Below the pieces are notes generated by a model, which had not been told where the DNA came from, did not search any database, and saw only the letters and a program-made list of their open reading frames with translations. A program made the position numbers and the translations under genes. A stretch of 64,000 nt of DNA, taken from assembly GCA_963813535.1 (NCBI GenBank), contig CAWEZH010000002.1:832001-896000 (forward strand), read 5' to 3'. This document shows positions 1 through 64,000 of the stretch, in pieces (positions within the stretch are counted from its first letter, which is position 1; each line of letters opens with the position of its first letter). The stretch comes from an uncultured Chloroflexia bacterium. GTDB lineage: Bacteria > Chloroflexota > Limnocylindria > Limnocylindrales > CSP1-4.

Positions 1-20
1 CCGACGGACCGGCCGGCGCC

Positions 21-266
21 TCAGGGGCTGGCGCGCCTCCGCCGGATGCGTCGATCGGCGATCCGCCGCTCGGCGCCCTCCTCGGGCGGGCCCGGCTCGT
101 CGGGTGGGTTCACCCGGCGTGGCCGCTCGCGACGCTCGGTCGCTCGACGCTCGCGGTCCAGGACGGCACCACAGCGCGGGCAGCGGCGCTCCTCCGCGAA
201 CAGCGAATCGACCGGCGAGACCGTGTAGATCTGGCGACCACACGACCAGCAGGCAAGGTGCGGCAC
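21..266 (-). CDS. Small Zn-ribbon protein with Arg-rich ERRxx(E/D)RR motifs (81 aa)
   Basis: GTG at 266 after a purine-rich RBS (GGAAGGGGGA), just downstream of the trpB2 stop; CWSC...CPRC; ERRATERR and ERRIADRR. Confidence 0.7.
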   Translation of the reverse strand: MPHLACWSCGRQIYTVSPVDSLFAEERRCPRCGAVLDRERRATERRERPRRVNPPDEPGPPEEGAERRIADRRIRRRRASP

Positions 267-288
267 GGTGGTAGTCCCCCCTTCCCCG

Positions 289-1668
289 TCAGCCGATCGA
301 CGGCAGCGCGGCGAGCGCGGCCTCGACCTTTTCGCTGGGGTACTCGTAGTCCTCGAGCGAGCCGTCGAGATAGCGCTCGTAGGCGGCCAGATCGAAGTGG
401 CCGTGGCCGCACAGGTTGAACAGGATGACGCGCGCCTCACCGGCTTCCTTGGCCGCGATGGCCTCGTCGATGGCGACCCGGATCGCATGGGTCGGTTCGG
501 GAGCGGGCAGGATGCCCTCCGCTCGGGCGAAGAGCACACCAGCCTCGAAGCTCGCGCGCTGGTGCACGCTGCGCGCCTCGATGTCCCCGTGCTCCTTCAA
601 AAGGCTGACCAATGGCGACATGCCGTGATATCGCAGGCCGCCGGCATGGATCGGCTCAGGGATGAAGTCGTGGCCGAGCGTGTGCATCTTGGCCACCGGC
701 GCCATCTTGGCCGTGTCGCCGAAGTCGTACGCGTAGACACCCCGGGTGAGGCTGGGGGCCGCTTCGGGCTCGACCGCGATGATCCGATGGGAGGCGCCCT
801 CCCGAAGGTTCCGGCCGAGGAACGGGAACGTCAGGCCGGCGAAGTTCGACCCACCACCTGTGCAGCCGATGATGATGTCGGGCGACTCTCCGGCCATGCC
901 CATCTGCTCGATCGCCTCCTGACCGATCACGGTCTGGTGCAGGAGCACGTGGTTGAGCACGGAACCCAGCGAGTACTTGGTGTCGTCGCGGGTGGCCGCA
1001 TCCTCGACCGCCTCGCTGATCGCCATCCCGAGGGAGCCCGGGCTGTCCGGATGCTCTGCGAGGACCGACCGACCGTAGTTCGTCGTCGGGGACGGGCTGG
1101 CAACCACCTCGGCGCCGTACGTCTCCATGAGGATCCGCCGATACGGCTTCTGGTCGTAGCTGGCGCGGACCATGTAGACCTTGACGTCGAGACCGAAGAG
1201 CGCCCCGGCGAAGGCCATCGCGCTCCCCCACTGGCCGGCGCCGGTCTCGGTCGCGATCCGCGTGACGCCCTGTTCCTTGTTGTAGAACGCCTGAGCGATG
1301 GCGGTGTTGGGCTTGTGGCTACCGGCTGGGCTGACACCCTCGTACTTGTAGTAGATGTGCGCGGGTGTATCGAGGGCGCGCTCGAGTCGATGCGCGCGGT
1401 ACAGGGGGCTCGGCCGGTACAGGCGATACGCATCGCGGACGGGCTCCGGGATCTCGACCTCGCGGTCCTGCGATACCTCCTGGCCGATGAGCGCCATCGG
1501 GAAGAGGGGCGCGAGGTCGTCCGGGCCGATCGGCTCGAGCGTTGCCGGATGGAGATAGGGCGACGGTGGAACCGGCAGGTCCGCCGCGATGTTGTACCAG
1601 GACCGCGGGATGCGGCTCTCGTCGAGGACGAACTTGGTCTGACGTGGATCAGCAGCGACGGCTGACAT
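289..1668 (-). CDS. trpB2: TrpB-like PLP enzyme (tryptophan synthase beta, TrpB2 type)
   Basis: [47 protein letters not shown] motifs; GGAGG RBS. Confidence 0.95.
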
Positions 1669-1724
1669 CCGTGGCCCTCCCGGAGGTCCCGCCGCGGTGA
1701 CGTCGAGCGGTCGGGGGCGCGAGC

Positions 1725-2570
1725 CTATCGCGCGCGGCGGCGCGGGCGCAACCGTTCGATGCGGAGCGACCGTCCGCCGGCCGCCAGGAGCAGCGGCATG
1801 ACGATCACGATGCCCTCGTCCCGGTCATCGTCGTCGTCGTCGTCATCGCCGTCGCGGTCCTTGTCCTTGTCCTTGTCCTTATCCCGGTCGTGGTCCTTGT
1901 CCTTGTCGCGGTCGTGGTCGCGGTCCTTGTCCTTGTCGCGGTCCTTGTCCTTGTCCCGGTCGTGGTGGTCGTTGTCGTCGTCGTCCTTGTCCCGGTCGTG
2001 GTGGTCCTTGTCGTCGTCGTCCTTGCCGTCATGGTCATCATCGCCGGGACGCGCCGTCGGCCACGGGGTCGGCTGAGGCGCAGCCGTCGGCTTGGCCGTT
2101 GGCGCCGGGGTCGCGATGGCGGTCGGCGCAGGGGTCGGCTTGGCGGTCGGTGCGGCGGTGGGTCGGGCGGTCGGAGCGGCGGTCCGGGTCGGTCGTGGGG
2201 CGGCCGGTGGGTTCACCACCGGGTTCACCGCCGGTCGCGTCGTCGAAGCCGGCCGGACCGGGCGCGGTGTCGGTGTGGGCTGGAGTCGCGTCGGGGCGCT
2301 CGGTGCCGGGGACGGAGTCGGTGCGACGACCGACGTCGTGGGCGTCGGTGTGGCAAGGCCAGATGTGGGCGTGGAGATCGCCGGGGCACGTCCTGTCGGG
2401 GTCGCCGTCGGGGCCGGGGTCGGCGGCTCGACGACGGCGACCAGCGGCGGGGAGGACGCTGCGGACCGCTGCTGGAGTCCGACGCCGCCGATGCCGAGTG
2501 CGATCGTCGCGAGGGCAAGATTCAGGACGCCAAGGCTCAGGACGAGTCTGGCGCGCTGAGCGTCGGTCAC
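1725..2570 (-). CDS. Membrane-anchored hypothetical protein with Pro/Thr/Ala linker and Asp/Lys/His/Arg repeat tract
   Basis: N-terminal hydrophobic helix, PT-rich stalk, DKDRDHD repeats, short hydrophobic plus basic C-terminus. Confidence 0.7.
1850..2045. repeat. Coding 6-bp-period low-complexity repeat (GTCCTT / GTCGTG units)
   Basis: Tandem gtccttgtccttgtcc... encoding DK/DR/DH dipeptides. Confidence 0.85.
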
Positions 2571-2648
2571 GGCGATATGGGAACTCCGTCGATCCGGGGG
2601 GGCGGGTCTGGGAGACCCAATGGTACCAAGGCTGGTGCTCGGTCCGCC

Positions 2649-3278
2649 CTAGGCGAGATTCCGTATTGCGACGGGCAGGTATCGTGCGGGACCGCCTCCG
2701 GTGACGCTCTCGAACAGTCCGATGCGGTCCACGCGGACCGGGATCCGACGCTCGGCGACGGCCGCGCCGAGGCGTTCCGCGATGAGCCGTCCGGCCGCGA
2801 CGCCGTCCGAACGGGCGAGCGTGAGGTGGGCCCGGAATGGTCGATCCGTGCGCGCCCACCCCCGGCGAGCAAGCTCCGAATCGGTCGTGGCCGCGAGTCG
2901 TTCGAGGTGTTCGGTCGCGGTCTCGACACCGATCCACAGAGCCCGCGGCCGGCCTCCGGCCGGGAACGTGCCAGAACCGGCGAGCTCGAGCTCGATCGGA
3001 CCCTCCGTCGATGCTGCCGCGGCTTCGACGGCTTCGATCGCTGCCGGGATACGTGCCTCGTCCGTCGGTCCGAGGAAGCGCATCGTCAGGTGCAGACCGT
3101 CGAGGCGCACCCAGCGCACATCGCGCGCCCCCGCGGGGAGAGGTTCGGCGCGGACCGAGCCGACGATCGCACCGACTTCATCGACCGCCGCTTCGGGGAG
3201 GGGCACGGCGATGAACAGACGGGGCTCGGAAGGCGCCCCGCGCGCGTCGGCGGCGAGCGGGTCCCGGCCGTCCCTCAC
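2649..3278 (-). CDS. thpR: RNA 2',3'-cyclic phosphodiesterase (2H phosphoesterase, LigT/ThpR)
   Basis: RLFIAV, HLTMRFLG and HLTLAR HxT motifs; GTG overlaps the ppa stop (GTGA). Confidence 0.9.
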   Translation of the reverse strand: MRDGRDPLAADARGAPSEPRLFIAVPLPEAAVDEVGAIVGSVRAEPLPAGARDVRWVRLDGLHLTMRFLGPTDEARIPAAIEAVEAAAASTEGPIELELAGSGTFPAGGRPRALWIGVETATEHLERLAATTDSELARRGWARTDRPFRAHLTLARSDGVAAGRLIAERLGAAVAERRIPVRVDRIGLFESVTGGGPARYLPVAIRNLA

Positions 3279-3802
3279 CCGGGCTGGGCGACGGCGTCGC
3301 GCTCCCGCAGCCACGCCGCCCGGTCGTCCCGCAGCACCTGGAGGGCCGCGTCGTGGTCACGCCACCCGACGACGTCGACGGCCTTGTCCTCGAGCATCTT
3401 GTACGTCTGGAAGAAGTGCTCGATCTCGACGAGGCGATGAGGCCGGACCTGGTCGAGGCGCTCGATGTGCTGCTGATGGGAGTCACCGAGGGCGACGCAC
3501 AGGACCTTGAAATCGAACCCCTTCTCGTCGCGCATCTCGAGGCCGCCGATCGGGCGCGCCCAGACGTGACAGCCGGTGAACGTCGGCTCATCGATGACGA
3601 GCAGCGCATCGGTGTGGTCGCCATCACCGGCGCGCGTCCCCTCGATGAAGCCGTAGTCGAAGTTGTAGAACACCGCACTGCTGAGAACGCGATCGAGGCG
3701 GAAGACGCCGGCTTCCTCGTCGAACTCGTACTTGTTGCGTGAGCCACGCGGGATCTCGACGACGATCTCGATCACATCGGGGTATTCGCCGGGGCTGCGC
3801 AT
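3275..3802 (-). CDS. ppa: Family I inorganic pyrophosphatase
   Basis: EIPRGSRNKYE, RLDRVL, YGFI, DGDHTD motifs. Confidence 0.95.
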   Translation of the reverse strand: MRSPGEYPDVIEIVVEIPRGSRNKYEFDEEAGVFRLDRVLSSAVFYNFDYGFIEGTRAGDGDHTDALLVIDEPTFTGCHVWARPIGGLEMRDEKGFDFKVLCVALGDSHQQHIERLDQVRPHRLVEIEHFFQTYKMLEDKAVDVVGWRDHDAALQVLRDDRAAWLRERDAVAQPG

Positions 3803-4025
3803 ATGGCGAGTGTAGGCGCGGCGGGTCGCGTCGGCGGATCAGTCGTCGTAGAGAGGCGAGTCCTCCGACCCGATGCGCTCCGCAGAGCGCGCACGGACCT
3901 CGTTCGTCGGCGGATCAGGCGGTGTCAGCGCAAGGCGGAGCCGAGTACCGGAGCGAGCGCACCCACGGTGCGTGAGCGACGGGCGCAGGCGACAACGCGG
4001 CGATGGCGCCGCATCATCCGCCGAC

Positions 4026-5159
4026 TCAGTCGTTGTAGAGACGTTCCTCGATCAACTTCTCCTGCACGGTCCGACCGTTCGGGTCGAAGCAGGAGAACTC
4101 GAAGTGCTTCTCGAACTCGAGGTCCACGTTGTCCTGGCCACCACGGTTCTTCTCGACCGACACCACGACCCAGTCCCGGAAGCGCTGCGCCTGGTACGGA
4201 TTGAACTCGATGTTGACCTTGGCGACGATGTGGTACTTCTCGTTCAGGATCAGGATGATGTCGGCCTCGTAGTTGATCGCCGACGAGCCGCGCAAGTGGA
4301 AGTTGCGCAGGCGCGAGGCCTTGAGGCCCTCCTTGTCGGCCGCCACGATCGACACCATCGGGACGTCCTCGGACAGCGCGATGTCCTTGAGGCCGTTGAC
4401 GATGAAGGTGACCTTCTCCGACTCGTTCTCCGGCTCGGGGACCTGGGGCACCTTCTGCATGTAGTCGACGAAGACGACGAGTCGCCGGTCGCCCGAGAGC
4501 GCGCGATGCTGCTGGACGAGCTTGCGGACGTTGTCGATGGTGCTGGCGGTCTGCGAGCCGCGGAGCAGGAACAGGTTCTGCCCGTAGCGCGCGATGCGAT
4601 CGAGCGACGGCCGGAGACGCGGGTTGTTGGCGAGCTGCGGGCTCGCGGCACCCTCGGCCATCCACGTGCCGAGGATCTCCTTGCGCACGTCCTGGATCTT
4701 GATCGCGCCGGTCTTGTGGGGCAGGTGCGCCAAGGCCGACTCCATCGCGATGAGGCGATTCATCAGGTACGCCTCGTCGTGCTCGAAGCACAGGTAGAGG
4801 ACGTTGGCCTGCCCGCCCGACGCGATGTTGCGCGCCATCTGGAGCGCCATCGTCGTCTTGCCGGTGCCCTGGGCGCCACCGATGAGCAGCAGCTCGCCGG
4901 CTCGCAGCCCGGTGCCGATCGTCTTGTCGAGGGGGGTGAAGCCCAGTGGAACGGGCTGGTACTCGGCTAGGTTGCCGGTCGTCACGCGCTCGTTGAGGTC
5001 GACGAGCACGTCGAGCGCAGACCTCGGCGCCATGCTCCCGTTGTCGGTATCGAGCCGCCACCCACGCGCGGCGGGCGCAGGCGCGACGTTGGCTTCAGTT
5101 TCGAGATCGGTGCTCACGCGGTCGGATCCTCCCCGGAGGGCGGCGCTCTTGGCGCTCAT
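4026..5159 (-). CDS. DnaB-like helicase C-terminal (RecA-fold) ATPase lacking the DnaB N-terminal domain
   Basis: GFTPLD, Walker A GAQGTGKT, VFVDYMQ, LRGSSAINYEAD, KNRGG; -10 TAGATT 6 nt before the ATG. Confidence 0.85.
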   Translation of the reverse strand: MSAKSAALRGGSDRVSTDLETEANVAPAPAARGWRLDTDNGSMAPRSALDVLVDLNERVTTGNLAEYQPVPLGFTPLDKTIGTGLRAGELLLIGGAQGTGKTTMALQMARNIASGGQANVLYLCFEHDEAYLMNRLIAMESALAHLPHKTGAIKIQDVRKEILGTWMAEGAASPQLANNPRLRPSLDRIARYGQNLFLLRGSQTASTIDNVRKLVQQHRALSGDRRLVVFVDYMQKVPQVPEPENESEKVTFIVNGLKDIALSEDVPMVSIVAADKEGLKASRLRNFHLRGSSAINYEADIILILNEKYHIVAKVNIEFNPYQAQRFRDWVVVSVEKNRGGQDNVDLEFEKHFEFSCFDPNGRTVQEKLIEERLYND

Positions 5160-5195
5160 GGACGAAATCTAGGGCAGTGGCGGGTCTAGACCGTA

Positions 5196-6620
5196 TCACC
5201 CATCCGTACTGCGCCGGTCCGGACCTGTCTCATCGAGAGCGGCGATCTCATCGAACGTGCCGACGATCGTCCGGATGGCGCCCTCGTAGTTCCGGAGGTC
5301 GAACCACTCGTTCGGCGCGTGGGCGAGGTCGTTCGGCTGGGTGAAGCCTTCGAGCACGACCGGCAGGCCCAGGATCGCCTGGAAGCTGGCGGCGATCGGG
5401 ATCGAGCCACCGGAATTGATGAGGACGGGTGCGCGACCGAATACCGCCTCCAGGGCCCGCGCCGCCGCACCGACGAACGGGTGATCGATGGGTGTCCTGG
5501 TGGCACGACCCATCCCCAGCGGGGTGACGGTGACGTCGACACCGGGCGGGGCGATCTCCTCGACGAAGGCCTTGAACTTCTCGAACACGTCATTCGGTTC
5601 CTGGTCGGCGACGAGTCGCGTACTGATCTTCGCGTGGGCGGTCGCCGGGATGATCGTCTTCGAGCCTTCGCCCTGGAAGCCACCCCAGATGCCGTTGACG
5701 TCGAGCGTCGGCCGAACCGACTTCCGCTCCAGGGTCGAGTAACCCGACTCACCGACCAGAGCAGGTACGCCGGTCTCGACTCGGAACGCCTCTTCATCGA
5801 ACGGCAGCGCAGCGATGGCCTCCCGCTCGGAATCGGTCGACGCGACGACGTCGTCGTAGAAGCCCGGGATGCGGATCCGACCGTCCGCTCCCTTCAGCGC
5901 AGCGATGATCTGGGCGAGGGCGACCACCGGATTGGCGACGGCGCCTCCGTAGCTCCCCGAATGGAGGTCGATCGCGCCGAGGCGGACGTCGATCTGCGCA
6001 TACATCAGGCCGCGCAGCGAGACCGTGATCGCCGGGACGTTGCCCTCGAAGAAGCCCGTGTCGCTGATGATCGCGGCGTCGGCACCCAGGCGTTCACGGT
6101 TGGCCGTCAGCCATGGATCGAGGTGGACGCTCGAGCTCTCCTCCTCGCCCTCGAAGACGTACCGGACGTTGACGGGCAGGCTGCCGCGGGTCGCGAGCAG
6201 GGTCGCCGCCGCGACGACGTGGGCGTGGATCTGGCCCTTGTCATCGGCCGAACCCCGACCGATGAGCCGCTCGCCATCGACCACGGGCTCGAACGGCTCC
6301 GTGCGCCACTCGTCGAGGGGGTCGACGGGCTGGACGTCGTAGTGACCGTAGACGATCACCGTGGGCGCGCCCTCGGCGTGGAGCCAGTCGCCGTAGACGA
6401 TCGGGTGGCCGCCGGTCTCGCTGACATCGACGTTCTCGATACCGGCGGAACGGAGCTCGTCGGCGAGCCACTCGGCCGCGCGACGGACGTCGGGAGCGTG
6501 CTCGGGCAGGGCCGAGATGCTCGGGATGCGGAGGAACGCCTTGAGTCGCTCCAGGCGCTCGTCGCGGTGCGCGTCGAGGTACGACTCGAGCTCGGCAGGG
6601 TCAGCGATACGGTCGGACAT
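5196..6620 (-). CDS. M20 family dipeptidase
   Basis: YGHYDVQP, GRGSADDKG, EGEEE, DLHSG, HAPNE. Confidence 0.92.
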   Translation of the reverse strand: MSDRIADPAELESYLDAHRDERLERLKAFLRIPSISALPEHAPDVRRAAEWLADELRSAGIENVDVSETGGHPIVYGDWLHAEGAPTVIVYGHYDVQPVDPLDEWRTEPFEPVVDGERLIGRGSADDKGQIHAHVVAAATLLATRGSLPVNVRYVFEGEEESSSVHLDPWLTANRERLGADAAIISDTGFFEGNVPAITVSLRGLMYAQIDVRLGAIDLHSGSYGGAVANPVVALAQIIAALKGADGRIRIPGFYDDVVASTDSEREAIAALPFDEEAFRVETGVPALVGESGYSTLERKSVRPTLDVNGIWGGFQGEGSKTIIPATAHAKISTRLVADQEPNDVFEKFKAFVEEIAPPGVDVTVTPLGMGRATRTPIDHPFVGAAARALEAVFGRAPVLINSGGSIPIAASFQAILGLPVVLEGFTQPNDLAHAPNEWFDLRNYEGAIRTIVGTFDEIAALDETGPDRRSTDG

Positions 6621-6684
6621 GGGCCGGAAGTCTATCGGCGGGCGCCGCGGGGCGTTGAGTCAGTGGTAAGCGTTCGCCTCCACG

Positions 6685-7392
6685 ATGTCGTCCGTGGCCG
6701 AGTCACGGATCTCCCGCGCGGATCGGCGGGCGAGGACCATCGGCGAACGCGTCGGCTTGGAGTTGCGCCAAGCGCGACTCATCGCTGGACTCACCCTCAC
6801 GCGGGTGGCAGGTGCCGTTCGCCTGTCGGCGAGCGAGGTCAGCCGGATCGAGCGCGGTCGTGCCGCCTGGGTGGATGTGCCCACGCTCGCCCGACTTGCG
6901 GCGGTCGTCGGGCTCGACCTTTGGGTGCGCCTCTACCCCGGCGGGGAGCCCCTGCGCGACATGGCGCACCTCGCTCTCACCGATGCCTTTCGCGCGATGG
7001 TCGGGCCGGGGCTGATCGTCCGGGCCGAGGTCCCGATCGGGGATCCACGTGACCTGCGCGCGTGGGATCTCACTCTCACGGATCGACGATCCGGGTGCTG
7101 CGGGGTCGAGCTCGAGACCCGGCTGGTCGATGCTCAGGATCAGGCACGTCGAGTAGCGCGCAAGGCCGGCGATTCCGGATCCGAGCGGGTCCTCCTGGTC
7201 GTCGCTGACAGCCGAGCCAACCGGGCTGCCGTCCAGGCCGCGGCGCCCCTGCTCTCAGCGACCTTCGCGATCGACGATCCGGCGGCCTACGACGCCCTGG
7301 CTCGGGGTGACGTGCCACCGCGGGACGCGCTCATCCTTGTGAAGGTGCCGCGGCCGCGCCGGAGGCACCCATTGCCGTCGCACGGCAGCTGA
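6685..7392 (+). CDS. XRE-type HTH fused to a PD-(D/E)XK restriction-endonuclease-like domain
   Basis: N-terminal LRQARLIAGLTLTRVA...SEVSRIERG HTH; C-terminal AEV...WDLTL...GVELETR pattern. Confidence 0.75.
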   Translation: MSSVAESRISRADRRARTIGERVGLELRQARLIAGLTLTRVAGAVRLSASEVSRIERGRAAWVDVPTLARLAAVVGLDLWVRLYPGGEPLRDMAHLALTDAFRAMVGPGLIVRAEVPIGDPRDLRAWDLTLTDRRSGCCGVELETRLVDAQDQARRVARKAGDSGSERVLLVVADSRANRAAVQAAAPLLSATFAIDDPAAYDALARGDVPPRDALILVKVPRPRRRHPLPSHGS

Positions 7393-7593
7393 CGACGCGT
7401 TCGGCCTCGTTAGCGTCGTCCTTTGCCGCACCACGGTAGAAACACGCTCCGGTTGCCGCTCCACGGCATGCTAGCGGGCATAGCGAGCCACCGGCGTCGC
7501 CAGCTGCCGCCCCACGGCAACGACGGCCAGTCTCACGGACACAGCGGTCGATCGTTGCCGCCCCACGGCCGGTCAGGCGGCACTCCACGGCAA
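7372..7593. repeat. Array of 17-bp palindromic repeats, consensus TTGCCG-CNCCA-CGGCAA, with unique spacers
   Basis: Copies at 7372, 7423, 7453, 7504, 7555 and a degenerate copy at 7577; periods 51, 30, 51, 51, 22. Confidence 0.8.
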
Positions 7594-7663
7594 TGCAGGC
7601 GGCGCGGCCGCCGGCCGGCGCCACGGCGCGACGCAGGCGGCACGGCCACAGCCCCGGAATCGA

Positions 7664-7692
7664 ACGAGCGGGCCGGAGTTCGGCCCGCTCGT
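7664..7692. terminator. Strong hairpin, probable terminator of ftsH (possibly bidirectional)
   Basis: ACGAGCGGGCCG-gagtt-CGGCCCGCTCGT, 12-bp perfect stem; weak U-tract. Confidence 0.6.
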
Positions 7693-7751
7693 CGCGGCGT
7701 ACGTGTTCTGGAGGCCCTTCGACGCCGTGGTGGCGCCGGATCAGCAGCCGG

Positions 7752-9659
7752 TCAGGCCGGCTGCGGGTTGGGCTCGGGGATCGGCTGTCCTGGTCCGATG
7801 ACCGATGGCACGCCGCTGTCGGTGGACTTCGGTGGCAGGTCCGTGAAGAGCGTCTCGAACCCTTCGGCGTCGACGGTCTCCTCGGCCACGAGCTTCTCGG
7901 CAAGGGCCACGAGGCGGTCGCGGTGGGTCGTCAGGACCTCCGTCGCTCGCTCGTACGCCTTGTCGATGATGGCGCGGACTTCCTCGTCGATCTGCTTCGC
8001 GATCTCGTCGCTGTAGTTGCGCTGCTCGCCGATCTCGCGGCCGAGGAAGACCAGCTCGTCGCGCTTCCCGAAGGACAGCGGGCCGAGCTTGTCGCTCATG
8101 CCGAACTCGGTGACCATGCGCCGCGCGAGGTCGGTCGCCTTCTCGATGTCATTGCTGGCACCGGTCGTGGTGTCTCCGAAGATGAGTCGTTCGGCGACAT
8201 TGCCGCCGAGCAGGCCCGCGATCTTGTCCTCGAACTCGGTCTTGGACTGCAGATAGCGGTCCTCCTGGGGCAACGCCATCGTATAGCCGAGGGCCATGCC
8301 GCGGCTGATGATCGTCACCTTGCTGACCGGGTCGCACTTCGGCAGGATCCGCTGGACCACGGCGTGACCACCCTCGTGGTAGGCGATGATCGCCTTCTCG
8401 GCATCCGAGATGACGCGTGACTTGCGCTCCGGTCCGGCCACGATCCGCTCCAGGGCCTCCTGGAACTCGGACATGCCGATGACCTTCTTGTTGCGACGGG
8501 CCGAGAGGATCGCCGCCTCATTCACGAGGTTGGCGAGGTCGGCGCCCGAGAAACCCGGCGACTGTCGCGCGACGCCGGCGACGTCGACGCCCTTGTCGAG
8601 CGGCTTGCCCTTGGTGTGCACGTTCAGGATCTCGACACGACCCTTCATGTCCGGGCGGTCGAGGATGACCTGGCGGTCGAAGCGGCCGGGCCGCAGGAGC
8701 GCCGGATCGAGCACGTCGGGCCGGTTCGTGGCTGCGACGACGATGACGTTCGTGTTCGTATCGAAGCCATCCATCTCGACGAGGATCTGGTTGAGGGTCT
8801 GCTCGCGCTCGTCATGGCTGCCGCCCAGGCCGGCGCCGCGCTGGCGTCCGACCGCGTCGATCTCGTCGACGAAGACGATGCACGGCGAATTGCGCTTGGC
8901 CTGGTCGAACAGGTCGCGGACGCGGCTGGCGCCGACGCCGACGAACATCTCGACGAACTCCGAGCCCGAGATGCTGAAGAACGGCACGCCCGCCTCACCG
9001 GCGACCGCGCGAGCCATCAGCGTCTTGCCGGTGCCCGGAGGGCCGACGAGCAGCACGCCACGCGGGATGCGCGCGCCGAGCGAGTTGAACTTCTCGGGGA
9101 ACTTCAGGAACTCGACGACCTCCTGGAGCTCGGTCTTGGCCTCGTCGACGCCGGCCACATCGGCGAACGTCACCACGGTCTTGTTGCCGAGGAACATCCG
9201 CGCGCGGCTCTTGCCGAACGAGAGGGCCTGGTTATTCGTGCCCTGCGCCTGGCGCATCATGAAGAAGATGAAGCCGCCGATGATCAGCAGTGGCAATACG
9301 GCGGTGAGCAGCAGGCCCAGCCACGACGTGTCGGGCGCGGGGGTCGCCTGGAAGATGTTGTCCGGCAACGGCTTGCCGCCCTTGTCGGCGGCCGCCAGCA
9401 TGTCGGGGAACACCTGGGTCAGGACCGTGGGGACGATGACCGTATAGGTGGTGGGCGGTTGGTCGTTCCGTTCGACCGTCAGCGTCGTGCCCTGCTGGGT
9501 GACCTTGGCGATCTTGCCCTGGCTAACCTCGGCCAGGAACTGGGAATAGCCGGTGTTGGTCGGCTGGCCTGTGGTCGTGATCCATGTGAACAGCAGTGCT
9601 GCCGTGCCGACCACAAGCACGAGCATCACGATGCCGTTCCGGAAGAACTTGGGGTTCAA
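7752..9659 (-). CDS. ftsH: ATP-dependent zinc metalloprotease FtsH
   Basis: Two TM helices, [22 protein letters not shown]; TTG start after GGAGG. Confidence 0.97.
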
Positions 9660-9884
9660 CGAGAAGCCTCCGGGTGAAGTGAGCGACCACGAAGCGCCGC
9701 CACGTGTCGCGAGTATACCGTCGAGGGCCCGCCAGACCCCCTGACCGAGGTCATGCCCTCGATCATCCCTACGGACGATCGCAGCCGACGGATGGCGACG
9801 GCAGCGAACGTCAAGAAATCGAAACGAGTCCGCGATCGATCGTCGGGCCGGGGAGACGCCGACGCGTCGCGGTGTGACGAGGCG

Positions 9885-9959
9885 TGGTAGCGGAGGGCGG
9901 ATTCGAACCACCGGCCAAGGGCTTATGAGTCCCCTGCTCTACCACTGAGCTACTCCGCC
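9885..9959 (-). tRNA. tRNA-Met (CAT), elongator type
   Basis: Cloverleaf GGCGGAG...CT-CAT-AA...TTCGAAT...CTCCGCTACCA with encoded CCA; paired 1-72 (not initiator); G4-C69 argues against Ile2; -10 TAGAAT upstream. Confidence 0.93.
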
Positions 9960-10018
9960 GTGGGCCGGGATTCTAGCTTCGATATCGGCGGACCGCACGG
10001 GATCGGTCGATGCGTGCC

Positions 10019-11821
10019 TCAGCGACCGACGAGCGTGATGCCCACCATCCGGTGGTAGTGCGAGACGAACGTGTCGCGGTGCACGACGCGCCCGGAGCCG
10101 TCGCGCACGGTCCGCGTCACCGACACGTCCTTGCCGTCGACCGGGTATTCGATCCGCTTGCGCTCGCCGGGTCGCAGCGATGATGTGTACTGGACGGTGT
10201 CGTAGCCGCCCACCACGTTCGACACCGACGGCCGCGACCAGGTCGTCGTCCGCCCGTTGGGGACGCTCCAGATCTCGAAGCGGACGACGCCCGGCGAGGC
10301 CACCGACTTGATCATCACCGGATGCTTCGTGTCGTTCCTGAAACGCATCGTCTGCGAGTCGGAGACCGTGGCGTCGAGGCCGAGCGGGTAGCGGGTGATG
10401 TAGTACCAGTGCGGTTGCCGGGCGACGACCTGGAGGCCGCCTCGCGCCGCGGCGTTGAACAGCGTCGTCGACGCCGCGCAGATCCCACCGGCCAGCGCGC
10501 GGCCCTCGACCGAATGGCCGCCGACGATCGCCCCGCCCAGCCGGTAGCCGGTGCGGAAACTGACCTCGCCGAGGGCTCGCCAGAAGTCGAACGTCTCACC
10601 GGGCCGGACGACGACACCGTCGAGCCGACGCGCCGGGATCGTGATGTTCGCCGCGAAGCCGTTGTGGGCACTGACCTGGTAGTACGTCGTCCATGACCCG
10701 ACGCGCTCGACGAGCGGCGCCTTCCTGGTCGCCTCGCCGGTCGTCAGGTCGGGTCCGACCGCCTTGGTCGCCACGCTCACCTTGGCGGGCGTCGAGGCGC
10801 CCGTCGCACGCCCGTCGAGGATGCTGACGATGCTGTCGACCGTGGCCTCGACGTCGAGCGCGCGACCCGCGGATGAAGGACTGACCCCGAAGATCCGCCC
10901 GCCACGGTCGCGCAGGAAGGTGGCGTTGGTCGGCTTGATCGCGACGTGCTTCTTGATGTTCCTGAGGATCGACGGGACCTTGCCCGTGTCGAGGACCGGC
11001 GCGAAATCAGCGCCGCTCCCCTCGAAATGCATCCAGCGCGTGATGACATTCGTGCCGATCGTCCAGCTCCGGGACTTCGTCTTGAGGTGGATCGGTGCGG
11101 ACAGGCGCTCGGCAAGGCCGACCGCCCGCACGACATCCGTGTCGGAGGTGGCGGGCAGGATCGCGACCGAGTCGGCCTCGTAGCGGATGACCGACGGGGT
11201 GGCCGGGTCGCGCAATGCCGTGTCGATCAGGGAAAACACCCGGGTGGTGTCGACGCCGACGCCCTCGTGCGCGGGCATCGTGACCAGCTGTCCGTGGCTA
11301 ACCCGGACCGTGGCATCCGTCGCGGGCCGGCGCCCGAGCATCTCGAACTCCGCGAGCTTCGCCGCGAGCGCCGGGCGCGAGAAGCCGATCCGGATCGGCA
11401 GCGACGCGGGGCGGAGCAGACCCTGGATGCCGGTGAGGGCGACGTCGAACGTCGTCCCGTCGCGACCGTGTGTGAGCGCGTCGGTCAACATGCCGTCCGC
11501 ATCGATGACCCGGCGCACCTCGGCGTAGCGGATGACATCCGTCGTCTTGCTCGACACGAGCTCGATCTGGCCGTCCTCGAGCGCGCCGAGCGAGGTCTCG
11601 ATCGCCGATCGTGCCTCGGCCTCGGTCATGCCGCCGACCGCCACGCCCCCGACGACCACGCCGGGCAGCACCCGACCGCTGTACGACTGTGTGAAGGCGA
11701 CCAGCCCGCCCAACGCGAGTGCGACCGCGAACAGCGCGACGAGCGTGACGCGGCGGATGACACGTCCAGGGCTGCGCTCCAGGACGCGTGGTGTCGTCGC
11801 GACGGGCTGTGTGGCGGCCAT
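10019..11821 (-). CDS. VanW family cell-surface protein (PG-binding and G5-like domains)
   Basis: N-terminal TM; PGETFDF, GGICAASTTLFNAA, RQPH...RYPLGLDATV, FRND. Confidence 0.88.
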   Translation of the reverse strand: MAATQPVATTPRVLERSPGRVIRRVTLVALFAVALALGGLVAFTQSYSGRVLPGVVVGGVAVGGMTEAEARSAIETSLGALEDGQIELVSSKTTDVIRYAEVRRVIDADGMLTDALTHGRDGTTFDVALTGIQGLLRPASLPIRIGFSRPALAAKLAEFEMLGRRPATDATVRVSHGQLVTMPAHEGVGVDTTRVFSLIDTALRDPATPSVIRYEADSVAILPATSDTDVVRAVGLAERLSAPIHLKTKSRSWTIGTNVITRWMHFEGSGADFAPVLDTGKVPSILRNIKKHVAIKPTNATFLRDRGGRIFGVSPSSAGRALDVEATVDSIVSILDGRATGASTPAKVSVATKAVGPDLTTGEATRKAPLVERVGSWTTYYQVSAHNGFAANITIPARRLDGVVVRPGETFDFWRALGEVSFRTGYRLGGAIVGGHSVEGRALAGGICAASTTLFNAAARGGLQVVARQPHWYYITRYPLGLDATVSDSQTMRFRNDTKHPVMIKSVASPGVVRFEIWSVPNGRTTTWSRPSVSNVVGGYDTVQYTSSLRPGERKRIEYPVDGKDVSVTRTVRDGSGRVVHRDTFVSHYHRMVGITLVGR

Positions 11822-11948
11822 TCCGTTGATCACCCCGAGCGGACGTCGGGCTGACCCCGTCGTCGAGGCAGGGAGACTACGACACCACCGTCACGGTGGG
11901 AAGGGGGTCGTCTGGGCTAGTCGGGTCCGGTCCCTCGAGCTCCGCTGC

Positions 11949-12848
11949 CTACTGCGCGAAGGTGTCGCAGTCGTCCGAATTGCCACTCCGGTAGCCCGTG
12001 GTGAACCAGGTGACCCGCTGCTCGGCCGAGCCGTGGGTCCAGCTCTCCGGGTTGATCCGGCCGCTCGTCGACTGCTGGATGCGATCGTCGCCGACGGCCG
12101 ACGCCGCGCTGAGGGCCTCGTCGATGTCGCCTGGCTGGAGGTCGCTCGACGCCGAGTTCGCCCACACGCCCGCCAGGCAGTCGGCCTGCAGCTCCTGGCG
12201 CACCGACAGCGAGTTCCGCTGGCCCGGGTCCTGCGCCGACACCTGCTGGACCTGCTCCGAGATGCCGAGGACCGTCTGGATGTGGTGACCGAACTCGTGG
12301 GCCACGACATAGGCCATCGCGAAGTCGCCGCCCTGGGCGCCGAAGCGGGACTGCAGCTCGTCGAAGAAGCCGAGATCGAGGTAGACCTTCTTGTCGGCGG
12401 GGCAGTAGAACGGGCCGGTCGCGGCGGATGCCGGTCCGCAGGCGGACTGCGTGGCGCCGTCGAACAGGACGAGCTTGGTCTCCGGATAGTCCCGACCGGC
12501 CGCGCTGAACGTCGACGCCCAGAACGTCTGGATGCTGTCGACGGTGTAGGACAGCTGCTCATCGGTCTCGCTCTGGGGGTTCAGCGTGCCGCCCGGCTCG
12601 ACGGCGCCACCACCGGTGGTCAGGCCGCCCAGACCCGGGATCGAGCCACTCCCGCCGAGCACACCGCTGAACAGCAGGAACAGGACGACCAGCACGATGA
12701 TCCCGCCGAGCCCACCGCCGGCCTTGCCGCCGGGGATCGGGATGGGGATGCCCATGCCGCCGCCCCCACCGGGCAGACCGACGCCCCCGCCGCCCTGCCC
12801 GCGGCGGTCCTCGATCTGGTCGAACCCGGTGTTGCGCTTCCATTTCAT
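11949..12848 (-). CDS. Neutral zinc metallopeptidase (YpfJ-like)
   Basis: EDRRG, GPFYCPAD, AHEFGHH, ELQADC, THGS. Confidence 0.93.
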   Translation of the reverse strand: MKWKRNTGFDQIEDRRGQGGGGVGLPGGGGGMGIPIPIPGGKAGGGLGGIIVLVVLFLLFSGVLGGSGSIPGLGGLTTGGGAVEPGGTLNPQSETDEQLSYTVDSIQTFWASTFSAAGRDYPETKLVLFDGATQSACGPASAATGPFYCPADKKVYLDLGFFDELQSRFGAQGGDFAMAYVVAHEFGHHIQTVLGISEQVQQVSAQDPGQRNSLSVRQELQADCLAGVWANSASSDLQPGDIDEALSAASAVGDDRIQQSTSGRINPESWTHGSAEQRVTWFTTGYRSGNSDDCDTFAQ

Positions 12849-12955
12849 GGTGAGGATCGCCTCGCTTCGTGTGCGCGGCAGCATACGGCGAGACGTAGGA
12901 GCCAGACGTCGCGGCGAGGGTCAGACGCCTTGCAGACGCATCGTCGGACGAAGCG

Positions 12956-13471
12956 TCAGACGACCTCGTCCAGACGCCCGGTCGACACATCGAACACGAG
13001 ACCGTGGATCGGCACGCGCCGCAGATAGGGGTGCTCGCGGAGGATCGCGACCTGGCGGCGGACGTTCGCCTCGAGGTCGGCGAAGCCACCGAACGCCACG
13101 CCGACCTCCTGCGCCGGCAGACCGCTGTGCGACGCGACCCGGGAGCGGAGCTCCTCCTCGTCGACGCCATGCAGGCCGCAGTGCGTGTGCTCGATCAGCA
13201 CGATCTCCTCGGTGCCGAGCAGATCCATGCTCACGACCAAGGAGCGGATGACGTCGTCGGTCACGAGGCCGCCGGCGTTCCGGATGATGTGTGCGTCGCC
13301 GGTGTGCAGGCCGAGCGTCTCCTCGACGTCGAGGCGAGCGTCCATGCAGGCGATCACCGCCAGCTTCGAGAGCGGCATCGCGGTCAGCGCCGACCGGTCG
13401 AACGACTCCGTGTAGCGGCGGTTCTCGGCGAGCAGGCGCGCGTATTCGGCACTGCGATCCGCGTCGGTCAT
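12956..13471 (-). CDS. Beta-class carbonic anhydrase
   Basis: CMDAR, IRNAGG, HTHCG zinc ligands. Confidence 0.93.
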   Translation of the reverse strand: MTDADRSAEYARLLAENRRYTESFDRSALTAMPLSKLAVIACMDARLDVEETLGLHTGDAHIIRNAGGLVTDDVIRSLVVSMDLLGTEEIVLIEHTHCGLHGVDEEELRSRVASHSGLPAQEVGVAFGGFADLEANVRRQVAILREHPYLRRVPIHGLVFDVSTGRLDEVV

Positions 13472-13484
13472 CGCACGCGTTCTG

Positions 13485-15498
13485 CTAGGTCGTCCGATCC
13501 TGACCGTACATCTCGAGGAGCTCGCCGATCGTCAGCTGACCGTACTGGGCGTCGAGACCGTCGCGCGCGATGCGCCACATCGTCCGCAGCGGTCGTGGCC
13601 CCGACCGGTCCAGCTCCGCCAGACGGACGGCCCCGAAGCGCTCGATGCCCGGGACCGCCCGCAGGTCCGTGGCCAGCCGCCGCGCGGCGTCGTCGACGGT
13701 CGTCTCGCGAGTGATCCCGGCCGAAGCGGGAACCGCCGGCGAGGTCGTCCTGGCCGGTCGGGCCGGGCCCGCCGCCGTGTCGGTCCGTGGAGGCGAAGCC
13801 GTCGCCGAGGCGGCACGGATCGCCTCGTCCGCCTGTTCCAGCGCCTCATCGATCTGTTCGCGGCTCTCGAACCGGGGCGCGGCGCCCGGCGTCGTCAGGT
13901 CGACGGTCGCTGGGGGCGTGCCGCGCGACGTGGCGCCGGCGGGCCGGCGCTGCACGGGCGGCGTCGGCTCGGCGGCGGACGCGGTCGTTCCCGTGGTTGC
14001 GCTCGCCTGTGCGGAGCTCGGTGCGGGCCCGGTCTGACGGCCACCGCCCCGAGAGCCGGTCGGACGCGTGCGTCCACCCGACCCGCCCGAACCCGAGTCG
14101 GAGGCTCCGCCACCTCCCGTGGCGCCACCCATCGCCTGGCTGAGCATGGCCGGGATGTCGATCCCGGTCAGGCCCTTCACGGTCGTTCCGGCCTCGGTCA
14201 CCGTCCGGGTCACGTTGCGGACGACGTCGGATGCGCCCTCGTTCGACAGGACGGTCAGGTTGTCGATGTTGCCCATGGGCTCGGCTGCGGCACGGACGAT
14301 CTCCGGCAGCTGCGACAGCACGGTCTGGATGATCGCCGCCTCGTTGAACTGGCGGTAGGCGTCGGCCCGGAGCGCAAGCGCCTTCGCCTCCGCTTCGCCC
14401 TTCGACAGGACGATACCCGCCTCCGCATTGCCCTCGAGCGTGGTCTGCTTGGCCGTCGCCTCGGCGGTGACCTCGACCACGCGGGCCTGCGCCTCGCCGG
14501 CAAGCTTTACTCGCTCGGCGTCGGCCTGGGCGGCCGCGATCCGAGCCTGCTTGTCACCCTCGGCGCGCCGGATCTGCGCCTCGGCCTCGGCCTCGGCCGG
14601 ACGGACCGTGCTGGTGAGCAGCTCCTTCTGCGTGCGCGCCGCCTCGAGCTCGGCGAGCTCGGTCTGCTTGCGGGTCACTTCCTGGGTCGCCTCGGCCTCG
14701 GCGAGCGGGCCGGCCTGCGCGGCACGGGCGTTGGCGGCCGCGGTCTGCGTCTCGGTCTCGGCTCGGCGGAGGGATACGTCCCGCGCGGCGTTGATCTTGA
14801 TCTGCTCGGCCTCGGCCTCGCGGACGGCGGCCTCCTGATCGGCGGCGGCCTTGGCCATGCGCGCGTCGCGCTCGCGGCGGGCGGTCTCCTGCTGGCCGAT
14901 CAGCTCCATGTAGCCGGACTCGTCACGGATGGCCTGGATCGTGAACGAATTCGATCTGGAGGCCCGACGTCGCGAGGTCGCCCTTGGCGGCGTCCTGCAC
15001 GGCCTGCTGGAACTTCTGCCGGTCGAGGTTGAGCTCCTCCACGGTCAGCGTGCCGACGATCGATCGCAGCGAGCCCTCGAGCACGTTCTTGACGATCGAG
15101 TCGACTTGCTCCTCCTGCGCGTCGAGGAAGCGCTCGGCGGCGTTGCGGATCGATTCGTCGTCGGCGCCGATCTTGAAGGTCGCGACGCCCTGGACCGCCA
15201 CCTTGATGCCTTGCCGGCTGACGGCATCGGCGAGGTTCACGTTGATCTGGCGGGCGGTCAGCTTGAGCTTGCCCACCTTGTGGATGAGGGGCAGCACGAT
15301 GACACCGCCGCCGCGCACGACCTTCAGGTTGCGTCGCCCGTCGGGACCGCGGTCGCGCTGCCCCGACACGATGAGTGCCTCGTTGGCGCCGGCGACCTTA
15401 TATCGACTGCCGATGTACGAGACGATCAGGACCGCGACGATGATGATCAGGAAGATCGGGATCACGCCGGTCCCGATGAAGCTAATGATCTGATCCAT
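13485..15498 (-). pseudogene. Flotillin/SPFH protein split by a 1-bp insertion at about 14950 (pseudogene or sequence error)
   Basis: SPFH N-part (AAERFL, LEGSLRSIVGTLTVEE) ends at 14923; removing one A restores LQIDSFTIQAIRDESGYMELIG into the AEA-rich coiled-coil ORF 13485-14909. Confidence 0.85.
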
Positions 15499-15504
15499 CG
15501 CCGC

Positions 15505-16044
15505 TCACTCCTTGCTTGCCGTCACGCCCGCGGGCGACATTGGTTCGACGATGAGCCCGGAGCCGGCGACACCACTCACCCGAGCGACCGTGCCGACGCC
15601 GATGTCCACCGATGCTGTCGCGCTGAACTCGTGGGTCTGGCCCTCCGCCTTGACCAGCACGCTGCCGTAGCGGCCGGCCGGGATCGACACCTGGACGTAC
15701 GCGTCCCGACCGACGAGGTCGGCGGTCGAGAAGGGCGCTTCTGCCTCGGCTCGCCGCAGCGTGCTGAAGATCAGGTAGGCGATCGCGAGACCCGCCAGGC
15801 CGAAGCCGAGACCCCAGATCGCCGCCTGGCCGCCATGCACGTCGAGGACCTGCGTCGCGAACAGGCCGCCAACGCCGAACATCGAGACGAACGACAGTAG
15901 CAACGGCATGAGCGAGACGCCGCCGACATCGAAGTCGAAGGCGGCGCCGAGGATGTCGTCGACGAGGACCGTGATCAGCAGCAGCCCGCCGCCGATCAGC
16001 GCGCAGACGACGAAGATGAAGTCCTCGACCGGGATGCCGATCAT
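15505..16044 (-). CDS. NfeD-like membrane protein (flotillin partner)
   Basis: Three TM helices plus C-terminal OB-like LVGRDAYVQVSIP...GSV; directly upstream of the SPFH gene. Confidence 0.8.
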   Translation of the reverse strand: MIGIPVEDFIFVVCALIGGGLLLITVLVDDILGAAFDFDVGGVSLMPLLLSFVSMFGVGGLFATQVLDVHGGQAAIWGLGFGLAGLAIAYLIFSTLRRAEAEAPFSTADLVGRDAYVQVSIPAGRYGSVLVKAEGQTHEFSATASVDIGVGTVARVSGVAGSGLIVEPMSPAGVTASKE

Positions 16045-16156
16045 CTGGGCTCGGGGGCCTCCCCTCCTCCGCCGCGAACGCGTCGGGAGGACAGGATAGC
16101 GACTGGCGCGCCGGTGGCGAGGGGGTTCCGGCCGCGGCGGGACTCCGGTTCGGGCC

Positions 16157-16654
16157 CTAGCCGGACGGCCCGAACAGGACCGTCAGCCAGCGTTCCAGCG
16201 GCGCGACGTTCTCGCTCTCGGCGCCCAGGCGGACGGCGGCCGAACCTGGGGCGTCGACGGCGAGTGGCGGTGCGTCGGGCGCGAGCGTGAACGAGATCTC
16301 GTCCGCGCCACCGACACCGTGGCCCCGGGCCTGCTGTTCGACGAACCGCTGCCGGCCGATCGCTTCGAGCTCGCGCTCCATGGCGGCGACCTCGAGACGG
16401 AGCGTGGCGTTGCCCGTCGCGATGTCCCCTGCTCTGGTCGACGCGTCGGACGCCTCGGCCACCTGGCGGGCGAAGGCGATGACGATCCACGCGGCAAGCA
16501 TCGCGCTGGCGATCATCGCCATGCGACGACGGGTCAGCCCGACGATCGGCAGGGCGGTGAGGTCGACCGCGGGTCGCCCGGTGCCCGCGGCGACGGCGGG
16601 GTCGAGGTCGTCGGCGGCGTCGTCGAGCGGCTCGTGGTCGATCGGGCGCGACAT
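16157..16654 (-). CDS. Septum formation initiator (FtsB/DivIC-like)
   Basis: Single TM, coiled coil, FVEQQARGHGVGGADEI pattern; leaderless promoter before the ATG. Confidence 0.7.
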   Translation of the reverse strand: MSRPIDHEPLDDAADDLDPAVAAGTGRPAVDLTALPIVGLTRRRMAMIASAMLAAWIVIAFARQVAEASDASTRAGDIATGNATLRLEVAAMERELEAIGRQRFVEQQARGHGVGGADEISFTLAPDAPPLAVDAPGSAAVRLGAESENVAPLERWLTVLFGPSG

Positions 16655-16661
16655 CGGCGGG

Positions 16662-16690
16662 AGCGTAGCTACGCCTAGCTGCGGTGTCAA
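16662..16690 (-). promoter_or_regulatory. Sigma70-type leaderless promoter of the FtsB-like gene
   Basis: TTGACA-N17-TACGCT, 7 nt before ATG 16654. Confidence 0.75.
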
Positions 16691-16757
16691 CCGGGATGGG
16701 CGTGACAGACAACCTGTCAACCGTGCGGTTGACGCTCCGTCTAGACTGCCTCCATTC

Positions 16758-16771
16758 CGAACAGGTGTTCT
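16758..16771. promoter_or_regulatory. LexA (SOS) box, Gram-positive/Chloroflexota type
   Basis: CGAAC-AGGT-GTTCT between -10 TAGACT (16742) and the helicase ATG. Confidence 0.75.
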
Positions 16772-16791
16772 GAAAGCGGAGTTGCTCGCCG

Positions 16792-19095
16792 ATGCGAACG
16801 TATGCCCCCGCCGACCCCTCGACCGTCCTCGACCGCCTCCTCGAGGAGCCGTCACTCGTGCGTGGCGTCGTCCACCATGAGGTCATCCCGGCGCGCGAGG
16901 CGACCTTCGCCGACATGCCCGGATGGTTGGACCCGCGCATCGTCGCCGGACTCGCCAGCCGCGGGATCGAGCGGCTGTACACCCATCAGGCCGAAGCCAT
17001 CGAATCCATCCACGCCGGTCAGGATGTCGTCGTCGTCACGCCGACGGCCTCGGGCAAGACGCTGTGCTATGCCCTCCCCGCGCTGCAGGCGATCGCCGAC
17101 GACCCGGCTGCTCGCGCCTTGTTCCTCTTCCCCACCAAGGCGCTCGGCCAGGACCAGGTGACGGAGTTCGGCGAGCTCGCCGCATCGGCCGACCTGTCGA
17201 TCATCACCTCGACGTATGACGGGGACACGCCCGCGCCGATCCGCTCGACCGTCCGGGCAGCCGGACAGGTGGTCGTGACCAACCCGGACATGCTCCACTC
17301 GGCGATCCTGCCCCACCACACGAAGTGGTTCCAGCTGTTCGAGCAGCTCCAGCTCATCGTCGTCGACGAGCTGCACACCTATCGCGGCGTGTTCGGTAGT
17401 CACGTCGCCAACGTGCTGCGGCGGCTTATGCGCATCTGCGCGCACTACGGCTCCAAGCCGGTGATCGTGTGCTGCTCGGCGACGATCGGCAACCCAGCCG
17501 AGCTGGCGGCGATGCTGACCGGCCGTCCGGCACGTCTCGTCGACCGGAACGGCGCCCCGGCCGGCCAGCGACACGTCCTGCTGGTCGACCCACCGGTGAT
17601 GGAACCGGCCAGCGGCGCGCGAAGCTCGGCGGCCACCCTGGCCCAGCGCTGGGCGCTGCCGTTCCTGCGCGCCGGGCGCCAGACCATCGTCTTCGGGCGG
17701 TCCCGCGTCGCGGTCGAGATCCTGCTGACCGGGCTGCGCGAGGCGCTCCGCGAGAGCTACGGGCCACGCAGTCGCGTCCGCGGCTACCGCGGCGGCTACC
17801 TGCCGACGGAACGCCGCTCGATCGAACGCGGGCTGCGCGACGGCGAGATCCTCGGCGTCGTCTCGACCAACGCCCTCGAGCTCGGCGTCGACATCGGTCG
17901 CCTCGACGTGGCGATCCTCGCGGGCTACCCGGGCTCGGTCGCCGCGACCTGGCAGCAGTTCGGTCGCGCCGGCCGGCGGCAAGGCACCAGCGTCGCGATC
18001 CTTGTCGCCTCGGGCGCGCCCGTCGACCAGTACGTCATCCATCACCCCGAGTTCCTCCTGGACAACACGCCGGAGGAGGCGCGTCTCGATCCGGACAACC
18101 TCCACGTCCTGCTCGCCCACCTGCGCGCTGCGACGTTCGAGCTGCCGTTCGAGCCGGGCGAGGTCTTCGGTCCCTCGCCGGCCGACGATCTCCTCGCGTT
18201 CCTCGGCGAGGAGCGCCAGGTCCGCCAGGCCGCCGACGGCCGCTGGTACTGGTCGAGCGAGAACTTCCCCGCCTCGGAGATCTCGTTGCGGACTGCGGCG
18301 CCCGAGAACGTCGTGATCATCGATACGACCCCGGACCGCCCGCGCGTCCTGGGCGAGGTCGACCTGTTCAGCGCCCAGGTGCTCGTCCACGAGCGGGCCA
18401 TCTATATCCACGAGTCAGTCCAGTACTACGTTGACCGCCTCGAATGGCACGAGCGCAAGGCCTACGTCCACAAGATCGACGCCGACCACTACACGTACGC
18501 CAATCGCGCCGTGACGCTGAAGCCGCTCGAGGTGTTCGCGGAGGAGCCGGCCACCGGCGGCCACCGCAAGCACGGCGAAGTGATGGTCGCGAGCCTCGTG
18601 ACCCTCTTCAAGAAGCTCAAGTTCGTGACCGACGAGAACGTCGGCTGGGGGCCGATCGACCTGCCCGAGCTCGAGCTCCAGACGACGGCCTACTGGCTGA
18701 CCGCGGACCGGGCGCGGGATCACTGGCGGCGTGACGACCTCGATATCGCGCTGCTCGGCGCGGGCCGTGCGATCCAGACGATCGCATCGGTGCTGCTGAT
18801 GGTCGACCCGCGGGACCTCGGCCTCGTCACGCAGGTCCGCTCGCCACATGCCGAGGAACCGACGATCTACCTCTATGAGGCGGTCCCCGGCGGGATCGGT
18901 CTGTCGGAGCGGCTGTGGCAGCGCCACGACGAGCTGCTGGCCGGAGCGGCCGACCTCATCGCCGCGTGCGACTGCGACGGCGGCTGCCCGTCGTGTACGG
19001 GGCCGCGGCTCGAGCCGAACGTCGATGCGCGCCGCCTCGCCTTGCGACTCCTGTCGGAGCTCGGGGCGGGCGCCCGGCTCGCGGCAGCGGGATGA
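16792..19095 (+). CDS. mrfA: DEAH-box helicase with DUF1998 (MrfA/SftH/Hrq1-like)
   Basis: LYTHQ, TASGKT, DELH, SAT, ALELGVDIG, GRAGR; C-terminal CDCDGGCPSC. Confidence 0.9.
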   Translation: MRTYAPADPSTVLDRLLEEPSLVRGVVHHEVIPAREATFADMPGWLDPRIVAGLASRGIERLYTHQAEAIESIHAGQDVVVVTPTASGKTLCYALPALQAIADDPAARALFLFPTKALGQDQVTEFGELAASADLSIITSTYDGDTPAPIRSTVRAAGQVVVTNPDMLHSAILPHHTKWFQLFEQLQLIVVDELHTYRGVFGSHVANVLRRLMRICAHYGSKPVIVCCSATIGNPAELAAMLTGRPARLVDRNGAPAGQRHVLLVDPPVMEPASGARSSAATLAQRWALPFLRAGRQTIVFGRSRVAVEILLTGLREALRESYGPRSRVRGYRGGYLPTERRSIERGLRDGEILGVVSTNALELGVDIGRLDVAILAGYPGSVAATWQQFGRAGRRQGTSVAILVASGAPVDQYVIHHPEFLLDNTPEEARLDPDNLHVLLAHLRAATFELPFEPGEVFGPSPADDLLAFLGEERQVRQAADGRWYWSSENFPASEISLRTAAPENVVIIDTTPDRPRVLGEVDLFSAQVLVHERAIYIHESVQYYVDRLEWHERKAYVHKIDADHYTYANRAVTLKPLEVFAEEPATGGHRKHGEVMVASLVTLFKKLKFVTDENVGWGPIDLPELELQTTAYWLTADRARDHWRRDDLDIALLGAGRAIQTIASVLLMVDPRDLGLVTQVRSPHAEEPTIYLYEAVPGGIGLSERLWQRHDELLAGAADLIAACDCDGGCPSCTGPRLEPNVDARRLALRLLSELGAGARLAAAG

Positions 19096-20507
19096 CCACG
19101 GCGTCTGCTGCCCCATCGAGCGATCGACTCGCCCGCCGGCTTGCCCGCTTTCGTGCCGCCAACGCTGGACCCGGCACGGTCGGCGACCCGCTGCCGTATC
19201 GGCCCAGCGCGAGTCGCGACCTCGCCACCCGGCTGGCGGCAGCGGTGGGCGGCGAGGTGATCGACGGGCCGGCCGGCGTCCATGTCCGGGTCGAGGGCGA
19301 TGCGGTCGACCTGCCGGTCGACCGCCGTCGACTCGCGGCGCTCCCCGGGCAGCCGCCCCCCGACCGACCGCTCGTCTGCCTCGACACCGAGACGACGGGT
19401 CTGGCGACGGCCGCGGGGACCGTGGCCTTCCTGATCGGCCTTGGCTGGTGGACGGGTGACACGTTCCGTCAGGTCCAGCTGCTGCTGCCGGACCACGGCG
19501 AGGAGGGCGGGCTGCTCGAGGAAGTCGGCCGGCACCTTCCTCGTGATGCCTGGCTCGTGACCTACAACGGCCGCGGGTTCGACTGGCCGCTCCTCGTGAC
19601 CCGCTACCGGATGGCTCGTCGCGCCGCTCCCGAGGTCGCCGGTCACCTCGACCTGCTGCCACTCGTCCGGCGGCTCTTCCGACACCGAATGGACGATGCG
19701 CGGCTCGGGACGGTCGAGCGGATGCTGCTCGGGGTGCAGCGCCACGACGACGTCGACGGGTGGGAGATCCCGGGCCGGTACCTCGGGTTCCTGCGCGGCG
19801 GCCCTGCGCAACCGCTGGCGGCGGTCGTCCGCCACAACGACGAGGACGTTCGCTCGCTCGCGCGGCTGCTTGCCCATGTGGAGCAGCGGTTGGGGGATCC
19901 CGCCACACGGACGACCGCCCCCCGCGGCGACCTCGCCGGGCTGGCCCGGGCGTTCCGGCGCGAGCGTCGGTTCGAGGAGGCGGTCGACTGCCTCGACGCG
20001 GCGCTTGCCGCCGACCCGTCTCCGCCGACCCCGCCGTCTCCGCCATCCACGGCACGCGACGGGACCGGGGTGGCGCAGTCCTACCCTCAGGAGGAACCGT
20101 GGTGGTCGCCACGTCGACGCGCCGACTTCGGCGGCCGGCCGGAGACGCGACGATCGTCCGGTGGCTGGGATCGACGGGAGGCCTTCGCCCGTCCCTGGGA
20201 CGAGGCCCGTATCGCCGCCGACCGCGCGCACTTGCTGCGGCGACTCGGACGGATCCACGAGGCCCTCGAGGCATGGGATGCGATCGCCTGCGGCCCGGGG
20301 CGGACCGCGGTCGTCGCCACGATCGAGGCGGCCAAGCTGCGCGAACATCGCGTGGGTGACGTGATGGCCGCGATGGCCACCGTCGAGCGCGGTCTGGCCC
20401 TCGCCGACCGCCGCCGCGCGCGTGGCCTGCCCGAGCCCGCCCTCGAAGCCGACCTGCGGCACCGGTGGCGACGTCTCCGGGCGCGCCGGTCGAGGGTCGC
20501 CGCCTGA
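19092..20507 (+). CDS. mrfB: RNase H-like DEDD exonuclease (MrfB/YprB-like)
   Basis: LDTETTGL, TYNGRGFDWP, HLDLL, HNDED; ATGA-coupled to the helicase. Confidence 0.85.
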   Translation: MTTASAAPSSDRLARRLARFRAANAGPGTVGDPLPYRPSASRDLATRLAAAVGGEVIDGPAGVHVRVEGDAVDLPVDRRRLAALPGQPPPDRPLVCLDTETTGLATAAGTVAFLIGLGWWTGDTFRQVQLLLPDHGEEGGLLEEVGRHLPRDAWLVTYNGRGFDWPLLVTRYRMARRAAPEVAGHLDLLPLVRRLFRHRMDDARLGTVERMLLGVQRHDDVDGWEIPGRYLGFLRGGPAQPLAAVVRHNDEDVRSLARLLAHVEQRLGDPATRTTAPRGDLAGLARAFRRERRFEEAVDCLDAALAADPSPPTPPSPPSTARDGTGVAQSYPQEEPWWSPRRRADFGGRPETRRSSGGWDRREAFARPWDEARIAADRAHLLRRLGRIHEALEAWDAIACGPGRTAVVATIEAAKLREHRVGDVMAAMATVERGLALADRRRARGLPEPALEADLRHRWRRLRARRSRVAA

Positions 20508-20532
20508 GCCGTCCGGTCGGAGAGGCTCTCGG

Positions 20533-21516
20533 TCAGATGTCCGCGTCGAGCGCGGCGCGGACGGGACCGGCCAGCGCGTCGAGCGTCGCACGGTCGAAGG
20601 GCGCGGGCAGGTCGAACATGACGGCGCTCGCGCCGGCGTCGCGGTAGCGGCGCAACTCGGCTGCCACCGCCTTGGCGGTGCCCGCGAACGGCGAACCCCC
20701 TGCCGCTGAACGGGCCGCTGCGGCATCGGTGGCATGCCGCTCGAGGACCCCGGCCAGCGTCCCGACGGCGTCCTCGCGGGTCGCCCGGATGCACGGCGGC
20801 GGCAGGCCGACGGTGCGCTCGATCGATGCCGGGTCCCTGCCGACGCTCGCGCAATGCTCGTCGAGGATCGCGCTGCGACGTGCGAACGAATCGGGGGAAT
20901 CGCCGTCGGCGTTCCAGATGTCGGCCGTCTCGGCGACGATCCGCAGCGTCCGACGCTCCCCGCTGCCACCGATCACCAGCGGGAGGCGTTGCTGGACGGG
21001 CGGCGGGTCGTTGCGTGCCGCGACGGTCGTGAACCACTCGCCGTCGGACGTGACGGCCTTTCCGTCGAGCAGCCCGCGGCAGATCCTGGCAGCCTCCGCG
21101 AAGCGGTCGATGCGTCGTCCGAGGGGTGGGAACGCGAACCCGAAGGCTCGATGCTCAGGCTCGAACCAGCCCGCACCGAGCCCCAATGCCGCGCGACCGT
21201 TCGTCGCGTGGTCGAGCGTGGTGGCCATCTTCACGAGGAGCACCGGGTTCCGATAGCCGGCGCCCGAGACGAGACAGCCCATCCGGGCTCGGTCGGTGAT
21301 TCCGGCCCAGCCGAACAGCGTCGCCCACCCCTCGAAGACCGGCCCATCGATGTCACCGACGGCACCCTCGGCGCCGGGCGCGAGAGGCAGGAAGTGGTCG
21401 TTGCTCCACAGCTCGTCGAAGCCCAGCCGATCGATGTCCGCCCCGATGGCCATCAGGTCCGGCCACGACACGTGCTGGCCCCACACCTGGAAGCCGACTC
21501 GCAGACGACGCGCCAT
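20533..21516 (-). CDS. LLM-class flavin/F420-dependent oxidoreductase
   Basis: WSNDHF, YRNPVLLVKMATTLDH, GLGAGWF, IGGSGE. Confidence 0.9.
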   Translation of the reverse strand: MARRLRVGFQVWGQHVSWPDLMAIGADIDRLGFDELWSNDHFLPLAPGAEGAVGDIDGPVFEGWATLFGWAGITDRARMGCLVSGAGYRNPVLLVKMATTLDHATNGRAALGLGAGWFEPEHRAFGFAFPPLGRRIDRFAEAARICRGLLDGKAVTSDGEWFTTVAARNDPPPVQQRLPLVIGGSGERRTLRIVAETADIWNADGDSPDSFARRSAILDEHCASVGRDPASIERTVGLPPPCIRATREDAVGTLAGVLERHATDAAAARSAAGGSPFAGTAKAVAAELRRYRDAGASAVMFDLPAPFDRATLDALAGPVRAALDADI

Positions 21517-21518
21517 GC

Positions 21519-22577
21519 TCAGGATGCCCCGACCTGGACGACCGTGCCGGTCCGCGCCGAGCGCTCGGCCGCTTCGAGGACGCGCAGGCCGCGGAGGGAA
21601 TCGGTGGGATCGACCGGCGCCGCACCGTCCCCGCGGACGGCATCCCGAAAGAGCTCATAGAACCGGCTGTAGTCGCCACGCTCGCTCGGAACCGGCGTGG
21701 GTGGGCTGCCGGGGGCATAGAGCTGGCCCCAGTCCTCTCGTGCGTCGTCACCGAAGCCCGGGTCCCTTGGCCGTCGGCCGGCCAGGAGCCGCGCCTCCTG
21801 CTGGTCGCGCTCATCCTTGACGTATTCGGCGGCGAGTCCACGAACCCGGAACCTGGGCCGCCCCGACGATGCGATGAGTGAGGTCCACAGGAGCGACCGC
21901 ACGCGGCCGGCGTGCTCGATCGCCACGAAGACCGAGTCGTCGATCCCCGTTCCCGGCCGCCGGCGGTCCATCTGCGCATACACGCGATCCGCAGCGCCGA
22001 AGAGCAGCAGGGCCTGGTCGACCAGGTGTGCGCCGAGGTCCCGATGCGGGCCGCCACCCTGCTCGACGTCCTCGCGCCACGCCTCGGCTACGGGGACGCG
22101 GATCTCGAAGCGGGATTCCAGGCTGTCGATGGGACCGAGCGTGCCGGCATCGATCAGCCGGCGCACGGTCAGGAAGTCGCCGTCCCAGCGCCGGTTCTGG
22201 TACACGGACAGGATCCGGCCCGATCTGTCAGCGGCCTCGATCAGCCGTTCCGCCTCGGGGATGCTGGTGCCGATCGGCTTGTCGACGACGACGTGTCGCC
22301 CGGCCGCGATGGCTTGGATCCCGACCGGCACATGGCTCAGGTTCGGCGACGCCACGACGACCAGTTCGACATCGGAGACGGCGAGCAGCTCGTCGACCGT
22401 ACCGACGACCCGGGCATCCGGATGGTCGGTATGCGCCTCGGCCCGGCGGTCCGGGCGGGTCGTGGCGATCGCCGCGATCCGCAAGCCGTCGACGGCGTCG
22501 ATGAATGGCGCATGGAAGAAGCGGCCGGCGAGCCCGTACCCGACCAGGCCGACGCCGATCCCGCCCGACGAGCCCAT
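21519..22577 (-). CDS. Gfo/Idh/MocA oxidoreductase (IolW/YdgJ-like)
   Basis: GYGLAGRFFHAP, VVDKP, YQNRRWDGDF, DLGAHLVD; GAGGAGG RBS. Confidence 0.9.
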   Translation of the reverse strand: MGSSGGIGVGLVGYGLAGRFFHAPFIDAVDGLRIAAIATTRPDRRAEAHTDHPDARVVGTVDELLAVSDVELVVVASPNLSHVPVGIQAIAAGRHVVVDKPIGTSIPEAERLIEAADRSGRILSVYQNRRWDGDFLTVRRLIDAGTLGPIDSLESRFEIRVPVAEAWREDVEQGGGPHRDLGAHLVDQALLLFGAADRVYAQMDRRRPGTGIDDSVFVAIEHAGRVRSLLWTSLIASSGRPRFRVRGLAAEYVKDERDQQEARLLAGRRPRDPGFGDDAREDWGQLYAPGSPPTPVPSERGDYSRFYELFRDAVRGDGAAPVDPTDSLRGLRVLEAAERSARTGTVVQVGAS

Positions 22578-22585
22578 CGGCCTCC

Positions 22586-23827
22586 TCAGCTCCCGAGGTG
22601 AGGGCCGGCGACCTCGCGGAAGCGTTCGGCGACGCGCTGGGCCGCCGCGGCGTCGTCGCGCATCCGGAGCCCGAATGGCGCCAGGTTCGTGTCGAATACG
22701 CCGATGCCGATGCTCATCGACCGGGCGAGCAGCGCGTCGGTCTGGGGCAGCATCCCGGCGCGATACGTCGGCGTTTCGCTGCCGTAGCAATCACAGTCGA
22801 ACGGACAGCCCTTGCCGCTGACGGTCCGCCGCTCGAGCAGATGCTCCATGTTCGCGTACACGTGCCAGCCAGAGGACGCGAGCGTGATGGAGCCGAGCTC
22901 CTCGGCGATGGCCGTGGCGATCTCGGGCGTCGGGAAGGTCACCACGAGGTGGGTGGCCAGGTCGCCTTCCGGATCCACGATCGTGCGAAAGCCCAGGCCG
23001 GGCAGGTCCGAGATAGCCGATTTCACGATGGTCTTGTTGGCTCGCAGGTGATCGCGGATCAGGTCGAGCTTCCTGACCTGGGCCAGGAGGACCGCGCCCG
23101 ACAACTCGGTCATCCGGAAGTTGAGTCCCAGGAAGGGACGATCCGCGTATTTCGAACCGCTCCGGTTCGGGGCGTGGCCCTGGTCGTGGATCGCGAAGAA
23201 CCGCCCGTACAGCTCCTCGTCGTCCGTCACGATCATCCCGCCGTCGCCACAGGTGATGGTCTTGTACTCGTTGAAGCTGTAGATGCCGGCCGTGCCGATC
23301 CCGCCGACACCCTGACCCTGGTAGGTCGCTCCGAACGCCTGTGCGCAGTCCTCGATCAGCGGGATGCCGTGGCGGTCGGCGACGTCCTTGAGCTCGTCGA
23401 GGCGGGCCGGCGCGCCGAGCATGTGGACGACGAGGATCGCCCGCGTCCGGGGCGTGATGCGCGCCTCGACGTCAGCCGGATCGAGGTTGAACGAGTCGTC
23501 GACCTCGGCCAAGACCGGGACGCCGCGGGCATACACGATCGCCGAGATCGAGGCCACGAACGTGAAGCCCGGCACGATCACCTCGTCGCCCGGCCCGATG
23601 CCGATGCCGAGAAGGGTCACGAACAATCCGGCTGAGCCACCACCGTGCAACCCGAGGCCGTAGCGCACGCCGGCGATCGAGGCGATCTCCTGCTCCACCT
23701 TGCGGACCTTGGCCCCGAAGCCCGGATCCTCGTCGCTTCCGTAGCGGCTGAGCGACCGGTTGGTGAGGACCTGCATCACCTCGGCGATCTCTTCCTCGCC
23801 GATCAGCTCTACGCCCGGTCCGGGCAT
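22586..23827 (-). CDS. DegT/DnrJ/EryC1/StrS PLP aminotransferase
   Basis: GPGDEVIVP, EDCAQAFG, SFNEYKTITCGDGG (PLP Lys), GLNFRMTE. Confidence 0.93.
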   Translation of the reverse strand: MPGPGVELIGEEEIAEVMQVLTNRSLSRYGSDEDPGFGAKVRKVEQEIASIAGVRYGLGLHGGGSAGLFVTLLGIGIGPGDEVIVPGFTFVASISAIVYARGVPVLAEVDDSFNLDPADVEARITPRTRAILVVHMLGAPARLDELKDVADRHGIPLIEDCAQAFGATYQGQGVGGIGTAGIYSFNEYKTITCGDGGMIVTDDEELYGRFFAIHDQGHAPNRSGSKYADRPFLGLNFRMTELSGAVLLAQVRKLDLIRDHLRANKTIVKSAISDLPGLGFRTIVDPEGDLATHLVVTFPTPEIATAIAEELGSITLASSGWHVYANMEHLLERRTVSGKGCPFDCDCYGSETPTYRAGMLPQTDALLARSMSIGIGVFDTNLAPFGLRMRDDAAAAQRVAERFREVAGPHLGS

Positions 23828-23863
23828 GCCGGCCTCCCTCCATCCCTCCGCGCACCGCACCCA

Positions 23864-23912
23864 GTGCAACCGATTGCACGGAACGCTACCAGCACGATAA
23901 TCTGACCGTCAA
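23864..23912 (-). promoter_or_regulatory. Promoter with LacI-type operator in a divergent region
   Basis: Palindrome GTGCAACCGATTGCAC at 23864-23879; minus-strand TTGACG-N18-TAGCGT just upstream of it. Confidence 0.75.
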
Positions 23913-23948
23913 CACGTCGTCGCGGCATGAGTGGAGGGTCGGGAGCAC

Positions 23949-24842
23949 GTGAGCGATCTCCTGGAACGAATGGCGGGCGCGCCGATCACGTGGGGTGTCG
24001 ACGGGTCACCGGGCTGGGGCCACCTGATGGACCGAGACAGGGTCCTCAGGGAGATGGTCGAGAGCGGGCTGAGTGCGACCGAGCTCGGGCCGGACGGCTA
24101 CCTGCCCACCGATCCGGTCGAGCTGCAGGAGTTCCTCGCCCGATTCCGGATGAGCATCGTCGGCGGGTTCGTGCCTGCCCTCCTCTACCGGCCCGACCGC
24201 ATCGAGGAGGTCCTCGCCTACGTGGAGAGAGCCGCGCGGCAGCTCGCGTCGACCGGTTCGGCCGTCCTCGTCCTCGGCCCATCGACGCATCACCCCGGCT
24301 ACGACACGTCGGTCGACATGAGCGCCGATGAATGGACGACCTTCCTGGCCAATCTCGCCCGGCTCGAATCGCTCGTCACCGACGCCGGGCTGCAGACGGC
24401 CCTCCATCCGCATTGGGGCATGGCCATCGAGACCGGACGGCACATCGACCGACTGCTCGACGCGTCGTCCGTGGGTCTCTGCCTGGATACCGGTCACGTC
24501 TACCTCGCCGGGGCGGACCCGGTCGAGGTCGCGCGGGCGGCACGGGGCCGCGTGCTCCACGTCCACCTCAAGGACGTCGATCCGCAGAAGGCCGAACAGG
24601 TGCGCAGCGGCGAGGTGCCGTTCCGAGAATCGGTCATCGACGGGCTGTTCGTCCCGTTGGGCGAGGGTGCCGCCGATATCGCCGGCGTCATCCGTGTCCT
24701 CGAGGACGACGGCTATCGGGGCTGGTACGTGCTCGAGCAGGACGTCTCGCTCAAGGCGGAACCACCCGAGGGCACCGGCCCGAAGGCGGACGCGGTCGAC
24801 AGCGTCGCGTACCTGCGCGGCCTCGTCGGCGGTCGTGCGTGA
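23949..24842 (+). CDS. iolE: IolE-like inosose dehydratase (TIM barrel)
   Basis: GAPITWG, TELG, HPH, CLDTGH, HVHLKD, VLEQD. Confidence 0.78.
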   Translation: MSDLLERMAGAPITWGVDGSPGWGHLMDRDRVLREMVESGLSATELGPDGYLPTDPVELQEFLARFRMSIVGGFVPALLYRPDRIEEVLAYVERAARQLASTGSAVLVLGPSTHHPGYDTSVDMSADEWTTFLANLARLESLVTDAGLQTALHPHWGMAIETGRHIDRLLDASSVGLCLDTGHVYLAGADPVEVARAARGRVLHVHLKDVDPQKAEQVRSGEVPFRESVIDGLFVPLGEGAADIAGVIRVLEDDGYRGWYVLEQDVSLKAEPPEGTGPKADAVDSVAYLRGLVGGRA

Positions 24843-25759
24843 CGAACTCGACAGATGGACCGGCGGCCCGGTGCGTGCTTCCAGCTCGCGCGCAACTCGG
24901 GGAGTGCCCGCTCTGGAGCTCCGTCGAGGCGCGTCTCTACTGGGTCGACATCGACGGACGCGCGGTCCATCGCTTCGACCCGGCGACGGGGCTCGATGAA
25001 CAGGTCAACGCCCCCGGACGACCCGGCTCCCTGGCCCTGACAGGTGACGCCGGCCGGCTGCTCGTCGCCATCGAGGGCAGGTTGAGCGTCCTCGACTTTG
25101 GCATGGGGCGATGGACCGACTGGATCACCCTCGAGCCCGAGGGGCAGGGCAACCGCCTCAACGACGGCCAGTGCGATCCCGTCGGTCGGTTCTGGGTCGG
25201 CTCGATGTTCGCCGGGACCGGAGAGAAGCGGGCGACCGGCCTCCTCCACCGGATCGAGCCGGATGGGTCCGCTACGGTCGTCCGCACCGGCATCGGCGTG
25301 CCCAACGGGCTCGCCTTCTCCCCCGACGGACGGACCATGTATTTCGCCGATACGCATCGGGACCTGGTGTGGGCCTACGACTACGACCTCGACACCGGCG
25401 AGCCGGCGAATGAGCGGGTCTTCCTCGACTTCGCCGACCTGCCCGGGCGCCCGGATGGCGCCTGCGTCGACGAGGACGGGGGCTACTGGATCGCCTGCGT
25501 GTACGGCTCGGCGGTCCTCCGCGTTACGCCCGACGGGTCGGTCGACCGGCATATCAGCCTGCCGGTCGCGAAACCGACGATGCCGGCGTTCGGAGGACCG
25601 GACCTCGCGACCCTGTTCATCACGACGATCGGTGGCGGCGGATCCCACGCGGTCGACCCGTCACAACCGGACGCCGGCGGACTGTTCGCCGTCGAGACGG
25701 GCTTTCGCGGACGGCCGGAACCGCCGTTCGCGGGAGGCGCCGCCGTGTGGCCGGTGTGA
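24839..25759 (+). CDS. SMP-30/gluconolactonase family protein
   Basis: LGECPLW, RLNDG, PNGLAFSPDG, PDGACVD. Confidence 0.93.
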   Translation: MTNSTDGPAARCVLPARAQLGECPLWSSVEARLYWVDIDGRAVHRFDPATGLDEQVNAPGRPGSLALTGDAGRLLVAIEGRLSVLDFGMGRWTDWITLEPEGQGNRLNDGQCDPVGRFWVGSMFAGTGEKRATGLLHRIEPDGSATVVRTGIGVPNGLAFSPDGRTMYFADTHRDLVWAYDYDLDTGEPANERVFLDFADLPGRPDGACVDEDGGYWIACVYGSAVLRVTPDGSVDRHISLPVAKPTMPAFGGPDLATLFITTIGGGGSHAVDPSQPDAGGLFAVETGFRGRPEPPFAGGAAVWPV

Positions 25760-26751
25760 CCCCGCTGCCATCCGTCTGGTTCGAGCGACCGGTGCTCCCT
25801 GGTCTGGCGTTGTCCGTCGAGGCATCGTGCATGGTGCTCGGTCCCGGCACCGACGAGGATCGCTACGCGGGTATCGAGGGCGCCGTCGGGGCGGTCGCAG
25901 GTGCGGCCCGCTACGACGGCGCCGTCATGGATCGCGCACCGGGCCTGCGAGTCATCGCACGCACGGGGATCGGCTACGACGCGGTGGATGTCGCCGCGGC
26001 CACCGCCCGCGGGATCGCGGTCTGCAACACCCCCGACGGGCCGACGATCTCGACAGCCGAGCATGCCATCACGCTGATGCTGATGGTCGCCAAGAACGTG
26101 AAGCCATCGGAAGCCGCGCTGATCGCTGGATCGTCGGGTCGCTACTACGCCCGCCACTCGGGGATCGAGCTGGCCGGCAAGGTCCTCGGGCTGGTGGGGT
26201 TCGGCCGGATCGCGCGGCGGGTCGCGACGATCGCCGAGAGCATCGGGATGCGCGTCGTCGTGTTCGATCCGTACCTCGATGCGGCCGCTGTGCCGCAGCA
26301 GATCGGCCGGGCCGATTCCCTCGACGAGCTACTGCGCGAGGCCGACGTGGTGTCGGTCCACGTCCCGCTGTCGGACGCCTCGCGGGGCATGTTCGACGCC
26401 GGGCGGTTCGGCGCGATGAAACGTGGCGCGGTCTTCGTGAACACGGCGCGCGGCGGGCTCGTCGACCACGACGCGCTGCTCGCCGCGCTCGACAGCGGAC
26501 AGCTGGTCGGTGCGGGTCTGGATGTGACGCATCCCGAGCCGCTGCCGGTCGGCCACCCGCTGCTGGGCCGCGACGACGTGGTGGTCACGCCCCATGTCGC
26601 GTCGGCGACGTCGGACGGCAAGCTGCGCATCCTCCGCGCGGCGTTCGACGAGGCGATGGCCGTCCTCGACGGTCGCCGGCCGGACCATCTGGTCAACCCC
26701 GAAGTGTGGGACCGCATCGCGAGCGCGACCGTTGCAGGAGTGGACACGTGA
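25756..26751 (+). CDS. D-isomer-specific 2-hydroxyacid dehydrogenase
   Basis: GIGYDAVD, GFGRIA, VNTARG, GLDV...EP, TPHVA. Confidence 0.92.
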   Translation: MTPLPSVWFERPVLPGLALSVEASCMVLGPGTDEDRYAGIEGAVGAVAGAARYDGAVMDRAPGLRVIARTGIGYDAVDVAAATARGIAVCNTPDGPTISTAEHAITLMLMVAKNVKPSEAALIAGSSGRYYARHSGIELAGKVLGLVGFGRIARRVATIAESIGMRVVVFDPYLDAAAVPQQIGRADSLDELLREADVVSVHVPLSDASRGMFDAGRFGAMKRGAVFVNTARGGLVDHDALLAALDSGQLVGAGLDVTHPEPLPVGHPLLGRDDVVVTPHVASATSDGKLRILRAAFDEAMAVLDGRRPDHLVNPEVWDRIASATVAGVDT

Positions 26752-27920
26752 CGGAGATCGGCATCGGCGTCGTCGGCTTCGGCTGGATGGGCCAGGCGCA
26801 TTCGCGCTCCTACCGCGACATCCCGGTCTATTTCCCGGAGAGCGGGATCCGACCACGGCTCGCCGCCGTGGCCGACAACGTCCCCGACCGCCTCGAGCTG
26901 GCGCGCGAGAACTTCGGGTTCGCCACCACGACCCTCGACTGGCGGGAGCTGGTCGAGCGCGATGACGTCGACGTCGTCGATGTGACGGCGCCGAACGCCC
27001 TCCATCGCGAGGTCGTGGAGGCCGCGGCGGCTGCCGGGAAGCACGTCTTCTGCGAGAAGCCCGTGGGCATCGATCCCGAGGCGACCGCCGCGATCGAGCT
27101 CGCGGGACGACGTGCCGGCGTGGTCACGGGCTGCGGCTACAACTACCGCTGGGCGCCGCTCGTGCAGCACACCCATCAGCTGATCGCCGACGGCCGGCTC
27201 GGGGACCTGACGCACTATCGCGGCCGCTTCTTCTCGATGTACGGCCGCGACCGCCTCGGCCTGCTGTCGTGGCGGTTCCTCCAGGAGGAGGCCGGCTACG
27301 GCGTGCTCAGCGACCTCATGTCGCATGTCATCGACATGGCGCAATTCCTGTGCGGACCGGTCGCCCGTGTCGTGTCGACCAAGGAGATCTTCGTCCGGGA
27401 GCGGCCATTGCCGGTCCCGGGGCGCTCATCGCACTACGCCCGCGGCAACCCCGGCGACCCGACCGGGACCGTCACGAACGAGGACTACGTCGGAGCCCTC
27501 GTCGAGTTCGCCAACGGGACGCGCGGGACCCTGGAGGCGGATCGCTCGATCGTCGGACCGCAGAGCTCGATGGCCTATCAGGTCAACGGCTCGCGCGGGG
27601 CTGCCTCGTGGGATCACGAAAAGATCAACCAGCTGCAGCTCTACCTGCCTGACGAACAACCGAACGATGGCTTCATCGAGGTGCTCGCCGGCGACGCCTT
27701 CCCGCGTCAGGGCAATATCGTCCCGGGTGGCGGGAACTCGCTCGGCTACGAGGACATGAAGGTCATCGAGGCGCTCGAGTTCCTCGAGTCCGTCGCTGCC
27801 GGCCGGCCACATTCGCCGGGTTTCGAGGACGCGCTGGCCAATGCCTCGGTGGCGGCCGCGATGGCGCGATCCTGGACGAGCGGAGGCTGGGAGGATGTCA
27901 CCAGCCTCCGACGCGACTGA
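26748..27920 (+). CDS. Gfo/Idh/MocA oxidoreductase
   Basis: GFGWMGQAH, FCEKP, GYNYR, DLMSHVID. Confidence 0.92.
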   Translation: MTEIGIGVVGFGWMGQAHSRSYRDIPVYFPESGIRPRLAAVADNVPDRLELARENFGFATTTLDWRELVERDDVDVVDVTAPNALHREVVEAAAAAGKHVFCEKPVGIDPEATAAIELAGRRAGVVTGCGYNYRWAPLVQHTHQLIADGRLGDLTHYRGRFFSMYGRDRLGLLSWRFLQEEAGYGVLSDLMSHVIDMAQFLCGPVARVVSTKEIFVRERPLPVPGRSSHYARGNPGDPTGTVTNEDYVGALVEFANGTRGTLEADRSIVGPQSSMAYQVNGSRGAASWDHEKINQLQLYLPDEQPNDGFIEVLAGDAFPRQGNIVPGGGNSLGYEDMKVIEALEFLESVAAGRPHSPGFEDALANASVAAAMARSWTSGGWEDVTSLRRD

Positions 27921-27931
27921 GGGCGCAGAGC

Positions 27932-28693
27932 ATGCTGGAGAACCGCACCAAGGCGAAGCTGGCCGCCGGCGAGGCGGCCTTCGGGTGTTTCGTGCGCACG
28001 TCCGAACCGTCACTCATCGAATACGTCGGGATGCTCGGTTGGGACTTCCTGGTCTTCGACGCCGAGCACGGGACCCTTCAGCCGAGCGAGGTCGAGGACC
28101 TCTGCCGGGCCGTCGAGCCACGCGGCACGACCCCGATCGTCCGCGTCACGACGAACGACCCTTCGACGATCCTGCGCTACCTCGACACGGGCGCCCACGG
28201 CGCACACATCCCATGGGTCAACAGCGCGGCCGAGGCCGAACGAGCCGTGCAGGCGGTGAAGTACTCGCCGCGGGGCATCCGGGGCCTGGCCGGCAGCCGG
28301 GCCTCCGAGTGGGGCCTCCGCGAGCCGCTCAGCGCGTACGTCGAGCGCGCGAACCGCGAGACACTCGTCGTGATCCACATCGAGACGCAGGACGCCGTGG
28401 ACGCGATCGACGACTACCTGGCCATCGACGGGATCGACGTCCTGTTCCTCGGCCCGACGGACATGTCGCAGTCGCTCGGTCACCCGGGCGATACCCGCCA
28501 TCCCGACGTCCTGGCCGCCCTCGACCGGGTCGCGGCGGCCGTCGTCGGCTCGGACAAGGTGCTCGGGATCTACGCTGGCACCGTCGACATGACCAAGGAG
28601 TGGCTGGACCGTGGCGCGCGCTACTTCACCACGTCGCTCGAGCCATTCCTGCGCGAGGGGATGACGGCCCACCTTCGAGACGTGCGAGGCTGA
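27932..28693 (+). CDS. HpcH/HpaI class II pyruvate aldolase
   Basis: DAEHG, PIVRV, YSPRGIRG, IET, GPTDMS. Confidence 0.9.
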   Translation: MLENRTKAKLAAGEAAFGCFVRTSEPSLIEYVGMLGWDFLVFDAEHGTLQPSEVEDLCRAVEPRGTTPIVRVTTNDPSTILRYLDTGAHGAHIPWVNSAAEAERAVQAVKYSPRGIRGLAGSRASEWGLREPLSAYVERANRETLVVIHIETQDAVDAIDDYLAIDGIDVLFLGPTDMSQSLGHPGDTRHPDVLAALDRVAAAVVGSDKVLGIYAGTVDMTKEWLDRGARYFTTSLEPFLREGMTAHLRDVRG

Positions 28694-28700
28694 GATCACG

Positions 28701-30545
28701 ATGGACACGATCCGACTGACCACCGCACAGGCGATCGTGCGCTGGCTGCTGGCACAGCGGACGATGATCGACGGAAACGACGTCCCGGTGTTCGCCGGCG
28801 TGTTCGGCATCTTCGGGCACGGCAACGTGACGTCCCTGGCCGAGGCGCTCGAGCCCGTCCAGGACAAGCTGCCGACATGGCGCGGGCAGAACGAGCAGTC
28901 GATGGCGCTCGCGGCCGTGGCCTACGCCAAGGCGATGCGTGGCAAGCGGATCATGATCGCCACGTCCTCGGTCGGACCGGGCTCGACCAACATGGTGACG
29001 GCGGCGGCCGTCGCCCACGCCAACCGGCTGCCGGTCCTGCTGCTGTCCGGGGATACCTTCCAGCACCGCATCGTCGACCCGGTCCTGCAACAGGTCGAAC
29101 ACTTCGGCGATCCGACCATCACCGTGGCCGACACCTTCAAGCCGGTGAGCCGTTACTGGGACCGGATCACCAAGCCGGCACAGGTCGTTCGGTCCCTCCC
29201 CCAGGCCCTGGCTACGATGCTCGATCCGGCGACGCGTGGCCCCGCATTCCTCGCGCTCCCACAGGACGTCCAGGCCGAGGCCTACGACTTCCCGGTGCGG
29301 TTCTTCGAGCCACGCGTCCACTACATCCGCCGGCCGGGTCCTGACACCCGCGACGTGGAGCGGGCCGCGAGCGTCATCGCCGGCGCCAAACGGCCGATGC
29401 TGATCGCGGGTGGTGGCGTGCACTACTCCGACGCAGCCGACACGGTGCGCACGTTCGCCGAGCGACATGGCATCCCCGTCGTCGAGACGGTCGCCGGGAA
29501 GTCGACGCTCACCCACGATCATCCGAACTACGCCGGTCCGATCGGCGTGACCGGATCCCGTGCTGCCAACGCCGTCGCCGAGGAAGCCGACGTCGTCATC
29601 GCGGTCGGTACGCGACTGCAGGACTTCACGACCGGTTCGTGGTCGGTCTTCGGCGACCCCGACGTGCGGTTCGTGGCGGTCAACACGGCCTCGTGGGATG
29701 CCCACAAGCAGGGCGCCCTCGCGGTCGTCGGCGATGCCAAGGTCACGCTCGAGGCGATCGACCAGGGGCTGGGCGACTACGCGGCACCACCCGAGTGGCT
29801 GGCTATGGCCGATGAGCGGATCGCCGAGTGGCACGCCTATCTCGACTCGTGGTCAGGACGGCGGCACGACGGACCACCGGCCTATGCCGAGGTGATCCAG
29901 TCGATCAACGCCATCGCGGATCCACAGGACTACATCCTGTCGGCTGCGGGTGGCCTGCCCGGCGAACTGAGCATGGGCTGGCGCTCCAAGTCGGTCGGCT
30001 CGTTCAATTCGGAATACGGCTATTCGACGATGGGCTACGAGATCGCCGGGGCGTGGGGCGCTCGCCTTGCCCGTTCGACCGGTGACGTCATCGCCTGGGT
30101 CGGCGATGGCTCGTACCTGATGATGAATTCCGACATCTACTCGACGGTCATGACCGGCCAGAAGGTCATCTTCATGGTCTGCGACAACGGCGGGTACGCG
30201 GTGATCAACCGGCTGCAGGTCAACACGGGCGGGGCCGAATTCAACAACCTCCTGTCCACGACCCGCCACGAGCGCTACTTCCAGGTCGATTTCGTCAAGC
30301 ACGCCGAGGCGATGGGCGCGATCGCCGAGCGCGTCGAGAACATCGACCAGCTGCCCGACGCGTTCGCCCGTGCCAAGACGGCCGACCGGAGCTACGTCAT
30401 CGTCGTCCCCGTCGACCAGTACACATGGACCGAGGGTGGTGCGTGGTGGGAGGTCGGCATCCCGGAGGTGAGCGAGCGGCCGGGCGTCCGGTCCGCCCGC
30501 GACGCCTGGGAAGCCGACAAGCAGAAGCAGCGCGTCGGCGTCTGA
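28701..30545 (+). CDS. iolD: 3D-(3,5/4)-trihydroxycyclohexane-1,2-dione acylhydrolase (ThDP)
   Basis: GIFGHGNV, GQNEQSM, SAAGGLPGEL, EYGYSTMGYE, GDGSYLM. Confidence 0.96.
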   Translation: MDTIRLTTAQAIVRWLLAQRTMIDGNDVPVFAGVFGIFGHGNVTSLAEALEPVQDKLPTWRGQNEQSMALAAVAYAKAMRGKRIMIATSSVGPGSTNMVTAAAVAHANRLPVLLLSGDTFQHRIVDPVLQQVEHFGDPTITVADTFKPVSRYWDRITKPAQVVRSLPQALATMLDPATRGPAFLALPQDVQAEAYDFPVRFFEPRVHYIRRPGPDTRDVERAASVIAGAKRPMLIAGGGVHYSDAADTVRTFAERHGIPVVETVAGKSTLTHDHPNYAGPIGVTGSRAANAVAEEADVVIAVGTRLQDFTTGSWSVFGDPDVRFVAVNTASWDAHKQGALAVVGDAKVTLEAIDQGLGDYAAPPEWLAMADERIAEWHAYLDSWSGRRHDGPPAYAEVIQSINAIADPQDYILSAAGGLPGELSMGWRSKSVGSFNSEYGYSTMGYEIAGAWGARLARSTGDVIAWVGDGSYLMMNSDIYSTVMTGQKVIFMVCDNGGYAVINRLQVNTGGAEFNNLLSTTRHERYFQVDFVKHAEAMGAIAERVENIDQLPDAFARAKTADRSYVIVVPVDQYTWTEGGAWWEVGIPEVSERPGVRSARDAWEADKQKQRVGV

Positions 30546-30547
30546 CG

Positions 30548-31333
30548 TTGGGCGACTTCGACGGCAAGGTCATCGTCGTCACCGGCGCGGCTTCCTTCGT
30601 CGGTGAGGCCATCGGCGCGGTGCTCATCGAGGGTGGCGCCCAGGTGGTCCTGGCGGACCGGGATGCCGATCACGGGCAGGCGGTCGCCGAGGGTCTGGGC
30701 GACGCTGCCCAATTCGTCACCGCGGATGTCGCCAGCGATGCCGACCTCGACCGCCTCGTGGCGAGTGCCGTCGAGGGCTTCGGACGGCTGGACGGGGTCG
30801 TCGGCGGGAGCGCGAATTTCGAGGACGAACGCCTGGCGAGCGACCGCGCGATGTGGCAGCGGGTCCTGGACGTGAATGTCGCCTCCGCCGCGATGCTGAC
30901 CACGAAGGCCGTGGCAGCCATGCCGCCGGGCGGCGCGATCGTCCACATCGCATCGGTCAGCGGACATGTCTCGCAGCCGGCCCGGGTCGTCTACAACGTG
31001 TCGAAGGCGGCGCTCCTGATGCTCGTGAAGAGCGCAGCGCACCACCTCGCTCCGCAGCGCATCCGCGTCAACGCGGTGTCCCCCGGCTGGATGTGGAGTC
31101 GCAACATCGAGCGCCGCTATGGGACCCGCGAGCGGGCGGACGCCCTGGCCGCCGAGTTCCAGCCGTTGGGTCGGATGGCCGAGCCACGCGAAGTGGCCGA
31201 GGCGGTCGCCTTCCTGCTCTCGGAACGCGCCTCGTTCGTGACCGGCGCGGAGCTCATGGTCGACGGCGGCTACGCGACCATCGGGCCGGAGGCACTGGGT
31301 CAGCCGTTCGACAAGGTCCGGACCATCGTCTGA
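30548..31333 (+). CDS. SDR family oxidoreductase
   Basis: VTGAASFVG, YNVSK, RVNAVSPG, VDGG; TTG start. Confidence 0.9.
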   Translation: MGDFDGKVIVVTGAASFVGEAIGAVLIEGGAQVVLADRDADHGQAVAEGLGDAAQFVTADVASDADLDRLVASAVEGFGRLDGVVGGSANFEDERLASDRAMWQRVLDVNVASAAMLTTKAVAAMPPGGAIVHIASVSGHVSQPARVVYNVSKAALLMLVKSAAHHLAPQRIRVNAVSPGWMWSRNIERRYGTRERADALAAEFQPLGRMAEPREVAEAVAFLLSERASFVTGAELMVDGGYATIGPEALGQPFDKVRTIV

Positions 31334-31336
31334 ACG

Positions 31337-33922
31337 TCAGTCCGGCGAGCGCTCCCCGATCAACGCATCCAAGGTGGCGCGGGTCGACGTGAGGGACGAC
31401 GCCAGTCGCGCCCGCTCCGACGGCGAGTGCACCGCGGCCACGGACTCGACCCACGTGCGCGCCCCATCGATGATCGTGCCGATCACTGCCGCGTCCTCGA
31501 CAGAGAAGGGCCGCCGGCCGCCGACGTCGAGATAGACCGGGGAGCTGTGGGCGCCCATGCTCGTCGCGAAGGCCGAGCGGATGTGCTCGCGACTGGCGAC
31601 ACGGGCCGCAAGCCAGCCGCTGCCCGTGACCCTGATGCGCTCCGACAGGTCGACGCGGTCCGACCCGCCGCCATCCGCGACGGCGACGACACGCCCGTCG
31701 TGGATCACCTCGACCCGGTCGATGACGGATTGCGCGGCCCACGCGGTCGCGTGCACGTCGACCGTGCCGCCACGACGCCCCAGGCGGACGACATCGCCCG
31801 GCTCGTGCCCATCGACCCGGAGATCGATGAACGACCCCGACGAAACGAACGTCCGACCCGCTCGCACGGCATCGGCCCAGCCGTCGAACGACAGGGCCCG
31901 CTCCGGATCGAGCCGGGCGTACGTGCGGATCGCCCCGAGCGGGATCTCGGAGGACATCTTGTCCGTGCCACCCACGATCGGCAGGCGATAGCCGCAGGAC
32001 AGGAACCGGTACCACTCGCGGATCGACGGCCCGTCGGCACCCGGCGTCAGGGCCTGCATCTCCACGGCGTCGATCCGCCCGGAGACGATATCGGCGGCGA
32101 CCTCCGCATAGGGCAGCGGGAAATGGACCGCCACGGCCAGCCCGCCCTGGGCATGGACCGCGTCGGCCCAGTCGGCCATGAGCCACTCGAGCGCATCGCC
32201 CATCCTGGCCTCCGGCGGACCGGCGTTGGCCATGGGGAGCACCGCGTCCGGGGCCCCCAGGAGGCCGATGTGACCGAGCATGTTCTGCCGGTTCTCGCTG
32301 CCCATGACGACGAGGTGCTCGCCGGAGGGATCGCCCACCACGGCGACCGGGAGGTCGGTGACGCTCGTGTGGTGATCGCCCCACTGGGTCGCGAGCAGGT
32401 TGACGATGGCAACGCCTTCCGCCCGTGCCTGGAGCAGCGCCGACGTCGGCGAGATGAAGTGGACATGGCAGTCGACGGCTGTCCATCCGGCATCGTCCGC
32501 GTCGACGCGCTCGATCGGCAGGACCACCGGCGCTCGGTCGCCTCCGACCTCGATCGTGCGCCGCAGCGGCCGGTGGCCGAAGCCATGGACGACCTCGACG
32601 TCGACGGTCCCGATTGGCAGCAGGATCGGGAACCGTCCCGGGACGTACGCGTAGGTGTCATCGCCGAGGACCACGTCGGCGCCGAGATCCTCGTTGAGGC
32701 CGGGATTGACCTCGTCGCGATGTCCGAGCGGCGGGAGGTAGCGTCCATCCGGCGAAAGGAAACGGATCCGGGCGGGCATCGACCGGCCGCTGACGGCATC
32801 CACGATCTCGACCTCGATGCGCTGCGTCGGGGTCGGCAAGGCCTCGATCGTGATGCGGTCGAATCGCTTGCGCTTGCCCTCCGACGGGAGGCGATCGGCC
32901 GGCACCCGCGTCCGACCGACGGTCAGGGTCGCGTCCGGTGCCAGCGCGAGGTCGACATCGACCGCGCCGGCCTCGCTGGGCTCGGGGTCCATACCCCAAC
33001 CGATCACGCGCCGGTCACCGTGCACCCGCGGTCGCGGCGACGGTCGGCGCCGGAAGACCTGGCCGAGGTCGATCGCGACCGACGGCGCGGTGCGGCTGGG
33101 CCGATCGATGCGCAAGGTCCTCCGGGGCTCGACGGCGAGTGGTGAGGCGCTGCCGCGGAACGCGGTGACCGCACCGACCACGACACCCCCGCCCGCGCCG
33201 ACGTCGCCGAGCGGCGACATCCGGAGGCGGCGGGCGCTGTCGCCGCTCCCCGCCGGATCGCGCGGGATCTCCATCGTCATCAGCCAGAACGCGATGTCGC
33301 CCGTCGGGCTCGGCACCGAGTCGGAGACCCCGGTCTGGTCCGGACCCCAGCTCCCCGGCAGGATCCCGAGCAGACCGGCGTTACCCGGCTCGGCGTAGCC
33401 CGCCGGTCCGGGCACCGGGTGTGGCCCTCGCCAGTCGAGCGGCGTGTCCATCGGATGGGGCACCGCGGCGAAGGCCCCTTGGCCCCACCCGACGATCCCG
33501 TCGTTGATCTCGAACCGGCGCCGCACGTCCCGCTCGATGGTGCGTCCCGATGCGAGCTCGACCGTGTACCGCCCCAGTGGTTGCCCGACCGGCGTCACCC
33601 ACCCGACGGGCAGGTCGTCGGGACGGCCGGCGACCGGGTCCCGCCACGCGTCGCAGAAGTGAGCCACGACGACATGCGTTGCGTCCCGTGCGCCACGCAG
33701 GTCGATGACGACCTCGCGATCCAGCAGGAGCCAGGGCCGACGGGCGGTCGACGCGGCGAACGCGAACGGGATCCCGCGGAAGACCTGCCGTCCTCGGGGC
33801 AGGCGGCCGACGGGTCCGCCATAGACGGGATGGAGCGTCGACGCCAGGCTCTTCTCGCTCGTCCGGCGGGATCCTCGAAGGTCGATCGGCGTCGCGCGGG
33901 CGGTCACCCGGCGTGCCGTCAT
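31337..33922 (-). CDS. Large CehA/McbA-like PHP-fold metallohydrolase
   Basis: C-terminal DCHVH, ENRQNMLGHIG, VHFP, WYRFLSCG, GGTD, GRTFVS, AHSSPVY pattern. Confidence 0.7.
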   Translation of the reverse strand: MTARRVTARATPIDLRGSRRTSEKSLASTLHPVYGGPVGRLPRGRQVFRGIPFAFAASTARRPWLLLDREVVIDLRGARDATHVVVAHFCDAWRDPVAGRPDDLPVGWVTPVGQPLGRYTVELASGRTIERDVRRRFEINDGIVGWGQGAFAAVPHPMDTPLDWRGPHPVPGPAGYAEPGNAGLLGILPGSWGPDQTGVSDSVPSPTGDIAFWLMTMEIPRDPAGSGDSARRLRMSPLGDVGAGGGVVVGAVTAFRGSASPLAVEPRRTLRIDRPSRTAPSVAIDLGQVFRRRPSPRPRVHGDRRVIGWGMDPEPSEAGAVDVDLALAPDATLTVGRTRVPADRLPSEGKRKRFDRITIEALPTPTQRIEVEIVDAVSGRSMPARIRFLSPDGRYLPPLGHRDEVNPGLNEDLGADVVLGDDTYAYVPGRFPILLPIGTVDVEVVHGFGHRPLRRTIEVGGDRAPVVLPIERVDADDAGWTAVDCHVHFISPTSALLQARAEGVAIVNLLATQWGDHHTSVTDLPVAVVGDPSGEHLVVMGSENRQNMLGHIGLLGAPDAVLPMANAGPPEARMGDALEWLMADWADAVHAQGGLAVAVHFPLPYAEVAADIVSGRIDAVEMQALTPGADGPSIREWYRFLSCGYRLPIVGGTDKMSSEIPLGAIRTYARLDPERALSFDGWADAVRAGRTFVSSGSFIDLRVDGHEPGDVVRLGRRGGTVDVHATAWAAQSVIDRVEVIHDGRVVAVADGGGSDRVDLSERIRVTGSGWLAARVASREHIRSAFATSMGAHSSPVYLDVGGRRPFSVEDAAVIGTIIDGARTWVESVAAVHSPSERARLASSLTSTRATLDALIGERSPD

Positions 33923-33988
33923 CGGGATCCGCCGGCGGTCAGATCGATCGTCCGCACCAACCGCTGACCCTCCCGGCGACGCGTTTCG

Positions 33989-34035
33989 TTGACCCTCCAG
34001 CATGGGTATGCTAGCGTCCGCGCAACCGATTGCAC
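33989..34035 (+). promoter_or_regulatory. Promoter with LacI-type operator for the lacI-ABC operon
   Basis: TTGACC-N17-TAGCGT followed by GCGCAACCGATTGCAC (15/16 identical to the 23864 site). Confidence 0.8.
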
Positions 34036-34167
34036 AAGCCTCTGGATGCATCGCCAGCGCGGAGGGGCATCGCTCAGTTGCGTGCGTGTGGACGCCGGTC
34101 CGGCGGCAGGCCACGAGTGGCCGACGCCACGGCCGTGACCCGGCGAGATCCGAGCTAGCCCGACAGG

Positions 34168-35241
34168 ATGCGCCGTCCCCCAGAGCGTCGCGTCGTGCTG
34201 GCCGATGTCGCCCGCCAAGCGGGCACCTCGGAGGCCACCGCGTCGCGTGCGCTCAAGGACGATCCCCGCATCGGCGAGGCGACTCGCGCCGCCGTTCGCG
34301 CCGCCGCCCACAAGCTCGGGTACGTGCCGAACGCAGCCGCACGCAGCCTGCGCGCACAGCGGACGCATATCCTCGGTCTGCTGCTCGACGACCTCGCCGA
34401 CCCCGTTCACGGCAAGGTGGCAGCTGGCTTCGAGGAAGCTGCCGCAAGCCTCGGCTACGCCGTGTTCATGATGACCGGCCTCCACGACGAGGTTCGCGAG
34501 CAGCGCGCATTGCGGGCATTCGTCGAGCACCGAGCCGACGGTGTGGCCGTGACGTCATGCGTCACCGACCCGGCCGATGTGTACAGGCTGGTCCCCAGGG
34601 AGCGGGTGGTCTTCGTGCAGCCCGACTATCCGGCCCTCGCCGACGGCGCCGAGGTCCCGCCTCGGGGCGTCCTGCGGAGCGATGACGCAGGCGGGTTCAC
34701 GGCGGCTGTCGACCACCTCGTCGAGCAAGGCTACCGGCGGATCGTGTACGTCGGACCGGGCAGCGGGGCATCGGATGCGCTTCGGCGAGCCGCCGCAAGC
34801 GAAGCGTTGGATCGATCCGGGCTCGGGTCGATGTCCTTCGTCGACTCCGGTCCGAACGGATGGCGTGACGCGTCGGCGATCGCCGAGCAGATCGCCGCCG
34901 ATCCCCCGGAGGCGGTCATCTGCTACGACGACAAGCTGGCGCTGAGCATCCTCGATGCCCTGCGATCGACGGCGATCGAGGTTCCGGGGGACCTCGCCCT
35001 GGTCGGCTTCGACGGTATCCCGGCCGCGCGCCAGTCGCGCCCGCGACTCACCACCGTCGCCGTGCCGTCGGTCGAGATCGGGCGCCGAGCCGTGGAGATG
35101 CTGGTCGGCTCGCGCCGGGACGGCGGACCGCCGCCCTCCGAGGTGATGCCGGTACGCCTCGTCGTCGGCGAGAGCACACCGTCCGCCAGCACGAAGGTCG
35201 AGGTGACGCCTGTCGGACCGCGCCGCGTGGCCGCCGGATGA
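34168..35241 (+). CDS. LacI family transcriptional regulator
   Basis: LADVARQAGTSEATASRAL HTH, YVPNAAARSL, VGFDG, LTTV. Confidence 0.95.
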   Translation: MRRPPERRVVLADVARQAGTSEATASRALKDDPRIGEATRAAVRAAAHKLGYVPNAAARSLRAQRTHILGLLLDDLADPVHGKVAAGFEEAAASLGYAVFMMTGLHDEVREQRALRAFVEHRADGVAVTSCVTDPADVYRLVPRERVVFVQPDYPALADGAEVPPRGVLRSDDAGGFTAAVDHLVEQGYRRIVYVGPGSGASDALRRAAASEALDRSGLGSMSFVDSGPNGWRDASAIAEQIAADPPEAVICYDDKLALSILDALRSTAIEVPGDLALVGFDGIPAARQSRPRLTTVAVPSVEIGRRAVEMLVGSRRDGGPPPSEVMPVRLVVGESTPSASTKVEVTPVGPRRVAAG

Positions 35242-36383
35242 CCGACGTGGCCGGTGCCCCCGCGATCGAGCTGGTCGACGTGACCAAGCGCTACGGCGAT
35301 GCCGTCGCGCTCGACGGTATCTCGTTGCGCATCGAGTCCGGCGAGTTCTTCTGTCTCCTCGGACCGTCGGGTTGCGGCAAGACGACCACCCTCAACCTGA
35401 TCGGCGGCTTCATCCCGTTGACGTCCGGCGAGCTGCGTATCGAGGGACGTCGGGTGAACGACCTTCCGCCCCACCGCCGCAATGTCAATACCGTCTTCCA
35501 GAACTACGCGTTGTTCCCGCACATGTCGGTGGCCGACAACGTGGCGTTCGGCCTGCGCATGGAGAACCTCGACGCCCGCGAGGTCGACAGCCGCGTCGGT
35601 GAGTACCTCGAGCTCGTCGGGCTGGCCCCGTACCACGACCGCTACCCGACGCAGCTGTCGGGCGGCCAGGCACAGCGCGTCGCCCTGGCCCGGGCGCTCG
35701 CCAAGCGCCCGGCGGTGCTGCTGCTCGACGAGCCCCTGGGCGCCCTCGATCTCAAGTTGCGCAAGCAGATGCAGGTCGAACTGTCGCGCATCCACCGCCA
35801 GGTCGGCACGACCTTCGTGTTCGTCACCCACGACCAGGAAGAAGCCCTGTCGATGGCGACCCGCATCGCCGTCATGGCCGGTGGGCAGGTACGTCAGATC
35901 GGCTCGCCGCGCGAGATCTACCTCGGGCCGGTCGACCGCTTCGTGGCCGACTTCATCGGCGAATCGAATTTCCTCGCGGGCCGCGTCGCCGTCGATGCAG
36001 ACCGGACGACATTCGAGCTACGGGACGGCACCGTCGTCCCGGCACCAACGCCCGCGACGGCGGAGCGGAACGGCCATCTCTCGCTGATGGTCCGGCCGGA
36101 ATCGCTGGGCGTCGGGCGGCGCGCACCGGAAGGTCCCGTGGCCATCAAGGGCCGGGCGACGAACATCGCGTTCATGGGCAATCACACCAGGATCACGGTC
36201 CAGACCGACGCCGGGGTCCTCGTCGCACTTCGGTTCCATAGCGAGTCGGACGAACACGCTGCTGAGGAGGAGATGCTGGATCGAGAGGTGCATGTTTGGT
36301 GGGATCCCCGCGAGTCGACGGTGGTCGCCAGCGGTGACCTGTCCGAGACGGAGCAAGACCCTGGAGGAGGTGTCGAGGGATGA
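35238..36383 (+). CDS. ABC transporter ATP-binding protein (PotA-like)
   Basis: GPSGCGKT, VFQNYALFPH, LSGGQ, DEPLGALD, C-terminal TOBE-like region. Confidence 0.93.
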   Translation: MTDVAGAPAIELVDVTKRYGDAVALDGISLRIESGEFFCLLGPSGCGKTTTLNLIGGFIPLTSGELRIEGRRVNDLPPHRRNVNTVFQNYALFPHMSVADNVAFGLRMENLDAREVDSRVGEYLELVGLAPYHDRYPTQLSGGQAQRVALARALAKRPAVLLLDEPLGALDLKLRKQMQVELSRIHRQVGTTFVFVTHDQEEALSMATRIAVMAGGQVRQIGSPREIYLGPVDRFVADFIGESNFLAGRVAVDADRTTFELRDGTVVPAPTPATAERNGHLSLMVRPESLGVGRRAPEGPVAIKGRATNIAFMGNHTRITVQTDAGVLVALRFHSESDEHAAEEEMLDREVHVWWDPRESTVVASGDLSETEQDPGGGVEG

Positions 36384-37498
36384 ACGTGAACGACAGCTAC
36401 CTGTCACGGCGACGCTTTTTGCAAGCGTCCGCCGCGGCCGGTGTCGTGGTGGGCCTGGGGGGCATCACGGCAGCCTGCAACGCGATCGGTGGTGGCGGTA
36501 GCGCACAGACCGGGACATTCAACTGGATGACCTGGGGCGACCACTACATCGATACGCAGCTCAAGGCAATCGAGACGGCCGACAAGATCACCGCCAACAT
36601 CACCGAGCTCGCCGGCAACGCCGAGGGATTCGCCAAGCTCAAGGAAGTCAAGGGCGAGCTCGACATGATCTCGGGCGACGCGTTGTGGGTACCCGATGCC
36701 TACAACTCCGAGGGGCTGATCCAGCCGTTCGACATCAAGGAACTGAAGGTCTCCTCGCAGCTGTACCCGTTCGCGCGCGAGTTCCCGATCTGGACCACGC
36801 CCGAAGGCTATCTGGGCTATCCATTCGGCTGGTCCCCGATCAGCATCTACTACAACCCGGCGCAGGTCAGCCCGGAACCAGACTCCTGGTCGGTATTGCT
36901 CGACCCGAAGTACAAGGGCCGCATCGTCATCGAGAACCAACCCGAAGAGATCGTCGCGTACATGGGCAAGGCGGCCGGTTTCGAAGACGTCTACAACATG
37001 ACCGACGATCAGCTCGCGACCGTCAAGGGTCTGCTCGAACAGCTCAAGCCGAATGTCCTCAAGTTCGCCCAGCAGGCCACTGACAGCGTCAACTCCATGA
37101 TCAGCGAGGAAGCCTGGCTCATCACCGGTAACTTCGGGAACGAGGACCGCGTGAAGGACGGCGGCGGCCCCGAGATCAAGGGCTTCATCCCCAAGGAGGG
37201 CACCGTCGGCTGGATGGACGCCGAGATGATCGTCAAGGGAGGCGCCAACACCTCGTTGCTCTTCCCGTACCTCGAGAAGGCGGAGGTCGCCGAGAACATC
37301 GCCGCCAACTTCATCCAGCACGGACGTCCGCTGTTCAACGAGCAGGCCTACAAGGTGCTCGTGGACCAGGGCGAGAAGGATCGGGCGGACCGCTACCGGT
37401 ACAACGAGTCGGAGACCGTCCTGTCCCAGACGACGCTGAAGGGACCGGGCACCTCGACGGAGAAGTCGATCCAGCTCTTCAACGAGGTCTTCGGCTAG
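36380..37498 (+). CDS. ABC substrate-binding lipoprotein (PotD/PotF-like), Tat-exported
   Basis: SRRRFL twin-arginine motif, TAAC lipobox, WGDHYID, PKEGTVGWMD. Confidence 0.85.
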   Translation: MNVNDSYLSRRRFLQASAAAGVVVGLGGITAACNAIGGGGSAQTGTFNWMTWGDHYIDTQLKAIETADKITANITELAGNAEGFAKLKEVKGELDMISGDALWVPDAYNSEGLIQPFDIKELKVSSQLYPFAREFPIWTTPEGYLGYPFGWSPISIYYNPAQVSPEPDSWSVLLDPKYKGRIVIENQPEEIVAYMGKAAGFEDVYNMTDDQLATVKGLLEQLKPNVLKFAQQATDSVNSMISEEAWLITGNFGNEDRVKDGGGPEIKGFIPKEGTVGWMDAEMIVKGGANTSLLFPYLEKAEVAENIAANFIQHGRPLFNEQAYKVLVDQGEKDRADRYRYNESETVLSQTTLKGPGTSTEKSIQLFNEVFG

Positions 37499-37506
37499 TC
37501 CGGCCG

Positions 37507-38424
37507 ATGGCCAGCGAGATCGTCGGCGGGGTGAGCATCACCCCGCCGACACCCGTCGACCCCGGTCGCGGGGGGCTCCTGGGCCGGTTGGCGCCGTTCG
37601 TCCCGGCCGGGATCATCCTGATCGGCCTGTTCTTCGTGCCCCTCGCGGTGATGTTCGTCTTCTCGCTGTGGTCGACCGACGCGAACCTCGACATCATCCC
37701 GGTCTGGAGCCTCGAGAACTACGCGAACTTCTTCGCCAACGCGACGTATGTCCGATCGCTCTTCAAGACGATGGTCATCGGCGTGGCCGTCACGATCGCC
37801 TGCCTGGTGATCGCGTTCGCGGTCGCCTACTTCCTGGCTCGCTACGTCTCGCGCCGCTGGGCGAGGATCGCCCTGCTGATCATCATCGTGCCGTTCTGGA
37901 CGAGCTATCTGCTGCGGGTCTACTCGTGGCAGGCGATCCTCGGTGAGCGTGGCGCCCTCAACCAGGTGCTCATGGCACTCGGACTCATCGACGAACCGTC
38001 ACTCCTGTTCGTCTACAACGACTTCGGGACCTTCATCGTCCTCGTGTACGTCTATGTGCCGTTCGCGGCGCTGGTGCTGTATGCCTCGCTCGAACGATTC
38101 GACTTCACCCAGCTGACCGCCGCGCAGGACCTCGGTGCCCGCCCGATCCAGGCGTTTCGGCACATCCTGATGCCGCAGATCCGGCCGGGTCTGATCACCG
38201 CCTGCATCTTCGTCTTCATCCCGATCCTGGGCGAGTTCCTGACGCCATCGATGGTCGGCGGGGCGTCCGGCCTGCTCATCGCGAATCTCGTCGCCAACTT
38301 CTTCAAGAACGCCCTCATCCCCGAGGGCGCGGCGGTGGGCTTCCTGATCGCGGCCTTCGTGCTCGTGCTGCTCATCGTGTTCCGGCGCTACCTCCGGGTC
38401 GAGGACGTCTACGCCCGTGGCTGA
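37507..38424 (+). CDS. ABC permease (PotB-like)
   Basis: PFWTSYLLRVYSW, AAQDLGA EAA-loop. Confidence 0.92.
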   Translation: MASEIVGGVSITPPTPVDPGRGGLLGRLAPFVPAGIILIGLFFVPLAVMFVFSLWSTDANLDIIPVWSLENYANFFANATYVRSLFKTMVIGVAVTIACLVIAFAVAYFLARYVSRRWARIALLIIIVPFWTSYLLRVYSWQAILGERGALNQVLMALGLIDEPSLLFVYNDFGTFIVLVYVYVPFAALVLYASLERFDFTQLTAAQDLGARPIQAFRHILMPQIRPGLITACIFVFIPILGEFLTPSMVGGASGLLIANLVANFFKNALIPEGAAVGFLIAAFVLVLLIVFRRYLRVEDVYARG

Positions 38425-39280
38425 CCGCGTCGATCCGCTCGAGACGATGCCCGTCAGTCCCCACGCGGGGGCGACCCGCTGGAGCCTCCGGATCGTGTTC
38501 GGGGCACTCATCGTCTTCCTCTATCTGCCCATCGCCTTCATGGTCATCTTCTCGTTCGATGAGGGGGCCACGCCAGGACTCCCGATCACCGGCTTCACGC
38601 TCCAGTGGTACCAGGAGATGCTCGAGAACCGACAGCTCCTCCGGGCCGTCGGCAACTCGGTCACCGTGGCGGCTGTCGTGGCGGTCGCGGCGACGGTCAT
38701 CGGGACCATGGCCGCCTTCGTCCTCGTTCGCGGCGGCGTTCGCTACCCCAACGCCGCGCGGATCGCCTTCACGCTGCCGATCATGGTTCCCGGCGTGCTC
38801 ATCGGCGTGTCGCTGCTGATCTTCTTCGCCCGGGCGATGGACCTGCCCCTGTCGCTCGGCACGGTGATCGCGGGACAACTCGTGGTGACGGTGCCGTTCG
38901 TCGTCCTGATCGTCGCGAGCCGTCTGCAGAGCTTCGACCGATCGCTCGAGTGGGCGGCCGCCGACCTTGGGGCGTCGCCCCGGAAGACGATCCGCCACAT
39001 CGTGCTGCCCCTGATCGCCCCGGCGATCCTGGCGGGCGCCCTGATCAGCGTGACCCTGTCGATCGACGAGTTCGTCATCACCTGGTTCACCGTCGGAAAC
39101 CAGCCGACGCTGCCGACCTACATCTACACGCGCGTGAAGTTCGGGGTCACGCCCGAGGTGAACGCCGTGGCGACGGTCATGCTCGTCGTCACCCTCGGCA
39201 CGCTCGGACTGGCGGCGCTGGCCCTCGGACGCTTCCGCCGAGCCAGCGGTCGGATGCGCCGCCGGCGCACGACCGGCTGA
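38417..39280 (+). CDS. ABC permease (PotC-like)
   Basis: FLYLPI, EWAAADLGA, SIDEF, TPEVNA. Confidence 0.92.
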   Translation: MADRVDPLETMPVSPHAGATRWSLRIVFGALIVFLYLPIAFMVIFSFDEGATPGLPITGFTLQWYQEMLENRQLLRAVGNSVTVAAVVAVAATVIGTMAAFVLVRGGVRYPNAARIAFTLPIMVPGVLIGVSLLIFFARAMDLPLSLGTVIAGQLVVTVPFVVLIVASRLQSFDRSLEWAAADLGASPRKTIRHIVLPLIAPAILAGALISVTLSIDEFVITWFTVGNQPTLPTYIYTRVKFGVTPEVNAVATVMLVVTLGTLGLAALALGRFRRASGRMRRRRTTG

Positions 39281-40302
39281 TGCTGGCAGCGGTCTTCAAG
39301 GGCGGCGGGGTCGTCGAGCTCGAGGAGGTCCCCGAGCCGGTCGTCGAGCGCGGCGACGACGTCATCATCGACGTCGAGGCCTGCGGCATCTGCGGCAGCG
39401 ACCTCCAGATCCTCAACGTCCCGCCTGGGCATCCGGCGGACGCCGGCGTGGTCATGGGGCACGAGTTCATCGGGCGCGTCAGGGCTCTCGGCGCAGACGT
39501 CGACGGCCTGCGCGTCGGGCAGCGCGTGACGGCCGACCCGGATCCGAAGTGCGGGGTGTGCGGCCCGTGCCGGGCGGGGCGCCCGGCCAGCTGCGAGAAC
39601 GTGCGCGCCCTGGGCATCTTCCGCGACGGCGCGCTCGCCCGGTTCGTGAAGGCGCCGGCCGACGCCGTCTTCCCGCTGTCCGACGCGCCGTCCACCCGGG
39701 TCGCGGCACTGATCGAGCCGCTGGCGTGCGTCGTCAACGGCGTCAACAAGGCCAACCCACGGCCGGGCGAGAGTGCGGTCATCTTCGGGGCCGGGGCGAT
39801 CGGCTGCCTGTTCCTCGCGATGTTCAAGGCGGCCGGCGCCACGCCGGTCATCGTGGTGGAGCCGCAGGAGGCGCGGGCTGCGGTCGCCTCGGCCGTCGGC
39901 GCCGACGCGGTCGCCCATCCGGACGAGCTCGCCGAGCGACGCCGCGAGCTCCTGGCGTTCGGTGCGGACATCGTGGTCGACGCGGTCGGGAGCCAGTTCG
40001 GAGCGGCCGTCGAGCATGCGGCCCTGGGCGGTCGGATCGTGCTGTTCGGGCAGAACCAGACGGCCCGACCACCGATCCACCAGTACACCATCACCGAGCG
40101 GTCCCTCACGGTGCTCGGCTCCTACGTGACCGCCTTCACGTTCCCGACGGCGATCCGCCTGGTCGAGAGCGACGCGCTGCGGCTCGATCCGATCGTGACC
40201 CATGTCCTGCCGCTCGAGCAGCTCGCCGACGGCCTCGACCTGCTGCGCTCCGGTGCGGCCACCAAGGTCGTCATGACGCCCGCCGGCGGCGCGCAGGTCT
40301 GA
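39280..40302 (+). CDS. Zn-dependent medium-chain alcohol/polyol dehydrogenase
   Basis: CGICGSD, GHEF, CGVCGPC...C, EPLAC, GAGAIG. Confidence 0.93.
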   Translation: MLAAVFKGGGVVELEEVPEPVVERGDDVIIDVEACGICGSDLQILNVPPGHPADAGVVMGHEFIGRVRALGADVDGLRVGQRVTADPDPKCGVCGPCRAGRPASCENVRALGIFRDGALARFVKAPADAVFPLSDAPSTRVAALIEPLACVVNGVNKANPRPGESAVIFGAGAIGCLFLAMFKAAGATPVIVVEPQEARAAVASAVGADAVAHPDELAERRRELLAFGADIVVDAVGSQFGAAVEHAALGGRIVLFGQNQTARPPIHQYTITERSLTVLGSYVTAFTFPTAIRLVESDALRLDPIVTHVLPLEQLADGLDLLRSGAATKVVMTPAGGAQV

Positions 40303-40310
40303 TCCACCCC

Positions 40311-41273
40311 ATGGAGCTCGGTCTCTACACGGACTCGTTGCCCGACCACACGCTGGAGGGCGTGCTCGATGTCGCTGCTCGGATCGGCGCGACCGGCATC
40401 GAGATCGCGACGGGCGGACAGTCAGCCGCCCCGCACCTCCGGATGGATGAGCTGCTCGGCGACGCCGGGCGGCGGGCCACCTTCGCCTCGGCGTTCACGA
40501 GCCGGGGCCTGCGTATCGCGGCGCTGAACTGCTCGGCTTGGCCACTCCACCCCGCCGTCGGCGACCGGCATGTGGCCATCGTCCGATCGACCATCCGGCT
40601 CGCCGCGGAGCTCGGCGTGCGGCGCATCGTGACGATGTCCGGCAACCCGGGGGACGGCCCGGGCGGAACGGCCGTCAACTTCACCTGGTATCCCTGGCCG
40701 CCCGAATCGATGGCGCTGCTCGAGCGCCAGTGGGACGCCGCGATCGAACTGTGGCGGGACCTGGGTGCCGAGGCCGAGGCGGCCGGGGTGGAGCGGCTCG
40801 CCTTCGAGCTCCACCCGCTGCACCTGGTCTACAACGTCCCGACGCTGCAGCGGATGCAGGCCGCCGTCGGCCCGATCATCGGCGCGAACCTCGACCCGTC
40901 GCACCTGTTCTGGCAGGGCATGGATCCGCTCGCGGTCATCCGGGCGATCGGTCCCAGCATCGCGCACGTCCACCTCAAGGACACGCAGGTCGTGCCGGCG
41001 CAGGTCGCGATCGCCGGCGTGCTGGACCAGCGACCGTTCGAGGATCCGGCGCAGCGAGCCTGGGTGTTCCGGACCGTGGGTGCGGTCCACGACGGGGCCT
41101 TCTGGTCGGCGTTCGTCGCGGCCCTGCGCGACGTCGGCTATGACGGCGTGCTGTCGATCGAGAACGAGGATGCGAGCCTCGCCCCGGAGGCATCGGTCGA
41201 GCAGGGCGCCGCGTTCATGCGGGACATCCTCGAGCGGTCGGCGGACCGCTCGGAGGTCGGAGCCCTCCCCTAG
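40311..41273 (+). CDS. Sugar-phosphate isomerase/epimerase (TIM barrel)
   Basis: EIATGG, FELHP, NLDPSHLFWQG, HVHLKD, SIENED. Confidence 0.9.
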   Translation: MELGLYTDSLPDHTLEGVLDVAARIGATGIEIATGGQSAAPHLRMDELLGDAGRRATFASAFTSRGLRIAALNCSAWPLHPAVGDRHVAIVRSTIRLAAELGVRRIVTMSGNPGDGPGGTAVNFTWYPWPPESMALLERQWDAAIELWRDLGAEAEAAGVERLAFELHPLHLVYNVPTLQRMQAAVGPIIGANLDPSHLFWQGMDPLAVIRAIGPSIAHVHLKDTQVVPAQVAIAGVLDQRPFEDPAQRAWVFRTVGAVHDGAFWSAFVAALRDVGYDGVLSIENEDASLAPEASVEQGAAFMRDILERSADRSEVGALP

Positions 41274-42655
41274 TCCGCCGCCGAGCCCGCGGCGAGCTGT
41301 TCGCGGTGCGCGGCCAGGAACTCCGCGGTGGCATCGACCAGCCGGTCGACATCGGCCTCGGTGTGGGCGCCCGTCAGGAAGCCGCGGATCATGTAGTGCG
41401 GGTGGACGTAGATCCCGCGCTCCAGCAGCCAGCCGCGGTAGGCCCGCTGGATCGGATGGTCCTTGTCCATCGCGAACCGCGCGAAATCGCGGAAGCGCCG
41501 GATGGGCGCATCGGTGAAGTACATCGTCCAGACGCCCGCCGATTCACGCACCTGGACGCGCGCTCCGGTCTCGTCGATCGCGGCCTGGATCCCGTCCGTG
41601 AGCCGCCGACCCAGGGCACCGATGTGTCGGTGGATGGCGCCTTCGCGCACGATCCCCGTCACCGCCAGCGCGACCGCGACATCGAGGGTATGCCCGGCGA
41701 ACGTCCCCGCGAACAGGACGTCGCCCTTGGGGCCGAGCCGGTCCATGATGTCGCCCCGACCGCAGAGCACCGAGATCGGGAAGCCGTTGCCGATGGCCTT
41801 CCCGAGCGTCGTCAGGTCGGGCGTCACGCCGAACCGTTCCTGGGCGCCGCCGGGCGCATGCCGGAACCCGGTGATGACCTCGTCGAAGATCAGCACGACG
41901 CCCGCGTCCGTGCAGGCGGCACGGATCGTCTCCAGGAACCCTGGCTCGGGCAGGACGACGCCCGCGTTGTGGAAGACCGGCTCGAGGATGACGGCAGCGA
42001 TCGAATCCCCCTCGCGCGCCAACGTGTCGCGGACACCCGCCGCGTCGTTGTACTCGCGGACCACGACGAGATCGCGGACCAGCGACGGGATACCGGCCGA
42101 CGCGGCGACGGGGGTCGGTTCCTCGCCGTCGGTCGCGAAGTGATGGCTCCACGCGACGTAGTCATGCCAGCCGTGGTAATTGCCCTCGAACTTGAGGATC
42201 CGCTCGCGCCCGGTGAACGCGCGGGCGAGCCTGATCGCGTGATACGTCGCCTCCGTCCCGGTGCAGCTGAAGACGACGCGCTCCGCGGACGGGACCATCT
42301 CGACGAGTCGCTCGGCGAGCGCCACCTCGAGCGGGTTGGCAGTCGAGAACGACACGCCGTGCTCGTCCATCGCCCGCATCACGGCCTCGTTGATCCGCGG
42401 GTCGTTGTGGCCGAGCAGGACGGCCCCGAATGACGCGTGGAAGTCCACGTACTCGTTCCCGTCCACGTCCCAGATGCGCGACCCCTGCGCCCGGGTCATG
42501 AACAGCGGATACGGCCGGGCACCTCGGCCCTCGCCCTGGACGCCGCCGGGCGAGACGCGGCTGGCGCGCTCGTACAGGCGGGCCGACTCGTTCGTCGTGA
42601 TCGGCCAGTCGTAGGCCTCGGCGCCGCTCTGTCTGGTCCGGTCGGTAGCCGTCAT
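41270..42655 (-). CDS. Class III PLP aminotransferase (GSA aminomutase-like)
   Basis: DVDGNEYVD, TGTEA, KFEGNYHG, FDEVITGFR, TLGKAIGNG. Confidence 0.92.
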   Translation of the reverse strand: MTATDRTRQSGAEAYDWPITTNESARLYERASRVSPGGVQGEGRGARPYPLFMTRAQGSRIWDVDGNEYVDFHASFGAVLLGHNDPRINEAVMRAMDEHGVSFSTANPLEVALAERLVEMVPSAERVVFSCTGTEATYHAIRLARAFTGRERILKFEGNYHGWHDYVAWSHHFATDGEEPTPVAASAGIPSLVRDLVVVREYNDAAGVRDTLAREGDSIAAVILEPVFHNAGVVLPEPGFLETIRAACTDAGVVLIFDEVITGFRHAPGGAQERFGVTPDLTTLGKAIGNGFPISVLCGRGDIMDRLGPKGDVLFAGTFAGHTLDVAVALAVTGIVREGAIHRHIGALGRRLTDGIQAAIDETGARVQVRESAGVWTMYFTDAPIRRFRDFARFAMDKDHPIQRAYRGWLLERGIYVHPHYMIRGFLTGAHTEADVDRLVDATAEFLAAHREQLAAGSAAD

Positions 42656-43869
42656 CGGGCCAGAGCTGGTGCGAGATCGGCTAGCGGATCCGCCACCGCG
42701 GTCCGTGAGCCACTGAGCGCCGATGCGTAGATGGCATCGACCACGGCGTTGGCCCGGACGCCGTCCTCGAAGTTCGCGCGGGCCGGTCGCCCTTCGGCGA
42801 TAGCGGTCAGGAACTCGGCCCACATCGCGCACTCCTGTCCCAGGAACCCGATCGACGTGCCGTCAGTGCCCCCGATCAGCAGCTCGACCGCTCCCGGGTG
42901 GGTCGGGTTCACGAGCACGCGACGGTAGCCGAACGTCGAGACATCACCCGGCAGGCAGACCTGGAACTCGTCAGGTCGCTCGAAGTCCCAGGCGGCGGAC
43001 CCGGCCGAACCGAAGACGTCGATGCGCAGCGACACGCGCCGCCCGATCGCCGCCCGGTTCGTCTCGAGCACGCCATACGCGCCGCCGGCGAACGTCAGCA
43101 AGGCGGCCGCGGCATCTTCGACATCGACCCCGCCCAGCGGCGCGTCCGTCGACCGCTTGCCGCCACCGCGGTTCCCGATCGCATCCGCGTCCGGGATCGG
43201 TCGCTCGGTCACGAAGGTCGTCGTGAGTGCCTGGACCGTCTCGATCTCGCCGACCAGGAACCGAGCGCAATCGATGAGGTGGTAGCCGGTATCGATCGCG
43301 ATGCCGCCTCCAGACAGCTCCCGGCGGAAGCGCCACAGGAGCGGCACGTCAGGATCGGCACCGTAGTCGAGCATGAACGACGCCTGCAGGCTGCGGATCG
43401 CCCCGAGCTCCCCGGATCCGATGAGGTCGCGGATCGCGCGCAGCGCCGGCGTCCAGCGATACGCCGCGCCGAGGCCATGGAAGACCCCGGCCGCGCGGCA
43501 CGCGTCCAGGAGGTCCAGCGCGCCGCCGGCGGTCGCCGCGAGCGGCTTCTCGCAGACGATGGCCTTCCCGGCGGCCGCGGTCGCGAGGACGACGTCCGCG
43601 TTCAGGACCGGCGGCAGGCAGGCGACGACCAGGTCGACATCTGGCGCCTCGATCATCCGCCGCCAGTCGGAGTCGACGCGGTCGTAGCCGAATCGATCGC
43701 CCAGCCGCGTCGCGAGACCCTCGTTGACGTCGGCGACCGCGACGAGCCGCGGTCGGAGGGCCAGGTCCGGATAGAGCCCGCGAACCATCGTGAGCGCCGC
43801 GCTGTGGCAGGCGGCCATGGTCCCGGCGCCGACCATGGCGATCCCGATCGATCGGACTCGGTCGGTCAC
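42652..43869 (-). CDS. Gfo/Idh/MocA oxidoreductase
   Basis: GAGTMA, VCEKP, WRF, DTGYHLID; GTG coupled to the upstream stop. Confidence 0.9.
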   Translation of the reverse strand: MTDRVRSIGIAMVGAGTMAACHSAALTMVRGLYPDLALRPRLVAVADVNEGLATRLGDRFGYDRVDSDWRRMIEAPDVDLVVACLPPVLNADVVLATAAAGKAIVCEKPLAATAGGALDLLDACRAAGVFHGLGAAYRWTPALRAIRDLIGSGELGAIRSLQASFMLDYGADPDVPLLWRFRRELSGGGIAIDTGYHLIDCARFLVGEIETVQALTTTFVTERPIPDADAIGNRGGGKRSTDAPLGGVDVEDAAAALLTFAGGAYGVLETNRAAIGRRVSLRIDVFGSAGSAAWDFERPDEFQVCLPGDVSTFGYRRVLVNPTHPGAVELLIGGTDGTSIGFLGQECAMWAEFLTAIAEGRPARANFEDGVRANAVVDAIYASALSGSRTAVADPLADLAPALAR

Positions 43870-44999
43870 GAGACGCCTGCGATCGGGGCCGAGGTCGGAG
43901 CGAGCATCTCGTCGACCGTTACGCGCCGGCCCTCGGCGGCCGAGGCGATGATCGCGTCGCACAGGACGGCCGCCTGGTAGCCGTCCTCGAAGCTGGCTTG
44001 TTCGGGTGGCAGCGGCCGGTCCTCGATGACCGCCGACAGGAAGTCCCGCCACTCATGGGCGAAGCTGTGCTCCCAGCCGATGGTGTGGCCGGGTGGCCAC
44101 CACATGTCGAGGAATGGATGATCCGCCTGGGTGACGAGGATGTCGCGGAAGCCACCCGTACCATCGGCCTCGTCGCTCGCGTAGAACACGTGGAGGCGGT
44201 TGAGGTCCTCCATGTCCCACCAGAGCGAGCCCTCCGTCCCGTTGAACTCGACGACCTGGCGGCCCTTCCAGCCCCGCGCGACACGCGACGCCTCGAGCGA
44301 GGCGATGCCGCCACCCCGCAGGTCGATCGCGGCGACATACGCGTCCTCGACATCCACGCCGACGTCGGCACTCGTCAGCTTGGCCGATACCGCCTGGACC
44401 GCCTGCGCTTCATTACCGAGATAGCGGAGGAAGTCGACGATGTGGGCGTAGTCGGTGATGGCCCGGGAGACGTTCGGCCGGCGGCTCGGCACGTGCCCGG
44501 CGGCGTGGTCCTGGAGATACACGGCGCGGAATTGGAGGCAGGTCCCCAGGCGGCCGCTCTCGACGATCCGTCGAGCGAGCCGCATGGCGGGCATGTAGCG
44601 GTAGTTGAAGCCGCATGCGGCCTGGACGCCCGCACGCTGCGCCGCCTCGAGCATCAGTCGGGCCTCGGTCCGCTCCCTCGCCAGCGGCTTTTCGCACAGG
44701 ACCGGCTTGCCGAGAGCCAGCGCGGCTTCGGTGGCTTCACGGTGGGCGGTCTCGCCAAGCAGCACGGCGACGACGTCGACGTTCGGATCCTCGACGACAT
44801 CCGCCCACTCGGTGGTGGATCGCTCGATCTCGAGGTCGCGGGCCATCGCCTCGCCGCGTTCGGCGTTGCGCGCCGCGAGCGCGGTCAGCCGGATGGATCG
44901 TCCGAGCGGGCTGACATGGTTGAGCGTGTGGAGCGCGTGGCCATGCGCACGGGTGATCCACCCGGCTCCGAGGAGCCCGACGCGGATCGGGCGATCCAT
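43866..44999 (-). CDS. Gfo/Idh/MocA oxidoreductase
   Basis: GAGWITRAH, LCEKP, GFNYR, WWPPGHTIGWEH. Confidence 0.9.
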   Translation of the reverse strand: MDRPIRVGLLGAGWITRAHGHALHTLNHVSPLGRSIRLTALAARNAERGEAMARDLEIERSTTEWADVVEDPNVDVVAVLLGETAHREATEAALALGKPVLCEKPLARERTEARLMLEAAQRAGVQAACGFNYRYMPAMRLARRIVESGRLGTCLQFRAVYLQDHAAGHVPSRRPNVSRAITDYAHIVDFLRYLGNEAQAVQAVSAKLTSADVGVDVEDAYVAAIDLRGGGIASLEASRVARGWKGRQVVEFNGTEGSLWWDMEDLNRLHVFYASDEADGTGGFRDILVTQADHPFLDMWWPPGHTIGWEHSFAHEWRDFLSAVIEDRPLPPEQASFEDGYQAAVLCDAIIASAAEGRRVTVDEMLAPTSAPIAGVS

Positions 45000-45010
45000 C
45001 CGCGGCGCCG

Positions 45011-46324
45011 TCAGGCAGGCACGGCCGGCGGCGCCGCCACGCCGCCCAGGATGCGCTCCGGGTCGGCGATGACACGGCGGATCGTGTCGGCGTACAGCTC
45101 GATCAGCTCGAGCGGCTGGACGAAGATCGGGTGACGCGCATCGCAGATCACGAGCGACGAGTCGAGCATCGCCGTGGCCTCGGGATAGTCGGCGACGTCG
45201 TACGTGACGTCGCGACCGGCCGGTGGCTGGGTCCACGGGAACGTGCCGCCGAACCCGACCCGATCCTGGAAGACCGGGAATGCCGGGGCCGGCTGGGAGT
45301 GCCACAGCTCGACGCCGACGCCCTCGGCCATGAGCGCCTGCCCGAGGGCGTCCCGGAAGACCGTCGGCGGGACGTGCCCGAGACCGAGCGCCGCCGGCTC
45401 GAGGCGAACGCGGTACTGGTAGTACGACGACGTCCGATCGGAGGGGACGTGCGGCGTCACGATCCCCGGCACGCCGGCGAACTCCGCATCCAGGTAGGCG
45501 GCGTTCCGCTGGCCGGTCGCGATGTAGTCGGGCAGCCGCTGCAGCTGGGAACGCGCCAGGGCTGCCGGCATCTCTTGGTGGCGGTAGTTCCACCCGACCG
45601 AGTGGGACGTGTACGGTCGGAAGTTCCAGCCGGTCAGTCGTGCCAGCTCGGGGATGTCCTCGCCGAAGGTCCGCAACCGCCGGGCACGGGCGATGACGTC
45701 TGGATCGTCCGCGACGAACAGGCCGCCCTCACCACCCGACAGGATCTTGCTCGAGTTGAGGCTGTAGCAGCCGACGACGCCGTACGAGCCGACCCGGCGA
45801 CCGCGGTACGTCGCGCCATGGGCCTGGCAGGCGTCCTCGATGACCTTGAGACCGTGCCGGTCCGCGATGGCGATGATCTCGTCCAGGTCTGCCGGGAGCC
45901 CGCCGATGTGGACGGCGATGATGGCCCGCGTCCGCGGCGTGATCTTCGCCTCGATCTGGCTCGCATCGAGGTTGAACGTGCGGGGATCGATATCGACGAA
46001 GACCGGGATCGCCAGCTGTTGCAGGATCGGCTGCCACGTGCCGGCGAAGGTGTAGGACGTGGTGATCACCTCGTCCCCAGGCTCGATCCCGATGGCGTAG
46101 AGGGCGGCGTGGATGGCTGCCGTCCCCGAGTTGAACAGCAGACCGGTCGACCGGCCGACGAAGGCTGCCCACTCGTTCTCGAGGGCCGTCATCTCGGGGG
46201 CGCCGACGCCGCCGAGGATGCCTCGCTCGAGCACGGCCGCGACCGCGGCCCGGTCCTCGGGCCGGATGTCCGGCCAGCGTCGCTTGAGCCCCTCTGGGAC
46301 GCGGCTACCTTCGGGAGATCCCAT
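45011..46324 (-). CDS. DegT/DnrJ/EryC1/StrS PLP aminotransferase
   Basis: NSGTAA, EDACQAHGA, SLNSSKILSGGEGG (PLP Lys), GWNYR. Confidence 0.93.
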   Translation of the reverse strand: MGSPEGSRVPEGLKRRWPDIRPEDRAAVAAVLERGILGGVGAPEMTALENEWAAFVGRSTGLLFNSGTAAIHAALYAIGIEPGDEVITTSYTFAGTWQPILQQLAIPVFVDIDPRTFNLDASQIEAKITPRTRAIIAVHIGGLPADLDEIIAIADRHGLKVIEDACQAHGATYRGRRVGSYGVVGCYSLNSSKILSGGEGGLFVADDPDVIARARRLRTFGEDIPELARLTGWNFRPYTSHSVGWNYRHQEMPAALARSQLQRLPDYIATGQRNAAYLDAEFAGVPGIVTPHVPSDRTSSYYQYRVRLEPAALGLGHVPPTVFRDALGQALMAEGVGVELWHSQPAPAFPVFQDRVGFGGTFPWTQPPAGRDVTYDVADYPEATAMLDSSLVICDARHPIFVQPLELIELYADTIRRVIADPERILGGVAAPPAVPA

Positions 46325-46401
46325 CGGATCACGTCCGTTCTTCGTGCGGCCTTGACGGTCGCCCGATCGTACCGTACGTGGTCGTCGCCGATACGGCGGT
46401 C

Positions 46402-47283
46402 CTAGCGCATGGGCCGTCGTCCGAACGGCAGCCGAGGATCGAGCGCCCCCTCGGTCCAGGCCTCGCGCACCCAGGCGTGCGACGGGTCGTCGCACGCATG
46501 CCAGGCGCGCTCGCCGGGTCCGCCCATCACGTTGAGGTAGTACAGGTCGTACCCCGGCGCGGCCATCGCGGGTCCGTGCCAGCCGTGTGGGACGAGGACG
46601 ACATCGCCGGTCGCGACCGTCGTCAGCAGCTCGATCGGCCGCTCCGGGGTGCCATAGACGTGCTGGTACGCCAGGCCGGGTCCGGCCGGGCCATCGCCCA
46701 CGACGTAGTGATAGATCTCCTCGAGCTCGGTCTCGCCCGGACGGACCTCGTCGTGCTTGTGCGGCGGATACGAGCCCCAGTTACCGCCCGGCGAGAGGAC
46801 CTCGACGGCGATGAGCCGGTCAGCCTCGAAGCGATGCGCGGCCGCGAAGTTGCGGACCTCGCGCGACGAGGCGCCCGCCCCGCGCATCTCGACCGCGACG
46901 TCGGACGCCGCGACGTACCTGACCGGGAAGCGCCGTTCGCCTCGGGCGGTGGCGACGGCGAACCGACCACCACCGGCGCTGGCGACCTCGACCGATGAGC
47001 CCGGCGGTGCATACAGGAAGTCGGTGGGACCCGCCCACACGTCGGGGCGCCCTCCGAGCTCGTATCGCGCGCCGTCCACGGTCACGCCGAAGGCACCTTC
47101 GAGCGGCAACACGGCGACCTCATCGCCGGCGCTCTCGAAAGCGATCGTCGCCCCCGGCGCGAGCGTCGCAGCCCGCAGCCCGCAGTACCGCCAACCGGCC
47201 GCTTCCGGCGTCAGGACGACCGACCACGCTCCGTCGGCCAGCGACCCGGCCGGCCGGTAGAGCTCCGCCGCGTTGTCGGTCAC
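46402..47283 (-). CDS. iolB: 5-deoxy-glucuronate isomerase
   Basis: PGGNWGSYPPHKHD, LEEIY, VPHGWHGP, YYLNVMGGP. Confidence 0.95.
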   Translation of the reverse strand: MTDNAAELYRPAGSLADGAWSVVLTPEAAGWRYCGLRAATLAPGATIAFESAGDEVAVLPLEGAFGVTVDGARYELGGRPDVWAGPTDFLYAPPGSSVEVASAGGGRFAVATARGERRFPVRYVAASDVAVEMRGAGASSREVRNFAAAHRFEADRLIAVEVLSPGGNWGSYPPHKHDEVRPGETELEEIYHYVVGDGPAGPGLAYQHVYGTPERPIELLTTVATGDVVLVPHGWHGPAMAAPGYDLYYLNVMGGPGERAWHACDDPSHAWVREAWTEGALDPRLPFGRRPMR

Positions 47284-48410
47284 GCGGACGGCTTGAGGTC
47301 CGGGTTCGGGACGAGCGCGTCGCCCACCTGGTGCTGCAGGTCGTGATACGACGCGATGAAGGCGCGCAGGGTCCGTGCGCTCGGTCCGAACGCATCGAAC
47401 TCGGACGGGCCGAGACCATCGGGCTCGTACGCCCTGGCGAAGTCCGGGAAATGCCGGCGAAGCTCGTCGACGATGACCGGGTCCACCGGGTCGTCCATCC
47501 GGGGACGCACCTCGATGTCGGACGCGTTGAACCGGCGCTGCCAGGCAGACGGCATCGTGATGATCACGTCGCCACCGATCAGCTCGGACCAGTGCAGGTG
47601 GTGGCGGATCGCTGCGGCGAGCGGGCGCGCCCGGAGCCCGCGCGCACGGAACTCGTCGACGGTCCGCTTGAAGACCGCGACGCCGGACCAGGGCAACGCG
47701 GCCGGATCGGCGACGATCCCGTCGCGCTCGGTCTGCAGCCGGAGCCAGTCCTCCAGGCGACCCATCATGACGGTGATCACCGGGCCCATGTCGTCGACCT
47801 GCAGGCCATCCGCCTCGCGGCGGTGCAACCCACGCTCGACGGCTTCGCCCGCGGCGATCGCCTGGGCCACCGAGAACGACACGGTGGCGTTCACGTTCAC
47901 GCCACGGTAGGTCGCCTCCTCCATGACCCGGACGCCGACCTCGGTGGCGGGGAACTTGACGATGATGTTCGGCGCGAGACCGGCGAAGTGCTCGCCCTGG
48001 GCGAGCATCCGATCGAACGACCGAAAGAGCGTGGGGTCGGTCTGCACCGACAGGCGACCCTGACGCCCGCCGCTGGCCTCGAATGCGGGCCGCAGCAACG
48101 GCGCGGCCCGGAGCGACATCTCCTCGACGATCGCCCATGCCAGGTCGACCTCGGTCGCGGCAGGCAGGTCACCGGCACGGGTCCGGACCCGATCCCGCCA
48201 GTAGGCCGGATCCTGCTTCCAGACATCGGTGACGATCGTCGGATTCGCCGTCGCGCCGACGGCGCCGTAGGAGATGGCGTACTCGAGCTCCGGCACCGAA
48301 CAGGAGTCGTTCCAGACATCGGTCGGAGTCGTGGCGATCGTCCGGCCGAGCGGCGAATCCGCCAGCGGCAACGTCGTCGAGCGGCCGATCGTGTCCGTAG
48401 CGCTACCCAC
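47280..48410 (-). CDS. Transaldolase-family Schiff-base aldolase
   Basis: WNDS, GATANP, IVKFPAT (Schiff-base Lys), NVNATVSFS, GRL; GTG after AGGAGG. Confidence 0.88.
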   Translation of the reverse strand: MGSATDTIGRSTTLPLADSPLGRTIATTPTDVWNDSCSVPELEYAISYGAVGATANPTIVTDVWKQDPAYWRDRVRTRAGDLPAATEVDLAWAIVEEMSLRAAPLLRPAFEASGGRQGRLSVQTDPTLFRSFDRMLAQGEHFAGLAPNIIVKFPATEVGVRVMEEATYRGVNVNATVSFSVAQAIAAGEAVERGLHRREADGLQVDDMGPVITVMMGRLEDWLRLQTERDGIVADPAALPWSGVAVFKRTVDEFRARGLRARPLAAAIRHHLHWSELIGGDVIITMPSAWQRRFNASDIEVRPRMDDPVDPVIVDELRRHFPDFARAYEPDGLGPSEFDAFGPSARTLRAFIASYHDLQHQVGDALVPNPDLKPSA

Positions 48411-48433
48411 CTGGGATCCTCCTGCGAGCCGCA

Positions 48434-48489
48434 TTGACACCGGGTCGACACCGCGATACCGTCCGACCGGTCTCAGGGTAATCGATTAC
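48434..48489 (+). promoter_or_regulatory. Promoter plus a second type of LacI operator
   Basis: TTGACA-N17-TACCGT (48434-48462); perfect palindrome GTAATCGATTAC at 48478-48489. Confidence 0.72.
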
Positions 48490-48608
48490 GCGGGATGTTC
48501 TAGGAGGGGACGTTGCCCGTCACGCCCGCGGACGCCCACGATACGCCACGTCGCCGAGATACCATCGCGACTGCGCGCGAGCTCGAGGGGGCCGGTCGAG
48601 GAGCATCG

Positions 48609-49583
48609 ATGACCACCGTCACGGCCGTCCGAGGCACGGCGCCCGACCTGCGGCGCGCTGGTGATGCCCTCCCCAATGCCCCGATCGGGACGGTCCCCAT
48701 CCTCTGGTACAACGCCGACCCTGAGGTGGGCCGGTGGGACGCCCCGGCGATCCTCGACGAGATCGCCCGTCTCGGGTACGAGGGAACCCAGCTCGGCACG
48801 GACTTCCCGACCGGAGAGACGCTGCGGGTCGAGCTGTCCCGACGCGATCTCCGACTGGCGGAGGTGTACGTGCCGATCCCGACGACCGTCGACGGACCGA
48901 CCTCGGGGGCGATGGCGGTCGCCGTCGAGTGCCTGACCCGGCTGAACGAAGCGGGCGGCGACGTCCTGTGCGTGGCTGTCGACGGCTCGGCCGACCGAGA
49001 CGCGCGGGGCGGCCGCGCCGTCGAGCCCGGCACGCCGGCCCTCACCGATGCCGGCTGGGAGGCGCTGATCGAGCTCCTTCACGCGGTCGCGGACGCCGCT
49101 ACGGAGCTCGGCCACACGACGGTCTTCCATCCGCACGCCGCGACCTACGTCGAGACTCTTGACGAGATCGACCGGCTGGTGCGATCGACGGCTCCGGAGC
49201 GCATCGGCGTCTGCCTCGACACTGGGCATCACCTGGTCGCCGGTGGCGATCCGGTCGCCGACCTGCGGGCACTTGGCGAGCGGGTCCGCCACGTGCACCT
49301 CAAGGACGTCGATCCGGATGTCCTGGCGGGTCTGCGCGCGGGAGCCTACGACGGCATGGCCGATGCGGTCCGCCAGGGCCTGTTCACCGAGCTCGGTGCC
49401 GGCTCGCTGGACCTCGATGGGGTCCTCGCCGCTCTCGCGGCACGGTCCTATGACGGCTGGCTCATGGTCGAGCAGGATCGGGGCCTCGGTCCCCCATCCG
49501 AGAGCGCGGCGATCGGCCGGCGTGTGCTGGCCGCGTCGCTGCGACGGCTCGGTGCGGACCAGGCAGGAGCGGGTACGCCGTGA
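48609..49583 (+). CDS. iolE: Second IolE-like inosose dehydratase
   Basis: GTVPILW, GYEGTQLG, HPH, CLDTGH, HVHLKD, MVEQD. Confidence 0.75.
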   Translation: MTTVTAVRGTAPDLRRAGDALPNAPIGTVPILWYNADPEVGRWDAPAILDEIARLGYEGTQLGTDFPTGETLRVELSRRDLRLAEVYVPIPTTVDGPTSGAMAVAVECLTRLNEAGGDVLCVAVDGSADRDARGGRAVEPGTPALTDAGWEALIELLHAVADAATELGHTTVFHPHAATYVETLDEIDRLVRSTAPERIGVCLDTGHHLVAGGDPVADLRALGERVRHVHLKDVDPDVLAGLRAGAYDGMADAVRQGLFTELGAGSLDLDGVLAALAARSYDGWLMVEQDRGLGPPSESAAIGRRVLAASLRRLGADQAGAGTP

Positions 49584-50578
49584 GGATCGCTCTGCTCGGT
49601 GCCGGCCGGATCGGGCGGCTCCATGCCCGCCTGTTGAAGGCGACGCCCGGCGTCGACGGCGTCGTCGTCGGCGACGTCGATGCGGACCGCGCCCTCGACG
49701 TTGCAAAGACCGTCGGGATCGAGTCGGCGCCCACCATCGACGCGGCCCTGGACGGCGCTGGCGCCGTGGTCATCGCAGCCGCGACGACGGCGCATCCGGA
49801 GCTCATCCGCGAGTCGATCGGCCGGGGACTGCCGACGTTCTGCGAGAAGCCGCTCGCCGCCACCCTCGACGACACCATCGCACTCGCGGCCGATATCGAC
49901 CGCTCCGGGATCCCGTTCCAGCTCGGCTTCCAGCGGCGTTTCGATCCTGCCTACCGGGAGGTCCACCGGCTCATCCGGAACGGGTCGCTCGGCACGCTCT
50001 ACGCCATCCGCCTGGCCGGCCACGACCCGGCTCCGGCGCACGAGGCGTACATCGCCCAATCGGGTGGCCTGTTCCGGGACTTCTCGATCCACGACTTCGA
50101 CATCCTGCGCTGGATGACCGGCTGCGAGGTCGAGGAGGTCTACGCCGACGGCGGCGTCCGGGGGTTCCCGGTCTTCGAGAAATACGGCGATGTCGATACC
50201 GCGGTCGTCACTCTCCGCCTCACCGACGGACCGTTCACCGTGATGACCGTCGCTCGCCATGATCCGCTCGGCTACGACATCCGCGCCGAGATCTTCGGCT
50301 CGGGCGACAGCGTCGCGGTCGGGCTCGGTCCCAGAACGCCCTTGCGCTCGGTCGAACCGGGCGTGCCCCCGCCGGCCGGGCCGGCGTGGAAGGACTTCCT
50401 CGTGCGCTTCGAATCGGCCTACGCGGCCGAGTTCGCGGCCTTCGTCGCGCTCGCCCGCGGCGATGCTCCCAGTCCCTGTACGGCCCGAGACGGTGTCGCG
50501 GCTCTCCGCGTCGCCGAAGCGGCCGATCGCTCGCTCCACGAACACCGACCAGTGCGGCTCGCGGAGATCCCCGGCTGA
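49580..50578 (+). CDS. iolG: Inositol 2-dehydrogenase (Gfo/Idh/MocA)
   Basis: GAGRIG, FCEKP, GFQRRFD, SGGLFRDFSIHDFD, GYDIRAE. Confidence 0.82.
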   Translation: MRIALLGAGRIGRLHARLLKATPGVDGVVVGDVDADRALDVAKTVGIESAPTIDAALDGAGAVVIAAATTAHPELIRESIGRGLPTFCEKPLAATLDDTIALAADIDRSGIPFQLGFQRRFDPAYREVHRLIRNGSLGTLYAIRLAGHDPAPAHEAYIAQSGGLFRDFSIHDFDILRWMTGCEVEEVYADGGVRGFPVFEKYGDVDTAVVTLRLTDGPFTVMTVARHDPLGYDIRAEIFGSGDSVAVGLGPRTPLRSVEPGVPPPAGPAWKDFLVRFESAYAAEFAAFVALARGDAPSPCTARDGVAALRVAEAADRSLHEHRPVRLAEIPG

Positions 50579-50737
50579 GAACGGGTCACGGCCGCCCTCG
50601 GGACGGCCTGACGAAAGGAGGTGTCCATGGCGGCCACGTCGGCCGCGGATCGACAGTCATCCCTCGGCTCCACCCTTCGGGTGGATGACATCTGGACCGT
50701 GGCGCCTGCCGCGGCACATCGGAGGAGAACGAACGGT

Positions 50738-51748
50738 ATGAACCTACGGAAAGTGCTCGTCGGCCTCGCTGGCGCGGCGATCATCGTCGGAGCCTGCTCG
50801 ACCGGGACCCCGACCGGGTCGGGAGCCACGACGGGCAGCGGCCCGGACGGTGCGCTCGTCAAGCGCAGCGACATCAAGATCGAGTATGTGACCCACGGCC
50901 AGGCCCAGGACGGGTTCTGGGGCGTGGTCCGCAACGGCGTCAAGGCCGGCGCGGCCGACATGGGCGTGACGGCGAACTACAGCGCGCCGGGCCAGGAAAG
51001 TGACATGCCCGGCATGGTGTCGCTCATCGATGCCGCCATCGCCAAGAAGCCGACCGGGCTCGTCGTCTCGATCCCCAACCCCGACGCACTCGGGCCTGCC
51101 ATCAAGAAGGCCGTCGACGCCGGGATCCCAGTCGTGTCGATGAACTCCGGGTCGGACGTCTTCAAGGAACTGGGTGTCCTGGCACACGTCGGCCAGACCG
51201 AATACGAGGCTGGCCTCGGGGCCGGTCAGCGGTTCAAGGACGCCGGCGTGAAGAACGCCGTCTGCTTCAACCAGGAGGTCGGCAACCAGGCGCTGACCCT
51301 TCGCTGCAACGGCTTCTTCATGGGCCTGACCGGCTCCGAGGATGGTGAGGTCCTGACGGGCAACATCTCCGACCCGGCCGGCATGCAGGCGACGATCGCG
51401 GCCGCGCTCCAGTCGGACGCGACGATCGACGGTCTCCTCACCCTGGGCCCGTCCGTGGCCAAGCCGGCGCTCGACGCCGTCGCCGCGTCGGGCAAGACCA
51501 TCCATCTCGCCACCTTCGACCTCAGCGCTGACGTGCTGACGGCGATCAAGGACGGGAAGATGGACTTCGCCATCGATCAGCAGCAGTTCCTGCAGGGCTA
51601 CCTGCCGATCGTGATCCTCACGAACTATGCCGAGACCAGGAACCTCCCGACCGGCAACGGCCAGGGCCTGATCATGACCGGCCCCGGGTTCGTGACCAAG
51701 GAGTCCGCAGCGGACGTCATCGCGCTCGCCGCGAAGGGCCTTCGCTAG
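50738..51748 (+). CDS. Sugar/inositol ABC substrate-binding lipoprotein
   Basis: IVGAC lipobox, [24 protein letters not shown]. Confidence 0.9.
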
Positions 51749-51760
51749 CACCACGCTCGC

Positions 51761-51779
51761 GCGCCGGCTCCGCCGGCGC
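51761..51779. other. GC hairpin after the SBP gene (mRNA stabiliser or partial terminator)
   Basis: GCGCCGGC-tcc-GCCGGCGC. Confidence 0.4.
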
Positions 51780-51831
51780 TTGGGAGGGACCGGCGTCTGC
51801 CGGTCCCTCACCACCACATCGGAGGAGACGG

Positions 51832-52914
51832 ATGGCGAGCACGACGACCGCGGCTCCAGCCGCACCCGGATCGGACCGACTCCGGCAGCTCTCCCTGGCC
51901 CAGCGCCTCCTGTCACGTCCCGCCACCGGGGCGCTGATCATCGTGGTGTTCGTCTGGGTCGTGTTCGCGGCGATCACGCTCGCGCGGGGAAGCACGGCCT
52001 TCATCAGCCTCGCCGGTACGCTCAACTACCTGGACGTGGCGGCCCAGGTGGGCATCATCGCCACGGCCGTCGCCCTGCTGATGATCGCGGGGGAGTTCGA
52101 CCTGTCGATCGGCTCGATGGTCGGGTTCGCCGGGATCATCATGGGCATCGGCGTCACCATCTGGCATCTGCCGGTCTGGCTCTCGATCCTGATGGCGATG
52201 GCGCTCGCGACGGTCTTCGGCGCCGTCAACGGGATCATCGTGGTGCGGACCGGTCTGCCCTCGTTCATCGTGACGCTGGCCACGTTGTTCATCATCCGGG
52301 GCGCGTCGTCAGTGCTCACCTCGATCGTGAGCCCGATCACTTACATCCCGATCGACCCCGTGCTGATCGCCAGCGACCCGCTGGCGTCGATCTTCGCGTG
52401 GAACTTCCCGATCCGGCTCGAGGATGGGGCGACGACCAGCATCCAGGTGTCGATCATCTTCTGGATCCTCATCGCGGTCGTCGGCATCTACGTGCTCGGC
52501 CGGACACGGTTCGGCAACTGGATCGCCGGCGTCGGCGGATCCGGAGCTGCGGCCCGCAACCTCGGCGTGCCCGTCGCGCGGGTCAAGATCGCGCTGTTCG
52601 CCCTGACCGGCCTCTCGGCAGCGATCCTCGCCGCCATACAAACGACGCGCTTCACATCGGCCGACATCCTGCGCGGCACCGGCTACGAGCTCGACGCGAT
52701 CACGACGGCGGTCATCGGCGGCTCGCTCCTGACCGGTGGGTATGGGTCCGTCGCCGGCACGGCACTCGGAGCCCTGGCCCTCGGCATGGCGCGCCAGGGC
52801 ATCGTCTTCGCTGACATCAACGCCGACTGGTACAAGATCGCGATCGGCACGCTGCTGCTCATCGCGGTCGTCCTCAACAACTGGATCCGGCGCAAGTTCG
52901 CCGGCCTGACGTAG
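51832..52914 (+). CDS. Sugar ABC permease
   Basis: [25 protein letters not shown]. Confidence 0.93.
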
Positions 52915-52927
52915 GAGGGCCGACCCC

Positions 52928-53842
<915 letters not shown>

Positions 53843-53894
53843 CGAGCGATCCGAGCGCCGGAGCCGTCCGGCATCGGAACGAAGGACCATAGCG

Positions 53895-54893
53895 ATGACG
53901 GCAACGATCGCCGATGTCGCAGCGAAGGCCGGGGTGTCGACGGCCACGGTCAGTCGCGTCCTGGCCGGTCTCGGCCACGCGCGACCGGAGACGCGGGCGC
54001 GCGTCCTCGAGGCCGCTCGCGATCTCGATTACCGGCCGTCGGAGGTCGCCCGCTCGCTCAAGCGTCGTTCGACGCAGACGCTCGGGCTGATCATCACGGA
54101 CATCGAGAACCCGTATTTCCCGCAGCTCGTGCGGTCGGTCGAGGACGCCGCACGAGCCGCCGGCTATTCGGTCCTGCTGTGTAACGCCGCGGACGACCCC
54201 GAGCGAGAGGCGTCGTACCTCGACCTGCTGGTCGACCGGCGCGTGGACGGCCTGGTCATCGCCGCGAGCAGCCTCGGCGTCCGTCAGGGCGACTGGCTCA
54301 CCGCCCCACCGATCCCGGTCGTGCTCGTGAACACGGCCGCCCCCGAGTCCGGACTGCCGACGATCATGTCGGACAACGAGCAAGGCGGCCGCATCGCCGC
54401 CGACCACCTGCTGGGTCGCGGGCACCGGCTGTTCGGCTACCTCATGCCGCCGCCACGGAACGTCGACGCACCCGATCGTCTCGCCGGTGTGCGCAGCGCT
54501 CTGGCCGACGCCGGCTGTCCGGGGGATGCCCTGACGATCACCCATGGTGAGGCGCTGGTCGGGGGCGGTGAGGCAGCGACCGAGGAGCTGCTCGACCTGG
54601 CACCGGGCACGACGGCGATCGTGGCCTACAACGACCTGATGGCGATCGGCGCGATCAGGGCGCTTCGACGGCGTGGCCGACGGGTGCCCGTCGATACGAG
54701 CGTGGTCGGCTTCGACGACGTGCCCCTCGCCACGTACGTCGATCCGGCGCTGACCACGATCTCGCAACGCACGGACGAGATGGGCCGCTGGGCCGTGGAA
54801 CGCCTCATCGGTGAGAACGGCGTCGGGCCATCGTCGGTGCGGCTGCCGGTCGATCTCCAGGTCCGCGACTCGACGGGACCAGTGCCCGGCTGA
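53895..54893 (+). CDS. LacI family transcriptional regulator
   Basis: TIADVAAKAGVSTATVSRVL, NDLMAIG, VGFDD, LTTI. Confidence 0.95.
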   Translation: MTATIADVAAKAGVSTATVSRVLAGLGHARPETRARVLEAARDLDYRPSEVARSLKRRSTQTLGLIITDIENPYFPQLVRSVEDAARAAGYSVLLCNAADDPEREASYLDLLVDRRVDGLVIAASSLGVRQGDWLTAPPIPVVLVNTAAPESGLPTIMSDNEQGGRIAADHLLGRGHRLFGYLMPPPRNVDAPDRLAGVRSALADAGCPGDALTITHGEALVGGGEAATEELLDLAPGTTAIVAYNDLMAIGAIRALRRRGRRVPVDTSVVGFDDVPLATYVDPALTTISQRTDEMGRWAVERLIGENGVGPSSVRLPVDLQVRDSTGPVPG

Positions 54894-54899
54894 AGGCCA

Positions 54900-55868
54900 C
54901 TACTGGCGCCTGTCCTCCACGCCGACCTGGGCGGTCAGGCTGGGCACGACCGCGCGGCGGACCCGTTCGCGCGCTCGCCGGACGAGCACCGACGTGCGGT
55001 CCGGGACACCGGCCAGGCCGACGTCCTCGACCGCGAGCGATCCGGCAGCAGCGGCGAAGCGCAGGGCTCGGGCCGGCGATGTGCCCGGCGAAGCGGCGAC
55101 TCTCGGCCGCACGAACACGGCGAGCAACGCGGCCAGGAACGTGTCCCCTGCCCCGGTCGGATCGACCTCGCCTTCGGTCGGGGTCGGCAGATAGCGGAGC
55201 ACCTCGACCGGACCGTCATCGCCGGTCGTGACGAGCAAGCCACCGTGACCACCCTGTGTGACCAGCAGGCGCGCACCGGGATGGAGGAACCGCGAGAGGT
55301 CGCCGAGCGACGTGTCCCGCGCCACGTCGAGGTGGCTGAGACCGACGAGGTCGGCGCGGCGGAGGATAGCCCGATCGCTCGGCGCCACCCGCTCGACATG
55401 GGCGCCGGCAACGAGCCGGCGAAGCATGCCCTGCCACGCGACGGCGACGATCGCGTCGGGTCCGATCGCCTCGACCCAGTCGTCGTGCACCTCGTCGGCG
55501 ACCGGCACCAGCGACCACGACCGACTGGCCAGCCACGACGACGGCAGCGACACCGGCCGGACCGGCACGCCGACCGCCATGGACGTCTGACGTCGACCCT
55601 GCGGCGTCTCCTGGTTGTGGAAGATCGGCCCCTCGGGCAGGTCGACCGCGAGCACGTCGACGCCGGCATCGCGCATCTCATCGAGCTCGTGAGCGGTCGA
55701 CGCCTCGCGGTCGACACCGACCACCGCTGCCGTCCGGAGACCGAGCCGGGCGGTGGTCAACGCCGCGTACGTCACGCCGCCGCCCAGACGCCAGCCGCGC
55801 GGATCATCCGGCGCGATATCGCGCGCGGCCGACCCGACATGGACGACCTCGACGTGCGGTGACGGCAT
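54900..55868 (-). CDS. PfkB family carbohydrate kinase
   Basis: GGGVTYAA, TQGGHG, DPTGAGDTF. Confidence 0.88.
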   Translation of the reverse strand: MPSPHVEVVHVGSAARDIAPDDPRGWRLGGGVTYAALTTARLGLRTAAVVGVDREASTAHELDEMRDAGVDVLAVDLPEGPIFHNQETPQGRRQTSMAVGVPVRPVSLPSSWLASRSWSLVPVADEVHDDWVEAIGPDAIVAVAWQGMLRRLVAGAHVERVAPSDRAILRRADLVGLSHLDVARDTSLGDLSRFLHPGARLLVTQGGHGGLLVTTGDDGPVEVLRYLPTPTEGEVDPTGAGDTFLAALLAVFVRPRVAASPGTSPARALRFAAAAGSLAVEDVGLAGVPDRTSVLVRRARERVRRAVVPSLTAQVGVEDRRQ

Positions 55869-55965
55869 CGGACCTCCCTCGTGCTCGAGCGGGCGCCTGA
55901 GCTCAGGGCCACCGAGCGGTGCGGCGTATACTGCCGCACCCGAACGCAACGATGAGGCTGCCCAC

Positions 55966-56352
55966 GTGTTCTTCTACGAGCTCCACGAAGGCGACGACGA
56001 GGTCTATTCGGACGTCCTCGTGGTCAGCGAGTCGGAGTGGGAGCCGCAGGAGTTCTTCGACCTCGTGCAGCGCATCCGGCACGACGTCCAGGACGGCTAT
56101 GAGCAGGAGAGCCTGATCGAAGCCATCGCCACGGTCCTCGAGCGTGACTACGGGTTCATCTTCGTCAGCGACGATCGGCTCGGCGCCGCGGTCAACGTCT
56201 CGAAGCAGGAAGACGACAACTTCCTCGCCGAGCTCGAGACCGACGAAGACGATGACGACGATGACGACGACGAGATCGACGAGGGCAAGCCACGGGGTGA
56301 CTTCCGCACGGTCCTCGCCGACTTCGACCCCGACCTCGGGCCGTTGAACTGA
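55966..56352 (+). CDS. Small, highly acidic hypothetical protein
   Basis: GTG at 55966; -10 TATACT upstream; strong GC3 codon bias. Confidence 0.7.
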   Translation: MFFYELHEGDDEVYSDVLVVSESEWEPQEFFDLVQRIRHDVQDGYEQESLIEAIATVLERDYGFIFVSDDRLGAAVNVSKQEDDNFLAELETDEDDDDDDDDEIDEGKPRGDFRTVLADFDPDLGPLN

Positions 56353-56355
56353 GCC

Positions 56356-57459
56356 TCAGCGGCTGAAGAGGATCTCCACCACGTCGCCGTCCTTCACCCG
56401 GTAGGTCTTCCCCTCCGAGCGAAGGCGGCCGGCCTTCCTGGCCTCGGCCAGTGACCCGAGCGTCACGAGGTCGTCGTATGCCACGGTCTCCGCCCGGATG
56501 AAGCCCTTGGCCAGGTCGGTGTGGATCGTTCCAGCGGCGTCGACCGCGGTGGAGCCGTCGGGGATCGGCCAGGCACGGACCTCGTCGGGTCCGGCGGTCA
56601 GGAACGACACGAGGCCGAGCAGGCGATACGACAGGGCGATGACCCGGTCCAGGCCGGACTCGCTGATCCCGAGCTCCTCCATGAACACCCCGGCCTCGTC
56701 GGGCTCGAGCTCGCCGAGCTCCATCTCGATCTTCGCCGAGAGCGCGTCGACCAGGGCGTGTCGATGCGGGTAGCCGGTGGTGATGCGGTCGACGAGCGAC
56801 GGTGCGGTCGCCAGGTCGCTCTCTCCGATGTTGAGCAGCACCAACACCGGCTTCTCGGTGAGGAACCGGAAGCCGCGGATGGCCTTCGACTCGTCCGGAT
56901 CCAGCCCGAGGTCGCGGATCGGCGTGCCCGCCTCGAGGCCCTCGTGGATGCGACGCAGCACGACCTCTTCGCGCTCGGCCGCCTCGCGCTCGGCCTGCGT
57001 GCCGTGGCGACCGCTGCCCTGTAGCCGTTCGAGGCGGCGCTCGGTCATCGCCAGGTCGGCCAGGGTGAACTCCAGGTCGAGCTGCTCGAGGTCGCGCCCC
57101 GGGTCCACGCTGCCGGCCACGTGCGGGTTCGACGGGTCCTCGAACGCGCGGACCACGTGGAGCAACGCATCGGAGTCACGGAGCCGCGCGAGGTGGTCGG
57201 CCGGCAGCTCCTCGGTCCCCACGCGACCCTCGGATGACGCGGGCGGTGCCGGCAGGTCGACGTACGTGACGTCGGCCTGGACGACCTTCTTGGGCTTGAA
57301 GATCTCCGCCAGGCGGTCGAGGCGGTCGTCGGGGACCTTGACGACCCCCACATTGAGGGTGACCCCGCCATAGCCGCCCGTCTCGGCGTGCCCGCGGGTC
57401 AGCGTGTTGAAGACGGTGGTCTTGCCGCTGCCGGCAAGCCCGACGATGGCGATCTGCAT
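56356..57459 (-). CDS. ychF: YchF/Ola1-family ATPase
   Basis: VKVPDDRL, HVVRAF, LTEKP, FLTAG, AGTIHTD..KGFIRAE, EGKTY.VKDGD. Confidence 0.93.
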   Translation of the reverse strand: MQIAIVGLAGSGKTTVFNTLTRGHAETGGYGGVTLNVGVVKVPDDRLDRLAEIFKPKKVVQADVTYVDLPAPPASSEGRVGTEELPADHLARLRDSDALLHVVRAFEDPSNPHVAGSVDPGRDLEQLDLEFTLADLAMTERRLERLQGSGRHGTQAEREAAEREEVVLRRIHEGLEAGTPIRDLGLDPDESKAIRGFRFLTEKPVLVLLNIGESDLATAPSLVDRITTGYPHRHALVDALSAKIEMELGELEPDEAGVFMEELGISESGLDRVIALSYRLLGLVSFLTAGPDEVRAWPIPDGSTAVDAAGTIHTDLAKGFIRAETVAYDDLVTLGSLAEARKAGRLRSEGKTYRVKDGDVVEILFSR

Positions 57460-57460
57460 G

Positions 57461-58516
57461 TCAGTAGCCCGCGGCTGGATCGACGACGTTGAGCAGCGGC
57501 TCGCCTTTCGAGAACCGGCGCAGGTTGTCGCAGAACAGCTCCACGCTGCGGTCCAGGACCCGCCCGCTCGACCACGCCGTGTGCGGTGTGACGATGACGT
57601 TGGGCAGGTCGTAGAACGACGACATCGGCGGCAGCGGCTCGTCGCGGAACGTGTCGAGCACCGCACCCCCCAGCGGACCATCGCGCAACGCTCGGAGCAG
57701 CGCTCGGTCGTCGATCAGACGGCCGCGCGCGACGTTGATGAGCCACGCGCCGGGCTTGACCATCGCGAGCGTCTCGGCGTTGATCATGTCTTCGGTCTCG
57801 GGTGTCAGCGGGGCCGCCAGCACGATGAAATCGGACTCCCCGAGGAGCTCGGCCAGGGTGTCCGGCCCGCCGACACGATCGAGCACCACCTCACCGAACG
57901 AGCCGTCATCCGCGGCTTCCGCCGTCGCATCGGCGCCAGCTGCGCTGTCCGGTCTGCGCCGGACCGCGACGACCCGGCAGCCGAAGGCTGTCGCGAGCGC
58001 CCCGACCGCCCGGCCGATCGAGCCCAGCCCGACGATCCCGACGGTCACGTCGCGCAGCTCGGCGCCCTCGAGCGGCTGCCACGTGCGCTCCCGCTGCAGC
58101 TCGAGCAGCTGTGGCAGTCGACGGCTGACTGCCAGGATCATCATCAGGACGTACTCGGCGATCGGCCGGCTGAACACGCCGCGGGCGTTGGTGACGATCA
58201 GCCCGCGCTCGCGCGACGCCGGCGTGAGCGCGCGTTCCACGCCCGACGTGGCGGAATGGACCCAGGCGAGCCTTGGTGCCCGGGCGAGCAGCCGATCGAA
58301 CGCATCGGAGCTGAGCCAGCCCCGAAGCATGACCTCGACGTCGTCGAGCGGGCCATCGGCCAGCCCTTCCACCGACACGGTCACGAGACGGGCACCGGGT
58401 GCCGCCGCGCGGATCCGCTCCAGATCGCGTGACCGATAGCGTGCGGAGAGGATCGGGCTGAGGGCAACGGCGGTCGGCGCACCGCCGGGACCGCTTCCCG
58501 GACCCGCCGCCGTCAC
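57461..58516 (-). CDS. D-2-hydroxyacid dehydrogenase
   Basis: TNARG, GLGSIG, INVARG, LDTF..EP, TPH. Confidence 0.92.
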   Translation of the reverse strand: MTAAGPGSGPGGAPTAVALSPILSARYRSRDLERIRAAAPGARLVTVSVEGLADGPLDDVEVMLRGWLSSDAFDRLLARAPRLAWVHSATSGVERALTPASRERGLIVTNARGVFSRPIAEYVLMMILAVSRRLPQLLELQRERTWQPLEGAELRDVTVGIVGLGSIGRAVGALATAFGCRVVAVRRRPDSAAGADATAEAADDGSFGEVVLDRVGGPDTLAELLGESDFIVLAAPLTPETEDMINAETLAMVKPGAWLINVARGRLIDDRALLRALRDGPLGGAVLDTFRDEPLPPMSSFYDLPNVIVTPHTAWSSGRVLDRSVELFCDNLRRFSKGEPLLNVVDPAAGY

Positions 58517-59736
58517 GTGGCCCGGCCGGGCGCGGGCAGGGCCGGTACCCCGTCCAGCACCCTGGCGATCCACCGTTCGGGCGCCTCGATCTCACCGTCT
58601 CGCGGGAGGCTCTCGGGCCCAGCCCACAACCTGGTCAGCGCCTCCGGACCGCGTGCCGACGCGACCGCGCGCACGAACGTCTCGCCCTTCTTGTACTGCT
58701 CGAGCTTGAGGTCCATCCCGGTCAGACGGAGCATCGCCCGCTCGAACGGCGTGCGCTTGGCGCGACGCTCGTCGAACTTCGCGCGGATCCGCTCGACATC
58801 GGGGACGAGCTCGTGACCGACCTCGTCCATCACGTAGTCGCTGAAGCCCTCGAGCAGGCTCATGACGGCCTGCGTCTCGCGGAACACGGCCTTCTGCTCC
58901 TCGCCCATCAGCCGCTCGAGCCAATGCTCACCGCCACCCTCGCCGCGCAGCGCGCGACCCAACCCGCGGATGGCCTCGCGACCCATGCCCCGGACGTCAC
59001 GCCCGAACAGGCTTAGCTGTCGCTCGAGGCGGGACGCAAGATACGGACGCAGCCACGGGTGCGCCTCGAACTCGAAGGCATGGGTCGTCTCGTGCAGCGC
59101 GATCCAGGTCCGGAACGAGTCGAGCGGCACACCGAGGCCCCGGGCGGTCTGGCGGATGTTCTCCTCGACGAACAGGAGCCGGCCCGGCGCCGCCTCGGCC
59201 GACAACAGTGCGAGGTCGTACTGACCGAGCACCCGCTGGCCCATGAAGCCCAGGAGCATGCCCAGCTGGCGGGTCGTGATCCAGCGGTTGGCGAGGGCCA
59301 TCGCGGCAACGGTCAGCCCGCCGCCCACCGGCACGACCTGGTCGAGCAGATCGTGCTCGAGCTTGCCGATCAGCGACGCGAACGACGCGGTATTGGCACG
59401 GACCCATCCGGCCCGATCGACGACGCCCGAACGCTCGACGACGCCCGGGAGCTGCGTCCCGAGCGCCGCCGACAGGGCCGGCACGATGCGGGCCATCGCG
59501 TCGGCATAGTCCGTCTCCGTGCGGCGCAGCTCGTCCGGGCTCAGGGCGCCGGGCGCCCGCTCGAGCCGACCGATGGCCAGCCGCTCGACGGTCGCCCAGT
59601 CGACGAGCCCCTCGCGCGCGCGTCGCTCCATCTGGCGTCCGACGACCGTGGCCGCAGCCCCGAGCGCCGAGCCGATGAGGAGCCCGGCCTGCCACGCCCG
59701 GTCGTCGCGCCATGAGGTCGACGGTCGCTTGGTCAT
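58513..59736 (-). CDS. Zincin-like metalloprotease (DUF2342 type)
   Basis: VLGQYD, LHETTH, MSLLEG..DYVMD, KLEQY. Confidence 0.88.
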   Translation of the reverse strand: MTKRPSTSWRDDRAWQAGLLIGSALGAAATVVGRQMERRAREGLVDWATVERLAIGRLERAPGALSPDELRRTETDYADAMARIVPALSAALGTQLPGVVERSGVVDRAGWVRANTASFASLIGKLEHDLLDQVVPVGGGLTVAAMALANRWITTRQLGMLLGFMGQRVLGQYDLALLSAEAAPGRLLFVEENIRQTARGLGVPLDSFRTWIALHETTHAFEFEAHPWLRPYLASRLERQLSLFGRDVRGMGREAIRGLGRALRGEGGGEHWLERLMGEEQKAVFRETQAVMSLLEGFSDYVMDEVGHELVPDVERIRAKFDERRAKRTPFERAMLRLTGMDLKLEQYKKGETFVRAVASARGPEALTRLWAGPESLPRDGEIEAPERWIARVLDGVPALPAPGRAT

Positions 59737-60593
59737 CGCGCGAGCGCCCCGAGCTCGACTGCCTCGACCGATACGAAGTCCGGCCCGAACAGGCGCCCCG
59801 CGAGCGCTTCGAAGTGCGCTGGATCGCCCGTCGTCAGCTGCGCGTGGACCGGTGAACCCCCGACCGGTGCATCCAATCCGTTGACGCTCAGCAGCTCCGA
59901 GAGCGCCGACGCCGTCGCCGTCGCGGAGTCGACGATCGCGACGCCCTCTCCGACCACGCCGGCGATGACCGGGCCGAGGAGCGGGTAGTGGGTGCAGCCG
60001 AGGAGGAGCGTGTCGATCGTGGCGCCCGGGGGCCGCGGGAAGATCGACTCGCCGTCGCCGTCCCGCTCACCCACCAGTGGGGTCAGGGCTTCGGCCACCG
60101 TCCGCTCCGCGACCTCGCCGCTGAGCGTCCCCGCCTCGACCATCGGCACGAGTGCCGGGGTGGCGTGCTCGTAGACCTCGACGGCCGGGTTCTCGTCCTT
60201 GATCGCGTTGAAGTAGGCATGCGAGCGGATCGTCGCCGGCGTGGCGATCACCCCGACTCGACGGTTGCGCGTCGCCAGCGCCGCCGCCGCCGCACCCGGA
60301 CGGATCACGCCCAGCACGGGCAGGGCGTAGCGTCGCCGAAAGGCCGCCAGACCGACAGCGGTGGAGGTGTTGCAGGCGACGACCAGCGCCTTGACGTCGC
60401 GCTCGACCAGCGCGTCCAACGACTGGGTCGAGAACGCGAGGACCTCATCGTCGGTCCGTGTGCCGTACGGCGCCCGGTCGTTGTCGCCCAGGTAGACAGT
60501 CGGTTCCGACGGAGAGCGACGGATGATCTCGCGCAGGACGGTCAGGCCGCCGACTCCGGAGTCGAACACACCGATCGCTCGTGCGTCGGTCAC
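59733..60593 (-). CDS. murI: Glutamate racemase
   Basis: GVFDSGVGGL, PYG, ACNT, LGCTHY. Confidence 0.96.
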   Translation of the reverse strand: MTDARAIGVFDSGVGGLTVLREIIRRSPSEPTVYLGDNDRAPYGTRTDDEVLAFSTQSLDALVERDVKALVVACNTSTAVGLAAFRRRYALPVLGVIRPGAAAAALATRNRRVGVIATPATIRSHAYFNAIKDENPAVEVYEHATPALVPMVEAGTLSGEVAERTVAEALTPLVGERDGDGESIFPRPPGATIDTLLLGCTHYPLLGPVIAGVVGEGVAIVDSATATASALSELLSVNGLDAPVGGSPVHAQLTTGDPAHFEALAGRLFGPDFVSVEAVELGALAR

Positions 60594-60600
60594 GGCGCTC

Positions 60601-61761
60601 CTAGCGGCGACCGGCGGCGACCGGGACACGGGCCGCCCCGAGCAGCTCGGTGGCGACCCGGACCACGTCCTGGCTGATGGCTGCGCTGGGATCGGCAAGG
60701 ATGAACGGCACGCCCTCGTTGTTGGAGCGGACCACGAGCTGGCCGTCCGAGACCACGCGATGCTCCGGCACGCGACCCAGGGCGCGCTGGAGGTCGTCGG
60801 CCTCGATGCCACCGTGGCTGTCCGCCCGGTTCACGAGGTAGTGGACCTTGGTCGCCGGATAGCCGATCGAACGGAACGTGTCGGCCATGGCGATCGTGTT
60901 GTGGATCGTCGTCGAGTCGTATGTGACGATCTCGACGATCGTGTCGCTCGAGTCCATGAAGCCGAGATTGATGTCGTTGATCGAGCTCGACATGTCGATG
61001 ACGATCACCGAATAGACGCGGCGCAGCAGCGAGAGGACCTTCTCGATGTCGCGCGGGGTGATCATCTCCGCCATCTCGATCCGCGGCGGGGCGAGCAGGA
61101 TGTCGATGCCGGAGGGGTCGCGCCAGAGGACGTCGGTCAGATCCGCTTCCGAGATGCGGTCCGTCGGCAGGTCGAGGATCGATGGCGCGTCGATGGGGAC
61201 CTTCAGCAGCGCCCGAAGGTCGCCGAACTGGACGCTGCCGTCGATGACCACGGTCCGCAGCTCCATCTGGGCCATCGCGACGGCGAGGTTGAACGCGATC
61301 GTGGTCTTGCCGACGCCGCCCTTCGGGGCGAAGACGGAGATCACGCGCGTGTGACCCACCGGGGACGTCTCGGCGAACGCCTTCTTGACGCCGGAGATCT
61401 TGTTCATCAACTCGAAGCCGGAGAACGGCATCGACAGGACGGCATGGACGCCCTTCGCCGGATCGACCTCGATCGGGTTCTGGGGCACGGTCAGCACGAT
61501 GACTGGCACGTTCAGGCCGGCGGCGTGGATCTGCTCGACGAGCTTGGGTCCCTTGATGCGGCCCTGGAGCAGCGCATCGACCATCACCACGTCCGGTCGG
61601 AGCTGCGCGATCTGCTCGACCGCACGCCCGCCGTCGGACAGGACATCGAGCAACTTCACCACCTGCTGGGCGTTCAGCAGCCCGCGGATGTACTGGGCGA
61701 CTTGAGGCACGTCCTCGACGATCAGGAGGCGCGTCTGGTCGCTGCTCGAACCACTCGACAT
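60601..61761 (-). CDS. Receiver domain plus CpaE/MinD-like ATPase
   Basis: LLIVED...VMVD receiver; KGGVGKTT deviant Walker A; QFGD, VNR, NEGVP. Confidence 0.85.
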   Translation of the reverse strand: MSSGSSSDQTRLLIVEDVPQVAQYIRGLLNAQQVVKLLDVLSDGGRAVEQIAQLRPDVVMVDALLQGRIKGPKLVEQIHAAGLNVPVIVLTVPQNPIEVDPAKGVHAVLSMPFSGFELMNKISGVKKAFAETSPVGHTRVISVFAPKGGVGKTTIAFNLAVAMAQMELRTVVIDGSVQFGDLRALLKVPIDAPSILDLPTDRISEADLTDVLWRDPSGIDILLAPPRIEMAEMITPRDIEKVLSLLRRVYSVIVIDMSSSINDINLGFMDSSDTIVEIVTYDSTTIHNTIAMADTFRSIGYPATKVHYLVNRADSHGGIEADDLQRALGRVPEHRVVSDGQLVVRSNNEGVPFILADPSAAISQDVVRVATELLGAARVPVAAGRR

Positions 61762-61815
61762 GGGGCTCGACGATACCACGGGGCTACCTGAACGACGCGG
61801 ACCGCGCCGGGGTCA

Positions 61816-62604
61816 TCACGGCCGCTCCGCGATGACGACCGCGCGCTCCGAGCCGGGCCCGATCGGTGTCAGGTCGTAGCCGCCCGCGACGATCTCGACG
61901 CGCAGGCCGGCGTCCTCCGCGAACCACGCGAGCTCCTCGGCCGAGACGAGTCGCAATCGGTCCTGGCGGATCCAGCGGCGCGGCGTGCCACCGTGCGCTG
62001 CCTCGTCGAAGAACGCGGTCAGCACCATCGTCGCCGTGGCCGCGTCGTGCACCGCCGAGCCGGTCTTCGTGACCAACGTCCCGCTCGCCGGATCCTCGCG
62101 GATCCACTCGAGGATCAGCCGGCCGTCGTATCGCCCGAGGTCATCGCCGTCGGGCAGCCACGCGTCGACCACGGCGATGCCACCCGGGCGCAGGTGGGCG
62201 GCCAGCGTGCGGAACGCCTCGCGTTGCGCGTCCCTGGTAGGCAGCAGCATGATCGAGTTCAGCGCGAGGACCGCGAGGGCATGACGGGGCGTGCCCGCCG
62301 GTCGGAGGCCGACGAGGTCCGCCTCGACGAGCTCGAGCTGCCCGTCGGCAAGCCCCGCGTCCGACGAGCGGCGACGCGCCCTCGCGAGCATCTGCGGGTC
62401 GACGTCGACGGCCGTGACCTCGTGGCCGGCGAGGGCGAGCGGGACGGCGAGCCGACCACTCCCCGCGGCGAGCTCGAGGATCGGGCCGTCGGCCCGGTCG
62501 GCCAGCGCCCGGTACAGGTCCAGGTCGCCCGGGTCGTCCTGGAGGTCGAGGTCGTAGAACCGAGCGAGCTCGCTGGCGGTGGCAGGATCGGGCGGCTCGA
62601 TCAA
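61816..62604 (-). CDS. Class I SAM-dependent methyltransferase
   Basis: ARFYD, ILELAAGSGR, AVDVD, HLRPGG. Confidence 0.88.
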   Translation of the reverse strand: MIEPPDPATASELARFYDLDLQDDPGDLDLYRALADRADGPILELAAGSGRLAVPLALAGHEVTAVDVDPQMLARARRRSSDAGLADGQLELVEADLVGLRPAGTPRHALAVLALNSIMLLPTRDAQREAFRTLAAHLRPGGIAVVDAWLPDGDDLGRYDGRLILEWIREDPASGTLVTKTGSAVHDAATATMVLTAFFDEAAHGGTPRRWIRQDRLRLVSAEELAWFAEDAGLRVEIVAGGYDLTPIGPGSERAVVIAERP

Positions 62605-63659
62605 CCCGCGCTCGGCTCCCAGCGCACGGGCCGCCCGGCTGCCTTGCGGACCGCGAGCGCGCTGATGGCCTCGAGTGCCGCGCGGTTCGCCGCCATGGCG
62701 GTCGCCTCAGCGTGGTCGTACGGTGGCGACACCTCCACGATGTCCATCCCCGCGAGGTCGACCGCACCGACGATCTGGCGGACGGCCCGAAGGACCTCTC
62801 GCGTCAGCATGCCGCCGGGTTCCGGTGTCCCCGTGCCCGGCGCCATCCCCGGGTCGATCACGTCGATGTCGAGGCTCAGGTAGACGTAGTCCGGGCCGTC
62901 GAGCGCCTCCTCGATCGCCTGGGCGATGACCGACTCGGCGCCGCGTTCCTCGATCTCGCGCATGAAGTGGTAGCGCAGGCCGTTCGACTTCATCCATTCG
63001 AACGTCTCGACCGGCGGCCAGTAGCCACGGAGCCCGACCTGGACGAAGTTCCGGCCGGCCACCGCGCCAGACTCGACCAGTCGGCGCATCGGGGTGCCGT
63101 GCCCGGCCAGCACGCCCCAGTCGTCGTTCGCGGTATCCGCGTGGGCATCGAAATGGACGATGCCGATGCTGCCCGGGCGGCGCACCTCGGCGACGGCCGT
63201 CGCGGACGGCCAGGTGATCGAATGATCGCCACCCAGGACGATCGGGATCGCGCCGGTATCGGCCACCTCGCGGACCTTCCGATAGATGAGGGCATGGGCG
63301 CGCTCGATCCAGGCCGGGATGATGTTCGCGTCGCCCGCGTCGACGACGTCGAGGATCTCGAACGGCTCGACGTCGAGCTGTAGCGAGTTGATGGAGCCGG
63401 AGGTGTACTGCGCCTGGCGGATCGCGCGCGGCCCGAACCGTGCCCCCGAGCGATGACTCACCGCGTCGTCGAACGGCGCGCCGATGATCGCCACGTCGGC
63501 CTTGCGTGCCGCAAGCTCGGCGGCGTCGGTGATCCACGGCAGCTTCATGAAGCTCACGCCGCCGACGTAGGTCGGCAGCTCGAAGTCGGTGAACGTCTCG
63601 AATTCGCGATCCCAGCCGTTCATGGCCGCGAAGTCGGGGTCGTGGGGGCGCTCGGCCAC
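62601..63659 (-). CDS. speB: Agmatinase / ureohydrolase
   Basis: GARFGP, GGDHS, DAHAD, SLDIDVIDP, PGTGTPEPGG, EVSP. Confidence 0.85.
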   Translation of the reverse strand: MAERPHDPDFAAMNGWDREFETFTDFELPTYVGGVSFMKLPWITDAAELAARKADVAIIGAPFDDAVSHRSGARFGPRAIRQAQYTSGSINSLQLDVEPFEILDVVDAGDANIIPAWIERAHALIYRKVREVADTGAIPIVLGGDHSITWPSATAVAEVRRPGSIGIVHFDAHADTANDDWGVLAGHGTPMRRLVESGAVAGRNFVQVGLRGYWPPVETFEWMKSNGLRYHFMREIEERGAESVIAQAIEEALDGPDYVYLSLDIDVIDPGMAPGTGTPEPGGMLTREVLRAVRQIVGAVDLAGMDIVEVSPPYDHAEATAMAANRAALEAISALAVRKAAGRPVRWEPSAG

Positions 63660-63804
63660 GTGGTCCTCCCGGAGACGGGCGCGGTCCGCTGTGGGGCCGC
63701 GGGATGGACGGATCCGTCTCGTTCGGGGCGCCGCCGGTTCGCGATCGAGCGTCCAGCGGGGCGCGCCGGCGCGATGGTACACCCCGGCGTGCGCCCGGCC
63801 CGCC

Positions 63805-64000
63805 TCAGTCGTCCCGGAACGCGGCCCATGCGGCGTCGACCAGAGACGCGTCCAGGAACAGGTCGACCGCCGTCTGCGCGACGAGCGTGGCGGCGAGCAG
63901 CGTCGTCTCGTCGGCACGCCGCGAGACCGAAGCGTCGCGGAATGCCGTCGAATGTCCGGCCACGCCCTCGTCGCAGATGGCGAGGTCGGGATGGATGGTC
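63805..64000 (-). CDS. 3' end of an M20 family amidohydrolase (partial)
   Basis: Translates to TIHPDLAICDEGVAGHSTAF...AQTAVDLF...AAWAAFRDD*. Confidence 0.65.
   Translation of the reverse strand, partial: TIHPDLAICDEGVAGHSTAFRDASVSRRADETTLLAATLVAQTAVDLFLDASLVDAAWAAFRDD

Follow-up and report, generated by a model that had tools for sequence, protein, structure and literature searches.

On balance, we regard the array of short palindromes described here as clustered binding sites for the product of the adjacent gene, and the two together as a lineage-specific pairing, similar to that of REP sequences and RAYT proteins, between a repeat family and its cognate helix-turn-helix (HTH) nuclease. Each paralog of the gene has its own 15-22-bp palindrome, arranged in a phased cluster by the gene, and for most types like clusters also occur in other intergenic regions, where units are gained, lost, and amplified between sister genomes. 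The observations behind this reading are the match of one gene to one palindrome family, dispersal, presence/absence polymorphism, a concerted palindrome change across a genome, and helical phasing of the sites.

A lone gene followed by a palindrome array

Coordinates refer to the window, by which we mean the whole 64-kb stretch of DNA that was analyzed. As an earlier note on this DNA had described, the gene at 6685-7392 is the sole plus-strand gene among minus-strand DnaB_C-like, M20 peptidase, FtsH, and VanW genes, and the gene and its repeats form one compact module. The features of the locus are as follows:

6621..7660, gene-plus-array cassette of ~1.05 kb, from the M20 peptidase start to the ftsH terminator
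6685..7392, plus strand, open reading frame for the 235-aa HTH-nuclease-fold protein, the "C-type" member of its family
6751..6918, plus strand, XRE-type helix-turn-helix, residues 23-78 (Pfam HTH_31, HTH_3)
6961..7353, plus strand, predicted C-terminal PD-(D/E)XK (restriction-endonuclease-like) fold domain, residues ~93-223 (domain model)
7372..7388, palindrome 1, TTGCCG-TCG-CACGGCAG, overlapping the final codons (LPSHG) and ending 2 bases before the stop
7391..7420, inverted repeat GACGACGC ... GCGTCGTC within the first spacer
7423..7439, palindrome 2, 1 mismatch to the core
7453..7469, palindrome 3, pattern match
7504..7520, palindrome 4, pattern match
7555..7571, palindrome 5, 1 mismatch
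~7575..7593, decayed copy retaining the right half-site CCACGGCAA
7595..7647, GC-rich short tandem repeat with a period of 19 (2.8 copies) and CACGGC half-sites
7664..7692, minus strand, hairpin with a 12-bp stem downstream of ftsH, followed by GTTCGATTCC

Six palindrome copies, one of them decayed, thus occupy 7372-7593, all where the earlier note had placed them, and the first spacer does contain the inverted repeat attributed to it. The pattern TGCCGNNNCACGGCA, with at most one mismatch, gave 8 matches in the window against a mean of 1.02 in shuffled sequence, a number that none of 100 shuffles reached; six of the eight fall within 7373-7570, where the first site is matched on each strand. 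Only five exact matches were found in the whole 3.28-Mb genome, and three of these are at the array. The repeat core measures 15-17 bp, and copies differ from one another at 1-5 positions. Spacers of 34, 13, 34, and 34 bp give the first four periods (51, 30, 51, and 51), which upholds the 34-bp length claimed for three of the first four spacers. They had also been called unrelated to one another, and this does not hold: stretches taking in a repeat and its flank are 70-79% similar, and a 132-bp super-period underlies the array (7373 to 7505; 7424 to 7556).

Searches for a source of the spacers returned none: matches in the rest of the genome did not exceed 15 nt, and phage and plasmid collections gave no match to array DNA or spacers. 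Promoter and terminator consensus scans of 6300-8000 found neither element, and the C-type palindrome is absent from the gene's own promoter region (6621-6684), its sites lying downstream of the gene. Folding of 7360-7700 as RNA gave z values of -2.4 for the plus strand and -2.9 for the minus strand, values that single out neither strand and do not by themselves argue for an RNA role. Soil metagenome contigs from public runs cover the gene; among those aligned, none crosses 7394-7599 or extends over the entire array. A metatranscriptome contig of 187 nt aligned to 7007-7193 with 7 differences. These data are too sparse a basis for claiming transcription or variation in the array.

On the distal side, a short tandem repeat comparable to that at 7595-7647 follows the palindromes in many loci of the family (L007, with ~10 copies of a 16-bp unit, L008, L016, L017, L029, and L036). 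The ftsH hairpin is a conserved boundary outside the cassette: all orthologous loci have it, and so do the "empty" ftsH-M20 spacers of genomes G005, G016, and G010, where the gap is only ~100-110 bp. In genome G021 the gap is ~318 bp and contains a single palindrome-like remnant but no gene. ARAGORN found no match in 6000-9000, though the T-loop-like GTTCGATTCC follows this hairpin. Neighbors of family genes include ftsH and M20 genes, sigma-factor-like 3' ends, a HAD-like gene, and a GNAT gene.

An XRE helix-turn-helix joined to a predicted nuclease fold

The HTH was matched by HTH_31 (E 1.6e-10; 41.6 bits, cut-off 27) and HTH_3 (E 2.3e-6; 28 bits, cut-off 23), and its recognition helix is presumed to lie at residues ~48-56. 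Its closest structures are restriction-modification (R-M) controller proteins and ClgR, at Z ~10 (C.BclI, Z 10.4; C.AhdI, Z 10.0; C.Esp1396I). The full-length model had a pLDDT of 88.7. Because the HTH accounted for most of its Foldseek and VIA matches, the C-domain was modeled separately, which gave a pLDDT of 91.8 and the secondary structure H-E-E-E-H-E. Nearly all of the best 50 VIA-align matches of this model were PD-(D/E)XK proteins (XisH-like 2okf, Z 9.2; AF1548, 8.8; NucS 2vld, 8.8; Card1, 7.9), and many Type II enzymes were among its structural matches; with Foldseek, the best E-value was only 3e-3 (YaeQ, Hjc). The modeling shows a predicted PD-(D/E)XK nuclease fold in the C-domain, and the proposal that an XRE HTH is fused to a restriction-endonuclease-like fold, with conserved E115, D128, and E142-x-E144, is supported by the Pfam HTH matches and the domain model.

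Conservation extends to further residues of the C-domain. Across 39 sequences reaching down to 34% identity, no substitution occurs at E115, D128, D149, Q151, R155, or K160, and 90% or more retain E142. The third catalytic position, canonically K, is E144 here and I, V, or D in other members; the invariant K160 sits on the helix after the motif, which reads D...E-x-E/I/V. No family in Pfam or NCBIfam covers the C-domain, NCBIfam having nothing near its cut-off, and a sequence-profile search of the PDB returned HTH proteins only. Residues 90-225 retrieved only the family's own Chloroflexota clusters from the ESM Atlas, plus a 0.75 lead to Replic_Relax.

Modeling also predicts that the protein forms a symmetric homodimer. 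The ipSAE was 0.74, compared with 0.00 for the best of three controls, although this pass may reflect likeness to known structures because solved XRE dimers exist; in calibration, 20 of 30 proteins with structures solved as one-chain pairs attained the ipSAE mark, as did 1 of 23 with single-chain structures. Contact agreement between runs was at least 96%, partner pLDDT was at least 81, and the interface involves residues 8-92.

The 110 homologs collected are named in their sources as XRE regulators only. At E<=1e-30 the family, which is unannotated, has 555 representatives and so comprises at least that many sequence clusters. It is confined to Limnocylindria, one class of uncultured soil Chloroflexota, where it was found in 28 of the 301 genomes of the phylum, all in two families. 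GC3 of the three family genes in the present genome (G000) is 0.72-0.80, against 0.79 for long ORFs, and gives no sign of foreign origin.

Three genes and three palindrome families in one genome

All three family genes of G000 adjoin a cluster of a different palindrome. Four copies of the A-type palindrome (GGTCAC-N3-GTGACC) lie downstream of the gene at C1:185300-185959, and the B-type (TGGAAC-N8-GTTCCA) lies upstream of the gene at C2:247157-247795; the paralogs are 35-45% identical. When the genome was scanned blind to the genes, the intergenic arrays kept were of exactly these three palindrome families. Further A arrays are found at C2:981371, 1090529, 1542881, and 1574051 and at C3:44398, and further B arrays at C2:994418 and C3:277954. 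The A-type totals 16 exact sites (49 with at most one mismatch) in at least 7 clusters, and the B-type 6 exact sites (16 with at most one mismatch) in at least 4. The C-type motif, by comparison, is essentially local in G000, where three of the four sites with at most one mismatch in the genome scan are in the array and a remnant lies at C2:14225xx; it is consequently the paralogs and the relatives that carry the argument for dispersal. Scattering of the motif across the genome independently of the gene, which the earlier note had named as a ground for refutation, is thus not seen in G000, and each family that is scattered goes with its own gene.

The arrays of the paralogs have periods of 61-82, and some A arrays consist of near-identical 72-bp tandem units, "spacers" included. 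Some clusters lie between divergent genes (L043, L047, L048, and the B-type gene's own upstream region), and about 5 of the 11 clusters in G000 lie between convergent 3' ends. Arrays were seen by eye at ~20 of 25 family loci, and under one strict rule, at least three same-key palindromes were present in the flanks of 6 of 24 family loci versus 19 of 1500 random placements. Recognition-helix signatures sort by palindrome type. Thirty site spacings from three sequence families, collected by hand, fit a period of 10.25 bp with R 0.80, a value that none of 5000 random sets reached.

Orthologs, dispersal, and turnover in related genomes

Gene position is syntenic and vertically kept. Orthologs that are 59-85% identical occupy the same ftsH-side position and retain TTGCCG-N3-CACGG variants; the palindrome at the gene end is conserved in many of them, their C-terminal tails reading LP(S/P)HG. 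Array periods in orthologs are 50, 52/79, and 51/80, and even orthologs that are 85% identical have strongly different arrays, L007 having one palindrome beside its 16-bp units.

Genome G354 shows a genome-wide compensatory switch from TGCCG/CGGCA to TCTCG/CGAGA. Its ortholog is 64% identical, with the helix SPAEVSR replacing SASEVSR, and both arms of the stem now read TCTCG...CGAGA, at the gene as well as at no fewer than five other loci, with the same 81/131-bp spacing. Exact sites of this kind number 6 in G354, 0 in G000, and 1 in G024. D-type palindromes (at most one mismatch) number 9 and 8 in the two genomes with a D-type gene. In three genomes where the top D-like match has 43%, 38%, and 50% identity, the counts are 2, 2, and 1, respectively. 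The gene-palindrome correspondences are not independent because the compared genomes are kin. Helix and site types follow the protein tree, and vertical descent alone would give the same.

C-type palindromes are dispersed in G354, G024, G021, and G052, including intergenic clusters far from family genes, and the dispersed copies keep their internal 51/81/132 spacing. Among the orthologous sites compared between G000 and G024, one site has 5 copies versus 1 degenerate copy and another 4 versus 1. Two G024 arrays are absent from G000, one being replaced by 9 nt, and a 5-copy C-type array in G024 corresponds to a remnant in G000. Comparison of filled and empty junctions revealed no target-site duplication and no convincing terminal inverted repeat. 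Orphan repeats also occur: G021 and G052 (91% and 71% complete) have C-type arrays, with no C-type gene found, and G024 has 10 exact A-type palindromes, with its sole A-like gene 59% identical and apparently frameshifted.

Alternative explanations

The alternative that fares best, unlikely as we think it, is that the protein is a plain transcription factor or nucleoid protein, with the palindromes as operators or architectural sites, the nuclease fold serving in sensing or assembly, and nothing being mobilized. An XRE HTH, a predicted dimer, and palindromic, helically phased sites are what such a regulator would present, as are the clusters between divergent genes. Other features fit it poorly, namely the clusters at convergent 3' ends and the C-type cluster downstream of its gene, the arrays built of 72-bp tandem units, the presence or absence of whole clusters at orthologous sites in sister genomes, the invariant acidic residues in nuclease positions, and the retained 51/81/132 spacing, as if the dispersed copies were copies of one composite element. 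The operator array that the earlier note had offered among its three options corresponds to the DNA-binding half of the REP/BIME-like reading.

We give a low probability to an orphan restriction-like or defense/addiction nuclease with a fused C-protein-like controller, in which the palindromes would be control or decoy sites restraining the enzyme. The resemblance of the HTH to R-M controllers and the Type II enzymes among the C-domain matches point this way. Against it, no methyltransferase or partner gene was seen beside the family members examined, tblastn of the protein against plasmids and phages returned no match, and the position is syntenic and vertically kept.

Lower still is the chance that a neutral, unstable minisatellite came to lie next to an unrelated regulator gene. 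The strongly different array of L007 and the variation in copy number among sister genomes are what an unstable repeat would show, but orthologs as little as 59% identical retain the core palindrome, changes in the stem are compensatory, and the gene-array correspondence is three for three in G000.

Two further readings are hardly credible. An RNA-guided, CRISPR-like array, with a transcript processed at the hairpins and guiding the nuclease, was suggested by the 34-bp spacers, the palindromic repeats, and the adjacent nuclease gene; we reject it, since the repeats are too short and non-identical, the spacers are matchless, the "spacers" of family A belong to a repeated unit, the phasing fits double-stranded DNA, an Rfam scan of 6000-8500 at E<=1 gave no match, no cas gene was seen in the window (as had been claimed), and Cas1 (PF01867) was not found in G000, a genome 92.9% complete, in a search whose control was positive in 7 of 14 known genomes. 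Nor do we accept a decayed LPxHG coding repeat that formerly extended the protein: the first four periods are divisible by 3 and keep the reading frame of the gene, and many orthologs share the LP(S/P)HG ending, but the first spacer has two stops, ortholog and paralog periods differ (one paralog array even being upstream), the same palindromes form clusters far from family genes, and the G354 variant would read differently as protein while keeping its stem pairing.

Proposed mechanism and significance

The REP/BIME-like element tied to a nuclease is the best fit among the three options of the earlier note, and our working view is that the pairing may be a counterpart, on an unrelated enzyme, of the REP/REPIN-RAYT partnership. 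The homodimer would bind palindromes on one face of double-stranded DNA, and the nuclease domain could then nick or cut at the bound palindromes. Repair or copying at the breaks might lead to tandem amplification of units and, occasionally, to the seeding of new clusters. Weighing against the pairing are copy numbers in the tens per genome, where hundreds are typical of REPs; repeats without a close gene (A-type in G024) or without a gene (C-type in G021 and G052); the non-canonical third catalytic position (E/I/V, not K); and the lack of target-site duplications at filled sites.

More tentatively, as a possibility to which we give rather less than even weight, this system may be a second, independent invention of a partnership between a repeat and a domesticated enzyme, in which an HTH-guided PD-(D/E)XK nuclease cuts phased double-stranded clusters and spreads composite elements of ~130-150 bp through the host's intergenic DNA, with protein specificity and the entire repeat population co-evolving, as the stem switch in G354 illustrates. 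If the nuclease does act on its sites, repeat-enzyme partnerships arose more than once and on different chemistry, and the family would offer natural, compact, sequence-programmable DNA binders or cutters whose helix and half-site pairs can be read from genomes. Even if the protein is only a regulator, the architecture of HTH plus nuclease fold is new, with unusually clear cognate sites. The family described here, which lacks annotation and comprises 555 or more sequence clusters, belongs to one class of soil Chloroflexota, each member being paired with its own palindrome family, and we offer these arrays as an explanation for the breaking of assemblies of these organisms at family genes.

Comparison with known systems

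CRISPR arrays are similar to this locus in having regularly spaced short palindromic repeats adjoining a nuclease gene. CRISPR direct repeats, however, are near-identical and ~23-55 bp long, whereas the repeats here are ~17 bp and varied, their spacers have no matches, Cas1 was not found, and the array structure is common to scattered copies in other intergenic regions.

Operators of Cro/CI-type repressors and R-M C proteins share with this system an XRE HTH dimer (here predicted) and 15-20-bp pseudo-palindromes grouped by the protein's own gene, and the HTH structurally resembles C.BclI and C.AhdI. They differ in that up to six sites lie downstream of the gene here, the same groups recur elsewhere in the genome, and the protein bears a nuclease-fold domain without R-M partner genes. 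Tn7 TnsB sites and the ends of Mu likewise present several phased binding sites for an element-encoded protein; the gene copies here, in contrast, are diverged paralogs (35-45% identical) and not recent transposon copies, and neither terminal inverted repeats nor duplicated targets were observed. NucS/EndoMS, XisH, Card1/Can2, Type IIS/IIE enzymes, and TnsA have the same core fold and apparently the same acidic positions, together with a separate DNA-reading domain. The present family differs from them in having no sequence-level membership and in its motif, D...E-x-E/I/V with the invariant K on the next helix.

The REP/BIME-RAYT (TnpA-REP) and REPIN-RAYT systems (PMC3337134, PMC5581495, PMC8266576, 10.1101/2022.05.22.493013) are the closest comparison, and RAYT-linked REPs carry a conserved GTAG or CGTC tag at the palindrome 5' end according to PMC3733652. 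Literature searches turned up, by title or abstract, no link between REP-like repeats and an HTH-PD-(D/E)XK protein and no account of such repeats in Chloroflexota, and the match in PMC2701414 was confined to its reference list. Both systems have short, imperfect palindromes, clustered and dispersed in intergenic DNA (here A and B in G000, and C-type in relatives); one gene for each repeat family, present in single copy, inherited vertically, and bordered by repeats of that family (the A-type of G024 being an exception here); joint change of repeat family and gene between lineages; and orphan repeat populations where the gene is missing. REP-type repeats are common in bacteria, with copy numbers typically in the hundreds, not the tens per genome found here. 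To our knowledge, the RAYT tyrosine transposase is the only enzyme known as a REP partner; the protein here has an HTH and a predicted PD-(D/E)XK fold in place of a Y1 HUH transposase, and the Y1/RAYT transposase family (PF01797) was not found in G000. The units here also differ in their arrangement, since they form direct arrays, spaced at 51-132 bp and in phase with the DNA helix, and this favors recognition of double-stranded DNA over that of single-stranded hairpins.

The gene and its array

The window holds a real, unusual module whose parts are laid out as follows.

6685-7392, plus strand: HTH-nuclease-fold gene, 235 aa, flanked by genes on the minus strand (DnaB_C-like ATPase, M20 peptidase, FtsH, VanW protein)
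7372, 7423, 7453, 7504 and 7555 (starts): five palindromes, TGCCG-N5-CGGCA (fuller form TTGCCG-N3-CACGGCAA)
~7575: decayed palindrome copy
7595-7647: 19-bp tandem repeat, after the palindromes
7664-7692: hairpin with a 12-bp stem, the end of the array and part of the ftsH 3' end

Rechecking the sequence bore out the gene and palindromic array described in an earlier note. The first palindrome begins within the last codons of the gene. If one mismatch is allowed, eight matches occur in the window versus 1.02 expected, and 0 of 100 shuffles gave as many as eight. The scatter over the genome independent of the gene that the note had considered was not seen, as three of the five exact matches in the genome of the window (G000) lie in this array. 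Related genomes, whether or not they have the cassette, keep a tRNA T-loop-like GTTCGATTCC (7650-7663, minus strand) directly after the ftsH hairpin; ARAGORN found no tRNA there.

A predicted nuclease fold

An XRE HTH at residues 23-78 is the sole Pfam match in the protein, and an NCBIfam search gave no match near the cut-off. The full-length AlphaFold model (pLDDT 88.7) shows a second domain beyond the HTH, which, folded alone from an 18-sequence alignment, has the topology H-E-E-E-H-E (pLDDT 91.8, pTM 0.87). The PD-(D/E)XK fold proposed earlier for this C-terminal region was upheld by a structural search against representatives, whose matches were almost exclusively PD-(D/E)XK proteins: XisH-like 2okf (Z 9.2, 105 aligned residues), AF1548 and the NucS nuclease domain (both Z 8.8), and further Card1, Can2, Hjc, YaeQ, VRR-NUC, Type II enzymes and TnsA. 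Foldseek was weaker (best E-value 3e-3, YaeQ and Hjc).

In 39 homologs, the most distant at 34% identity, D92, E115, D128, D149, Q151, R155, K160 and R180 never vary, and at least 90% retain E142. The signature D128 ... E142-x-E144 is compatible with a putative active site; the usual lysine position is variable and an invariant lysine sits on the next helix. A symmetric dimer is predicted through residues 8-92 (ipSAE 0.74; best of three controls, 0.00), a pass that may reflect likeness to known structures because XRE dimers have already been solved. Runs share at least 96% of contacts, and partner pLDDT is at least 81. Among proteins of solved structure, 20 of 30 pairs of one chain passed the same mark, as did 1 of 23 single chains.

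Three genes and three palindrome families

G000 has three family genes, and the two paralogs of the window gene (C type) each have a cluster of their own, with a different palindrome.

C1:185300-185959: A gene, then four GGTCAC-N3-GTGACC sites
C2:247157-247795: B gene, preceded by TGGAAC-N8-GTTCCA sites

A gene-blind scan of G000 for any 5-bp-stem palindrome recurring at least three times within 450 bp, with coding repeats and GC-rich low-complexity matches removed by eye, left exactly the A, B and C families, namely the window array, seven A clusters and three to four B clusters. Several A clusters are built of 72-bp tandem units, and clusters occur at convergent, divergent and tandem gene pairs alike. 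One scan match, a proline/threonine/aspartate-rich coding repeat (G000:C2:1129593-1129930; GATCC-N6 palindromes, PDPTP-like frame), is unrelated. Another hairpin repeat of ~70 nt, with the core CGGCTCCGGTCCCGGAC ... GTCCGGGCC, lies beyond the window at G000:C2:1121540, 1122289, 1123537 and 1128870, and it has no sequence relation to the three palindromes.

Conservation and co-variation across relatives

Orthologs at 59-85% identity share the order gene, array, conserved hairpin, ftsH and retain TTGCCG-N3-CACGG variants; the C-type ideal is a 17-bp palindrome, TTGCCGTG-N-CACGGCAA. In the relative G354 (ortholog 64% identical) both sides of the stem are changed, to TCTCG...CGAGA, around an unchanged loop, and the recognition helix reads SPAEVSR in place of SASEVSR. 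This stem variant recurs at a minimum of five other G354 loci with the same 81/131-bp spacing; exact sites number six in G354, none in G000 and one in its sister genome G024.

The earlier note had asked whether each homolog has a downstream array whose repeat co-varies with the recognition helix. Arrays were found by eye, a subjective count, at about 20 of 25 family loci, and helix signatures group by palindrome type: S-x-S-E-[VL]-S-R (C), S-x-S-Q-V-G-R (A), S-H-T-Q-x-x-R (B) and S-x-A-Q-Y-S-R (D, a type in relatives). This grouping agrees with a putative cognate relationship but depends on descent, as the groups are clades. The B sites lie upstream, and a strict rule of at least three same-key palindromes was satisfied at 6 of 24 family loci (one locus with Ns dropped) versus 19 of 1500 random placements. 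Two genomes that have a D-type gene contain nine and eight D-type palindromes; three without a close one contain two, two and one, and one site common to all five is probably unrelated.

Sites at 0, 51, 81 and 132 bp are common to the window array, four other loci (L028, L030, L052, L054) and the G354 copies. A period of 10.25 bp fits 30 spacings collected by hand across the three families (R 0.80, reached by 0 of 5000 random sets); the test overstates the case because homologous arrays share ancestry. Such spacing fits a protein assembled along a single face of the duplex better than it fits RNA or single-strand hairpins.

Other features recur around these genes. At orthologous loci (L007:1395-1490 and L030:2300-2370), tandem duplications lie in the short stretch that precedes the HTH gene: three to four copies of GCGTTGAGTCGGCGGT in G024 and two of GGAAGTCTATCGGTGGC in G053. 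Among these loci, CCGATAGACT ahead of the M20 start is conserved. D/E-type genes of five genomes (L033, L034, L036, L016, L058) all adjoin the 3' end of one and the same gene on the minus strand, sigma-70-like as read by eye, which gives the family a second syntenic location.

Gain, loss and distribution

Where G000 and G024 were compared (flanks 86-94% identical), one orthologous site has five units in G000 versus one degenerate copy, and another has four versus one. At a third, an A-type array and a 222-aa GNAT acetyltransferase gene (L046:2382-3296 = G000:C2:1542881-1543796) are missing from G024, where the junction has CATGGG microhomologies taking in the left half of a palindrome. Two G024 arrays are absent from G000, with 9 nt in place of one, and a five-copy C-type array in G024 is a remnant at the matching G000 site. 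The ftsH-M20 spacers of G005, G016 and G010 lack the ~1.05-kb C-type cassette and have just the hairpin; that of G021 has one palindrome-like remnant and no gene. No target duplications were seen at the compared G000/G024 junctions, and each of these differences may be an insertion or a deletion.

The 110 close homologs, named in their source only as XRE regulators, lie mostly on 1-4 kb contigs, and 555 of 1.84 billion representatives matched the family profile at E<=1e-30. The family is present in 28 of 301 sampled genomes of the phylum, all within two families of one class (13/15 and 14/15), at 1-9 copies each; none was found in plasmid and phage collections. Many family genes in fragmented assemblies begin ~450-500 bp from the end of a contig. 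Such positions, like the 1-4 kb metagenomic contigs, would be expected if flanking repeats break assemblies.

Interpretation and comparison with known systems

Three readings had been offered: an RNA-guided system, a REP/BIME-like element and an operator array. With three palindrome families for three genes, the second is the best, and we lean towards a repeat family specific to the lineage and paired with its own nuclease-fold protein, guided by the HTH, that would work like REP-RAYT, outside that system. Several findings speak against it: the canonical lysine is missing from its usual position, palindrome copy numbers are low, and the C-type motif in G000 is nearly restricted to the gene's own array. 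C-type arrays occur in G021 and G052, where no C-type gene was found. G024 has ten exact A-type sites, and its only A-like gene (L059:1785-2440, G024:C4:86785-87440; 59% identical) is probably frameshifted because its two tblastn pieces (residues 5-57 and 60-222) are in different frames. The main rival, a pure regulator with operator clusters, strikes us as rather unlikely.

The RNA-guided reading falls with the CRISPR array, since the repeats are too short and non-identical, the spacers had no matches and Cas1 was not found in G000. A coding LPxHG repeat is likewise rejected: the orthologous periods are 50, 52/79 and 51/80, sites also lie far from any family gene, and the multiples of three in the window are helical-period multiples, divisible by three by coincidence. 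REPs driven by a RAYT, their Y1 transposase partner, were discarded as no Y1 transposase was found. The module that we favour, likened here to REP-RAYT, differs from it in that G000 has, in place of a Y1 transposase, an HTH-nuclease-fold protein.
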